The notes below the pieces were generated by a model, which worked only from the letters and a program-made list of their open reading frames with translations, had not been told where the DNA came from and did not search any database. Of a stretch of 64,000 nt of DNA, positions 1-64,000 are shown in pieces. Source of the stretch: Octopus sinensis (taxonomy: Eukaryota); assembly GCF_006345805.1 (NCBI RefSeq), contig NC_042997.1, positions 198,896,001 through 198,960,000 on the forward strand, written 5' to 3'. Every line of letters starts with the position of its first letter. Positions within the stretch are counted from its first letter, which is position 1. The position numbers and the translations under genes were made by a program.

Positions 1-1052
1 AAGTTGCAATATTTGGGTTTCAAACTTGCATATTTTCCCTGCGAGTTGCAAGCTAGTCATTAATTTACAGCAACGCAATATGTATATGCATATATAGAAT
101 TGATCTATGCTGTATTAGACATTTTTTTTTCAGCAACAAGTATATCATATCGTACGATTTTTAATATCTTTTAGTCAATAAGTGAACGGAGTCTTGCAAA
201 GCAATTTGTGATATCTCTTTTTACACATGTTAAATGTAATACAAAGTGCAATATTCTAGATACGCTATATGTTATTGATATTTGACTTAGTAGAGACAAC
301 AAACAATTAAACATATGCAGACCGACGTTAGTCAATAAATAAATAAGAATTTTACCATTTGATAGAAACGAGAACCTAAGATATTGAAATACAGTTGTGA
401 GTTGAAATAATTACTAAAACATTTTATAGCATCAACAAAAAGCAATATTTTACCAGAATTAGTACAAACTTAAGGATATTTATGATTTTGTTAATACAGA
501 CTGATGTTTGACAAGTCAGTTTATGGCAATAATTGTTGTTGTATTTATTTATTTTTTGTGTCTCGGGAGGGTCATTACGCCAGTAATAACATACGCACTG
601 GTTCAATATCACTTCTTTATTGTTAGTCAATTGGTTAAATATGCTATTGTATTTAATTGTTTTCCTTTATGTTTTGAATCCATTTGTCAACGGGATCAAT
701 TTGTATTTTCATTTGCATGATTCCTCTTTGTTACGGAAAATTTCATTCACAAAATAAAGATTAAAAACTAACAGGTCAAAATCACCAGACTTTATGTAAT
801 TATGAAACCTCAAGGTATTCTATGCATTAGTTACTCTTACAACTTATTTCTTTTGTCCAAACCAAATATTTGCTACATGTATTTGGTGCTCTAATGTTCG
901 CTTCAATATATAGTAACTAAACTCGGTCGTCGGGATATCAGAAAATTTTTTAAAAACTCGTCATCAGAAAGTGATATCACCTCTCTCCTATTTTTCTTTT
1001 TTATTTCTCTTTATTTATTTTTTTTTTTTTTGCTGTGGCTCTATACTATATA

Positions 1053-1397
1053 GGCACAGGAGTGACTGTGGGAAGAAGCTTGCTTCCCGACCACATGGCT
1101 CCGGGTTCAGTCCCACTGCGTACCACCTTGGGCAAGTGTCTTCTGCTATAACTTTGGGCCAACCAAAGCCTTGTGAGTGGATTTGGTAGATGGAAACTGA
1201 AAGAAGCCTGTCGTACACACACACACATGTATTTGTGTCTGAGTTTATACCAGCCACCATCGCTTGACATCCGATGTTGTGTTTACGTCCCCGTAACCTA
1301 GTAGTCAGCAAAACAGAGAACTTGGCTGACAATGAATAAGTCCTGATATCGATTTGTTCGACTAAAGGCGGTGTTCCAGCATGGCCGCGGTCAAATG
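1053..1397 (+). mobile_element. tRNA-derived SINE, family A (diverged copy)
   Basis: Head GGCACAGGAGTGACTGTGGG...GGTTCAGTCCC with A/B-box-like motifs. Central CCTTGGGCAAGTGTCTT...GCCTTGTGAGTGGATTTGGTAGA domain is shared with more than 12 other copies in the window. Confidence 0.85.
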
Positions 1398-1764
1398 CAT
1401 TTCCATTCAGTTTGATAACTCTGTTCAATTCTGTGAAATTTTCATTTTGGCTTCCTAAAGTTTTTTTTTTTCAATTATTCTGTTCTACTGTAAAACCAGT
1501 CATTAGCTTCCATTTGTTTCCACCAACTCCTTTTTCATAAGAGACCAAGGAACAAACTACACATATTAACTGCCGAATGTTGGTAATTCAGTTGCAGTTT
1601 TAGGTAATTTTTATTTTTTCACTTATTTATTTATCTTTTGCAATTCTGGAGCCTGTTTTTCTTCCCTTGTTTATTTCTGCCATAGTCATCATTACATATA
1701 TAGAACAATTTAAAACAGAGTTACTTACTTGCAAATAAATGTGTTAACATGTGACATTATTAAC

Positions 1765-2006
1765 CGAGGTTACCGTGGTCTTTTCCGTAGGCTTTTCTTT
1801 CCACGGATAAACCTTATCTGCTTCCCGCTTTACACTTTACATCATGACATTTCTGTGATACACGATCCCTATTGATCGTTTTTTTACCTTTTCTTTTTAC
1901 GATCCCCTTGATCGAAAACCTACCCCACTTTTTTTTCCCCAAAAAGAAAAGCTCTACTTTGTATTTTGTCCCTTCTGTGTTCAGCCCTATGTGGTTAATA
2001 AAGAAA
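1765..2006 (+). mobile_element. Putative LINE 3' UTR remnant whose tail matches the SINE family B tail
   Basis: Ends in TGTCCCTTCTGTGTTCAGCCCTATGTGGTTAATAAAGAAA, similar to the family B tail GTCCCCTCTGTGTTTAGCCCCTTGTGGGTAATAAAGAAA. Upstream sequence is unrelated to the SINE. Confidence 0.45.
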
Positions 2007-2068
2007 CATATATAAACCAAGAGGTGAAAAGGATTAATAAATCCAGGTATATGTCTAGAAAGTACTCA

Positions 2069-2231
2069 GGCGCAGGAGTGGCTGTGTGTTAAGTAGCTTG
2101 TTTACCCACCACATGGTCCCGGGTTCAGTCCCATTGCGTGGCACCTTGGGCAAGTGTCTTCTACTATAGCCTCGGGCCGACCAAGGCCTTGTGAGTGGAT
2201 TTCGTAGACAGAAAACTGAAAGAAGCCCGCC

Positions 2232-2272
<41 letters not shown>

Positions 2273-2489
2273 TGTTTGTGTGTCTGTGTTTGTCCCCCTA
2301 GCATTGCTTGACAACCGATACTGGTGTGTTTATGTCTCCGTTACTTAGCGGTTCGGCAAAAAAAAGACCTATAGAATAAGTACTGGGCTTACAAAAGAAT
2401 AAGTCCCGGGGTCGAGTTGCGCGATTAAAGGCGGTGCTCCAGCATGGCCGCAGTCAGATGACTGAAACAAGTAAAAGAGTAAAAGAGAG
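2069..2489 (+). mobile_element. tRNA-derived SINE, family A, full length
   Basis: GGCGCAGGAGTGGCTGTGTG head, central domain (Meta-SINE-like by recollection), internal (TA)n, GAGTAAAA tandem tail. Confidence 0.9.
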
Positions 2490-2639
2490 TGGTTAAACGA
2501 GCTGGGTTAACTATAACAAACCATCAGCTCACAAGAAATGCAAACAGAATTAACATCCGGAGTAATTCCTCATGTATGACAAGTAGATCCAAAGAGTGTC
2601 AAGAAATTCGGTGTATATGATGACATGAAAAATGGACGG

Positions 2640-3023
2640 GGTACTTTTTGGTTATCTTACCCCCATTTAAAAAACTGCCATTAAAAAACTGGGTTATTTC
2701 CCCACTAAAAAATCGAGTTGATGTGATGACAAGAGGTTGGATTGAAAGAGTTAGATCCTTTTAATTCAACTCTTTTGATTCAACACATTATTGACGTTTA
2801 GTCTCCTCAATAGGCGTGCTATGATTTGTTATAAAAATGTTATCAGATTCAAAAAGATGTTTAATTTTTCTCAGTTTTTTACGTGTTTATTAATTTTTCA
2901 TTTTTTATTTATTGAGGATTAAACATTTTTTTTTTAGGGAGATGACCAAAAGTATCAATATTTCTCGTAAAATGGGGGATATAACCCGATTTTCTAATGG
3001 GAGTGAGATAACCAAAAGGTACC
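2640..3023. mobile_element. MITE with ~28-bp TIRs, Merlin-like
   Basis: Left GGTACTTTTTGGTTATCTTACCCCCATT and right AATGGGAGTGAGATAACCAAAAGGTACC are inverted, with 3 mismatches. Flanks TGGACGG(G)/AGGACGGG form an imperfect 7-8 bp TSD. GGTAC terminus fits the Merlin GGNRM pattern. Confidence 0.75.
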
Positions 3024-3107
3024 AGGACGGGAAAAAAAATCACATCTTTGAATGAAGATTATACCATACATTTAAAGATACGATTTACTCCATTTTTGTT
3101 CGTCTTG

Positions 3108-3144
<37 letters not shown>

Positions 3145-3174
3145 CATACGTGTGTGTGTGTGTATATATATATA

Positions 3175-3585
3175 AGAATATTTTGCGTAATGGGATAAAA
3201 AACCAAGGCTGTGTAGGTATGAGAGCATTTGTAGATAGGTCTTACAGCTGTTTCTAGGATATTTATTAATAATATCCCTTAAACGAAGACGGTGTGAGAG
3301 GATAGTTAAGTCATAGTTTAGATGTGATACAAAATAGAGCGTGAGGTGGAGGAAAGAAAATAGATGCAAGATGTGTATGGATATTGAAGGTGTAAATCCA
3401 TTTTATATGCAGAAGGTCCAACAGAGTTTAAAATGGGTCCTTCCAAATATAGAGTTTATACACCATGTAAGATTTCCTTATTAGTGAGATCTAGCAGTTT
3501 TTAAATTTGGTCATTCCAAGTAGAGAATTTATATATAGTGTTGCAAAGTCAAAGGCTTATTTATTTAAAGTAACCTAAATATACA
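3175..3585 (-). mobile_element. Degenerate Penelope-like element remnant with a decayed hammerhead-like motif
   Basis: Minus strand reads GTCTT-CGTTTAA-GGGATAT...ATATCCT-A-GAAACAGCTGTA-AGAC (about 3239-3290). Stems and the GAAA half are intact, but CUGANGA is lost. Abuts (TA)n. Confidence 0.4.
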
Positions 3586-3590
3586 ATATA

Positions 3591-3986
3591 CTAGCAGTAT
3601 CGCCCGGCGTTGCTCGGGTTTGTAAGGGAAATAACTATATAAGCATTTTTAGAGAGTTATAGCCAAAAAATAGCAAAAAATGCATTAAAAATGGGAAAGA
3701 AATGATGGTAATTTTTTTTTTAAATCGTTGACTCATCGTAGACATTTTTAGAGAGTTACTTCCCTTATATAATAGCGAAAAAAATGCATTAAAATGGGAA
3801 AAAATGATGGTAAATTTTATTTTAAATCGTAGACTCATCGTAGACGTGCGCTAATACCCAGAAGGGCTCGATATGAATCACGACTATAAGATACCCGGTT
3901 TTGGTTAAACTGCACCGCAAAATGTGGGAGTAGTTAGGAATCTAAATCGTAGGAGACACACACAACTTGACTTTTATATATAAAGA
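3591..3986 (-). mobile_element. Non-autonomous Helitron, family H1
   Basis: On the minus strand: 5' TCTTTATATATAAAA, 3' hairpin CCCGAGCAACGCCGGG followed by CTAG. Inserted between A and T with no TSD. Confidence 0.85.
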
Positions 3987-4794
3987 TATATATATTACTG
4001 CAGTGGACTAGATAAACAAATGCAAAAATTCAGGAGATTCATATTCTGTTTATTTTTGACTGGTTACGAAAGGGGTAAATGGAATATAAGAAAAAATGTC
4101 AGGAACAAGAAAACAGCGAAAATGATGGAAGACAACAAAACTAAGAATTAATACAACACGTGTAAAATACAAAAGATCACAAACTATGATGACAAGAAGC
4201 TTCTGTTCTCGATGAATAAGCTGATCGAATGGTTTAGAAATGGTTTAGCTATATATTTATGGCGCTTAAAATTAGCCACATAAGCAAGTCTACCATGTAT
4301 TTCAGATTCTTCGCTTCGGCTACTATAATCAAAGCTTATATTGGTCAAATACACCAATAATGTATTCCACCGACTTGTAGTATATGTTTTGGAGATTTAA
4401 CGAAATGTTTTTCTTTCAATGCATAATGAACACACAACATCTAATAGTTTCTCTCTTGAAATTATATGGAAGATCACGCTCGAAACGTATAATTTTGCTA
4501 CACAGAGAATTTTAAATACGTTCCTTTACACACCGGTGAGAAAGTCTGTAGCAAGCTTGCACACACATCTCTTCATAATGTGTTCATCCTCTCTGTTTCT
4601 TTTTTTGTTTTTTACTTCTCCGTTTTACTTCTTTTCTTCTCATTTTTTCAAATTCCACAATCGTTCGTTAACAGTGGAGTCTCGAGCAATATTATGTAGA
4701 AAACACAATGACAGCTGAAGACGAAAAGACAGCGTATATTTCAAAATAGGACTAATACAATTGTCATGAAGTTCATATTCTGATATTGCGATTG

Positions 4795-5073
4795 CTATAT
4801 ATACATATATACATACATGCATACATACATACGTGTGTGTATACACACACACGCATATACACGCGCATATGTATATGTATGCGTATATGTGTATGTATGC
4901 ATATATGTGTATTTGTATGTCTATATATATGTTTATATATGTGTATATATATATGTATATATATATACGTGTGTCTATACATATATACACACACATGCAT
5001 ATATATGTATGCGTATATATGTGTGTGCATATATATGTATATGTATGCGTATATATGTGTGCACATATATGTG

Positions 5074-5120
<47 letters not shown>

Positions 5121-5272
5121 GTGTGTATATATGGTTGTATATTTACGTAAAGATAAATGTGCACATGTGTAGATATATATATGTGTGTGCGTATATGCAT
5201 GACTGTGTATGCATAGATGTATGTTTATATACTCATATTTTGTAGATATATATGTATGTATGTGTGTGTGTG
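4795..5272. repeat. Complex (TA)n/(TG)n/(CA)n microsatellite
   Basis: Alternating purine-pyrimidine low-complexity tract. It is the source of several spurious YI/HT/CV ORFs. Confidence 0.95.
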
Positions 5273-5734
5273 AAATAGCCACGGATTGTGGATTTGCCAT
5301 TTTAGCAATCTCAGCAATTTAACATTTTAATGTAGTATCTATCAAACATTTGTGTTATAAGCGCAATGACACTGATTGCAATTTTAATTACTCCAGTGTT
5401 TTTTGTTGTTGTTTTTTTTTTACACTCAAGCAATTGCCTTGACAAAGAATCTAAAATGATGTTGTTGTTTTTTTTTTTTAAGCGAAATCAGACACGTGAG
5501 AGAAATGCCGCTAGGTTTAATATTCCAATTTTCTTGAGTATTTGTAACTATTTAAATGAAATAGAAATAATTAATGGACGTGTCAGTTTAAAAAGAAAAA
5601 TCCGTTTGATTTCGGCGGTGATGAAATAGTATAGTTTACCTAATCGCACACTGGAATTCACATAACACTCTATGAAACAATTTGCTGGTGAACTCTGGGA
5701 TTTTCTTTTCATATTGTAATGCAGTTACTAAAAG

Positions 5735-6231
5735 TAAAATAAATGCGCCCTGTTAAAGCCTAGCCAGGCTCATGGGCCCGGTTTTCTGGTTTCAATGGCG
5801 TATGTGTTCCCCAGCTGGATGGGATGCCAGTCCATCGCAGTGTTACTCATTTTTGCCAGCTGAGTGGACTGGAGCAACAGGAAATGAAGTGTTTTGCTCA
5901 AGAACACAGCGCGTCGCCCGGTCCTGAAATCGAAACCACAATCTTACGATCATGATGCTGACAACCTAACCCCTAAGCCACTTGCCTCCACTGCGCCCTT
6001 TTAAATCCTAGCCAGGCTCATGGGCCCGGTTTCTATGGCGTATGTCTTCCCCAGCTGGATGGGATGCCAGTCCATCGTAGTGTTACTCATTTTTGCCAGC
6101 TGAGTGGACTGGAGCAACAGGAAATGAAGTGTTTTGCTCAAGAACACAACGCGTCGCCCGGTCCAGGAATCGAAACCACAATCTTACGGTCATGATGCTG
6201 ACACCCTAACCACTAAGCCACGCGCCTCCAC
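5735..6231 (-). mobile_element. Head-to-tail dimer of a tRNA-derived SINE (family C; CORE-like plus V-domain-like)
   Basis: Two ~240-bp near-identical units. Minus-strand head GGAGGCGCGTGGCTTAGTGGTTAGGG...GGTTTCGATTCC, with GTGTTCTTGAGCAAAACACTT and GATGGACTGGCATCCCATCCAG motifs. TSD AATGCAG(T/C)TACT flanks the whole dimer. Confidence 0.88.
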
Positions 6232-6522
6232 AATGCAGCTACTGCTGGGTTATTATTCAACTAAACATTAAATGAACTACAATATGCAAATTACAGGGAA
6301 TTAGTTCTTGATTGTGTATTCAATGAAGCCAAAAATATGCTGGAGTATATTTTTTTGAAAACACGAGTAGCTCTGTGTGTGTGTGTGTGTTTTATGTGTG
6401 TGCATGTAGGGGTGCGTGCAAGTATGTGTGCGTGAGTACGTGTGGGCATGTTCTGTGTATGTGTGTGTCTATATGCATGCATATACAAGTATGCGTGTTT
6501 GTATGCATGAGTGTGCGTGTGG

Positions 6523-6730
6523 ATGACCGCGTGTGTATCGTTGGCGATTTTCTTTCTCCGTCTTCCCTTCCTTGGACTTTTCCTTTTTCTTTGTTTCTGA
6601 CGAAGAGCTGCGCTCGAAACGTTAAATCCTCCTCCTTCTTTCTTTCCTTTCCTGAACGTCCAATAACACTATACTTGTTCCACGTCCTCGCGTTGTTGTG
6701 TTTTATGTTTGTTCATGTTTGGATTAACTA
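6523..6730 (+). mobile_element. Short Penelope-like (pLTR-type) element with a minimal hammerhead motif
   Basis: Homologous to 19394-19584. Contains CTGACGA-A-GAGC-TGC-GCTC-GAAACGTT (6597-6623). Flanked by microsatellites. Confidence 0.65.
6594..6626 (+). ncRNA. Minimal type I hammerhead ribozyme motif
   Basis: CUGACGA core, GAGC/GCUC stem II, GAAA, palindromic ACGU stem III. Stem I is weak (3 A-U pairs). Confidence 0.55.
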
Positions 6731-7949
6731 GATAGATAGATAGATAGATAGACAGACGCACTTTTTTCACACGTTTATAAACGATGTTGTGAAAATACAG
6801 TTGTTTTAATCATAGGTCAGTTTTCATGATCAATGGTGTTCCAAGTACTTATGGAACTATTTCTATCTAAGAATAAGCTTGTGTGTCTCTGTGGACAAAC
6901 TTTCGATATTGGTACAAGACGTCATTCACCCACACGACCTTCCTTCATGACATAAAGAAGCTAAGCTGAAAAAGAGGGTGAAAGATCACCTCTACATGTG
7001 ACTCTGTTTTGACTAATGATAAGCTCATAACTCTTATTCGCCAACAGTTAATTAATGAATCTTCTCTACGTAGAGTTAGAAGAAGGCTCGCTTCTATGTG
7101 TGACTCAATTTTGTAAAATTAATCGCTATGTGTAATTGAATGTGTCTGTACAGAAGCAAATGAGCTGGAACTGTTAAAGATGTTTTGCTAACGACATATT
7201 TGTATTAATCTTCGTTTCGGGAATTGAAGTGTATATATTCTGGGAACTGAAGTATGTATATGTGTGTAAACACATTTCATTTAGTGAGCTCCAAGCAGAA
7301 TATTTGGATACTTCCACTCAAGCTCTGTCTTTATCTAAAATTTCTTGTTAATTGTATCAGATAATGAAAGCAAAACATGCGCGAATCCTATTCAACAACG
7401 TACGTTCAATGCTCAAGATATTTGACAATATGATGTTTCAATTGTAATTATTTACAACCACCTCTTCTATAATTACTGAGGTTAAGCAACGTAGCATCTT
7501 CGCTTTTTAAGTCTTTTCACTGTGTCTTTTACTGTTTCAGGCAAAATGGATAACAAAGTAACATACGCTGTATAATTTCCTTTATTATTTTCTTGTTCAC
7601 TTAGTTATGTGCCTATTATAGACACCGGATACGTGAAGCTGGCTCGTTCCACTTACTGGCTTCACTTCTATCATGTGCTACGAAGAATTTTCAGTACTTT
7701 CATAATGAGATATTGAAAATGTATTATATATATAGGTAATAATGAATCCACGAAAAATTTTCGCCTAGTTCTGATATATATATATATATAATATATATAT
7801 ATATTATCAGATTGCCTGTTGCGGAATTACGTCAAATTTATAAGGATTCATATTTTTTTCTCCCCAATAAATAACAATTTCAATGTTCCATTATCTTAAT
7901 TTCATAAAACGAAGAGCAATACTTACCCAAATGTGCCCCTCCCCACCAA

Positions 7950-8603
7950 ATCTGTTTCTTCATAACTTCCAGGAAAATAGATATTTTTAATGAAATTTTC
8001 TACAAATATACTTCAGATTGCGTAGATTCAGATTATATGGGAATTTGTTGTGAAAACATTTCCAGTGGATGGGGAGAAGAGTTTCAGAAAATTCACATGA
8101 GTCGGATTTGTTTCCTTGTAATTTTCAGAAAAATTAATATTTTTTTTTTTTTTTTAATGAAATTTTCTGTAAATACCTTTCAGAGTGTGTAGATCACGAT
8201 TATATCGGAATTTAATATGAGAAAAATGGTGGCTTGCACACAAACACACACACACTGACATATAATCACATATACCTACAAAATGAAACTTGAAATTTTG
8301 TCAAAAATTGTGATCTGTGTCACCGTGCTCACCGTCTTCCTTTTCACATCAAATTCTGCTATAATCGTAATCTATACACTCTGAAAGGTATTTGTAGAAA
8401 ATTTCATTAAAAAATACCCATTTTTCAGAAAGTTATGAGGAAACAAAATCAACTCGAATGAATTTTTAGAAACTCCTCTCACTACCTCCAGAACATTTTT
8501 TACAAGAAATTTCGATATAATCGGAATCTATTCCATCTAAAGCGTATTTGTAGAAAATTTCATTTTTAAATATCCATTTTCCAGGAAGTTTAAGAAAACA
8601 AAG
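7950..8603. repeat. Long imperfect inverted repeat (foldback/MITE-like), each arm with two sub-repeats
   Basis: Left arm about 7950-8232 has TTAATGAAATTTTCT.AAATA..TTCAGA twice. Right arm about 8331-8603 has the reverse complement TATTTGTAGAAAATTTCATT twice. Spacer is about 100 bp. Confidence 0.75.
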
Positions 8604-8765
8604 TCAGGTAGAATCACCCTTGTGTACGTTCACCAAATGAAGGTTATGTTTTCCACATTTTTTTAAAAAGCATGGCTGTGTGATTTGAAAGGTAATTTCT
8701 CAACCAGTCGCACGGCACAGCACTTGAGAAAGTGTCTTCTGCTATGGCTCCGTCCGACTAATACC

Positions 8766-8997
8766 TATTTCTTTACTACCGGCAAGGGACTAAACACAGA
8801 GGGTACAAATTAGGACAGACAGACGGATTAAGTCGATTATATCGACCCCAGTGCGTCACTGGTACTTATTTAATCGACCCCGAAAGGATGAAAGGCAAAG
8901 TCGACCTCGATGGAATTTGAACTCAGAACGTAGCGACAGACGAAATACCGCTAAGCATTTCGCCCGGCGCGCTAACGTTTCTGCCAGCTCGCCGCCC
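8766..8997 (-). mobile_element. SINE family B (Nin/Deu-domain-like) nested in a decayed family A copy
   Basis: GGCGGCGAGCTGGCAGAAACGTTAGC head and GTCGACTTTGCCTTTCATCCTTTCGGGGTCGA domain. TSD CTCCGTCCGACTAATACC on both sides. Host is an old family A copy at about 8670-9290. Confidence 0.9.
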
Positions 8998-9641
8998 TCC
9001 GTCCGACTAATACCTTGCCAATGAATGTAGTAGACGGGCGATTACTGCAGGATTCGTGTGTGTGTGTGTGTGTGTGTGTGTGAGTGAGAGAGAGAGAGAG
9101 AGAGAGAAAAACCAGTTTTAGTTTGTTACATTCTCGTAATTCAGAAATTCAGCAAAAAAAAAAACACGATAAAATAAGTATCAATCTTTTAAAGATTATT
9201 TAGGCAATGAGGCTGATTTGATGGATTAAAACCTTTCAAGGCGATGCCCCAGCATGGTCGTAGTTTAATGACTGAAACAAGTGGAAAAAGCAAATACTTA
9301 AGAATTCTCTTCGGAATTAAAGCCAATAACAGTTATTCATTGTCGTGAAATCCACACAATTAACTTCAAACGAGAGATGCATTGATTAAATTATATGCAA
9401 ATACTGATCTCGGAGCGGATTGCTTTAGCGTATTTTAAGCATCCTTACTGTGTTTGTGTCACAAAACAAATGTATTTTGTAGCAGAGGAGCATACAGAGC
9501 TAATTGTTCTTCTATGACAAATAATGTTTCAAGCTAAACAGAGAGAAAAATTCCTTGTTGTGAATCAGCATTAATCCAGTGTACGAGGCTGCAGTCAATA
9601 TTTATAACACTTATTCATATTGTCATTGTCCTTCTGTTGGT

Positions 9642-10049
9642 TTACTCGTTTACTCTTTTACTTGTTTCAGTCATTTGACTGCGGCCATGCTGGAGCACCG
9701 CCTTTAGGCGAGCAAATCGACCCCGGGACTTATTCTTTGTAAGCCCAGTACTTATTCTATCGGTCTCTTTTTGCCGAACCGCTCAGTGACGGGGACGTAA
9801 ACACACCAGCATCGGTTGTCAAGCAATGCTAGGTGGACAAACACAGACACACAAACACACACACATACATATATATATACATATATACGACAGGCTTCTT
9901 TCAGTTTCCGTCTACCAAATCCACTCACAAGGCATTGGTCAGCCCGGGGCTATAGCAGAAGACACTTGCCCAAGATGCCACGCAGTAGGACTGAACCCGG
10001 AACCATGTGGTTGGTTAGCAAGCTACTTACCACACAGCCACTCCTGCGC
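9642..10049 (-). mobile_element. SINE family A, full length
   Basis: Reverse complement of the 14459 copy, sharing diagnostic variants (GCATCTTGGG, CCCCGGG, AATGCC). Confidence 0.9.
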
Positions 10050-10608
10050 CGTTTATTCCTTTCGCATGTAAATTGTTACTCAAAAATAAAGCATCTGAAT
10101 ATTGAAGAGAGAAAGGATGCAAGAAAAATGGATTTCAAAAGTTAAAGAAAGAAAATATCATCTTGAATAACAGTTTCAGGCATTTTTCATATATATATAT
10201 ATAGAAGTCCGGTAAAAGTGATCGGTTGTGTAAGCACCAGGTTTTAAAAAATGTAGTCATCGATTCACTCGACCAAAAGTTCTTCAAGGCGGTGTCCCAG
10301 CATAGGGTAAACGCACACACACATACATATATATTAACCGGTGTTGTTCAAACGATGAATAGCTTAGCGTAAAGCATTGGTTCGTTTTGTTCTCTTACTT
10401 TATCATCATCTTATAAGCATCTTATAATGACTTTTATGACTCGTATTACTACCTCAGTCAATCTAAATGTATATATTTGTCGTTACCTGTCATAAATAGC
10501 CTTTTTCTATTTGCAATATGCATTTTCGTTGATTTTTCATATTTTACCCTTACATTTCCACGTGTATTTTATATTTTCTTTTAGTAACATATTTCTACTA
10601 TATATATA

Positions 10609-10660
<52 letters not shown>

Positions 10661-10729
10661 TTGGGAGTTGGTGAGTGTGTTAAATTATAAGGCACAAAAC
10701 GAAAATGACTCTCCCCAGACAGAACAGAG

Positions 10730-10763
<34 letters not shown>

Positions 10764-10943
10764 ATATATATATATGATATACACATACAGAATTCATTTC
10801 ATCAATATAATGTTAGCAAGTCAACGATTGGTTGTCTTCGTTGCGTTTTCTCTGCGTATTATATTGTTGAGTTGGAGTTTTCTTTCAAATTCTGGAAGCA
10901 TAAATTGGTTTGTTATTTCTTCTGTGGTCAATAACATATATAT

Positions 10944-10998
<55 letters not shown>

Positions 10999-11620
10999 AA
11001 GGTAAAAATATAAATCTGATGTCCCTCCCACCTCTACATACAGAAGATCCATTATTTAATAGCTGGCCAATAAGAGTTATGATCATATTATTAGTTATAT
11101 AAACTTGATATACTTGTCACTGTAGTATATGATTGACGACTAATCGATACTTTCAAATAAGATTTAGTAAATTGCCTGCACGTGTGGTTATTATAGCTTC
11201 AAATATGTTTACCCATATTATTTCCTTCTGAAATATTTTATTTTGTAATTAAAAACTGATTTTCTATTAAACGGATCTTTACGTTTATGATTGGGAATCA
11301 TTGTCTGATAGCATTGAGTTCATTGTATTTTCTTTATTCATAAAGAACGTCATCTAATAATGATACGGGGAGAGGAATAATTTTTAATCATCAAAATAAA
11401 ATTCATTTCGAGTCGTTTTTTCCAAGATGATTAACAATGCGCTTTGCACATCAGGTTTGGTTCAGTGATACACATAATGTCAACGATGCATGTAAATCTT
11501 GAATTGAAATCCAATTTTGTATGAAGAGTACAAAATAAGAAGAAATTTAGAAGTAAATATGGCTTCTTTGCGTAACTGTACTAAGCGATTTGTATTTTAC
11601 TCTGCAACGGTTACTGTTAT

Positions 11621-11938
11621 GGAGGCGCAATGGCCCAGTGGTTAGGGCAGCAGACTCGCGGTCGGAGGATCGTGGTTTCGATTCCCAGACCGGGCGTTGT
11701 GTGTGTTTATTGAGCGAAAACACCTAAAGCTCCACGAGGCTCCGGCAAGGGGTGATGGCGAACCCCGTTGTACTCTTTCGCCCCAACTTTCTCTCACTCT
11801 TTCTTCCTGTTTCTTGAGTAAAGGTGCGATGGACTGGCGCCCCGTCCAGCTGCGGGGGAAAACATACGCCACAGAAACCGAGAAACCGGGTCCATGAGCC
11901 TGGCTAGGCTTGAAAAGGGCGCATAAATAAATAAATAA
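11621..11938 (+). mobile_element. tRNA-derived SINE family C variant (V-domain-like)
   Basis: GGAGGCGCAATGGCCCAGTGGTTAGGG...GGTTTCGATTCCC head, GCGATGGACTGGCGCCCCGTCCAG motif, (TAAA)n tail, TSD GGTTACTGTTA. Confidence 0.9.
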
Positions 11939-13046
11939 TGGTTACTGTTAAGCAGAGTCTATCAAACACTTAGTAACTCGCAAATTGCTTTAAAATAAGT
12001 AAACTCATGAATATTCTAAATGATCGTAGATTTCATTTTTGGAGGCAAAAAAAGTCTTGATGTCTATAGCGAGTTGCTTCGAGTATTTGGTCGTATTTTC
12101 TTATTTTCAATTTAAAGAACAATAAATTAAGTTCCGTTATATGACTACCATCAGGAGCGGGGTATTATCCAGCTGGAATTGAATACTGGAAAGTTGTTCA
12201 AACACATTGACATTAAAATAGTTTTTTTTCCAAGTAAGCTGCATTTCTGTTCATTTTGCTTGAAACATTTCTAGCAATCTTTATAGACTATTTTCTAAAT
12301 ATTTTCCATCTGCCCCGACTCCTCTCCCTAAGGGCAACTGTCCGAAACGTTGAACTTACTTTACAGCGGAGAAGTAAAATAAACTATGTATAATGAACAT
12401 TTTTTTCTTTTTTATGTTTTTGCCTGAGATCTAGCTAATTCAACAAAGAAGCATCTAACTCGATCAGCTAGAAATAGCAGTTACATCTGCTTTAACATAC
12501 ATCCCACCAGCTTAGAAAAGGAAGGTTATATGAATGATGTAGTCCTACATATATTATGCTTGTAAATAAAATTGTCTACTAATAAGGCCACGGTTGGAAA
12601 GTGTTTCATCGAATGTTTTCTCAGTTCGGGCTGCCCTGAGGTAAACAACAACAAATGTTTTTTTTACAGACTTGTCTGCTACACAACAACCTAAATATAT
12701 TTCTTTAATTAACCATTTTTTACTTTTTGTTTGTTTTTAAACATTTAAGTGTTAACTATATCATGTATCTTTCCTGTCGACATAGACTTCTACATTTCTT
12801 ACATTATTATAGCTTGTTAGTTTCCTCTTGTTAATTACATGTATTAAAGATTTTGATAACAAGAATTCCGAAGACTACCAGATGGGTGTTAACTGCCTGC
12901 TTTAGGTTTTCTCATATTGGCAGGTTAATTTGCTTACCATCGTAGTTTACAAAAGATAAAACTTATATTTACAATAGTGAAGTACTCAGATTAAAAATAT
13001 ATTCACCTTTCACATAGAATTCTGCGTTTAAATTTGTATATAAATA

Positions 13047-13271
13047 TTGGGTTGTCCGGAAAGTTCGTGCTGATTTATAGTAGCCTACCTTTCGACTTAC
13101 CCTCCCAGGCACCTCAATTCTGAGAAGAGGGTATTTTCAAGTTAAAGGAAAGATAGAGATGCATTGTACAACAAAATGGTTCATATTTGGTTGATTAAAA
13201 ATGTAATGGCAAGTATTTATTGACCTTTTTCTTTCCTATAAAAATCGGCACGAACTTTCCGGACAACCCAA
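13047..13271 (+). mobile_element. Mariner-derived MITE retaining the transposase C-terminus
   Basis: TIRs TTGGGTTGTCCGGAAAGTTCGTGC / GCACGAACTTTCCGGACAACCCAA with TA TSD. The internal frame reads QF*EEGIFKLKER*RCIVQQNGSYLVD*, like the mariner C-terminal motif. Confidence 0.9.
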
Positions 13272-13812
13272 TATAATATTAACTTACAAATAAGAGCACG
13301 CTACATTTGAAGATGTCAACATTGAATTTATTGATACGGTTTTAATTTCACGATACATATTCAATGTTATTCGTTGAAATTAAATGTGAAATGTTTATGA
13401 CAATTATAGATGTTTCTTCGATAATGGCTGGGCTTGGATCATTGGATTACCGATTTAAATACAACAGCAAATCTGCAGCGAATGAATTTAAAAGTGAATC
13501 TACTTTTGTCAATAACTGTATTGAAATTGCATGACAATCAATCATTTCTAAACTGAAATATCTCACGCATCTGAAAGTTAAATGCCTAGGCTTCTGAATG
13601 AATGAGTGAATTTAATGACACTTCTAAAGCGTTCTGAAGTGAAATGCGTTTATAAGATATAAAAAAAAAATTATGAAACCTTCAAATATCGAAATAAATT
13701 AAATCTTGTGACAATCTAAAATACCACCCATATATTTTTATATAAGTTGTGTTGATTATGATAAGGAGTTAAGGCATAGAAGCACATTAATTGTATTGTT
13801 AGCATCTGACAT

Positions 13813-14430
13813 TAAGGTATCGAGCTGGCAGAAACGTTAGCGCGCCGGGCGAAATACTTAGCGGTATTTCGTCTGCCGTTAACGGTCTGAGTTCAAATTC
13901 CGCCGAGGTCGACTTTGCCTTTCATCCTTTCGGGATCGATTAAATAAGTACCAGTTACGCATTGGGGTCGATATAATCGACTTGATCCGTTTGTCTGTCC
14001 TTGTTTATCCTTTCTCTGTTTAGACCCTAACGGGTAGTAAAGAAATAGGTATTTCGTCTGCCGCTACGTTCTGAGTTCAAATTCCGCCGAGATCAACTTT
14101 GCCTTTCATCCTTTCGGGGTCGATAAATTAAGTACCAGTTATGCACTGGGGTCGATCTAATCGACTTAATCCCTTTGTCTGTCCTTGTTTGTCCCCTTTA
14201 TGTTTAGCCCCTTGTGGGTAATAAAGAAATAAGAATCGTTATCGCGTTTGACAAAATGCTTAGCGGCATTTCTTTCTTCTCTTTACGTCATGAGTTCAAA
14301 CACCTGTAGGTTAGCTTTATCTTTCATCGTACCAGGGTAGATAAAATAAAGTACCAGCCAAGTACGGAGGTCAATGTAATAGATTTGCCTAAACCTCTCA
14401 AAGTTGCTGGCCTTGTTGCCAAAATTAGAC
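13813..14430 (+). mobile_element. SINE family B with duplicated body, followed by an older B-like copy
   Basis: Head plus body, junction GAAATAG|GTATTTCG, second body to about 14231. A diverged B-like copy follows, starting AGAATCGTTA. Confidence 0.88.
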
Positions 14431-14458
14431 AGAATTATTTAAAATCTCAATCAATATA

Positions 14459-14880
14459 GGCGCAGGAGTGGCTGTGTGGTAAGTAGCTTGCTAACCAACT
14501 ACATGGTTCCGGGTTCAGTCCCACTGCGTGGCATCTTGGGCAAGTGTCTTCTGCTATAGCCCCGGGCCGACCAATGCCTTGTGAGTGGATTTGGTAGACG
14601 GAAACTGAAAGAAGCCTGTCGTATATATGTATATTATATATAAGTGTGTGTGTGTATATGTGTTTGTGTGTCTATGTTTGTCCCCCTAGCATTGCTTGAC
14701 AACCGATGCTGGTGTGTTTACGTCCCCGTCACTTAGCGGTTCGGCAAAAGAGACCGATAGAATAAGTACTGGACTTACAAAGAATAAGTCCCGGGGTCGA
14801 TTTGCTCGACCAAAGGCGGTGCTCCAGCATGGCCGCAGTCAAATGACTGAAACAAGTAAAAGAGTAAAAAGAGTAAGAGA
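14459..14880 (+). mobile_element. SINE family A, full length
   Basis: Complete head, central domain, TA/TG tract and GAGTAAAA tail. Confidence 0.92.
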
Positions 14881-15591
14881 ATACAGAAATTGAGTTTGAA
14901 CAAAGAGACATTCAGGAAAATGCCTTATATCACTGCGGTTTACAGTCTGAATAATCACCATTTATTGTTTAAAATATATAAAATTTACCAAATAACTTGG
15001 ATCTTAAATTATTCATCGGTGTTATAAAAGAAAACAGATGCTTCTTTTCTTTGGGGCTGAATATCAAGAGCTGCACATGAACATTTTGAAACTGTCTACC
15101 TCAGGGTGTTGTACTTGCTCCATCTATGCAAATGATCACTCGAAATATAATACTAAACTTGTTATCTATGCATAATTTCCCAAGGTGAAATTTGGATATC
15201 AAAACATGGCTTGATGAATACTTTAAACAACCTAAGCTATCGTTGCTACGAAAGCAAACATTTAATTCTTAATCTTGTGAAAACACAACTCTTATTTTAA
15301 TTCTCTTTTTCTTTTTTGTTTCATGTAATGAATAATGAAATCTTTAGATAGTTAAATATCTTGTGGTCATGAACAAATTTCTAACGAGTGTTTTGGAACA
15401 TTTCCAGAATTCAAAACATCTCTTCGTTGCTAGAACATAATCTAAATCTCATAAAACAATCTAAGGACCAATGTGAGCACAAAATAATATCCTGCGATTT
15501 GTAACAACTTTTCAATAAGGTTTCAAACCCTTAGACGCTCCGAATAACAGTATTGGCTCTATGCAACTGAGTTGTAGTATAGCTACATATT

Positions 15592-15813
15592 CTTATTTCT
15601 TTACTACCCACAAGGGGATAGACGCAGAGGGGACAAACGGATTAAGTCGATTATATCGATCCCAGTGCGTAACTGGTACTTATTTAATCGACCCCCGAAA
15701 GGATGAAAGTCAAAGTCGACCTCGGCGGAATTTGAACTCAGAACGTAGCGGCAGACGAAATACCGCTAAGCATTTCGCCCGGCGTGCTAACGTTTCTGCC
15801 AGCTTGCCGCCTT
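15592..15813 (-). mobile_element. SINE family B
   Basis: Family B sequence with TSD TATAGCTACATATTCTT. Confidence 0.9.
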
Positions 15814-16129
15814 ATAGCTACATATTCTTTTATAGTATAGCTACATATATCCTTTAGATCTCTGGACGCCGTTCTCAACGAGACCGCCATAACTGATTGT
15901 CTCAAGCTTACTGACTTACACGGTCTTATGTGTTGAGTCATTTGAAATAAGACTGTCGGTATCTCCCTTTCCATCTCTGTTCACTACAAATCTCCTTGCT
16001 CATACTCCTTACTCCCCTATTTCTCTTCTCAATCAAGGCACCAAATCCACTTCACCGTTCTCCTAGTTTCTCTGCCTTAATTGACTCTACAGCATCGATT
16101 CGGATTTCGAATCGTCACGTGAGAGAATG

Positions 16130-16690
16130 TGACATGTGTTCCTCAAACGAAGGTATCTTCGATCGGTTTTGAACCCTGCCCTCAGCAGAACTCAGGCTGT
16201 CGATCGAGCCACCGTTTTCCCCAACCATTCTTCACAGAGAGGGGTTAGAGAATGGTGGTTACTCACATTGAAACTAGATTACTCACCTTCACCATCCGTC
16301 CATCCGTACGTACATCTGCCCCACACTTTCATCTGCAACTTCCAAATCCTACTCTCTGACACCCACAATCGCCCCATCTTTCTCGCACATCTCGCAGCCT
16401 TCAAGAAAGATAAAAAAAAATGCCGGCAACGTCTTAGAAGCTCATACCACTTAGCCATGCACAACCAGCCACATTTCAATGCGTTCGCTAGAGATGCAAC
16501 ACTTGTCCCGATATCAACAGCGCTACGACTATCACCGATCCTTAGTCGCAGTACCACATTACATAAAACTTCCACACGTCTACCGACATCATATATTGCA
16601 TTATCAGTGAACTTAACGATACCATCTATATTGGTAGTAGAACAGGCTGTCGCCCAGCCGATCATTTTGGCGAACACATTCCTAATATTC
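16130..16690 (+). mobile_element. Possible very old LINE (RTE-like) coding remnant
   Basis: Higher GC. The reading has segments such as WWLLTLKLD and AAFKKDKKKCRQRLR that loosely resemble the endonuclease-RT linker. No decisive motif. Confidence 0.25.
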
Positions 16691-16701
16691 TACTACGGAT
16701 A

Positions 16702-16937
16702 CCTATTTCTTTACTACCCACAAAGGGCTAAACACAGAGGGGACAAACAAGGACAGACAAACGGATTAAGTGGATTATATCGACTCCAGTGCGTAACTGG
16801 TACTTATTTAATTGACCCCGAAAGGATGAAAGGCAAAGTCGACCTCGGTGGAATTTGAACTCAGAACATAATGGTAGACGAAATACCGCTAAGGATTTCG
16901 CCCGGCGTGCTGACGTTTCTGCCAGCTCGCCGCCTTA
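16702..16937 (-). mobile_element. SINE family B
   Basis: Family B sequence with TSD ATATTCTACTACGGATACC. The right TSD is re-duplicated in tandem at about 16930-16998. Confidence 0.9.
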
Positions 16938-18197
16938 TATTCTACTACGGATACCACGCCGCCTTATATTCTACTACGGATACCACGCCGCCTACTACGA
17001 GACAACGGGCTACGCCATTACCTACTTATCAGAATCTGGCATCTCTGTACACCGTGGATCCGCACAGACAAGGAAATGAAAGAAGCAACTCTTATTAAAA
17101 CTTGTAATCAGTCTCCCTGTTCTGTGGAGAGTATTTTTCCATATACCTCTTCGCTTATTATCCAGCTGTTTAATATCTTTATCTACGCGTAGTATTACAG
17201 TTTTGTCGTCCAAGCCATTAAAGAAAATGTATTGTCCTATGTAGGTAAAAATAGGCAGCCTTTGTAAAATTTATATGTATGTAGTATATCCCAAATGTAA
17301 ACGAATATTTTCGTAACAATTACTGTCCATTCCTAATTCACATGATTGTTGCTAACAACTAATTTCGTTAGCTTCTCCCTTGGTTCCATACATTTAAAAT
17401 AAATAATTAAAATTAATCACAGTGCATTTTCAGAAACGACTACGCGCAGTAAAATTTATTTTTTAGTATCTTATTTTAATCAGGAAGAATTTTCTAATTA
17501 TTTCATTAAAGCTGTGATACGGTTAAACCCAAGTGAAAATCTACTTGTAAATGAATTCAACATAAAATCAAATGACTTCTAATACAGTAAAATATCTACA
17601 TAAAGTATTGAAATGCTTTATTCAAAATACAAACAGTACTGTCTCTTCCACGGGCGTAGTTTACTTCAAGTTTGAAATGAACGTAATTAGCAAATAGTCA
17701 TGCTGTGTTAACATTGCACTAAAAAAATTAATTAGGGTACGCGCATAATTTTCATATTTTAGAATATATTTAATAAGTTTGATTTCTGATAGTCATAGTA
17801 ACTTCAAGGCAATTCACAGCATGACTTCGCATTTAAAATGGAAAACATCTTTTCCTAAGTAGTCCGTTCAACGCGTTCAAAACCTCCGCACGTTACGTAG
17901 GCTTGGAACTTGGTTAAGGAAAGAAAGTGAGAGAGAGGTGGGGAGTTTTAACAATTTGGAGAGTTCCCTTCAGCTAAAAATTGGTACAAGGTAAATTGAA
18001 AACTACGTTGTCATAGTAATTGCATTAAACCATTACTTTCCATTTTGAAAACGTAAATCTGTCACAAGTTTCTGGGTTTTGTTTTGTTTTGTTTTGTTTT
18101 TTCAAGTTTTTTATATGATTTTCTTTATCTTAAGCTAAAACGATAGATCGTAAAAGTCAAGTAGATCCACTAGTTCAAAGTGAAACACATACATAGA

Positions 18198-18602
18198 GCT
18201 TTCTCTCTCACACTCGCTCACTCTCTCTGTTTATCTTTCTCTCTCCCCTCTCTCTCCCTCTCTCTTTCTCTCTTCTCTCTCTCTCTCTCTTTCTCTCTCC
18301 CTTTCTCTCTCTCTCTCTCCCTCTTTCTCTCTCTCTCCCTCTTTCTCTCTCTCCCTCTTTCTCTCTCCTCTCTCCCTCTTTCTCTCTCCTCTCTCCCTCT
18401 TTCTCTCTCTCGCTCTTTCTCTCTCTCGCTCTTTCTCTCTCCCGCTCTTTCTCTCTCCCCTCTCTCTCCCTTTCTCTCTCTCTTTCTCTCTTCTCTCCCT
18501 CTCTCTCTCTCTCTCTCCCTCTCTTTCTCTCTCTCTCCCTCTTTCTCTCTCTCCCTCCCCTCTCTCTCTCTTTCTCTCTCTCTCCCCTTCTTACTCTCTC
18601 TC
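18198..18602. repeat. Imperfect (CT)n polypyrimidine microsatellite
   Basis: About 400 bp of CT/CTTT/CCCT repeats. Confidence 0.95.
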
Positions 18603-19189
18603 ACACACAGACACATCATACACTCACGCACACTTACACACATTTGCGTCTAAGCTAAGCTACCATTTCCAGTCAACGTGACAGTACAAGATATCGACCA
18701 TCGCCAAGACTATTCTTGGTGTACTTCCGTTCGGTCTATTCACTTCATATATTTACTTCTCCTTTTCACTTGTACAACGAAGTATTATCCTTTAATTTTG
18801 CTACAAGTTCGCTTTGGCTTGTCTCACTTAGTAAACCGAGATTCAGATATTTCCTGTTCAGTATTACATAAAGACATCAATGAAATTGCAATTAGTTAAT
18901 GAATATGTAAAATAAAACCAAAAATTAGTTTGAGTGATTAATCTTCCTATACCTTAGCCGTTTACAAAAACATTAGGGATAAGCATTAAATTTCATTATA
19001 TGAAACCTTCGTATGTTTAATTCTGTCAAATCTCAGATCTCCAGTTGTCTGAAGCCTCTCCAGCATGTAATTTTCTGAATTTATCTTCTAATTTGAAACA
19101 TCCAAAAAGTCACCGTATTCATTTTTAGTCTGTTCAAAGTCTGTTCTCCGAACAAAGACAGTTATGGTGAGAAATTTGGAGACTGAGTT

Positions 19190-19385
19190 ATATAATCAAA
19201 GCAACAGAGAAAAAAGACGAGAAAAAACAAGAATGCGAGTATGTGGTACATACAAAGCATTAGTAAGACCCTCGGGAAAGAAGCAGTTGTTGTTTTACGA
19301 TTCGAGCAAAAGCTCTTCTTCCGAATCCAGAGACATAAGAAAGTCCAAGCGAAAAGGTGGAAGGAGGAAAAAACATCGCCAACAG
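19190..19385 (-). mobile_element. Diverged Penelope-like element copy, inverted, with a decayed hammerhead
   Basis: Its reverse complement aligns by eye to 19410-19584. Motif CGGAAGA-A-GAGC-TTTT-GCTC-GAATCGTA has two core substitutions. Confidence 0.55.
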
Positions 19386-19393
19386 TCCACGTG

Positions 19394-19584
19394 TGACCGC
19401 GTGTGTATCGTTGGTGATTTTTTTCCTTCCGTCTTCCCTTCCTTGGATCTTTCCTTTTCCTATCTTTCTGACGAAGAGCTCAGCTCGAAACGTTAAATCC
19501 TCCTTCTTTCTTTTCCTGAGCGTCCAATAATACTATACTTGTTCCACGTCCTCGCGTTGTTGTGTTTTCATGTTTGGATTAACT
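19394..19584 (+). mobile_element. Short Penelope-like element with a minimal hammerhead motif
   Basis: Near-identical to 6523-6730. CTGACGA-A-GAGC-TCA-GCTC-GAAACGTT at 19468-19494. Ends at (TA)n. Confidence 0.65.
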
Positions 19585-19609
19585 ATATATATATATATAT
19601 ATATATATA

Positions 19610-21166
19610 CTAGCAGTATCAACCGGCGTTGCTCGGATTTGTAAGGGAAATAACTATATAAGCATTTTTAGAGAGTTATAGCAAAAAAATAGCAAAAAAA
19701 TGCACTAAAAATGGAATAAAAAATAATGTTAATTTTAGTGTCTTCAAGCCATGAAGTCGTTGTTCTAAAAGAACGCTGGTCTCCTTGACAACGCATTACG
19801 ACGTTGATTTCCTTACACTCCCTTCCCCACAGCTTCACGAGGGAGGGAAGAAGGGGAAGAAGCAACACAGGTGCAGATGTGACCATGGACGCCAACTCCG
19901 CCGCCATCGACACACGAAAAAATATGCATTAAAATGGAATAAAAAATGATGTTAAATTATTTTTAAATCGTAGACTCATCGTAGACGCGCGCTAATACGC
20001 AGACGGGCTCGATATGAATCACGACTATAAGATACCCGAATTTGATTAAACTGCACCGCAAAATGTGGGAGTAGTTAGGAATCTAAATCGAAGGGGACAG
20101 ACACTCACACAACTACAGTTTTATATATATATATATATAGATATACTAGCAGTATCGCCCGGCGTTGCTCGGGTTTGTAAGGGAAATAACTATATAAGCA
20201 TTTTTAGTGAGTTATAGCAAAAAAATAGCAAAAAATGCATTAAAAATGGAATAAAAAATGATGGTAATTTTTTTTTATATCGTTGACTCATCGTAGACAT
20301 TTTTAGAGAGTTACTTCCCTTATATAATAGCGAAAAATGCATTAAAATGGAATAAAAAATTATGGTAATTTTTTTTTAATCGTTGACTCATCGTAGACAT
20401 TTTTAGAGAGTTACTTCCATTATATAATAGCGAAAAATGCATTAAAATGGAATAAAAAATGATGGTAAATTTTATTTTAAATCGTAGACTCATCGTAGAC
20501 GCGCGCTAATACCCAGAAGGGCTCGATATGAATCACGACTATAAGATACCCGGTTTTGGTTAAACTGCACCGCAAAATGTGGGAGTAGTTAGGAATCTAA
20601 ATCGTAGGAGACAGACACAACCTTACTTTTATATATAAAGATTTGTGCAACAACTAAAACATTCGGTTGTGCAAATTGTTTGCACAGGAAACCTGCCCTG
20701 TGTGGCGGTAATTGCCGATTTTGTGGATCTGTTTCAGGTTTTTTAGCGATTTCTGTTTTGGCGACTTCAAGCCATGAAGTCGTTGTTCTAAAAGAACGCT
20801 GGTCTCCTTGACAACGCATTACGATGTGATTTCCTTACACTCCCTTCCCCACAGCTTCACGAGGGAGGGAAGAAGGGGGAGAAGCAACACAGGTGCGGAT
20901 GTGAGCATGTGATGCAGCACGGACGCCAATCCGCCGCCATCGACACACGAAAAAATATGCATTAAAATGGAATAAAAAATGATGTTAAATTATTTTTAAA
21001 TCGTAGACTCATCGTAGACGCGCGCTAATACCCAGACGGGCTCGATATGAATCACGACTATAAGATACCCGAATTTGATTAAACTGCACCGCAAAATGTG
21101 GGAGTAGTTAGGAATCTAAATCGAAGGGGACAGACACTCACACAACTACAGTTTTATATATATAGA
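19610..21166 (-). mobile_element. Tandem array of three Helitron H1 units, two carrying an extra internal segment
   Basis: Units 19610-20141 and 20146-20641 both have TC...hairpin-CTAG. Unit 20642-21166 has a 5' TC end but no CTAG of its own. A shared ~180-bp insert lies at about 19741-19916 and 20765-20950. Confidence 0.85.
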
Positions 21167-21171
21167 TATAC

Positions 21172-21468
21172 TGCCACGCCGTCGGTTACGAAGACGTGGG
21201 TTCCACGTGATCCTCCTCATGAAAAAAACATGCAAGTGGTTGAGTACTCTCCAGAAACGCATACCCTTAGCGTAGTTCTCGGGGATGTTCAGCATGACAG
21301 AGAATGAGACACCGCAGTTCCTTTCAATTTCACGTACAACTCATTTTCGCCAGCTGAGTGGACGGGAGCAATATGAAGCGAAGTCGCTTTCTCAAGGACA
21401 CAACGCATCACCGTGAATCGTACTCTCGATCGCGAACCGAGTACCTTAAACAATAAGCCACGTGCCTA
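21172..21468 (-). mobile_element. Old CORE-like tRNA SINE
   Basis: Shares CCAGCTGAGTGGAC...CTCAAGGACACAACGC and AAGCCACGTGCCT with family C but has a different 3' part. Confidence 0.65.
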
Positions 21469-21799
21469 TGCACGTACATATATATATACATATATATATG
21501 TACCTACACATATATATATATATACATACACACACACACATATGCCTATATGTATATATACACACATATGCATATGTGCATGTATACAAATATATGCATA
21601 TATGTATACACATAAACACATATGATTTCTAAATATTTGTTAACTGTTGTTATTTTAGTGTGTGCGTGTGTGTATAGATAGTTAGACGTAGATATATATA
21701 TCATATCCATAATTCCATCTAGTGTTAAAAGTTTTTGCCATCCGTTTTTGTACCCTATATATCTGAATAACTTACAGAATATATAATCGAGATCAGAAC

Positions 21800-21816
21800 A
21801 AGTGTGTGTGTGTGTA

Positions 21817-21849
<33 letters not shown>

Positions 21850-22020
21850 TATATATATATATATATATTCATGAATATTTGCATACATGCATCATGATAT
21901 ATTTATTTATATAAACATGTATATAGATGTACATATATATATATAGGTTATATGTATATATATAATATATACATATAGGTTTATATATATACATATATGT
22001 ATATGTAATAACGTATATGT

Positions 22021-22051
<31 letters not shown>

Positions 22052-22580
22052 CATATATATGTATATATATATAAATATATATACATATATATGTATATAT
22101 ATATAAATATATATATACATACATATATAAGTATATATAGTAACGTATATGTGTATATATATATACATATGTATATATATAATTATATACATATACGTGT
22201 ATATATATATACATATATATATACATACATATATAAGTATATATAGTAACGTATATGTGTATATATATATACATATGTATATATATAATTATATACATAT
22301 ACGTGTATATATATATACATATATATACATACATATAAGTATATATAATAACGTATGTGTATACATATATATACATATATATATACATATATGTATATAT
22401 ATATAATTATATACATATATGTGTATATATATACATACATATAAGTATATATAATAACGTATATGTGTATATATATATACATATATGTATATATATAATT
22501 ATATATAATATATATATACATATATATATAATTATATACTTATTTATATATAACTATTTATATATACTTATTTATATATA
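21800..22580. repeat. TA-rich micro/minisatellite with a higher-order unit
   Basis: Recurring ATAAGTATATATA(G/A)TAACGTATATGTG blocks roughly every 100 bp inside (TA)n. Confidence 0.9.
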
Positions 22581-22581
22581 A

Positions 22582-23600
22582 CCCGTCGTTGCCGGGACAT
22601 AGTGTTAGTGCATGTATATATGTGTATATATATGTGTATATATTTCATGTACATTTATATATATATACATCTACACATAAAATACAAAATACAAAGTTAT
22701 ATCTAGATATCGCTATTGATAACAATACTCAAAATATATAACAGACTGGAATTGTTAGCCCGTCTCTTGTAATTTCAATCAATTGTATCTTGTCCTCCCT
22801 CTTGTATAGAAGTGTGCCTACAATCCACCCTACCTCTACGTCGGGGGGGGGGGCATTTAAATTTTTTTCCGGAACATCCTACGTCCCAGATATAAAGGTA
22901 AAAATAAAATATTTCCACTTTGCAAGTTCGAGTCGAGTACTCCCTTGCACACTCCGTTGACTCGAACCTTGCTTCTATTGTGGCGAGTTTACCGCCTCTG
23001 ATAAGATATCTTTCATAGTCCCACCAAGACACTTTTCGAAGGTGCTTTTCTCCAGTTGTTCAAATCTTTTTTCTCTACATTGTATACTTTATAGACAATA
23101 GTCTTTTCTTTAATTTAATTTTTTATTATCTATCTGGACTATTCCATTTCTGCTCGCTAATTTTATTTTTAATTTATTCCCATTCATGTGAAGCCATTTG
23201 TTCAAGTCATTGATGCAATTTTATACCAATTGCTATTTTTACTTTTGTTATGTTACGATTATATTATACTTTAGTTTGATTTTAATTATTACTTACTACA
23301 TATAATTCAATTGTTATTATTATTTTTATTGTTAAAGTGAAAGTATCTGACATAAAATAGAGAAATGTTTTTGTTTCACTTTTAACAAGTAATACTGAAA
23401 TAGTGGAGAAGATATGATATTGTTATGGGCTCGCTCTATGCAAGAAGTTGCACATTATTTTTGCCCATGAAACTACATGGACCCTAAGTAAGGCATGTGT
23501 AAAATTTGAATGAAATTGGTTGTGTAGTTCTCAAGTTTTAGGGAAACACACAGACATACAGACAGACACACATTCTCAGTTTTATATATATATATAAAGA
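22582..23600 (-). mobile_element. ~1-kb Helitron-like element (family H3) with captured coding-like sequence
   Basis: 5' TCTTTATATATATATA...GTGTGTCTGTCTG end and 3' hairpin CCCGGCAACGACGGG. The terminal CTAG is not visible because it runs into (TA)n. Confidence 0.6.
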
Positions 23601-23653
23601 TTATATACTTATATATATATATATAATATATATATATAATATATATATATATA

Positions 23654-23685
<32 letters not shown>

Positions 23686-23686
23686 C

Positions 23687-23733
<47 letters not shown>

Positions 23734-23771
23734 CTATATATATATATATTATATATATATATATATATATC

Positions 23772-23804
<33 letters not shown>

Positions 23805-23818
23805 TATATAATTATATA

Positions 23819-23849
<31 letters not shown>

Positions 23850-23858
23850 CTTATATAA
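23600..23858. repeat. (TA)n microsatellite
   Basis: Long imperfect TA tract. Confidence 0.95.
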
Positions 23859-24170
23859 AGCAAACATTCACTTAAGTGCCATATAAAGGTAGAAATTCCA
23901 GGGTTTAGTGAAATGCGTTGGGAGGTAAACAAAATTGAGGTTACTTCAAGTATTTGAGAAATATTTTAACTTCTAAAGGTAAAAGTCATTACATTTTGCC
24001 GTGGAGAGAAGAATTCTTGCTTGTTGTAAATTGTGTGAAAACACCGCATCTGCTCTATGTCTTCCCATCCACTTTCGGACTCTCAGACGCGTTTCAAGGA
24101 TTCACATTTGTTAACTGTTGTGTTATTGTGTGTGTGTGTGTGTTTAGACATAGATGAATGTATATATATA

Positions 24171-24216
<46 letters not shown>

Positions 24217-25875
24217 AAGGGGTTTGTATGATTGTGTATAGAGGGATATATATTATTCAAAGGAATTCCATATCTGTCTGTTTTTTATGTTTTATTTATA
24301 TTCTTTATAATATTAATGTACAATATAGAATATATAGTATAAATAGTATATATAGTAAAATGAAATGAAGTATTGAGTGTCTTATTGAATAGATGAAATA
24401 TTGAATATAACATATTAAGGGTCTAGTATACTTTCTTGCATTATCGCAGTCTTCATAATTCAATCCAGTATTAAACGTTTTCTGCCCTCCGATTTTCGTT
24501 TGGTACCCTATATATCTGAATAACTTACGGAATATATATTCGAGACCAGAACAAGTGTATATATATATATTCATTCTTGGATATTTGCATACATGCATCA
24601 TGATATGTTTATTTATATAAACATATTCGATATTTTTAATGAGATATCAAACATCAATTGCCGATACATTTCATTAAACCTATAAAGTTTATTCTGAATC
24701 ATTGCTCTCCTGCCTCTTGGGTTCATAATTTCCTGATGAAATATAGATTAGTGTTGCAGCTCTGAAGAAATGACAACTTTGATTTATTTGTGTGTTATCT
24801 CGCCAAACGTATACATTAACCGCGCAAAAGAACTATAGGCTTGGATTCTGGATTCGTAATTTAATTTAATATATCAGCAAAAGTATTATGGAAATCGATC
24901 GTACGATATTTAAAAGTACTATAAGCAACAGTACATAAGTTTCCTTCTCTAGAAAATCTTTCTGAAAACCGTATTAAATCAGCTGAATTCGCCTAAGATA
25001 TTGACATTTATTACTGAGTAGTATATAAATTTTACACATAATCGAATATACAATCAACTTTAATGCTAACAATGTCCCCATTTTTTGTGAATGAACGTCT
25101 TACTATAGTAATAATTCCCAACCTTTTAATGCTGTCTTGTCTAAAAGGATTTAAGATTTAAGACGTCACTTAATTTTGACAGTTTTCTTATAAATTCTGA
25201 AGAAGAGTAGACAAAATTCCTAGCGCTATGTACTTAGGTACTTTTAATTTCTGCATGGAAATTCTACTGCAATCGGTTTTCCCTTTCGTACTAACAATAA
25301 AACAAAAATCAGTTATATGCTGTTGATTAACTCGACTACACTCTCTTCTCTGACTCTTGTAGCCATATTCCTCTGATACCTATAAAAGATACTATACATA
25401 TCAATAGTTTCAAAGTCAGATTCCATCTTAAGCACTTGATGAGAACTTAGTTCTTTCATAAAGTAAACCTGCATCTTAAATGGGAAAAACTTATTCCGTC
25501 TTGGGAGGGATAATTTTTACTTGTGATATCTTTCTTCTATCTCCCAAACTATCTCATAACAATACTACGAACTTAGACTCCCCGAAGAGGCAGAAGCTAT
25601 TTACATCACATCTGTTAAGAACTTTTACTTATCTCTTGTGATTTATACATCTTTATGCATTTGTATTGCTCTATCTCTTCCCAAAATCTTGACTCGATGC
25701 CTGTTATTTGCTTCTCTATCCTTTTGTTTTATCACGCATTATATCAGCTTAATCAATACATTGTCTATAGACAACCTCCATGTAGGCAACAATCACATCC
25801 CTGCATTTAAGGTTGAAGTTTAAGCACAGAAGTCCTGAACATGAAATTATCATTTGACGTAGAAAGATATATATA

Positions 25876-26258
25876 TCTTTATATATAAAATAAAGGTTGT
25901 GTGTCTGTCTACTCCGATTTAGATTCTTAACTACTCCCACATTTTGCGATGCAGTTTAACCAAAACCGGATATCTTATAGTCGTGATTCATATCGAGCCC
26001 TTCTGGGTATTAGCGCGCGTCTACGATGAGTCTACGATTTTTAAAATAATTTACCATCATTTTTTTCCATTTTAATGCATTTTCGCTATTATATAAGGGA
26101 AGTAACTCTCTAAAAATGTCTACGATGAGTCAACGATTTTAAAAAAATTTACCATAATTTTTTATCTATTTTTAATGCATTTTTTGGCTATAACTCTCTA
26201 AAAATGCTTTAAAGTTATTTCCCTTACAAACCCGAGCAACGCCGGGCGATACTGCTAG
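25876..26258 (+). mobile_element. Non-autonomous Helitron H1
   Basis: A|TCTTTATATATAAAA...CCCGAGCAACGCCGGGCGATACTGCTAG|T. Reverse complement of the 3591 copy. Confidence 0.88.
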
Positions 26259-26264
26259 TATATA

Positions 26265-26950
26265 TATAATAAGAAAATGGAGAAATACATCTTAATCAAT
26301 AATCAACTACCAGATAATACCCAATCACATAATTTATTTAAACCACTACATATGAACATTAAGGTCAAACATAATAATATAGAACAAAACAATGTACATG
26401 AATGAGTAATATGATACAATAAGTACAGTATGTATAAGTGAATATAAATAAATACAAATATAAATATAAACTACATCTTACAGCTGTTTCGGTCATGCAG
26501 ATATGGGTGCCTCATTATGCTCATATTAAGACTTGCTGTTGACCTGCAGGTTCTGCTGCAAAACATTCTCGAGTGTGGCCCTTTCATGCGACTTTCTTGG
26601 GCACTAGCAACGTCGTCGCTAGTGCGGGTTACGTTTAATAAGTGTCTTATTAAACCCGACTTTGGCTGGCACTTGATTACAAGTTATTCAAGGGCAGGTG
26701 TCTTGTTGAAGAGATGAAAATTTGGCTTACCCACCTGGAGAAATGGAGAGAGAGAAAGGCAAGATGCAAGTTGAATATGAGAGACAGAATAAAATAGAGG
26801 AGCAGAGGAGGTGGACGTTTAGTTAAAGAGTGTTAGAGTGAGAATAGTGTGACAGATGATTAGAGGCAGGGAACGAGTTGGAAACAGAGAATATCAGTTC
26901 AGCAGAGAGGAAGTGAAGGAAAGGAATAGCGCACCATAGAACATTGGAAG
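26265..26950 (-). mobile_element. Penelope-like element remnant
   Basis: The first ~200 bp match 39045-39250. Minus-strand GACC-GAAACAGCTGTA half-hammerhead at about 26480-26494. Abuts (TA)n. Confidence 0.45.
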
Positions 26951-27084
26951 AGTGGGATGAGCTGTTGAGGGAGGTTGACAGAACCGCGATTCTGCTAAAT
27001 TAGGCGGATCTTCTCTAGTACAGCAAATCACCGTTCATTTCGGTTTCCTCGTCATCTCCTCTGAGAGACTGAGTATATTGAATT

Positions 27085-27420
27085 TAGTCATTACCATCTC
27101 ATTCCAGGTCTTCTTGGGTGTCCCTTTTCCACAAGTCCGTTCCGGTATTTCTTTATACCGTTGTCCTCATCCGTTCACATCACACAACTTTTTCTCCTGT
27201 ACTCTACATCTGATACCTTTACTGCCCAATTTTTCTCTCGTCACATTTGTACTTTGACGTACATGTACAATGATGTTGCAAATCCATCAGAGCATACTTG
27301 TTTCATTTCTTTCAAATTTTCAAATGTTTTTCTGCATTTCCTACCCAAGTTTCACAAACTTGTGGCATTGCTGTTCATCTACGGGCATCGTACAATCTAA
27401 CTTTCACGCTGAGAGAGAGG
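27085..27420 (-). mobile_element. RTE-clade LINE, degenerate ORF C-terminal fragment
   Basis: Conceptual translation LSLSVKVRLYDA...CETW...FERNETSML*WICNIIVHVRQSTNVTREKLGSKGIRCRVQEK...GKGTPKKTWNEMV matches the RTE post-RT motifs (ETW, MLRW, GRPRKTW). Confidence 0.82.
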
Positions 27421-27427
27421 TCAGTTC

Positions 27428-27923
<496 letters not shown>

Positions 27924-28818
27924 ATATTTTGAGAGACTATCAACTACTTCTAGGGAATTTTCTGAGCATTCCAGAATGTCTATTACCCGTGTATTCTTAG
28001 TGTTTATTGCTCCTGCCCATCTGCCAAATTACCTTCGTGTGATTACACGGCACTTTTTGTGTCCATAGTTTGTACAGAGTACGCCGTATGGAATTCCTTC
28101 CTACACCTTTTCTAAATGTAGAACAGGGCTATTTACCTGAAAAGATTAGTGTCTTGATTGAAAATTGACACAATCGTTTGAGCATCTGATAAAAGTTTCT
28201 GCAAGTTCTGTTCAACTGTCTATTCTCGGAGTTCAAATCAAGCGATCAGCTTTGCTTTTCATCCTTTCACCAGTCTTGGACATCAGATTAGTAGAAGTGC
28301 TAGAGCATCAGATGCTTTGTAGTAATTAATATGTTTCAGTTTCGTGCGATCTGAGTTAAAATCTGTCCTCCTGTCACCGAAATAGAAATGTAACACTTCC
28401 TGTCGGGATTTACACCGGACAGATTGTATTAGCAACTGAAAAATGAATGGGAAATAAAATGAATAGCTTCTTTGGCTCCACTGGAAAATCGGCTGCAATA
28501 CGAGGTTTTATATATTAATAATGGGTAGAATATTCAAATTTGAATATTCATAAAGATATCATTAATGCTAATATCATCTACGGTAAATATAAGTAATCGA
28601 TAACACTAGCAACAATAACAGAGGTGGTTAACAGGTATTAATTAAAGAGCATTAACTGGCCGAAATTTCAACATCACTAAGTCATTCTCAGTAATAATTT
28701 TGTTGAAGAATAAGCTCGTACTCTACAATAAGTATTGGGTAACCCCTTAGTTTAATGTGAAATTGTTTTTAATATAACTAAGTATAGAATCAAAATGTAT
28801 ATGTGTATACACAAGTAA

Positions 28819-28866
<48 letters not shown>

Positions 28867-28868
<2 letters not shown>

Positions 28869-29044
28869 CCATGATAGATCGTTAGCTACTACACACATTT
28901 TTTTCTCTTTGTTTTTTCTGTGTCCCTTTCTGTAGAAGAGCGTAGGCTTGAAACGTAAAAGACTTTTTCTATTCCTGAGCGTTATACTAATACATCTGTT
29001 TTGTACACCCCCTGCCGTCGTCTTCTGTTTTTTTCGTAAACTCT

Positions 29045-29047
<3 letters not shown>
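28867..29047 (+). mobile_element. Short Penelope-like element in (TA)n, with a variant hammerhead
   Basis: Related to the 6523 and 19394 copies. CTTT-CTGTAGA-A-GAGC-GTAG-GCTT-GAAACGTA-AAAG has core A6 changed to U. Confidence 0.55.
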
Positions 29048-29091
<44 letters not shown>

Positions 29092-29094
29092 ACC

Positions 29095-29325
29095 TATAAA
29101 CAAGGGCAAAAGAAGAATTATTTCTATGCCAATATGCTGATAATAGACTTTAAATCGTCAATTTCCACATCTCATTATACATTCACTATAAATACTTATA
29201 GTGAATGTATAATGAAATGTATAAATATTTATAGTGAATGTATAATGAAATGTGGAAATTGCCAATTTAAAGTCTGTTATCAGCATATTGGCATAGAAAT
29301 AATTGTTCTTTTGCTCTTGTTTATA
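29095..29325. repeat. Near-perfect ~230-bp palindrome (hairpin MITE-like)
   Basis: TATAAACAAGGGCAAAAGAAG...CATTCACTATAA is mirrored by TTATAGTGAATG...TTTTGCTCTTGTTTATA. A ~31-bp tandem duplication sits near the centre. Confidence 0.88.
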
Positions 29326-31021
29326 ATTTGTTTATAATTTTAATCTTTAAAGGTATTTTGATATGTTCCCACTTTTGATGAAATTTTTTCTGAAAAAATT
29401 GTTATCCTATATTAGTAGTATATATATAAATATACATACACACACACACTACTATCATCGTCAGCCATTCTTTTTACTAAACGATTAGTAAATAAACTAT
29501 TATGCCATCAATCAATTCCTTACCCTTTTCCTTTTCCATGAGGTGCTGATAGCTATTCCGTCTCACGACGGTAATGGCTTATTTATTAATCCTTTTCCAA
29601 ATATAAAAACAATTGGCGGTCGCTAATAGAGAAGTACCTACTTTTCTATATCGTAGAAGTAAAGAACAATATATATAGCCTGTTGCTATGTGATATGTAC
29701 TGGAGTAATCTGTCCATATTATGGCCCATTGTCTTGTCTATTCGGTAGCTATCGGTGCATAAATCATACTTTGGCACACTAATGAGTAGCTGTGAAGCAA
29801 AATAGATTCTTCAGTCTTTTTATATTTTTTATTTATACTTCGCTGCATTTAATCTTCTAAATTATATGAAAGAAGAATAACCGAGATTACGATGCATGTG
29901 GAGAGTCAGACGGTGAAAGTATTAGTTACAGCTTCCGTGTGTTTTATCTTATCCTGCAAGTAAATTGATGCGGCTGTTTGTATTTAAGACAGAAAAAGCC
30001 AGGCACTCGTAGTTTTAATTTAATATTTGGCTGTTGCTCTGAATGTGATGTGTTTTTGTTTCTTCTTTTCGGAATAACTCTTCGACCAATCAGTTTTGTA
30101 ATCTTTATTCTTTAATCCACGTTTCTCCCCATTTTACGAAAAATCTTTACGTTTTGTTTTGTATACAAAAGTATTCAGAAATCGGAATACAAAAATATAT
30201 CTTTGAAATAGTCCATTAAAATGTCTTTCAACATGTTCAAACTTACGTCAGTTACAACATTAAGCTAGCGAGTTGGCGAGCGGAGAAGCTTAAGTTGTTT
30301 ATTTTGGACGGTTTTCATTCAGCTTTCTCCATCGCCCCTTTCGCTCTTCTTACGTAGTAGGAATATTCTATTGTTTTATGCTGTATTGTTTTATGTTATA
30401 CCATCAGCAGTTATTTGCTTTTTATTTGCTTTTCTTTAGTCAGCTTTCTTCTGTTGAATCTTAAATTGTTACTTACAGTACACTCTGCACCGTGTTTGAA
30501 AGCTAATGAGAGTATTGACGCCGCGGTTATATTTGCGTGTATGGATTGAATGGGAGGGATAGTTTACGTAGAATGCTGCTTGTATTAAGTGATCTGGACT
30601 ATTGTATAGCTATTGTTTAAAGGGGGGGGGACTGTAAATGAAGTAGTAGAGACTGTGTGGTGTGGCGGGGCTGTAGCTTACTACTTCAACAAACCAGGCT
30701 TCTCACATATCCAGGTGGTCTGTCATGTTTAGAATTTTTGTTTCGTTGTGGGTGTGTCTGTGTGTAGTTTTTGTGATGCGAAATGTATTGTTCTGTGTTT
30801 TTTAGTAGTTTATGATTTGTTGCGGAGAGATTTGTGGGCCAAAGCAGGGCTGGCAATAATACCATGATGGCTCTATTGCTGTTCTTCTCGTAGAGGGAAC
30901 CAGCGCAAACAACCCCGGGGAGATGGGGCAGCGGAAATTGAAAACGCTGGACAGACAAGTGGCTGTGTTTAATAAAAGTGAAATGAGCTTAAACTTTTTT
31001 AACTTGTCCAGTATTATGATG

Positions 31022-31405
31022 AAGGCGGCGAGCTGGCGGAAACGTTAGCACGCCGGGCGAAATGCGTAGCCGTATTTCGTCTGCCGCTACGTTCTGAGTT
31101 CAAATTCCGCCGAGGTCGACTTTGCCTTTCATCCTTTCGGGGTCGATAAATTAAAAATTAAATACCAGTTACGCACTAGGGTCGATGTAATTGACTTGAT
31201 CCGTTTGTCTGTCCCCTCTGTGTTTAGCCCCTTTTCTGAGTTCAAATTCCGCCGAGGTCGACTTTGCCTTTCGCCCTTTCGGGGTCAATAAATTAAAAAT
31301 TAAATACCAGTTATGCACTGGGGTCGATGTAATCGACTTGATCCGTTTGTCTGTCCTTGTTTGTCTCCTCTGTGTTTAGCCCCTTGTGGGTAGTAAAGAA
31401 ATAGG
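31022..31405 (+). mobile_element. SINE family B with internal duplication
   Basis: Head plus two bodies. Both bodies share the private variant AAATTAAAAATTAAATACC. Confidence 0.9.
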
Positions 31406-31789
31406 AAAATTGTTTCTAGCTTTTATTTTCCAGTTTCATTTAAACAGAGGAAGAGGCAAAAAAATTTGCTGCTTTTATTTATTTTGTTTTTTGCGGTGGT
31501 GGCGGGTCTGGTATTTGACCTCTGCCCCGATATTATTATTTATGTACGATTGTTGTTGTTCCATCCTTTTCACCAAATTTGGGGCTTATTGTTTAAGTAT
31601 GGATGTGTGACGCTTTCCCCTCCTTACCATGTTTTCTATCCATTATGTGGATACTATAGCAATGTATTTAATTTCAAGTGTGTTGGTTTTTACATAGGTA
31701 ATGTGTTTATGTTGAATGGGTAATGGTTTTTTTCTCTCGCATTTATTGCTCACTGGAAAGGAAATAGTAGATTTGGTAGCTACTAACCC

Positions 31790-31980
31790 CCACCAGTCTA
31801 TTCTGTTAAAGCCTTCTGTTTAAGTAGTTGATGTAGAATCGGAGAAGTTGTGCAGCAAAATTTGGTTATTTTTAAGAAGGAGCACCATTTACCTATGTGG
31901 TTCTGTATATTTTTAGGTGTGGAACGGTAATGTAGGTATAGTTTTAAAAGTGTTGGCGTGAGGTTTTGTACTTGTGACAC
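31790..31980 (-). mobile_element. Possible Penelope RT remnant
   Basis: The reading LYLHYRSTPKNIQ resembles the PLE YLHxxSxHP motif. Highly degenerate. Confidence 0.3.
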
Positions 31981-32253
31981 ACCGTTCAGAGAATATCTGA
32001 GATACGTTGTCGCTGTACATTATTTCATTTCTTAAGCGACTTTTGTCGAGATTTCGAATTTTCAGATTTACAATGGGATACTTCGATCAACAGATTAAAT
32101 GATTGATACCAACTTTCATAAGAAATGTTTAATTGGGAAGCACCTTCTCTATCCTGCAGCAAAAACAATTCCAAAGCCTATTATCAAAGTGAGAAGTTCG
32201 GTGTAATAAGTAGCGGTTTGTAAATCCCATTCACGTATTTTCTACATAATCTA

Positions 32254-32930
32254 CCGTAAATCCTCGAGTACAGTCCGCCCTTGAGTATAATACGTAGGGG
32301 ATTTTAGGGGGCTGTACCCCTGAAAAACCTAAAATTTGTGTCTAATATGCACCCCTTGTCTAACTTGAGTCAAGGAGGTCTATATAATGTCCTTGGTTTG
32401 TAAAAATGTATACGGTAAGGTCCTTTATTATTATTGTATATATCACAAAATGGGCGAACCTTCGGTATAAGTGCACACGTGACTTTGTTTACATTTCTGA
32501 AGATAACAGAAACCCTTTTCTCCCACTCTAACCCCCCATATATAAAAAAAAACACCTTCTTGAAATGTATCCGGTACTTCCGGTACTTATACCGAAGTTA
32601 CGCCACATAATGCAAACGCGTAGCTTTTTTGTGCATTTTGTTTGCAGAAAATAAAGAAATAACAGTAATAACGTTTAATAAATGTTGCTTACTGCAAGTT
32701 ATGGATGATTCTTTTATGACTTCATTGCTTTCAGGCTTAGCTAAAGGTATTTTCGCGCCCGACATCAGAAAATGCGTCTGAATAAACATTGCCGGACAGC
32801 AAATAGAGACTCGGACATTGCTTAGAAAATATTTTTCATTTTTAACCTCGTATATAGTACGCACTAGGGATTTTGACCTTTAAATTTTTTTTTTGGGGGG
32901 GGGGGGCGGATTATACTCGAGGACTTAAGG
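32254..32930. mobile_element. Non-autonomous Tc1/mariner-superfamily (pogo-like) DNA transposon
   Basis: TA|CCGTAAATCCTCGAGTACAGTCCGCCC ... GGGCGGATTATACTCGAGGACTTAAGG|TA, imperfect 27-bp TIRs. Confidence 0.8.
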
Positions 32931-33461
32931 TAATCTGGTTGGGTTTCTTCGGAGAGTCCATTTTTGCCGCATAAATATTTGAAAGAATAAACTACATTTA
33001 ACACAGATACGAATGCAATCGTCTGCAACTTTTAACATATTTTGAGCTGCTTTCGTACACTTGTTCCATGCCAGTTGTTTGAAGGGATCAAAATATATAG
33101 TAAAGGGAAATGGAAAAGAACGCCTTTCTTGATAGTTGACATTTAAAAAAATAAAAAACTATTTCTGTGAAAGCATCAACTGCCGCTGGTTTAAAACCTA
33201 TTGTTAAAATGTTTGGCGATATGACTGGCTAGCATATCAATTCCTAAAAACAATGAACTCTGTTGTATCACTTCAGTTCTTCTGGCCATTAGAGTATAGG
33301 TAAGGTTGATTGAGCAAAGATAGAACTGTATTGGAATACTGCGTATTTACACTGGATAAAAACTGGGGAATTCTTTGAGTCGAAAAATAAAATAACTCTG
33401 GCTGATATGATCACTGCCGTACAAAAATAAGTAAAAGGGAAGTGAATTTGAATACATATTG

Positions 33462-33560
33462 GTGGCACCTTGGCCAAGTGTCTTCTACTATAGCCTCGGG
33501 CCAACCAAAGCCTTGTGAGTGCATTTGGTAGTCGGAAACTGAAAGAAGCCTGTCGTGTAT
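33462..33560 (+). mobile_element. SINE family A fragment (central domain)
   Basis: GTGGCACCTTGGCCAAGTGTCTT...GAAGCCTGTCG followed by (TA)n. Confidence 0.8.
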
Positions 33561-33563
33561 GTG

Positions 33564-33595
<32 letters not shown>

Positions 33596-33811
33596 ATTTA
33601 GGGTATCTACCAGATACCGCCAGGCTGAAAATAGCAGCCAAAATCTGACTCTAAAACCACATTAAATGTTCATACAGTACAAGGAGAGAAGACAAATAGA
33701 CAAAATAAGACTAGTAAACAATTACTGGATAATTCCAGATCCCGGATTTCTGACTTTGCATTAGAAATGCTTTGCCTCATCAATGGAATATACACAGAAA
33801 GTAACATAAAT

Positions 33812-33851
<40 letters not shown>

Positions 33852-33969
33852 CATACGAATACTTACATATACGAATGTATACATACATATATATGCTTGT
33901 ATGCAACACGACCAGTTTAAGTTGCCCGCTTCGTAATTCCTCGTGCGATATGGTTAAAAAATTTATATT

Positions 33970-34031
<62 letters not shown>

Positions 34032-34918
34032 GAAAATAAATTTCTTACAATGAGTGGAACATATGCTTCGAAATTTCGACTCGTTCCGAGCGTTCCTTTG
34101 TGAGCCACTGATTCATGATTCCTTGAGGCAATTCAGTTTCGGCTTAGTTTACGATGCAATAACGATTTTCCAGAGTTTTGCTTTTTCAAATGTTAAAATT
34201 TAGCGGTTTCAATACAAGCATTATTGTCTCTGTAATTATGTTCTCTTAATGGTTCGGTTCGATAATGGAATCTACCTGTGTGTGGATTCCCACAAGATGA
34301 TGCATTTCATAATATTAGTCACATTTCCAAGGAACGTGTTCAACATTTTTTGTTTTTATTACAAATTATCAATTCTTTTTGGGGATGTTTTTGTTCGTTT
34401 GCTCACAGAATATTGGAAAGCCTTTTAAATGGACTTGATTTTTATTAACTTTTAAATTGCCAGATAGAATATATAATTTATTTCATTCTTCTTACACTGA
34501 AATAACAGGAAGAAATGACGTATTAAAAATTAAAAGAGTGGACTAATAAACGTATTACGTCCTTTTCATTTCCATGCGAGCGTAGAAACAGAAAATCTTT
34601 CACTTTCTGCGCGCTTCATACTGAGTTTACTGACGATGTATTATATCTTGGGATACAATTTATCTCGCAAAGAAATTACATATATATCGGCTTGCAATGA
34701 ATCTATAATGAACCCCGTGGTTCAGTCTGTACTTTACTGGGATTGTAATTTGATAGTTCAGTTGTTTTTGTGCTGGATTGCAGTTTCACTATTTGTGTAA
34801 TACTTCTGTCCAATCATGAGAGTCAGGGTTCTTTGCACCGTTTACCCGCTCTTGGTTCAATTTCATCACTTTGACATTCAGATCTCTCGGCAAAAGGCAT
34901 ATCATGTCTATATCGTTC

Positions 34919-35303
34919 TGTTTCTTTACTGGCCAAAAGGGGCAACACACAGAGGTAACAAACAAGGACAGACAAACGGATTAAGTCGATTATATCGATC
35001 AATAAAGGATGGAAGGCAAAGTCGACTTCGGCGGAATCTGAACTCAGAACGTAGCGGCAGACGAAATACCTATTTCTTTATTACCCACAAGGGGCTAAAC
35101 ACAGAGGGGACAAACAATGACAGATAAACGGATTAAGTCGATTACATCGACCCCCAGTGCATAACTCGTACTTAATTTGTCGACCCCGAAAGGATGAAAG
35201 GTAAAGTCGACCTCGGCGGAATTTGAACTCAGAACGTAGCGGCAGACGAAATATCGCTAAGCATTTCGCCCGGCGTGCTAACGTTTCTGCCAGCTCACCG
35301 CCT
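34919..35303 (-). mobile_element. SINE family B with duplicated body
   Basis: Family B dimer with TSD TCATGTCTATA(T/A)CGTTC. Confidence 0.9.
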
Positions 35304-35597
35304 CATGTCTATAACGTTCATAGAGAGATATCTGCCACCAACCAAACGCCCGCTCACATTGTCCTTGTTCGACGATCTCCACCCATGTAGGAAATACATC
35401 CGTTATAAGCAGCCGTGTTGCTGTGCCACGCTGTGATTTCTTGAGTGTGCTGTGTTAATCACATCTACTACGTTTATGATCACTAGTGAGATCAGGCAGG
35501 CATCGTTCTCTGAGACAAATGTTGACTGCTTGGTGAAGCCAGTGTAGCAGTGCCCTAACCCACCACACTTGCCGCCCTTAATAACAACACATGTCGC

Positions 35598-36240
35598 GGA
35601 TCTAGTTGGTTTGACTGCCAGCATCAATTTCTGTTGGAAGTGATTTCATATTCGGTGTAATGATACACTTCTATAGGCTAATTAATGATGTGAAAATCAT
35701 TTTCGCTATAAAGAGTTATTAGCAATTAAAGTTCGGAAATTTTGGGTAATTTTAACCAATCGTTAGCCACAGACACGTTCACGCCATAGTAACAAGCCAA
35801 ACATGAGAACTCTTTTGTCAGCGAGAAAGCACATTTATTGACAAATATATTCTTCGCGATGCCACTTGCGTTGACGTTGCTTGTGCCAATCTGTTGCTTG
35901 TATCCTGGTCGTGAGATGTGCTACAAAAAGTTATGAGGGGTTATATGTTGTCCGTTAAGCAGAATTTGATTTGTTTACGGTTTCATATAAACACACGTGC
36001 CATTTTCAGAATGTTGACAACACGTGTAGTCACGCAAAAAATGACTGCTTTCAAATCCTGTTTCCTGATTGGGTGAAAATGATCAAACTTTAAACCTCTA
36101 TAACTTGTTAAAAACATTTTTCTGGAAAAAGTGAAATAACTCCAGCAATTCAGCTTGGAAAAGTATATTAACGTGCCAAATTTTAAAATTTTCGATAAAC
36201 TTGAAGTTTTGAAATGCTGGCAGCCAAACCAACTTGATCC
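35598..36240. mobile_element. Non-autonomous TIR DNA transposon with 8-bp TSD (Merlin- or hAT-like)
   Basis: 27-bp TIRs GGATCTAGTTGGTTTGACTGCCAGCAT / ATGCTGGCAGCCAAACCAACTTGATCC match at 25/27. Perfect TSD CATGTCGC at 35590-35597 and 36241-36248. Confidence 0.88.
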
Positions 36241-36900
36241 CATGTCGCCATAAAACGACGAACCACTGCCCGTCTGAAGATGTATCGAAAGTGGAGAATT
36301 GCAACACGTCTTACTCAGCTGGCGCCGAAGTAAAACAAGCTCCGGACCGGTTGCAGTGCATTCATCTCAACAACGACCAGCCTTGTGGGGCAGGGGTTCG
36401 CATCTGATTCCAACTATACAGTTTACTGCTTGATGTAGACGTATTTTTACTGTGAAGCTTGAGTGCTGTTGTGGATATACAATCGGCCAGCCTGAGCTAA
36501 TTTTAGGAGCCAACACTTCGTTCGAGTGTTCGAATCCATACTAGCGACTTAACTGTATCAGCACTATCGACAAGAGGCTGTTTAATTTGGGGCTTCTGTC
36601 AGATGAGTTACAAGTAAAATTTTTCTTCTCTGAAGTATTCAAAATTGATAAAGGAAAAAAAATAAATACTAGAAACATGCCGTCTGTGAAAAATTCGATT
36701 TTCTCTCTCAGCTTGAAACGAAAGTAACAAGATGATGTCAACATCCGTCCGCTAATTCTTGTTGCAGAAAGATAAAAAGAAATAATTTGATAAGTGAGTG
36801 TAAAAGGACGTTTGGCAATTACTGCCTATCGTTTGCGAAAACGAAATTGGCCTTAAGGCGAGGGAGATGGGGCAACGACTGAGTGGACTTCATACTTCAC
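36241..36900 (+). promoter_or_regulatory. CpG-rich putative promoter / non-coding first exon
   Basis: Non-repetitive sequence, visibly richer in GC and CpG than its flanks. Candidate donor AA|GTGAGT at 36794 and acceptor TTTCCATTTCAG at 37371. CpG decay in repeats increases to the right. Strand is inferred. Confidence 0.4.
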
Positions 36901-38081
36901 ATTATCTGATTCAGTGCCTCATGTTTCCGAGTTTAATCCCATCACTGTCAACATTTCTGTTAAAAAAAGTTCTATAACTGCAAAGGAAACAAAATTTGTA
37001 AAAAGAAAATGAAAGGAAAAAAAAACATACATACAACAAGAATTTCCGATTAAATCTCTTTTTTTCTTTTTTCAAGATTCTTTTTTTTTTAATTTTTTAT
37101 TTGCCTGTGTAGTGTTTTGTTTTAGTCATCTCGATTTAAAGAGAAAAACAACTGCACTGATTGAAAAACCAGTCGGTTGTCATGAATTTCTGCATTAAGA
37201 AGGAACAAGCATCAAGTGAGGTTTTGCGAAAATTGTGCAAACACGACCTGACCACAAAGACTTTTTTAAATAATACAAATTCAACAATACCGTTTTATTT
37301 CTAGTTTTTGCAAAACAAAACAAGATATCTAGTCTTAAGACATCGATAAATTATTATTATTTCCATTTCAGATCCTTTTGATCAACTACAAACATTTTCA
37401 TTCCGGATTTAACACGAAGCCGTTAGTGTGTAAAATAACTTGCGCAACTTGCAACGTCGAGAGATACTCTTATTTATTTAACAATTCTAAGGGAAATAAT
37501 TGGCTTTACTGAGCTGAGGACTCGGCTCAATTGTGTAACCTGGGTGAGGTTATTGACACCGTTTGTGTAACTGAGGAGCGAACGAGCATTAATGGGGTGA
37601 TTGCATGTTTGTTTACACTAATTATCATCGTTGCAATACATCATAACTTCGAAATTATCTGTAGCCAAGCCAGAATCCAGTGAGCCACGATGTCTGTAGA
37701 ATTTTTCCATTTAACAATGATTGAAGTGATTAGTCCGGTACCGTCAGACATTTCTGAGATAATCAAATTGCACAACAACATGCTGCAATCAGTATTGTTG
37801 AACAACAATCGAACAGAAGTTTTCCCCGTGTCCTTGTTTTAAATTACCTAATCAATGAATGTTGTAACTGAATCTTTCATAGTTCATTCTAATAGCTTAA
37901 AAATGGACGAGAATACTGGAGAAATCAAGAAAGTTGGATAGTTATGGCTTAAATGCTGGTTGGACAATTAAACTTATTGATTCAGTATAATGATGCTGCC
38001 TTAAAAGGAGTCTAACAATAAAGTATTAAACTATATATATATAACAATAAAGTATTAAACTATATATATATATATATATAT

Positions 38082-38418
38082 ATTCTACATTGAGAGAAGA
38101 AAGAGATGGACGCTTCAATTCTATGCTGTTGCCGCATTATGTCGTACGCGAATGAGAGGATTTGCATCCCCAACCAAGAATTTTTGATGTAACACATGTC
38201 CTTGTGGAAGTTGTTGTGCGCGGCTGAAGAAGGCCACAGACATACATTATGCATTGTTATAAATCTGTCTAATAAAGGCCCGAAACATATGTACCGCTGA
38301 ATCCTTGGCATCATGTTTTTATTTTGATCATTTTACTCCACCACCTACACCACCAAACGATATATACAGGTGCTTATAATTATCAAGTACTCACCCCGAA
38401 TTTCTGTACTCAACTCAC
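38082..38418 (+). mobile_element. Short Penelope-like/retrozyme-like element in (TA)n carrying a hammerhead
   Basis: About 340 bp of unique sequence bounded by TA tracts, with a hammerhead inside. Confidence 0.55.
38220..38297 (+). ncRNA. Type I hammerhead ribozyme (predicted GUA cleavage after 38293)
   Basis: GCGG-CTGAAGA-A-GGCC...(AGACA/TGTCT)...GGCC-C-GAAA-CATATG-TA-CCGC. Stem I GCGG/CCGC, full core, stem II GGCC/GGCC, palindromic ACATATGT stem III. Confidence 0.75.
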
Positions 38419-38439
38419 TATATATATATATATGTATAT

Positions 38440-38690
38440 TTAAAGGACAAAACCACTAGGTGGTCGGCTGTATGCTAGAAGTAGATCACCTACGATCAAA
38501 CTACAAAGAAAAGAATGTTCTCTAGAGGAAATTCAGCGGACACCAGAACCATAGGCGGGTAAGACCGATGAAAATTATATAAAAAAAAACAGAATTACTC
38601 ACAGACTGGCGGTTTCGTCTATTAACAAATGAATCACTTATATAATCCAATTTTCCGTAGACTCGTCAGTGCGATCGTTCCACAGGTAAT
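38440..38690 (-). mobile_element. Second short Penelope-like/retrozyme-like element carrying a hammerhead
   Basis: About 250 bp of unique sequence between TA tracts, unrelated in sequence to the neighbouring element. Confidence 0.5.
38599..38674 (-). ncRNA. Type I hammerhead ribozyme (predicted GUC cleavage between 38604 and 38603)
   Basis: Minus strand TCGCA-CTGACGA-GTCTA-[36 nt]-TAGAC-GAAAC-CGCCA-GTC-TGTGA. Canonical core, 5-bp stem I (one G-U), 5-bp stem II, 2-bp stem III. Confidence 0.82.
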
Positions 38691-38717
38691 GTGATCACGG
38701 TGATATATATATATATA

Positions 38718-39020
38718 TCACCGTGACCGACCAGGTTATCAGATGTTGCTACACATCACTGGTCACAATGCGCTTCGAATTGTTTTAGCCTTCAAATGAC
38801 GCCACCCCGCTGGCTAAGCGAGCAGGCCAACAGAAGAAAGTGTGAGAGAAAGTCGTGACGAAAGAGTACAGCAGGTATCGCCACCACCCCTTGCCGGAGC
38901 CTTGTGGAGCTTTAGGTGTTTTCGCTCAATAAACACTCACAATGCCCTGTCTGAGAATCAAAACCGCGATCTTATGACCGCGAGTCTGCTGACCTAACCA
39001 CTGGGCCACTGCACCTCCAC
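38718..39020 (-). mobile_element. SINE family C variant with a different 3' tail
   Basis: Head and body match the 11621 copy. The 3' ~110 bp differ and end in TCACGGTGA(TA)n. Confidence 0.85.
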
Positions 39021-40021
39021 TATATATATATATATATATATACAAAATAAGAAAATAGAGAAATACATCTAAATCATTTATCAACTACCAGATAATACCC
39101 AATCATATACTTTATTAAACCACTACATAAGAACATTAGGGTTAAACATAAAAATATATAACAAAACAGCGTACATGAATGAGTAATACAATACAAAAAG
39201 TACAATCATTATAAGAGGGTATAAATAAATAAATATAAATAGATATAAATATATATATATATATATATAAATTTTCTGTCAAACATATTGCTAAAGTTTT
39301 TTTTTATTTTGTTGTGGGGTTTTTTTGTGAAATTATTTGGAACACAAGCAGTTTCTTCTGAAGACATAAGGAGCCAGAAAAAAATCTGTCAGTGAAGTTT
39401 CTCTGTGGGGCCACAATATAATGAGCAAATAAGATGAGACACTAGAATGCACCAATTGATTTGCTATGCATGTGGTCATTTGAGTAGAAAAATGTATGCT
39501 TAAAGCATAAACTATTTATTGTTCTTTCTCAAATAATAATAAAAAAATATATCAGCTCTTAAAAAGAAAACACATGTTTGAGAATCATTTAAAAAATAAA
39601 TTTTTTTTGCGGTAAATATTCAGTTTAACCATCATTAAGTGTTTGTTCAATTATGACATAGATCAATAGATCAGTAATTATCTATAAAAAAAAAATTTTA
39701 GATCCACCGTTACTACATAAAGTTGCCATAGCAATCGTCAAAGAAAATATTTCATCATGTGTTTCTTAGGAACTAGAAGCATATCTTAAATGTCTTCAGA
39801 CAAATCAGGCAGTTCTTTGTCCTGTTATTGTTTTAAATATTCCTCGTTTATCCAGCTGAATTTCATATTGTAACGAAATACTAATTGCTGTATCATCTTT
39901 TACTTTAAGTTTTTCTTTTGAGAAAATCTCATCAATGTGTTTACTTTCTATTCATCCAAAGTAGAGAATATCATAAAACATATCACAAATAATAAACATG
40001 ATAACAGAAAAATATTGTTTT

Positions 40022-40430
40022 ACTCTTCTTCTTCTTCTTTCATTTCTTCTTTCATTTCTTTTTCTTTCACTTCTTCTTCTTCTTTCACTTCTTCTTTCAT
40101 TGCTTCTTCTTTCACTTCTTCTTCTTTCACTTCTTCCTTCACTTCTTTTTTCACTTCTTTTTCACTTCATCTTCTTTCACTTCTTCTTCTACTTCTTTCA
40201 CTTCTTCTTCTTCTTTCACTTCTTCTTCTTCTTCCTCTTCACTTCTTCTTTCACTTCTTCACTTCTTCTTCTTTCACTTCTTCTTCTTCTTCTTTCACTT
40301 CTTCTTCTTTCACTTCTTCTTTCACTTCTTCTTCTTTCACTTCTTCTTCTTCTTCTTCACTTCTTCTTCTTCCTCTTTCACTTCTTCTTCTTCCTCTTCA
40401 CTTCTTCTTCTTCTTTCACTTCTTCTTCTG
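40022..40430. repeat. (CTT)n / (TTCACTTCTTCT)n microsatellite
   Basis: Direct inspection. It produces the spurious poly-S/L/F ORFs. Confidence 0.95.
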
Positions 40431-41705
40431 CTACTTGTTTTTGCTTTCCCTTATCCTTTTCTTTCCATCCTTCTCTTAAAACCATTCTAATCTTCCTCCC
40501 AGCACTTCTCCTTGACTTCTTGTTTCATATATTTCCACATGTTCTCTCATCATCACTCTCCTTCATTTTCCCTACCACTAAGTTCTTCTACGTTTTTGCT
40601 CCATTCTCTTTCCCTCTTTCATCATCCATTCCTGGAACACAACGATAATGGATTACTACCTTTTACGTTAATTCCCAATGTGGTTTCTATTAACGCTAAA
40701 TAATAATAATAAATTTCAATCCACTTATATTAGTGTGTGATTGTCGTCATTAGACATTTCACATTCACTCCCCGTTATCCTTTCTCAAATATACTTCCGT
40801 TGCTTTTGTTTTGTTGCTTCTCAGAACAGCTCTCCTCTTTATATTTATTATCTGAAAAAAAAAATATGATCTGAAAATTAATCTGGTAATACAATTGATG
40901 ACAACATCTAGAACAACCTGGATTGGTGACAAACTGTTTTATATGACAAGGCCAGCTATTTGCACCCCGCTAAAAAATTAACCAACTTTGATTTTCAAAA
41001 TCAAAATGTTTTAGAGAAAAAAATAAAATAGAAATTTGAAATCACTGAATTTATTTTAAAAAGCAAAAATAACACCAGTCTTTGATCAATTGTTTTCAAA
41101 TACAAAATACAAAAAATATTAGCACACAAATCATTTTGACAGTGTGTTTAGTTGAATGCATTTTTCTGTCAGGACAATATAAAATTAAAACCTTTTTCCT
41201 TCTCACATACCTCTTCAGGTTAATTGATGAATCCAATCCATTATCACAGCAATAAGCAGAGAAGTAAACAAAAATCGTTGTTAAAAATGTAACTTCTTTG
41301 GCAGAGGAATTCTTGTGAATTGAGTTGTTAATATTTGTCATTTGTTTCAAGTCTAGATGCATCAAAATCTCACTTACCATGCTTTGAATTTGTAGAATTT
41401 ATCACCAATTGAATCAAATAAATTGCTGTCGATTGGGCATGCTCAATTGATGTAAATGCCTAGGAACTATTTTCTTTGTACAACATTGTTGAACATATAT
41501 GTTTTTTTATAAATTTGTCCAACCCATGCTAGCATGGAAAGCGGACGCTAATTGATGATGATTGTACTATGATAAACTTAGCTCACCATTAGTCAGTGGT
41601 ACCAATTGTGTGAGAGGATCACTAGAGAAATGGAAACATTGGATACATTACCCAGGAATTTGTTGTACGAAGAAACATGATCCTTGTGGTGGTACAGACA
41701 TTATA

Positions 41706-42127
41706 GGGCAGCGAGCTGGCAGAAATGTTAGCACGCCAGGCGAAATGCTTAGCGGTATTTCGTCTGCCATTACGTTCTGAGTTCAAATTCTGCTGAGGTC
41801 GACTTTGCCTTTCATCTTTTCGGGGTCAATAAATTAAGTACCAGCTATGCACTGGGGTCAATATAATCGACTTAATCCGTTTGTCTGTCCTTGTTTGTCC
41901 TCTCTGTGTTTAGCCCCTTGTGGGTAGTAAAGAAATAGAAATAGGTATTTCGTCTACCATTACATTCTGAGTTCAAATTCCGCAGAGGTTGACTTTGCCT
42001 TTCATCCTTTCAGGGTCGATAAATTAAGTACCAGTTACGCACTGGGGTCAATATAATCGACTTAATCCATTTGTCTGTCCTTGTTTGTCTTCTCTGTATT
42101 TAGTCCCTTGTGGGTAGTAAAGAAATA
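41706..42127 (+). mobile_element. SINE family B with duplicated body
   Basis: TSD GGTACAGACATTA. Multiple CpG to TpG/CpA changes. Confidence 0.9.
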
Positions 42128-42879
42128 GGTACAGACATTAGAAGCCATTCATCTACTGCTTAGAGTTAGCAATTTACTGGATTGTGTCAAGGACCTTATA
42201 TTCTACATTGACTTGCTTTTTGGTGGTGGGGAGCCATTTAATGGTATTTGTTATAACATTTGACAATGGAGATTCATAATTAGCAATTCTTTTTCTTCAT
42301 GTTGTCCAAGAAAAACTTCTCTCATAAAAGCACATCCTTTAGTGGAACAAATCTCCAAAAATGTTCTTTTACGATACTTTCAGGCTCAAATATTTCATTA
42401 TCTGATCGTTTGATTACACCAACAAAATACATAATCATTGTAATTTTCACAATATAACCAGTAGCAGCTGAGCTGTCCAGAATAATTGAAGAGCAGAGTT
42501 TGTATGTGTCAAAGCTACTTTATATAAGCTACTTGCTAAATACTGCAGAAATTCATTTTGAATATTCATTAACTCATGAAAGATCAAAAGGAGCCAAATA
42601 TTCTAAAAAGTGTAGAATAAGAAAAAATTCCATTAATAGCACTGTAACTTTTAATTCGTATCACAAAATGGTAAATCTGGCATTTTTCTGACAATGGTCA
42701 TTGAACTTTGCACAGTTGTCAATATTATCCTGGCTTAATTTTTAGCTGGTCTTAACATCACTTCTTTATCCTTTAGGTAAGTGTATTTTAAGTTCATCCC
42801 AGGTCTGTTAGTTTTCTAAACGGTCAACATTACATATTTCTGAAGGAAGAGTTGATCTATTGTTCTTCCAGACTTCTGA

Positions 42880-43230
42880 GCTTATTCTTTGTAAGCCTAG
42901 TACTTATTCTATCAGTCTCTTTTGCTGAACTGCAAAATTACAGGGACGTAAACACACCAGCATCGGTCATCAAGCGATGTTGGGGGGACAAACACAGACA
43001 CATGAACATATACATACACACACACACACACACACACATATATGTATATACACACACACACACATATATACAACAGGCTTCTTCCAGTTTCCATCTACCA
43101 AATCCACTCACAAGGCTTTGGGTTGCCCAAGGCTATAGTAGAAGACACTTGCCAAAGGTGCCATGCAGTGAGACTGAACCCATAACCGTGTGGTTGGTAA
43201 GCAAGCTACTTACCAAACAGCCACTCCTGC
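42880..43230 (-). mobile_element. SINE family A, 3'-truncated, CpG-decayed
   Basis: Family A sequence. Confidence 0.88.
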
Positions 43231-44899
43231 ACAAAAGAAAAATCACTTGTTTTCTGAGCAAATCTTGAGGAAAATTATGTGGTTTGTGTTGTACTATAAA
43301 TTGCCATGAATTATCACTGTAAAGATGGGGTCAGTTAACAGCCTCTGTAATTCAAGCCTGGCATGACATTATCATCTTTAACAGACTTTCTACTATTGTC
43401 AATTTTCTTAACACAATCTTTTCCTTCTGTGTTTATCAGATATGTCTTCAATTCGTGAAACTTCTGTCCACAGATTGTCGTTTATTTTTTTTTTTTTTGT
43501 TGGAACTCTACATTCAACTTCCCCAGTCAAAGTTTAACAACAAAAGTTTTGTTCTTGATTTGTTTCCTCTACACAAAAGTATTTCAAGAAGAACTCTTCT
43601 TACTTCTTTTGTTCCTTTTTTATTTTTCTGCCTTTCTCTCAAATATGATTAATAAAAAAGCAACAGCACTAGATTTCATTACCACAAGTCACTAGAAAAC
43701 TAAAAATAAAATACGACATCATTGTACATAACTGAGAACAGGTAGTTTTATTTTATTTCTAAATAAATATATAATGTGATTGCTTTTGAGAGTCAGCATT
43801 ATGTGTCTCTGAACTCTGCATGCAAGCCAAATTCTTAGTTAGCCTAACAATAACACTGGCCCTGATAAGAAGGATATAGTTTTATAGATATTTTTGTTCA
43901 AATAACAAAGAAAATTGATATTTACTGAGCAGGTACAAAAACAATTAAAGTAAAACTATTCAAAAGATGAATTCAGATACTGAAATACAAGACAACCATC
44001 TGAAACTTTTGTTTTCAACTGCTTATTTTAGCAGATTAAATTATATACCAGAGACAATTATTTCTACCTTATAAAAGGGGAAAATATATAGTATATTTTT
44101 GGATTTAGATTGTCCTTTTGAAATAATTGTGTCCTCTATTGCTTTATATACGAAAAAAATTCAATGTTTATGATTTACCTAATTACTTCATCACTGCTTC
44201 CTAGCAAATCAATTAAATGACATCTAGAAAAGCTTGTACTAAGATGAGTAATTATTTCAAAAACTCCTTTTTGAAATCAGATATCTACAGTTAAAACAAA
44301 TTACTTCTTTAGTAGTTCGGATTTACAAGCCTTTGCCTCAGCCTTTATGCAAGAAAAAAAAAATAATAATTAGTTAGAGGTTCCCTTTGTTCAAAACATA
44401 TATACACCCAATGATAATATTAGAAAAAAATGGCTTTTGTTGTAATATGATATAAATCAATATTTATTAATCTCATGCAATTGCAACAAACCTTGTTAAT
44501 GGCTTCGTGTTTGTAGTCAAATGTCTCCATCAGTGAATGATTATCCTGTTTGACTTTAATGGACGAGAAAATGAGAGAAAATGTAACTTGCATAATTTGA
44601 TTTGGAGCAGTGAAACAGAATACTCCAACCAAGGATCAATTCTCTCTCACTGATTTAGCTGACTGAACTTGGGAAAAACATTCAGGTATTCACCGTTTTA
44701 AAAATCACGCAGGTAAACATAATTGTAGTTACATATAAGAAACTTGGAAAAATTAGGCTCTATGAAATTGTTGTAGTGTAACTTGTTTAGTGTTGGATAT
44801 TAGCATGGCCAATGCCTGCGCCGCCTTGACTGGCTTCTGTGCCGGTGGCACATGACCTGCCTATCGTAGAAAAGAATATTTTGCTTTATAGGATAAGAT

Positions 44900-45217
44900 T
44901 ATTATTTTTATTTATGCGCCCTTTTCGAGCCTAGCCAGGCTCATGGGCCCGGTTTACCGGTTTCTATGGCGTATGGGTTCCCTCAGCTGGACGGGACACC
45001 AGTCCATCGCAGCATTACTCAAGAAACAGGAAGAAAGAGAGAGAGAAAGTTGGGGTGAAAGAGTACAACAGGGGTCACCACCACCCACTGCCAGGGCTCA
45101 TGGAGCTTTTAGGTGTTTCCTCTCAATAAACACACACAACGCCTGGTCTGGGAATCGAAACCACGATCCTCCAACTGTGAGTCCGCTGCCCTAACCACTG
45201 GACCATTGCGCCTCCAC
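44900..45217 (-). mobile_element. SINE family C variant
   Basis: Reverse complement of the 11621 copy, with CpG decay. Confidence 0.88.
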
Positions 45218-45907
45218 ATAGTGTAAGATAGCTCAGATAAATTAGTACGTAAAAACATATGCATCTTTATCAAAGGATGATAAGTTCTGTGCAGATAACT
45301 TCTGCTCTTATTAACAACATTGTGGTTTTTCCTATTAGATATGGCTGTATACATTGGGCTGTACCCCAGGTAAAGTTCGTCAATCTAATTACCCGAGTCC
45401 ATTTAGAGAAAAATCAGGTTTCCTTCTTCCATTGTTGTCACGTGGTTGTCTGTATGTAGATAATCCATTTGTGGAAATAATTGTTCCTACAATACGAAAA
45501 ATCCGAATGTTTGCAAAATAATATCAAGCATTCCATTGAAACTACTGCTTAATAAGAATAGTAAACAAGACAAAGAGTATTTTGAAGTATGGTTTAACAA
45601 AATAGTCAATATTCTTAAATATGTTTACCAAGCTTTGAGTTAGAAGCTACAACCTGTTCGATACAGCTGCAATTGCTGGCCATTAATCCAGAACATTGGT
45701 TCTTTCACAACATTTGTAATTCTATGTACTATAGTCAGTCAATACAGTACATACACATTGACAAGATTGATATAATGTAAACGAGTGTCAGAGAATCTTT
45801 TCCTTGTTTACTGAAGCAAGGTCAAAACCCAGTGACTGGAAGTCGAAATATGTTATTGAAATTTGATGAGTTATTAATTATCTTGTTTTTTTTTTTTTAC
45901 ACTCATA

Positions 45908-46234
45908 GGCGTAGGAGTGGCTGTATGGTAAGTAGCTTGCTTATCAACCACATGGTTCTGGGTTCAGACCCACTGCGTGGCACCTTGGGCAAGTGTCTTC
46001 TGCTATAGCCTCAGGCCAACCAAAGCCTTGTGAGTGGATTTGGTGGATGGAAACTGAAAAAAGTCTGTCGTATATATGTATATGTATGTGTGTTTATATA
46101 TATATGTATATATATGTATATTTGTATGTGTATATGTTTGTGTGTCTGTGTTTGTCCCTCCAACATCGCTTGACAACCAATGCTGGCGTGTTTACGTTCC
46201 CGTAACTTAACTCTGAGAATGTAATATATATATG

Positions 46235-46278
<44 letters not shown>

Positions 46279-46788
46279 ATATAGGTGCAGGAGTGGCTGT
46301 GTGGTAAGTAGCTTGCTAACCAGCCACATGGTTCCGGGTTCAGTCCCACTGCGTGGCATCTTGGGCAAGTGTCTTCTGCTAAAGCCCCGGGCCGACCAAT
46401 GCCTTGTGAGTGGATTTGGTAGACTGAAACTGAAAGAAGCCTGTCGTATATATGTATATATATATGTGTGTGTGTGTGTTTGTGTTTGTCCCCCTAGCAT
46501 TGCTTGACAACCGATGCTGGTGTGTTTACGTCCCTGTCACTTAGCGGTTCGGCAAAAGAGACCGATAGAATAAGTACTGGGCTTACAAAGAATAAGTCCC
46601 GGGGTCGATTTGCTCGACTAAAGGCAGTGCTCCAGCATGGCCGCAGTCAAATGACTGAAACAAATAAAAGAGAAAGAGATATGTATATTTGTATGTGTAT
46701 ATGTTTGTGTGTCTGTGTTTGTCCCTCCAACATCGCTTGACAACCAATGCTGGTGTGTTTACGTTCCCGTAACTTAACTCTGAGAATG

Positions 46789-46800
<12 letters not shown>
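45908..46800 (+). mobile_element. SINE family A cluster: truncated copy, full copy (46283-46675), duplicated ~120-bp flank
   Basis: 46112-46230 is repeated at 46679-46800 on the other side of the full copy. Confidence 0.88.
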
Positions 46801-46822
<22 letters not shown>

Positions 46823-48420
46823 GGATCCTTTTGAATCAAACTGCTGTGATCTATACATGTAACTCCTAATAAATGTGTTGGCTATAGTAGAAGATACTTC
46901 CCCAAGATGCCATGCAGTGTGTTTGAACATGGAACTATGAGGTTGGGAAGCAAGCTTCTTGTCACACAGCCATACCTGCACCAATGTCGATATAGGTCAG
47001 AAATATTGAAAGGAATGTATATTTTTTAATGATGCTATTTCAATTGTTTACAAAAAAAATAAAATTGAAGTAAAGTTGTAAATAAAAAACATACGTTTTT
47101 ATTTTGGATCAATAGATTTATTTGTGAGGACGAAGGTTCTACATGGATTGAATAAAACGACAGAAAATTAATCCCCTCTTTATATTCTGTATAATGTTGA
47201 TAAAAACTTAGAAAGTGAATACATAGATCTCTTAGAAAAATAAACAAAGCTATGCCATTTATAATCTTTTATAGTATTATAAACATTCTAGACACAGAAA
47301 TTACAATCTTATAAAATTGCAGATATATTGTTTTTTTTTTTTATGCATATATTTCCTTATTTATTTTTTTATTAGTGGAATATGTGTTTTTATTTCTTGC
47401 CAGAACAAATAATTTACAAATAAATAAGAAAAAAAAGACCTCTCATAACTCTGATAATTGTATGGATTTTGCTACCTATAATCATAGAAATCTATAAATA
47501 TTTTTAAATTTATTATCTGTTTTATCAAGTTCATTGGAAGAATGATTTTTGAAAAAATCAATCTCCAAAACTAATAAATCGGCATGAACAAGGTTATTCT
47601 ATGGAGCAAAAATGTAAATAAATTTGTGCCACTGTTTTCATTACTGAATAGGAGTTTTATATTTTATGTTTATATTATATTCTTCAGTTCTGCTCTCTCT
47701 CTCAAAGGTTACATACAGCCATCCATATTTTTCTGTTTCTGTTAGTAAATGACAGCTTCATTTGCTGCGATTTTATGATTTGGAACATTTACAGTGATTC
47801 AATGGCAGATACTGTTTCACTGTTTTCTCTATAAGACAGAAAGGAAAATATATCTCCCCAGCCGAAATTGTCATAGACCTACCTGTGTGGTTGTATTATT
47901 CTTTATCACTAATCTACCTATATAGAAGAGGAAAAAAACTTGCACACTTTGGCTTTGGTAAGGATTCAATTGCACTAGACGTGCTAGGATCAAGCGGAAA
48001 ATTTACACACCTATAGAAGGCGTGGTGTAGTTATGGCCAGAGTAGGTTTCAAGTCTCTATCTTGATAACAATGCATTTTCTGTGTCATACACTATTGCCT
48101 TGAGTTGTGTTCAGGCAACATGTTGGATTCTACGCATGACTGTGCACGTGTTTGTGTGAATGCAACGGAAAAATGGGGCAAAAACAGGTTCAATTTTTGA
48201 GTTTTTCGAAAAACAAAATATGAGCATATATGTAGAAAAATTTCCTGAATCAATTGGAGCAAGTTTGAATTCTCTAGCTTGAAAAATGCAAATTCTAGCA
48301 GTTTTGAGAGTGCCTTTTTAAGGAGTCCTCAGTTGAAAATGGTGTCAAAAAATAGCTCAAAATTAGAGAATTATTTTGCAGACCGAATCACCTCAAAAAT
48401 CGAACAGGAAGTGCTCTTAA

Positions 48421-48811
48421 TCTATATATATAAAGCTGAAGTTATCTGTGTATGGCAGGTTTGGTAGCCTTCAACTAACACTATCTCCTCCGAGACCCTG
48501 CGGTGCAAGTTGACCAAAATTGAGAGTATGATAGAAGAAGGCTTGCTCTTCATTCCATAGAAGATAAAATTCAAATCAAACCATGTTAATACCAAAAATT
48601 ATTTATATCAGAAGGTACTTTTTTTCTATGAAAATCCCTATTTTTTACGATTTTTGACTGCTGCTGTGTCACCATTTTTCGGTGTATTTCAACCAGAAAA
48701 ATGTTCACCTAAAGAGAATAACAAGCTACATAATGCAAAACTTTTACTTTTCAAAAGTTCCAATTCCAAAGGGTCGAAACAAACCCAAGCAATGCCGGAT
48801 GGTACTGCTAG
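48421..48811 (+). mobile_element. Non-autonomous Helitron, family H2
   Basis: A|TCTATATATATAAAGCTG...AAACCCAAGCAATGCCGGATGGTACTGCTAG|T. The 3' end is like H1, but the internal sequence differs. Confidence 0.82.
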
Positions 48812-49267
48812 TATATTTATATAAGACATATTAAGCACAACCATTGCTGTGTGGTTAAGCTCATTTCGGAACTACATTCAGGACTTCATACAAGTCCCAT
48901 TGCATGGAACTTTGGATAAATGTCTTCTATAGACACAGACCAATCAATGCTATATGAGTTTATTAGACAGAAACTGTAGGAAACCTGTAGGATGTGTGTG
49001 TGCATCATTTTATCTTTTACTTGTTTGACATTGAACTGTGACCATGCTGGGGCACTGCCTTGAAGTATTTAGTCAAGCAAATTAACTCCAGCACGTGTTC
49101 TAGCGTTTATTCTATTTGTATGTCTTGCCAAACTGCTAAGTTACAGTGATCACAGGGGGAACAAACACAAACATATACACATTGGGCTTCTTGAAGTTTT
49201 TATCTGCCAAATTCACTCACAAGGACTGAATCCCAAACCTGTATTATTGCTTTGGAATAGCACACAG

Positions 49268-49430
49268 TCATACATGCACACGCACACACACACACCACTC
49301 ACACACACACGCACGCCCACACACCACACACACACCACACATGCACACACACACACCACACACACCCACCACATACACACTCACCACATCATACACACAC
49401 CACACACACCACACGCGCACACACACCACA

Positions 49431-49461
<31 letters not shown>
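49268..49461. repeat. (CA)n microsatellite
   Basis: Direct inspection. Confidence 0.95.
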
Positions 49462-49463
<2 letters not shown>

Positions 49464-49870
49464 ACTATTCAGATGTTTGGCCTCATAGAGAGAATGAAAA
49501 GGGACCGAGACCTCTGGTGGTTTCCTGTGCTTCAGAAGACATGTCAAATTAAGTAAAATTGTGGTTGTCCTTGCGTTCAGGTATGTCCCCTACATCTATC
49601 TTCAGCTGAGCGATCCTAATCTTGCCGGCTTGTGGATGTTGTGTCACATAAAAAGCACCCACGCTGGTACCATGTAAAAGTGCCCCTGCCAGTTTTTGCA
49701 TCAAAACTCTCAGTACACTCTGTAAAATGATCAGGATTAGGAAGGGCATCCAGCTGTAGAAAACAAGGCCAAAACAGACATGAAACCCTGGCAGCTCTTC
49801 AGCTGACCAATTCCTGTCAAACCGTCCAACCCATGCCAGCATGGAAAAAATACAACAAATGATGATGGTG
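49462..49870 (+). mobile_element. RTE-type LINE 3' end (last codons, 3' UTR, (GAT)n tail)
   Basis: Reading MFGLIERMKRDRDLWWFPVLQKT* is like the RTE terminal DRxxWR motif. It is followed by AGGAAGGGCATCCAGCTGTAGAAA...AACCCATGCCAGCATGGAAA and a GAT tail. Confidence 0.75.
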
Positions 49871-49889
49871 ATAATATATATATATATAT

Positions 49890-50246
49890 ACTCTTTTACA
49901 TTTGACTGCGGCCATGCTGGAGCACCGCCTTTAATCGAGCAACTCGACCCCGGGACTTATTCTTTTGTAAGCCCAGTACTTATTCTATCGGTCTCTTTTG
50001 CCGAACCGCTAAGTGACGGGGACATAAACACACCAGCATTGGTTGTCAAGCAATGCTAGGGGGACAAACACAGACACACAAACATATACACACGCATACA
50101 TATACATATATACGACAGGCTTCTTTCAGTTTCCGTCTACCAAATCCACTCACAAGGCTTTAGTCAGCCCGAGGCTATAGTAGAAGATGCTTGCCCAAGG
50201 TGCCATGCAATGGGACTGAACCCAGAACCATGTGGTTCGTAAGCAA
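49890..50246 (-). mobile_element. SINE family A
   Basis: Family A sequence lacking the extreme head. Confidence 0.88.
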
Positions 50247-50249
50247 ATA

Positions 50250-50590
50250 TATCATCATCATCATTTAACGTCCATTTTCCATGCTCTGGCATAGGTTGGA
50301 CGGCTTGACTGACACCTAGTGAGATAGCGGCTGCACCAGGCTTCAATCTGATCTGGCAATATTTCTACAGCTGGATGCCCCTCCTAACACCAACCACTCT
50401 GAGAGTGTAGTGGGTGCTTTTTACATGCCACCAGCACAGGAGCCAGTCAGGTGGGCCTGGCATCGATAACGTTTGAATAGTGCTTTTTACGTGCCACAGG
50501 CACGGTAGCCAGTCAGGGAGTATTGGCATCAACCATGTTCGGATGGTGCTTTTTACATGCCACTGGCAGAGGAGCCAGTCAGGTGGACCT
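50250..50590 (-). mobile_element. RTE-type 3' UTR element
   Basis: (CAT)n tail and ~60-bp tandem sub-repeats GTGCTTTTTAC(A/G)TGCCAC. Confidence 0.8.
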
Positions 50591-52274
50591 GATATATATA
50601 TATATATATTACAAAGTAAGATAGGGGTTATGAGGGTAATACACCTGTTTTTGTTTTTTAGTTTTTCTATAAATTTCAACTACATATATACACACATACA
50701 CATTGTTTGTGAGTGGATGTTGCCATCTCTTCAGTCTTGTTGGTCCCTGCCCAAGTGAAATGGTGTTATGTTAGCTTTCTAGCTACCCTATGCTTTCTAA
50801 CTCCTGTGGAAAGAAAAGCAATAGACCAAGTTGAAAAAGATGATTAAAGGTTTGTGATAGGAAGAGCATCTGGGTTCGAGATAAAATCTTAAATATGTAA
50901 CCGTCTAACCCATGCTAGCATGGAAAAATGAACAAACATGTCTTGATAACAAAAGGATTAATTTGGGGATGGGAACAGATTGGGATGTGGTTAACTTAGA
51001 GCTTGTGTGAAATGAAAGTAACCAAATATTTAATACTTTTTTCTAAATGTAATCTATTGTTATGAAACAGTAAATACATCAAACAACTGGATGTTTTATT
51101 ATTTTCAACAGGAAAAAGAAAAAAATATTTTAAACGTTATTAACCTATTATATAGGAACAATATAGGAATATATAAATGTTGAGAATTTAAAGAAATAAA
51201 ATGTTTGTGAAATCGTAAAAATATTTTAAAATCTCATAATTGAATTTTGTTGATTTGCTATATAGCTGTACCTGATCAGTCTGAAATTGATTTTTCACAA
51301 ATATCAGGCACCTGATTCATAAGGTGACACAAGTAAAATTATTACTAAAATAAGAATAATATTAACTGATATATCATAGAATTTATAAATGTTTTAAAAT
51401 TTAATTTGCTATCAACATTAAAAGATTTCTTTTGAGAATCTATAGATATTGCATAATAAAATATTTGAATTTTTGGTTTGAGACAATTCTTAGTTTTCTG
51501 ACTTCATGTCTACTAGATATTGTATACAATGTTACAAAAATACCTGATTTTTCTCTGAAATTATATTTTTGCTCTTCATGTTGTTTGATGCCTATTTTTA
51601 ATAGTGATTGATTATAATTTATTAGAAAATTAAAATTATATTTTTTATTCAATAATTTGTTCAATCATTGTTGAGATACCTAGTGGGGATTGTTATAGAA
51701 AGTAACATAGGAATTAAATATTTAGAAAATCATTCCTATGAGAAAAGTTAAGTACATTCCATACAGACACATACAAATTTTTTCAAAAATACATATACAC
51801 ACATATCCTCTATTTTGTTCCTGCGAGCAAGGCTTCTGCATAAAAAGCTCTCAGTACCTCAAGGGAGAATAATAATTTTTCTAAGGATAGATTTTTTACA
51901 GAATTTATTCTATCTTGGTTAACAGGAATATCTTTTATAAACAAATAATCTGATAAAGAATATTATATATATATACAAACACACACACACACATATATAA
52001 ATGCACATGCACAAACATATATATATATATATATATACATGTGTGTGTACATGTGTCTGGAAATATATACACACGCATGCCTGCATCGTTAAGATTCCTA
52101 TGCGCAATACCTTCAGCTTGTATCTTCTGAATGCAGACATGGCTTAGTGGTTAAATAATTCATTTTGCAACTGTATGGTTTTGAGCTCTTAGCCAACCGA
52201 TGTCTACATACTGAATTTGATTGATGGAAACTGTATGAAGCCTTTGTATGAGTATGTTTGTGTATTATTTATAT

Positions 52275-52500
52275 TCTTTTATTCTTTCACTTGTTTCAGT
52301 CATTTGACTGCAACCATGCTGGAGCACTGCCTTTAGTCGAACAAATCGACCCCAGGACTTATTCTTTGTAAGTCTAGTACTTATCCTATTGGTCTCTTTT
52401 GCCAAACCGCTAAGTTACAGGAACATAAACACCAACATTGGTTGTCAAGCGATGTTGGGGGGCAAACACAGACACACAAACATATACATAATACATACAT
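52275..52500 (-). mobile_element. SINE family A, 3' half
   Basis: Family A tail region, CpG-decayed. Confidence 0.82.
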
Positions 52501-52576
52501 ACATATATATATATATACATATATATATGTGTGCCTCACTGCAGCTATGCTGTGACTGGAACAAGTAAAAGAGTAA

Positions 52577-53628
52577 TCCTTTCTACTACAGGCACAAGAC
52601 CTGGATTATGTGGGGAGGGGGACAGTTGATCACATCAACCCCAGTAGTCAACTGTTACCTGATTTATCGACCCCAAAACGATGGAAGGTAAAGTTGACCT
52701 TGAGGCAATTTGAACTCAGTAAATAGCAACGGACGAAGTACTGCCAAGCATTTCATCCAGCAGGCTAATGATTCTGCCAGCTCACCACCTTTAATAATAA
52801 TAAGAAGAATTGTTTCTACTATAGGCACAAGGCCTGAAATTTGGGGAAGAGGAATAGTCAATTACAGCAACCCCAGTGTTTGATCATCATGATCGTTTAA
52901 CATCCGTTTTCCATGCTAGCATGGGCTGGACAGTTCGATCGGGGTCTGGGAAGCCAGGAGGCTTCCCCAGGCTCCAGTCTGGTCTGGCAGTATTTCTACA
53001 GTTGGATGGCCTTCCTAATACCAACCACTCCATGAGTGTAGTGGGTGCTTTTTACGTGCCACCAGCACAAGGGATGGAGGAGGCTGGCAACGTCTACAAT
53101 CAGTTGGTACTTTTTACGTGCCACCGGCATGGACGCCAGTCAAGGCGGTGCTGGCATCAGCCGCGTTCGGATGGTGCTTTTTACGTGCCACCAGCACGGG
53201 TATCACAACTACAATTTCCATTTGATTTTTATTTTGATGTTGATGTACTTGACTCAGTAGGTCTCCTCAAGCACAGCAGGTCACCCTGCGATCCAAGGTA
53301 AGCACTTGTAGTTAATTTATTGACCCCAAAAGGATGAAAGGCAAAGTCGGCCTTGGCAGAATTAGAACTCAGAACGTAGTGACTAGTAAAATGCCTATTT
53401 CTTTACTACCCACAAGGGACTAAACACAGAGGGGACAAACAAGGACAGACAAATGGATTAAGTCGATTACATTGTCCCCAGTGCATAACTGGTACTTAAT
53501 TTATCGACCCCGAAAGGATGAAAGGCAAAGTCGACCTCGGCAGAATTAGAACTCAGAACGTAATGATGAGTGAAATACCACTAAGCATTTCATCCAGCGT
53601 GCTAACGATTCTGCCAGTTCGCCGCCTT
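52577..53628 (-). mobile_element. Nested cluster of family B-like SINEs interrupted by an RTE 3' end (52880-53300)
   Basis: B-like copy at 52577-52790. A second B-like copy begins at 52812, is split by the RTE-tail element, and continues at 53300-53628. Confidence 0.8.
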
Positions 53629-53980
53629 ACACCTGTATAGAATGACATACATACTATTGTTTCTTCAATCTATGAGAACAGTTAGAAAGGTAAATGAGAA
53701 ATACTTGCATTGTAGACTGTCAAGGGCTCTGTAAATAGGAACACAAATGTATATTAAGGAATCAAAATGTCTGCCATTTCAGGTATTTCACTTTTAGTGT
53801 AAATACCTTAACCATCTCATTTTAACATCAAAAACCAGAGAAGACCTATCATAATAATGATAGCAGAAATAAACATTCTTCAAATATAGTGTAAATATGT
53901 TCATTCAAGGTGTATACATCTTAATATATATGCTTTGATTTATTTGCACAAATCATTTTATTTACATTATTTATATATTA

Positions 53981-54369
53981 CTAGCAGTATCACCTGGCAT
54001 TGCTCGGGTTTGTTTCGACCCTTTAGAATTAGAATTTTTGAAAAGTAAAAATTATGCATTATGTAGCTTGTTATTCTCTTTAATTAAGTGAACATTTTCT
54101 GGTTGAAATACACCGAAAAATGGCGACACAGCATTTAAAAATATCGTAAAAAAATAGGGATTTTCATAGAAAAAAAGCACCTTTTTGATGTAAATAATTT
54201 TTGGTGTTAACATGGTCTGATTTGAATTTTTTCTTCTATGGAAGGGAGAGCAAGTCTTCTTCTATCATACTCTTAATTTTGGTGAACTTGTACCACAGGG
54301 TCTTGGAGGAGATAGTGTTAGTTGAAGGCTACCAAGACACAGACAACTTCAGCTTTATATATATATAGA
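53981..54369 (-). mobile_element. Non-autonomous Helitron H2
   Basis: Reverse complement of the 48421 copy, with TC/CTAG termini and a CpG-decayed hairpin. Confidence 0.82.
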
Positions 54370-55154
54370 TTTTATTATAGCTCTGGACTTGATGTAATTC
54401 TATTATATTAAAGTTCATAGCTCACTTTTTCTCCCTTATATTACAAAATACATCTCCCTTGTTTCCTCTTTCTATGCACACACACACACACATTAAACAC
54501 GTTCTTCAGTGTGTATATATTTGTGTGCATTTGTTACTGTTATCACCATTTCTCTCAACAGCTGCAGGTTTCTCACTCTCTGTAATAACTAATTTATTCA
54601 AGATACGAACTATTAATTTTCAAATTGTGTCTTTTCCTTTTCCCTTTTGAATAAGTCATAAATGTCATTCGTCTTCTGTTCAGCTGGTAAACTATTTCCT
54701 AGATTACTTACACCAGTGCAAAGAGAGATATTAATTGATATTTATCTCTAGAAGTTTGTCATACAAAATACACAGACATTCATTGTTTACCATGTATATA
54801 TTAAAAAAAGAACAGTTGGTTATTTTCAGATGAGAAATCTTATAACTAATAAGTATAGTTCTCTTTAATTGAGTATTGTATTTTTTCTTATATTTCTCCT
54901 TTAATTCATAAATGAAGATAAATTCCTTGTCATTCTACCTTGAAATTTTAAACATGACAGTATTGTATCAAAAATAGAATATAATTTTGCACAGGTTGAA
55001 ATATATATATATATACCATAACTTTATTGATTTTAAAGTGAAATTTCTCCCCAGCATATTAAATTCATTGAGATTTATTTTATATCTTTCACAGTTGAAC
55101 CAAGTCAAAATATTAGTTTTTGTATTATCAGCAATGTAATAACATATATATTCA

Positions 55155-55712
55155 TGTCAGATGACTTAAGATTTTCCCTGGTATATGTTTATGTTGCATC
55201 ACTTAGGGTTTTCCATGGGATATATTTATGTCACATGCATTAAGGTTTTCCATAGGATACATTTGTCATATGACTTAAGGTTTTCCATGGGATATATTTG
55301 TTACTTGATGTAAGGTTTTCCATGGGATATTTTTGTCACATGACTTAACTCTTTCGATACCAACCTGGCTGAAACTGGCTCTGAGTACAAATGTCTTGTT
55401 TTCATATGATTTGAATTAAAATCTTCCACCAAACCTTAGTCACAATTTATGTTCCTAACACTAGCTGAATGATAACTAAGTTATTTTACTAAATTCTTTG
55501 TTATATTTAAAGTAATTGAAAGAAATACAAAGTATCTCAAAATAAATACGGTAATGAAAGGTTTAAAGTATTCCATAGGATATATTTATGTCATATGACT
55601 TAAGGTATTCCATGGGATATATTTGTCACATGACTTAAGGTTTTCCATGGGATATACATATGTCACATGACTTAAGTTTTTTCATGGAATATATTTATGC
55701 CACTTGACTTAA
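55155..55712. repeat. ~31-33-bp minisatellite (ATGACTTAAGGTTTTCCATGGGATATATTTGTCAC)
   Basis: About 10 diverged units, split into two blocks by an insertion. Confidence 0.9.
55349..55562. mobile_element. piggyBac-like MITE inserted in the minisatellite TTAA
   Basis: TTAA|CTCTTTCGATACC...GGTAATGAAAGGT|TTAA. The minisatellite phase resumes exactly after the second TTAA. Confidence 0.75.
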
Positions 55713-55724
55713 ACAAACATATAT

Positions 55725-56120
55725 GCTGGTGGCATGTGGAAAACAACAGTTGATTGGCCCTCGTGCCGGTGGCATGTAAAAGCACCCACTACACTTTTGG
55801 AGTGGTTGGTGTTAGGAACGGCTTCCAGCTGTAGAAACTTTGCCGGATCAGATTGGAACCCGGTGCAGCCTTCTGGCTCCCCAGAGCTCAGTCAACACCA
55901 TCCAACCCATGCCAGCATGGAAAGTGGACGTTAAACGACAATGATGATGATGATTATGTATATATATGACAGGCTTCTTTCAGTTTCCGTTTATCAAATC
56001 CACTCACAAGGCTTTGGTCAGCCTAAGGGTATAGCAGAAGACACTTGTCCAAGGTGCCACCATTATGACTGAACCTGGAACCATGTGGTTGGGAAACAAT
56101 CTTCTTACCACACAGCCATA
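55725..56120. mobile_element. RTE-type 3' UTR (+, 55725-55955) followed by the SINE A 5' half (-)
   Basis: Shared motifs with other copies. Confidence 0.8.
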
Positions 56121-56714
56121 CATAACTGTATTTAAAGAAGATACTTCAGAGTAATCATTAATTATCAGATATTATCGCAAAATGTGGGACAGTTGAATCT
56201 AGAAACCCAGTTTTTCAAAATGCAAAACTGCCAATATTATTATTCTCTGTATTTTGTATGTCTTTGTTTTTTGTAATTGTTTTTGTTTTTCTTTTCATTT
56301 AAATCTCTGGGTTTTTTTCAAAATCCTTTGTAGCAGACATTAAATGTAGTTAAAAGCAGAACCTAATATAAATTAGTTTCTAGTGTTATCAAGCATCCTT
56401 TTGATCATCCAATGTAATTACAGATTAGAGAGATGTAATGAATTAAGATAGTTTCTTTAGCAAAACTGAACATTAACAAGGACTTAGAATAATCTATATT
56501 ACTATATTTTAGTGAGAGATGCGTATCTCAGTTGATTTCTTTTCTTCATTGCAAATATTGTTTTAACTGAATGAAGTGTTTACATCCCTAGACCTGTTTT
56601 CATTTCTAAATTATGAGGTCTTAAACATACTACTCTTCTCTGCTCTGCTACAGTTATGTATTCAACTGTAATTGTTACTAGCAGTGGTATTATTTCTGAG
56701 CATTTTTTTTTTCC

Positions 56715-57745
56715 ATATAAAAAGCACCATTTCAGCTTGATCATTACCAGTGTCGCCTTACTGGCACTTGTGCCGGTAGCACGTGAAAAAAACATTCGAG
56801 TGAGGTCGTTGCCAGTGCCACTGGACTAACTCCTGTGCAGGTGGCACGTAAAAAACACCATTTGAGCATGGCCATTGCCAGCACCGCTTGACTGGCCCTC
56901 GTGCCAGTGGCACATAAAAGCACCTACTGCACTCTTGGATTGGTTGGCATTAGGAAGGGCATCCAGCTGTAGAAACTCTGCCAGATCAGATTGGAGCCTG
57001 ATGCAGTCATCTGGTTCGCCAGACCTCAGTCAAATCGTCCAACCCATGCTAGCATGGAAAGCAAACATTAAATGACGATGATGATCATCATCATTATCAT
57101 TGCATCTAACATCTGCTTTCCATGCTAGCAAGGGTGTTGGGGAACAAACATGTTCACAAGATGCACGCACCACTTGAATCATAGTTTAACTGCGAAGTGG
57201 CAAGCCAGGAGGCTGCACCAGGTTCCAATCTGACTCGGCAAGGTTTCTACAGCTTGATGCCCTTCCTAATGCCAACCACTCCAAGAGTGTATTGGGTGCT
57301 TTTATGTGCCTCCAGCACGGGAACCAGTCAGGTGGCACTGGCATCAGCCATGCTTGAATGGTGCTTTTTACATGCCACCGGCACTGGCATCAGCCACATT
57401 AAATTTATTTATCTCTAGCCATGTTGGTGACACATAAAAAGCCCTATTCAAGCGTGGCCAAAATGCGATGCCGCCTGACTGGCACATGAGCTGGCAACAC
57501 ATAAAAAGCACTATTTGAGCATGGCTGATGTCAGTACCTCCTGACTGGTTCCCATGTCAATGGCATGTAAAAAGCACCTACTATGTTCTCAGAGTGATTG
57601 GCATTAGGAAGTGCATCCAGCTGTAGAAACCTTGCCAGATTCAGATAGGAGCCTGGTGCAGCCTCCTGGCTTACCAGTCCTCAGTCAAACCATCCAACCC
57701 ATGCCAGCATAGAAAGCGAATGTTAAATGACGATGATGATGATGA
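56715..57745. mobile_element. Three RTE-type 3' UTR elements in +, -, + orientation
   Basis: About 56715-57085 (+), 57090-57400 (-) and 57420-57745 (+), each with a GAT/CAT tail and sub-repeats. Confidence 0.8.
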
Positions 57746-57764
57746 GATGTATGATATGTATATT

Positions 57765-58570
57765 CTTTTATTCTTTCACTTGTTTCAGTCATTTGACTGT
57801 GGCCATGCTGGAGCACCACCTTTTGTCAAACAAATCGATCCCAGGACTTATTCTTTGTAAACCTAGTACTTATTCTATCGGTGTCTTTTGCCAAACCACT
57901 GTTATGGGAAGGTAAACACACCAACATCAGTTGTCAAGCAATGGTGGAGGGGACAAACGCAGACACACAAATACAGACACACACACAAATATACACATAT
58001 ATATAAACAACATTCTCTCAGCTTCTTTCTACCAAATCCACTCACAAGGCTTTGGTTGACCCAAGGCTATAGTAGAATACACTTGTTCATGATGCCACAC
58101 AGTGGGACTGAACCCAGAACCATGTGATTGGGAAGCAAGCTTCTTACCACACAGATGATGATGATATATAGGTGCAGGTGTGGCTGTGTAGTAAGGAGCC
58201 TCCTTCCAAACCACATAGTTCTGGTTTCTGTCCCACTGCATAGCACCTTGGGTAAGTGTCTTCTACTATAGCCTTGGGCTGACCAAAGCCTTGTGTGTGG
58301 ATTTGATAGATGGAAACTGAAAAGAAGCCTGCCACATATATGTGTGTGTGTGTGTGTATGTGTATTTAGGTGTGTGTCTTTGTATCTGTTTGTGCCTTTC
58401 CCCCACCGTTGCTTAACAACCGATGTTGGTGTGTTTACATCCTCATAACTTCGCAGTTCGGCAAGAAAGACCGATAGAGTAAGTACCAGGCTTGCAAAGA
58501 ATAAGTCCTGGGGTCAATTTCCTTGACTAAAAGACAGTGCTCCAGCATGGCCGAAGTCAAATGACTGAAA
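57765..58570. mobile_element. Head-to-head pair of SINE family A copies
   Basis: Minus copy 57765-58153 and plus copy 58170-58570, about 17 bp apart. Confidence 0.88.
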
Positions 58571-59484
58571 CTTATAAATGATTACATATATATATATATA
58601 TATTTAATTATTTATTTTTGTCCTACATTCTTTCACAATGTTATCTCTTTCTCTAACTCTCTGACTTGGCTACTTTTCTGTTATCAAATTCTTTTTATCT
58701 CCCTCCTACCTCTTTCTCTCTCTTCTCCCCCTCCCCCATCCCACCAATATTATCAGTGCCTCTTTCACCATTCCGCTTCCCCTTCTCCTTCATTTCTGTC
58801 CATCTGCCTTGATGCTGTTCTTCATTTCTCTCTTCCTCTTCTTCATCTTCCTGCCTTATCTGCTTCATTTTACCCCCCATCAGCCCTCACACTTCTCTCC
58901 CCCTCCAATACTCATTAATTTTTTATACATTGGTAAGCTGCCATGCATCAATGTTTTTTTATGATCTCATCCACTTCCTCTTTCTCCAACATCTTACAGG
59001 TGGCACCCTTTCATTAGAGGTCTGTTCCATCAGGACTGACTCGGGGTTAACAAAACTAACAGAAGTTAACAGGTGTAGCACTAAGATAGTTACTCGATGT
59101 GCTAGAAATAACAGCAAAATCTCCCTTATTTTCTTTGTGTGTATGTATCCATCTTTTAAACAGCTGCACTTTGTAGTTGCAAATAAGTGTACAAATGCAA
59201 TTTTTCAAAAGGAATTTGCTATTGTGTTTTTATAGTTTGCAAGAAGTATCATCTTTGTGGTCAAAACTTCAATGAAATGGTGAAACTAATAAATGTGAAA
59301 GATGTGAGGAGTTAGCAGACAAGAAATTAGAATTCGAGTGAGGTTTTGAGTCATGGTTGGAGTCAGCTTCAAGAAAAGTGAAATGTTCTCTTTACACATC
59401 ATTCCTTCATATTCACACAGTTTGGTAAAATAATGTTGGCTCATTATATAGATATCTTTCACTCTCTCCTTGAAGCATCTAGCA

Positions 59485-60140
59485 CATCATCATTATCGTC
59501 ATCTTCATTTAATGTCTGTTTTTGATGCTGACATGGGTTGATTGGTTTGACTGCATCTGACAAGCCGGAGAGCTGCACTAGGCTCCAGTTCTCTGTTTTG
59601 GCTTGATTTCCATGGCTGGATGCCCTTCCTTATACCAACCACTTTACAGAATATACTTATTTCTTTATTGCCCACAATAACATAGAGGGGATAAACAAGG
59701 ACAGACAAAGGGATTAAGTCGATTACATCGACTCCCAGTGCATAACCGGTACTTTGTTTATCGACCCCGAAAGGATGAAATGCAAAATCGACCTCGGCGG
59801 AATTTGAACTCAGAACATAACAGCAGATGAAATACCTATTTCTTTACTACCCACAAGGGGCTACACACAGAGAAGACAAACAAGGACAGACAAATGGATT
59901 AAGTCAATAATATCGACCCAGTGTGTAACTGGTACTTATTTAATCGACCCCAAAAGGATGAAAGGTTAAGTCGACCTCGGCGTAATTTAAACTCAGACCG
60001 TAACGGCAGACAAAATACCGCTAAGCATTTCGCCCGGCACACTAACGTTTCTGCCAGCTCACCGCCTTATACTTTACAGAATATACTGGCAGCTTTTTAT
60101 CTGGCACCAGCACAAGTGCTTTTTATGTGGCACCAGCACA
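59485..60140 (-). mobile_element. RTE-type 3' UTR interrupted by a dimeric SINE B (59657-60068)
   Basis: TSD ACTTTACAGAATATACT flanks the SINE. Confidence 0.85.
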
Positions 60141-62101
60141 TTGTGGTTATTGATACTCTTCTTCCATTAACTCCTCCGTTCATTTTCGAATTAATCTCTT
60201 TACCTTTCCACATCACCTGCCACTCAAATTAGACATTCAGTGCATTCGCCTGCAAATCATATGCATCTTTCCTTTAACATGCAATTGCAAATTTTTAAAA
60301 ATCATATCTCCTCAATTTCTCTTTAACCTACAATTGCTTTCTATTGTTGTTTTTTTTTAGGGGGGGGTGCTATAAATGCCATGGTAAAGATCTCCCACAT
60401 TTAGAAAACTCCAGAAAAACTCCTCTGCTGCCAAATGCAAGCAAGCTCTGAGGACAGCAGAAAACGGATATGAGCAATCATAATGATGTCTTTCAACTAA
60501 TGCTGCCAGGAATGCAGTGAAGCTCATCTGCAGCATAATGCTGCAAGACAGGCTGTGAATAGACAGCAAGTATCAGATAAATAACAGTCTCCAGCAGTGA
60601 CAATATACAAACAGCAAAGAAGCTTTTTATTTTCTTTTTCCAATTTCCTTTCCCTGCTGACAACATGAAACCAAAATGCTTGTAATTTGTATAGCATGGT
60701 GTTACTAAAAATCACACCAAGACTTTACAGAACAGTTACCAATACAAAGGGTCTTTACAGATATTAATAAATCAAAAATAAGAAATGGCTTATAAATGAA
60801 ACATACTGACGTGAATGCTTTATGAATGAAAGCATGAAACATTTGTAAAGAACTTACGTCTGCAAAATAGTTGGCAACACTGTAGAACCACAATGTATTA
60901 GTGGTTGATATATATTAAAGGAACTGGTGAGAATTTCAAGGCATAAAACATAAAAAACCATCAGAGACATGTATGTTGTGTTGTTTAATTATATCTCAAA
61001 GTGTAATCTAATAGTTTGGGATGTTGAAGGTCAGTGATTTGTCGTTATAATTATACTTGAAAAATAAAGCAAAAGTCGCAAAAATATGACTAGATTCGTG
61101 ATAGGAAAATGTTAGGAAAGCAACAGTAATTGATGTCTTGTTCTAAAATGTTACGAGCCAACAACTTTTCACTCACACAGGGTATATATAATTTCAATAG
61201 ATCAGGAATAGAAAAAAAAAATTATTGAATAATATGCCAAGCTATGTTAATGTATAATATGTATGTAATGGTTTATCATGGAAGCTATATATTTAAGGAT
61301 CTGATAACATGTTCATTGAATCATTGTTGCACTTCATCTGCATCACCATAGCAGACAATGCAGACAGGAAGATAAGAATGTAATCTTGTAAACTTGATTG
61401 AACCTGTAGTAACTGCACCAAATTTAAACTGATTTGTATCCTTGTCAATGAAATGCTGATAACAGCTTCAATTAATATATCCTTTTTTTTTGTTTATTTA
61501 TTTGGAGATATATTGATCCAATGTGGGTCAAGGAGAAATGCTATTGAAATATTAAAATTGCAAAGTAGATATCTGTAAATAATAGAACAGTTTCCATCAT
61601 AACATATTGTTATCAAAATAAATAACGGATGATCGAATATACACACAGATGAAGAAGCAACTTTATTTGTAAAATCCATAAAGAAATGTGTAGTTTCGTT
61701 GCCATGAACTATAACTTTATATTCATTATCATATACGCAAAGTAATCCTATTAATAAATCTTTAAGAAAGCAAGCAAAAACACTTACATCACAGGACAGG
61801 TAATCTTACAATAAATGTATAAAAATACAAAGAGGCTCTCCATTATTGCTGGTAAATGTAAACCAGTATTTTTATAGTATAGTTAAATGGGGACTCACAT
61901 CTTTAATGTAGAGAGCAAAAAGGGGGAAAAGAATCAATTCAAATTTCATCTGTAAGGAAGAGTAAAGTCATTAGCTTTAATGATATCACTACTTAAAGTT
62001 ACCTAATCAGTGAATGGTATTTTTATCATTCAAAATATATTCTCTGTTATTCTAAGATATAGTAAATATGGTTAAGACTACGCTTTGCCAATGAGATATA
62101 G

Positions 62102-62684
62102 ATAGTAATAATGAAATTATTGTATGCAGTGCTCAGATACACCACAACTTGTCAAAAGTGCGTGTAAAGCATCTGCAGTAATGTAGAAATGTCTGGAAAG
62201 TGAACAGTGTATGAGTGAGATACATGCTTGTGTGTGTATGGAGGGGAGAAAATCAGGTGTAGTGTTGGTGAATCTCAGGAAGCATGGAAGTTTTGAAGGA
62301 TGCAGTGCTCCGACAACTAACAACTGATGCTGGCAGTTTGTTCCATGCTTCAGCAACTCTTAGCGTGAAATAAAGGTTTCCGAAAGTCATGGGAGCTGTG
62401 CTGTTTTCTGACTTTGTAAACATGTCCACGAGTGTTAGACAGATGGAGTTTGAAAAGGTACTCAGAGTTATTGTTTGTAAGATGGTTAATAATTTTATGG
62501 GTGTCTACCAAGTCAGTTGCCAGACGTCAGAGTTTCAATGTGTCCATGCCCAGGGAAGTAAGGCGTTCAGAATATGGCAAATGCCTGATGGAGGGTATTC
62601 TCTTGGTTGCACGTCGCTGAACAGCTTCCAGATGATTAATATCCTAGGCAAGATAGGGGTTCCAGACCAGTGATACAAATTCCA
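62102..62684 (-). mobile_element. CR1-clade LINE 3' fragment (ORF2 C-terminus plus 3' UTR)
   Basis: Translation LEFVSLVWNPYLA*DINHLEAVQRRATKRIPSIRHLPYSERLTSLG...TRGHVYKV...RVAEAWNKLPASVV...SFK carries the canonical CR1 motifs. It has stops and a frameshift. Confidence 0.9.
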
Positions 62685-63149
62685 GATGAATACAACCAGA
62701 ATATTTTCAGAGTTAATCTGTACCTACCATAGATTGGATTCACTCTCTAATATCTGTCTCCATTACATTATGAAATTAGAGTTTCAATACTGTCTCATTG
62801 TCTTCTTTTACAAATGTTATGGACATTATGGAATCTTCTTCATTAGTCAAATAATTTTTGGCTCACTACATTATGTTAACCCCTACTTAACTATATAATA
62901 TACATACAATGTGAGGCCAGCCTGATGAACATTCTGCACTTCCCAAAAATATTGCTGAGCAAAAATACAGTGATAATTGATATTTCCAAGTCAGAAGTCT
63001 TTTGGTAGCTTTCTAAAACAAGTGAAAGGAATAAAAGAAAAAAAACCCTTTGTTGAAGAACATGAAAGTGTCAGTGACAAAAAGAGTATTCCATTTGTAA
63101 AACATCTCTCCAATGTGTATTTGTCTAACCATCAAAATCAAATTCGTCT

Positions 63150-63612
63150 GTGCTAGCAGCGTACAAAGAGCACCATACGAGTGTGACGATTGACAGAGCG
63201 GCTAACCGGCTTCCATGCCAGTGGCACTTAAAAGGCACCATTTGAGCGTGATTGTTACCAGTGTTGCCTTAAAGAGCACCATCCGAGCGTGATCATTGCT
63301 GGAGCGGCTATCTGGCCTCCATGCCGATGGCATGTAAAAGCAACCGTTCGAGCGTGATTGTTACCAGCATCACCTTACTGGCACCTGTGCCAAAGACTCA
63401 AGCAAGGTTGTTGCCAGTACCACCTGACTGGCACGTAAAAGAACCCACTACACTTTTGGAGTTGTTGGCGTTAGGAAGGGCATCCAGCTGTAGAAACTCT
63501 GCCAGATCAAGATTAAAACCTGGTGCAGGCATCTGGTTCGCCAGCCCTGTCATTCATCCAACCCATGCTAGCATGGAAAGAGGACATTAAACAATGATGA
63601 TGATGATGATGA
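63150..63612 (+). mobile_element. RTE-type 3' UTR element
   Basis: Sub-repeats, AGGAAGGGCATCCAGCTGTAGAAA, and a (GAT)n tail. Confidence 0.82.
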
Positions 63613-64000
63613 TTGCCAGCATGGAAAATCCTACAAAACTGAAGGAACAAATGGATGAAGTATGGAAAATATATTTTGTTTAGTATGAATAGCATTTCTG
63701 TTAGTTTTGGTAGTAAATTACAGCTGGATGTGTAGAAAATATGAATGATGTGAAATTCATGCATCCAATTATTCTGAGTGAATTAAGAACTACATAGGTA
63801 AAAGGCATTTTATACGTCATAATGAGACAGATGGCATGTGAAGGATCATAAAAATCTGCTGTTGTGGATGACAAAGTGAAGTCAATCAAATCAAATACAG
63901 CAACTCGCTGAAACATTTTATTCTCCATGGATAGATGAAAGGCAAAATTGATCGCAACAGAATATACTTCCAGAAATATGAGGATTTGAATTGGATATCA

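Follow-up and report, generated by a model that had tools for sequence, protein, structure and literature searches.

The window, a stretch of 64,000 nucleotides of the Octopus sinensis genome (NC_042997.1, positions 198,896,001 to 198,960,000), was scanned for hammerhead cores accompanied by stems I and II, each 4 bp or longer. Three motifs were found, with a mean of 0.055 per window in 200 block-wise dinucleotide shuffles. Two of them, HHR-A and HHR-B, are the full cores of the preliminary description, lie where it had placed them, and face each other from opposite strands (Table 1). The third is a minimal hammerhead (CUGACGA, an unpaired A, a 4-bp stem II and GAAACGUU) from a third repeat family with two copies in the window, one at 6597 (+), which the scan returned, and one at 19468 (+). 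HHR-A and HHR-B both combine CUGANGA, GAAA and NUH with stems I–III in type I order, the exception being the first position of stem II in HHR-A, where A stands opposite C (A.C), and both have the unusually long stem II inserts that had been claimed for them. An Rfam search of the window, the check that had been proposed, matched neither motif to a hammerhead model at the gathering threshold or at E ≤ 10, a miss that is likely owed to the long insert.

Table 1. Features of the locus, in window coordinates.
Feature	Position	Strand	Detail or basis
Left target of element A	38013–38081	.	29-bp direct duplication of flank plus (TA)n
Element A	38082–38418	+	337 bp, 5'-truncated 3' end (pseudo-LTR) of a 4,769-bp Hydra-clade Penelope-like element; likeness to best-scoring copies, upstream sequence
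HHR-A, type I hammerhead	38220–38297	+	Core and stems I, II and III checked by coordinate
HHR-A stem I	38220–23 / 38294–97	+	GCGG / CCGC
HHR-A core	38224–30; 38282–85	+	CUGAAGA; GAAA
HHR-A stem II		+	GGCC/GGCC arms flanking a 41-nt insert
HHR-A base of stem II	38231/38281	+	A.C opposition
HHR-A stem III	38285–92	+	Palindromic ACAUAUGU
HHR-A site	38291–93	+	GUA; predicted cut after 38293
Shared (TA)n tract	38419–38432	.	14 bp; tail-to-tail meeting point of the A and B 3' ends
Element B	38433–38695	-	5'-truncated copy (about positions 290–555) of a 548-bp non-coding retrozyme-like unit; identity to copies, unit map
HHR-B, type I hammerhead	38599–38674	-	Core and stems I, II and III checked by coordinate
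HHR-B stem I		-	UCGCA/UGUGA
HHR-B core	38669–63; 38616–13	-	CUGACGA; GAAA
HHR-B stem II		-	GUCUA/UAGAC flanking a 36-nt insert; predicted extended helix, RUAA cap
HHR-B stem III		-	ACCGCCAGU
HHR-B site	38606–04	-	GUC; predicted cut between 38604 and 38603
HHR-B private changes	38607; 38653	-	Stem III; extended stem II
5' junction of B	38692–38728	.	Inverted SINE-end piece plus (TA)n spacer, small hairpin
SINE	38717–39020	-	High-copy, taken to be tRNA-like; upstream of B, same strand

Single-sequence folding gave no signal for the two motifs relative to shuffles (z +1.0 and −0.7). The hammerhead fold of HHR-A is the minimum-energy fold in an 82-nt stretch and no longer so in 88 nt. That of HHR-B lies 5.8 kcal/mol above the minimum, compared with 2.1–2.5 for family copies. 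The bases at its two privately changed positions were found in 0 of 29 other copies and are predicted to weaken the fold; its stem III duplex is predicted at −1.5 rather than −10.2 kcal/mol, so that most of the predicted dimer pairing is lost. A same-strand partner for dimer folding is absent at the locus, and an A-B heterodimer was ruled out by the opposite strands and a value of +0.7 kcal/mol. Because each motif is single on its own strand and B is damaged, cleavage at this locus is predicted to be weak or nil.

Each motif sits in an element of its own. Elements A and B have no meaningful sequence in common (best word-7 blastn E value 0.35), in agreement with the earlier view of the motifs as unrelated, and the (TA)n borders ascribed to both are present in the sequence. 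The SINE upstream of B belongs to a family whose 3' end adjoins (TA)n in many copies, and a further repeat beside it completes the pile-up at the locus. Judged by the Pol III box consensus, this presumably tRNA-like SINE has an A box, and its B box is changed relative to 8 of 12 other copies and now contains a T4 run; ARAGORN found no tRNA in it. A promoter scan returned 4 sites (3.8 expected) using bacterial models, which makes it uninformative for the window. None of 148 unique-sequence frames of at least 55 aa in the window reached the Pfam cut-off, a length limit that would overlook shorter exons. Coverage of unique DNA is even in runs X1 and X2, which resemble DNA runs. Contigs of the presumed-RNA runs X4 and X10 fall at 36301–37426, a unique stretch without a long frame that is possibly an untranslated or non-coding exon; none was listed as crossing the flank into the elements, and such contigs cannot show strand, ends or absence. 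No contig bridged the insertion site to reveal an empty allele. The window also holds a 400-bp (CTT)-rich degenerate microsatellite at 40024–40429, with a strong strand skew and no open frame on its purine strand.

The families of elements A and B

Full-length matches to element A are 97–99% identical (40 scored among 1,886 first-look candidates), the nearest at 99%. The exact-core pattern of HHR-A has 1,275 genome matches (control, 0), and 47 of the 87 instances extracted, some of them from overlapping loci, have an identical HHR-A sequence. Other copies run more than 3 kb further upstream into an endonuclease frame, and three frames of 842 codons were present among 150 scored protein-search matches. 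One locus (L087) holds a whole unit with a period of 4,769 bp, in which pseudo-LTRs (pLTRs; 703–1039 and 5472–5793) lie on both sides of a frame (1088–3613) of 836 aa from the first Met, with a reverse transcriptase (RT) region followed by a C-terminal GIY-YIG. The protein carries RWA at 39, where RWK is expected and where the surroundings match the published RRMRWKA by eye, followed by DKT at 126, YRDD at 357 and CNCRCASEC at 696 (a CxCX5C linker). Its C-terminal part has VIY..YIG at 715–732 with a single Cys in the interval from GIY to YIG, and CQLC at 793 (CxxC) and CIH at 823 (CxH), which flank the catalytic E and N; CCHH is absent. By eye it parallels Hydra-1_Obim motif by motif. Pfam gave no RT or GIY-YIG match for the frame and PDB gave none, while Atlas look-alikes at 0.95–0.98 carry HTH_animal, with GIY-YIG too in some clusters. 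Together, the motifs, the by-eye match to published Hydra proteins and the Atlas look-alikes identify the frame as a probable RT. Since copies extend into this intact RT plus GIY-YIG unit, element A is the truncated end of an autonomous element, not a non-autonomous one.

Mapping of the 3' ends of family A (55 mapped, some loci overlapping) showed that 51 of 55 are followed by TA-rich sequence, and that they form two clusters, 16 ends about 40 nt past the predicted cut and the other 39 some 80 nt beyond that; these two classes recall the "tail" of Penelope-like elements (PLEs) in PMC11167929. Only 1 of 30 ORF-bearing copies has its 5' end at the predicted cut, and this copy itself resembles an internal deletion. 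Cleavage-defined 5' ends were rejected for family A, as there is no pile-up at the cut; ends away from the cut site agree with the anole element, where uncut RNA is described as the insertion substrate (PMC11167929). An insertion bias for (TA)n and inverted 5'-truncated copies are both present in the family. The base of stem II is G-C or A.A in the relatives of A, 7 of which were aligned, and A.C is fixed in the 1,275 HHR-A copies, which are too alike for a covariation test. Further Hydra-like families, with 40–60% protein identity to A, were seen at loci L093, L094 and L204–L206. Their hammerheads have stem II spans of 57–60 nt, and the proteins of L093 and L094 have long asparagine-rich linkers.

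Other full-length matches to element B are 87–92% identical (40 scored among 1,549 candidates). When 60 B loci were mapped on one natural unit, a 548-bp period emerged, with a partial copy plus a full unit. The loci often carry an inverted 5' piece and stop either where the unit ends or about 113 nt inside the unit that follows. Multi-unit arrays occur at L112 and L201, and the longest Met frames of the arrays are 112 and 67 aa, flanks included. A degenerate B core pattern, into which the window copy does not fall, gave 285 matches (control, 0); a second subfamily, about 78% identical, and a related tandem of 504 bp were also found. As circles, B units are predicted to be 64% paired (z −4.7 and −5.8, 25 shuffles). 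Stem III is self-complementary in five B-type variants, with predicted duplex energies of −6.6 to −14.1 kcal/mol, a feature expected for dimer folding (PMC4209133). Family B thus appears to fit a non-LTR retrozyme as characterized in PMC7229834 and bioRxiv 10.64898/2026.07.22.740005.

The family mapping agrees with the preliminary description in placing Penelope- and retrozyme-type type I hammerheads within retroelements. Its view of both as short, non-coding and non-autonomous applies in part: the 548-bp unit of B is non-coding and non-autonomous, A derives from a Hydra-clade element that is autonomous, other copies having intact 836-aa frames, and the pieces in the window are both truncated parts of longer units. 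The link to PLE ORFs that was to be looked for is seen for A. For B, the search for a partner covered, among the PLE families of the genome, family A and 12 related-ORF loci; no pLTR homology to B was found in family A, and 0 of the 12 loci resemble the B unit. The idea that B is the end of a longer coding element was rejected, as the flanks that copies share run back into the same unit of 548 bp and the extension of 1.4 kb at L050/L060 is duplicated flank. Two B copies, at L069 and L070, have duplicated sequence upstream of them with a presumably fucosyltransferase-like frame. Other tandem units of about 490–560 bp, each with its own hammerhead, were seen at L093 (8461–9814), L205 (6977–7469) and L213 (256–1254). 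The L093 unit and unit B have about 200 bp in common at 67–72% identity, possibly a common promoter or RT-recognition segment.

The long stem II arm

The covariation of stems to which the preliminary description had looked is present in the B group. It was scored on a structure hand-drawn from these B-type sequences, with 77 of 85 distinct motifs aligned and 8 truncated, deleted or duplicate rows left out. On this structure, 92.6% of cells are paired, compared with 30–39% in slid controls. There are 115 both-sided changes versus 44±5 when shuffled (0 of 500), a count to be read with few independent events behind it, relatedness inflating this and the other measures above the shuffles; two of the five measures, which count pairs or pair types, were not above shuffles (291 and 308 of 500). 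The second stem II pair (23–67) occurs as C-G, G-C and U-A. Run without a guiding structure, RNAalifold returned stems I and III of the B group along with the distal hairpin and 3 bp that extend stem I, but not the proximal stem II. The long insert is thus modelled as an extended helix with internal loops and a GUAA or AUAA cap in most rows, and its pairing appears to be kept across subfamilies.

Among the fetched loci, 43 other distinct motifs were found, a few of them misfiled B variants; 25 have a stem II span of at least 30 nt and 30 of the 43 have perfect stem III palindromes, with 0 matches in 810 kb of reversed control. A search of all 2.72 Gb of the genome for the core, a span of 40–70 nt and an ACAHDUGU stem III gave 18,339 matches (reversed control, 56), a count that rests on core, span and stem III, with stems I and II unscored. 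By comparison, published Hydra hammerheads have loops of 3–10 nt (PMC8557442 supplement), the minimal-hammerhead descriptor limits loop 2 to 3–10 nt (PMC4209133), and two spike-moss PLE-X hammerheads with inserts of about 30–35 nt provide a precedent (PMC8557442). Our literature search, subscription journals and some supplements aside, found no description of long-arm hammerheads in cephalopods; a squid genome paper counts 235 hammerhead 1 ribozymes among the ncRNAs it matched. An octopus Naiad "half core" was also considered as a long-arm type I motif and was not supported: by eye, in the supplement of PMC8557442, GAAAC at the 3' end of Naiad_Ovul precedes a hairpin-like stretch and CUGAUGA, which is type II order, with no standard NUH.

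An extended stem II spread across many families and thousands of copies would constitute a new variant of the hammerhead. At about 1 per 150 kb and outside short-loop descriptors, such motifs suggest that hammerhead counts in genomes of this kind may be far too low. A bolder reading, which we put forward tentatively and consider rather doubtful as a whole, is that an extended stem II with internal loops has replaced the short loop 2 in dozens of Penelope-type families of this lineage, that the arm is a docking module conditioning cleavage, and that Hydra-clade enzymes mobilize B as an active circRNA retrozyme. If this were true, more than 18,000 hammerheads would be invisible to standard descriptors, and the arm would dock stem I or the element's own RT.

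How the two motifs came to face each other

Facing pairs recur elsewhere in the genome. At another locus (L200 3938–4810; C1:117.29 Mb), a 3.5-kb A copy meets a copy of B2 across (TA)n with cores 504 bp apart; this pair has no flank in common with the window, and the uniform expectation is 0.004 on its stretch. Another family's hammerhead faces B within 700 bp at 2 of 60 B loci, and at 1 of 26 A loci another family's motif faces A at 1.6 kb. From density only, about 19 facing pairs within 600 bp would be expected genome-wide for one pattern class, the set of 18,339. Among 100 listed A cores on C1, A-A pairs were back to back in 25 cases, in tandem in 2 and facing in 0; the back-to-back pairs arise from 5' inversions.

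We therefore favor, with a probability of roughly 85%, the reading that both motifs were carried in as passengers by truncated copies of two unrelated families, which likely inserted successively into the same (TA)n, the facing arrangement being a likely by-product of shared targeting. By itself the arrangement is ordinary and likely incidental. A Hydra-type endonuclease would nick (TA)n, reverse transcription would start near the RNA 3' end and halt early, and every insertion would leave a new (TA)n target. The inverted SINE-end piece at the 5' junction of B, together with 8 private sites in B (two at paired positions) versus 2 in A, suggests that the SINE likely inserted first, then B, the older of the two, and then A. 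In tandem transcripts of these families, two neighboring hammerheads would pair through the palindromic stem III and release unit-length RNA; that of B would likely circularize and serve in trans as template for a Penelope-type RT. Lunse et al. are said to have described PLE hammerheads cleaving as dimers in 2017.

A different question is whether the motifs work as ribozymes at all. We consider it unlikely that they do not, and that the conserved fold is instead an RT-binding or packaging signal with marginal cleavage, even though HHR-A has a fixed A.C where G10.1-C11.1 is usual (all 1,275 copies), metazoan PLE hammerheads cleave poorly in vitro (PMC4209133), and the anole hammerhead cleaves only with protein and has no RNA-seq ends at its site (PMC11167929). 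Many unrelated families retain the core letters, an NUH site and a palindromic stem III, as the perfect palindromes counted above illustrate. A mismatch at the base of stem II also occurs in published Hydra hammerheads (PMC8557442), and an axolotl hammerhead with such a mismatch cleaves (PMC7229834). This alternative concerns function only and is compatible with the history of successive insertion. Weighing against the favored account as a whole, cleavage of the anole element is described as dispensable for insertion in vitro (PMC11167929). Young intact Hydra-clade elements with a non-coding partner that has natural stem III variants could serve as tests of PLE hammerhead function, including whether cleavage needs dimers or an element protein.

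That B is carried by the machinery of family A, and that both inserted together through template switching or co-packaging, is in our view very unlikely. Both families target (TA)n and carry inverted 5' pieces, and on C1, among the 24 B-type cores listed, 2 have an A core no more than 5 kb away, in addition to the window pair. However, a 3'-end-to-3'-end junction on opposite strands across the TA tract would not readily come from one round of reverse transcription, the two elements differ in age by their private sites, A and B share no sequence, and B faces other families too. The regulatory reading of the preliminary description, co-transcriptional cutting of transcripts on either strand, found no support, and we hold it to be extremely improbable that the pair was co-opted as a two-way cleavage device ending or processing host transcripts from a nearby promoter: both cores are complete, HHR-A reaches its minimum-energy fold in 82 nt, and the SINE that precedes B on its strand has Pol III-like boxes, yet A is a very recent copy (99% to the nearest), B has its private changes and raised fold energy, the 148 frames gave nothing at the Pfam cut-off, the B box of the SINE is altered, and the arrangement of A and B2 converging on (TA)n recurs at another locus.

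Comparison with known systems

Family A resembles the Hydra clade of C-terminal EN+ PLEs, which includes Hydra-1_Obim, as set out in Craig et al. 2021 (PMC8557442): the two have in common DKT, the CxCX5C linker, the lack of CCHH, the CxxC and CxH of the endonuclease and the (TA)n target. The hammerhead of A is likewise similar to those of the clade, being a 3' type I motif with a stem III of 3–4 bp and, as is often seen there, a mismatch at the base of stem II. By that source, A differs in its unit of 4.8 kb, whereas the Hydra clade is generally under 3 kb, in RWA rather than RWK, in its approximately 1.85 kb of 3' non-coding sequence, and in a 41-nt insert as opposed to the 3–10 nt loops of the Hydra table; HHR-A is not the hammerhead sequence of Hydra-1_Obim.

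Family B resembles the animal non-LTR retrozymes (Cervera and de la Pena 2020, PMC7229834; bioRxiv 10.64898/2026.07.22.740005) in being non-coding, with one type I hammerhead, tandem copies, low G+C, a strong predicted circular fold and proposed PLE mobilization. It differs in length, 548 bp as against 170–400 nt (PMC7229834), although the preprint gives 51–972 bp, and in its mostly dispersed partial tandems, PLE-type inversions and tails, and extended stem II. Both motifs resemble the minimal, small-palindrome PLE hammerheads of Cervera and de la Pena 2014 (PMC4209133), which lie in pLTRs and have a palindromic stem III for which dimer folding was proposed, but they fall outside its descriptor, with its loop 2 of 3–10 nt. 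Finally, opposite-strand hammerhead pairs 100–700 bp apart are known from Schistosoma in that paper, whereas the pair in the window is made up of two families.
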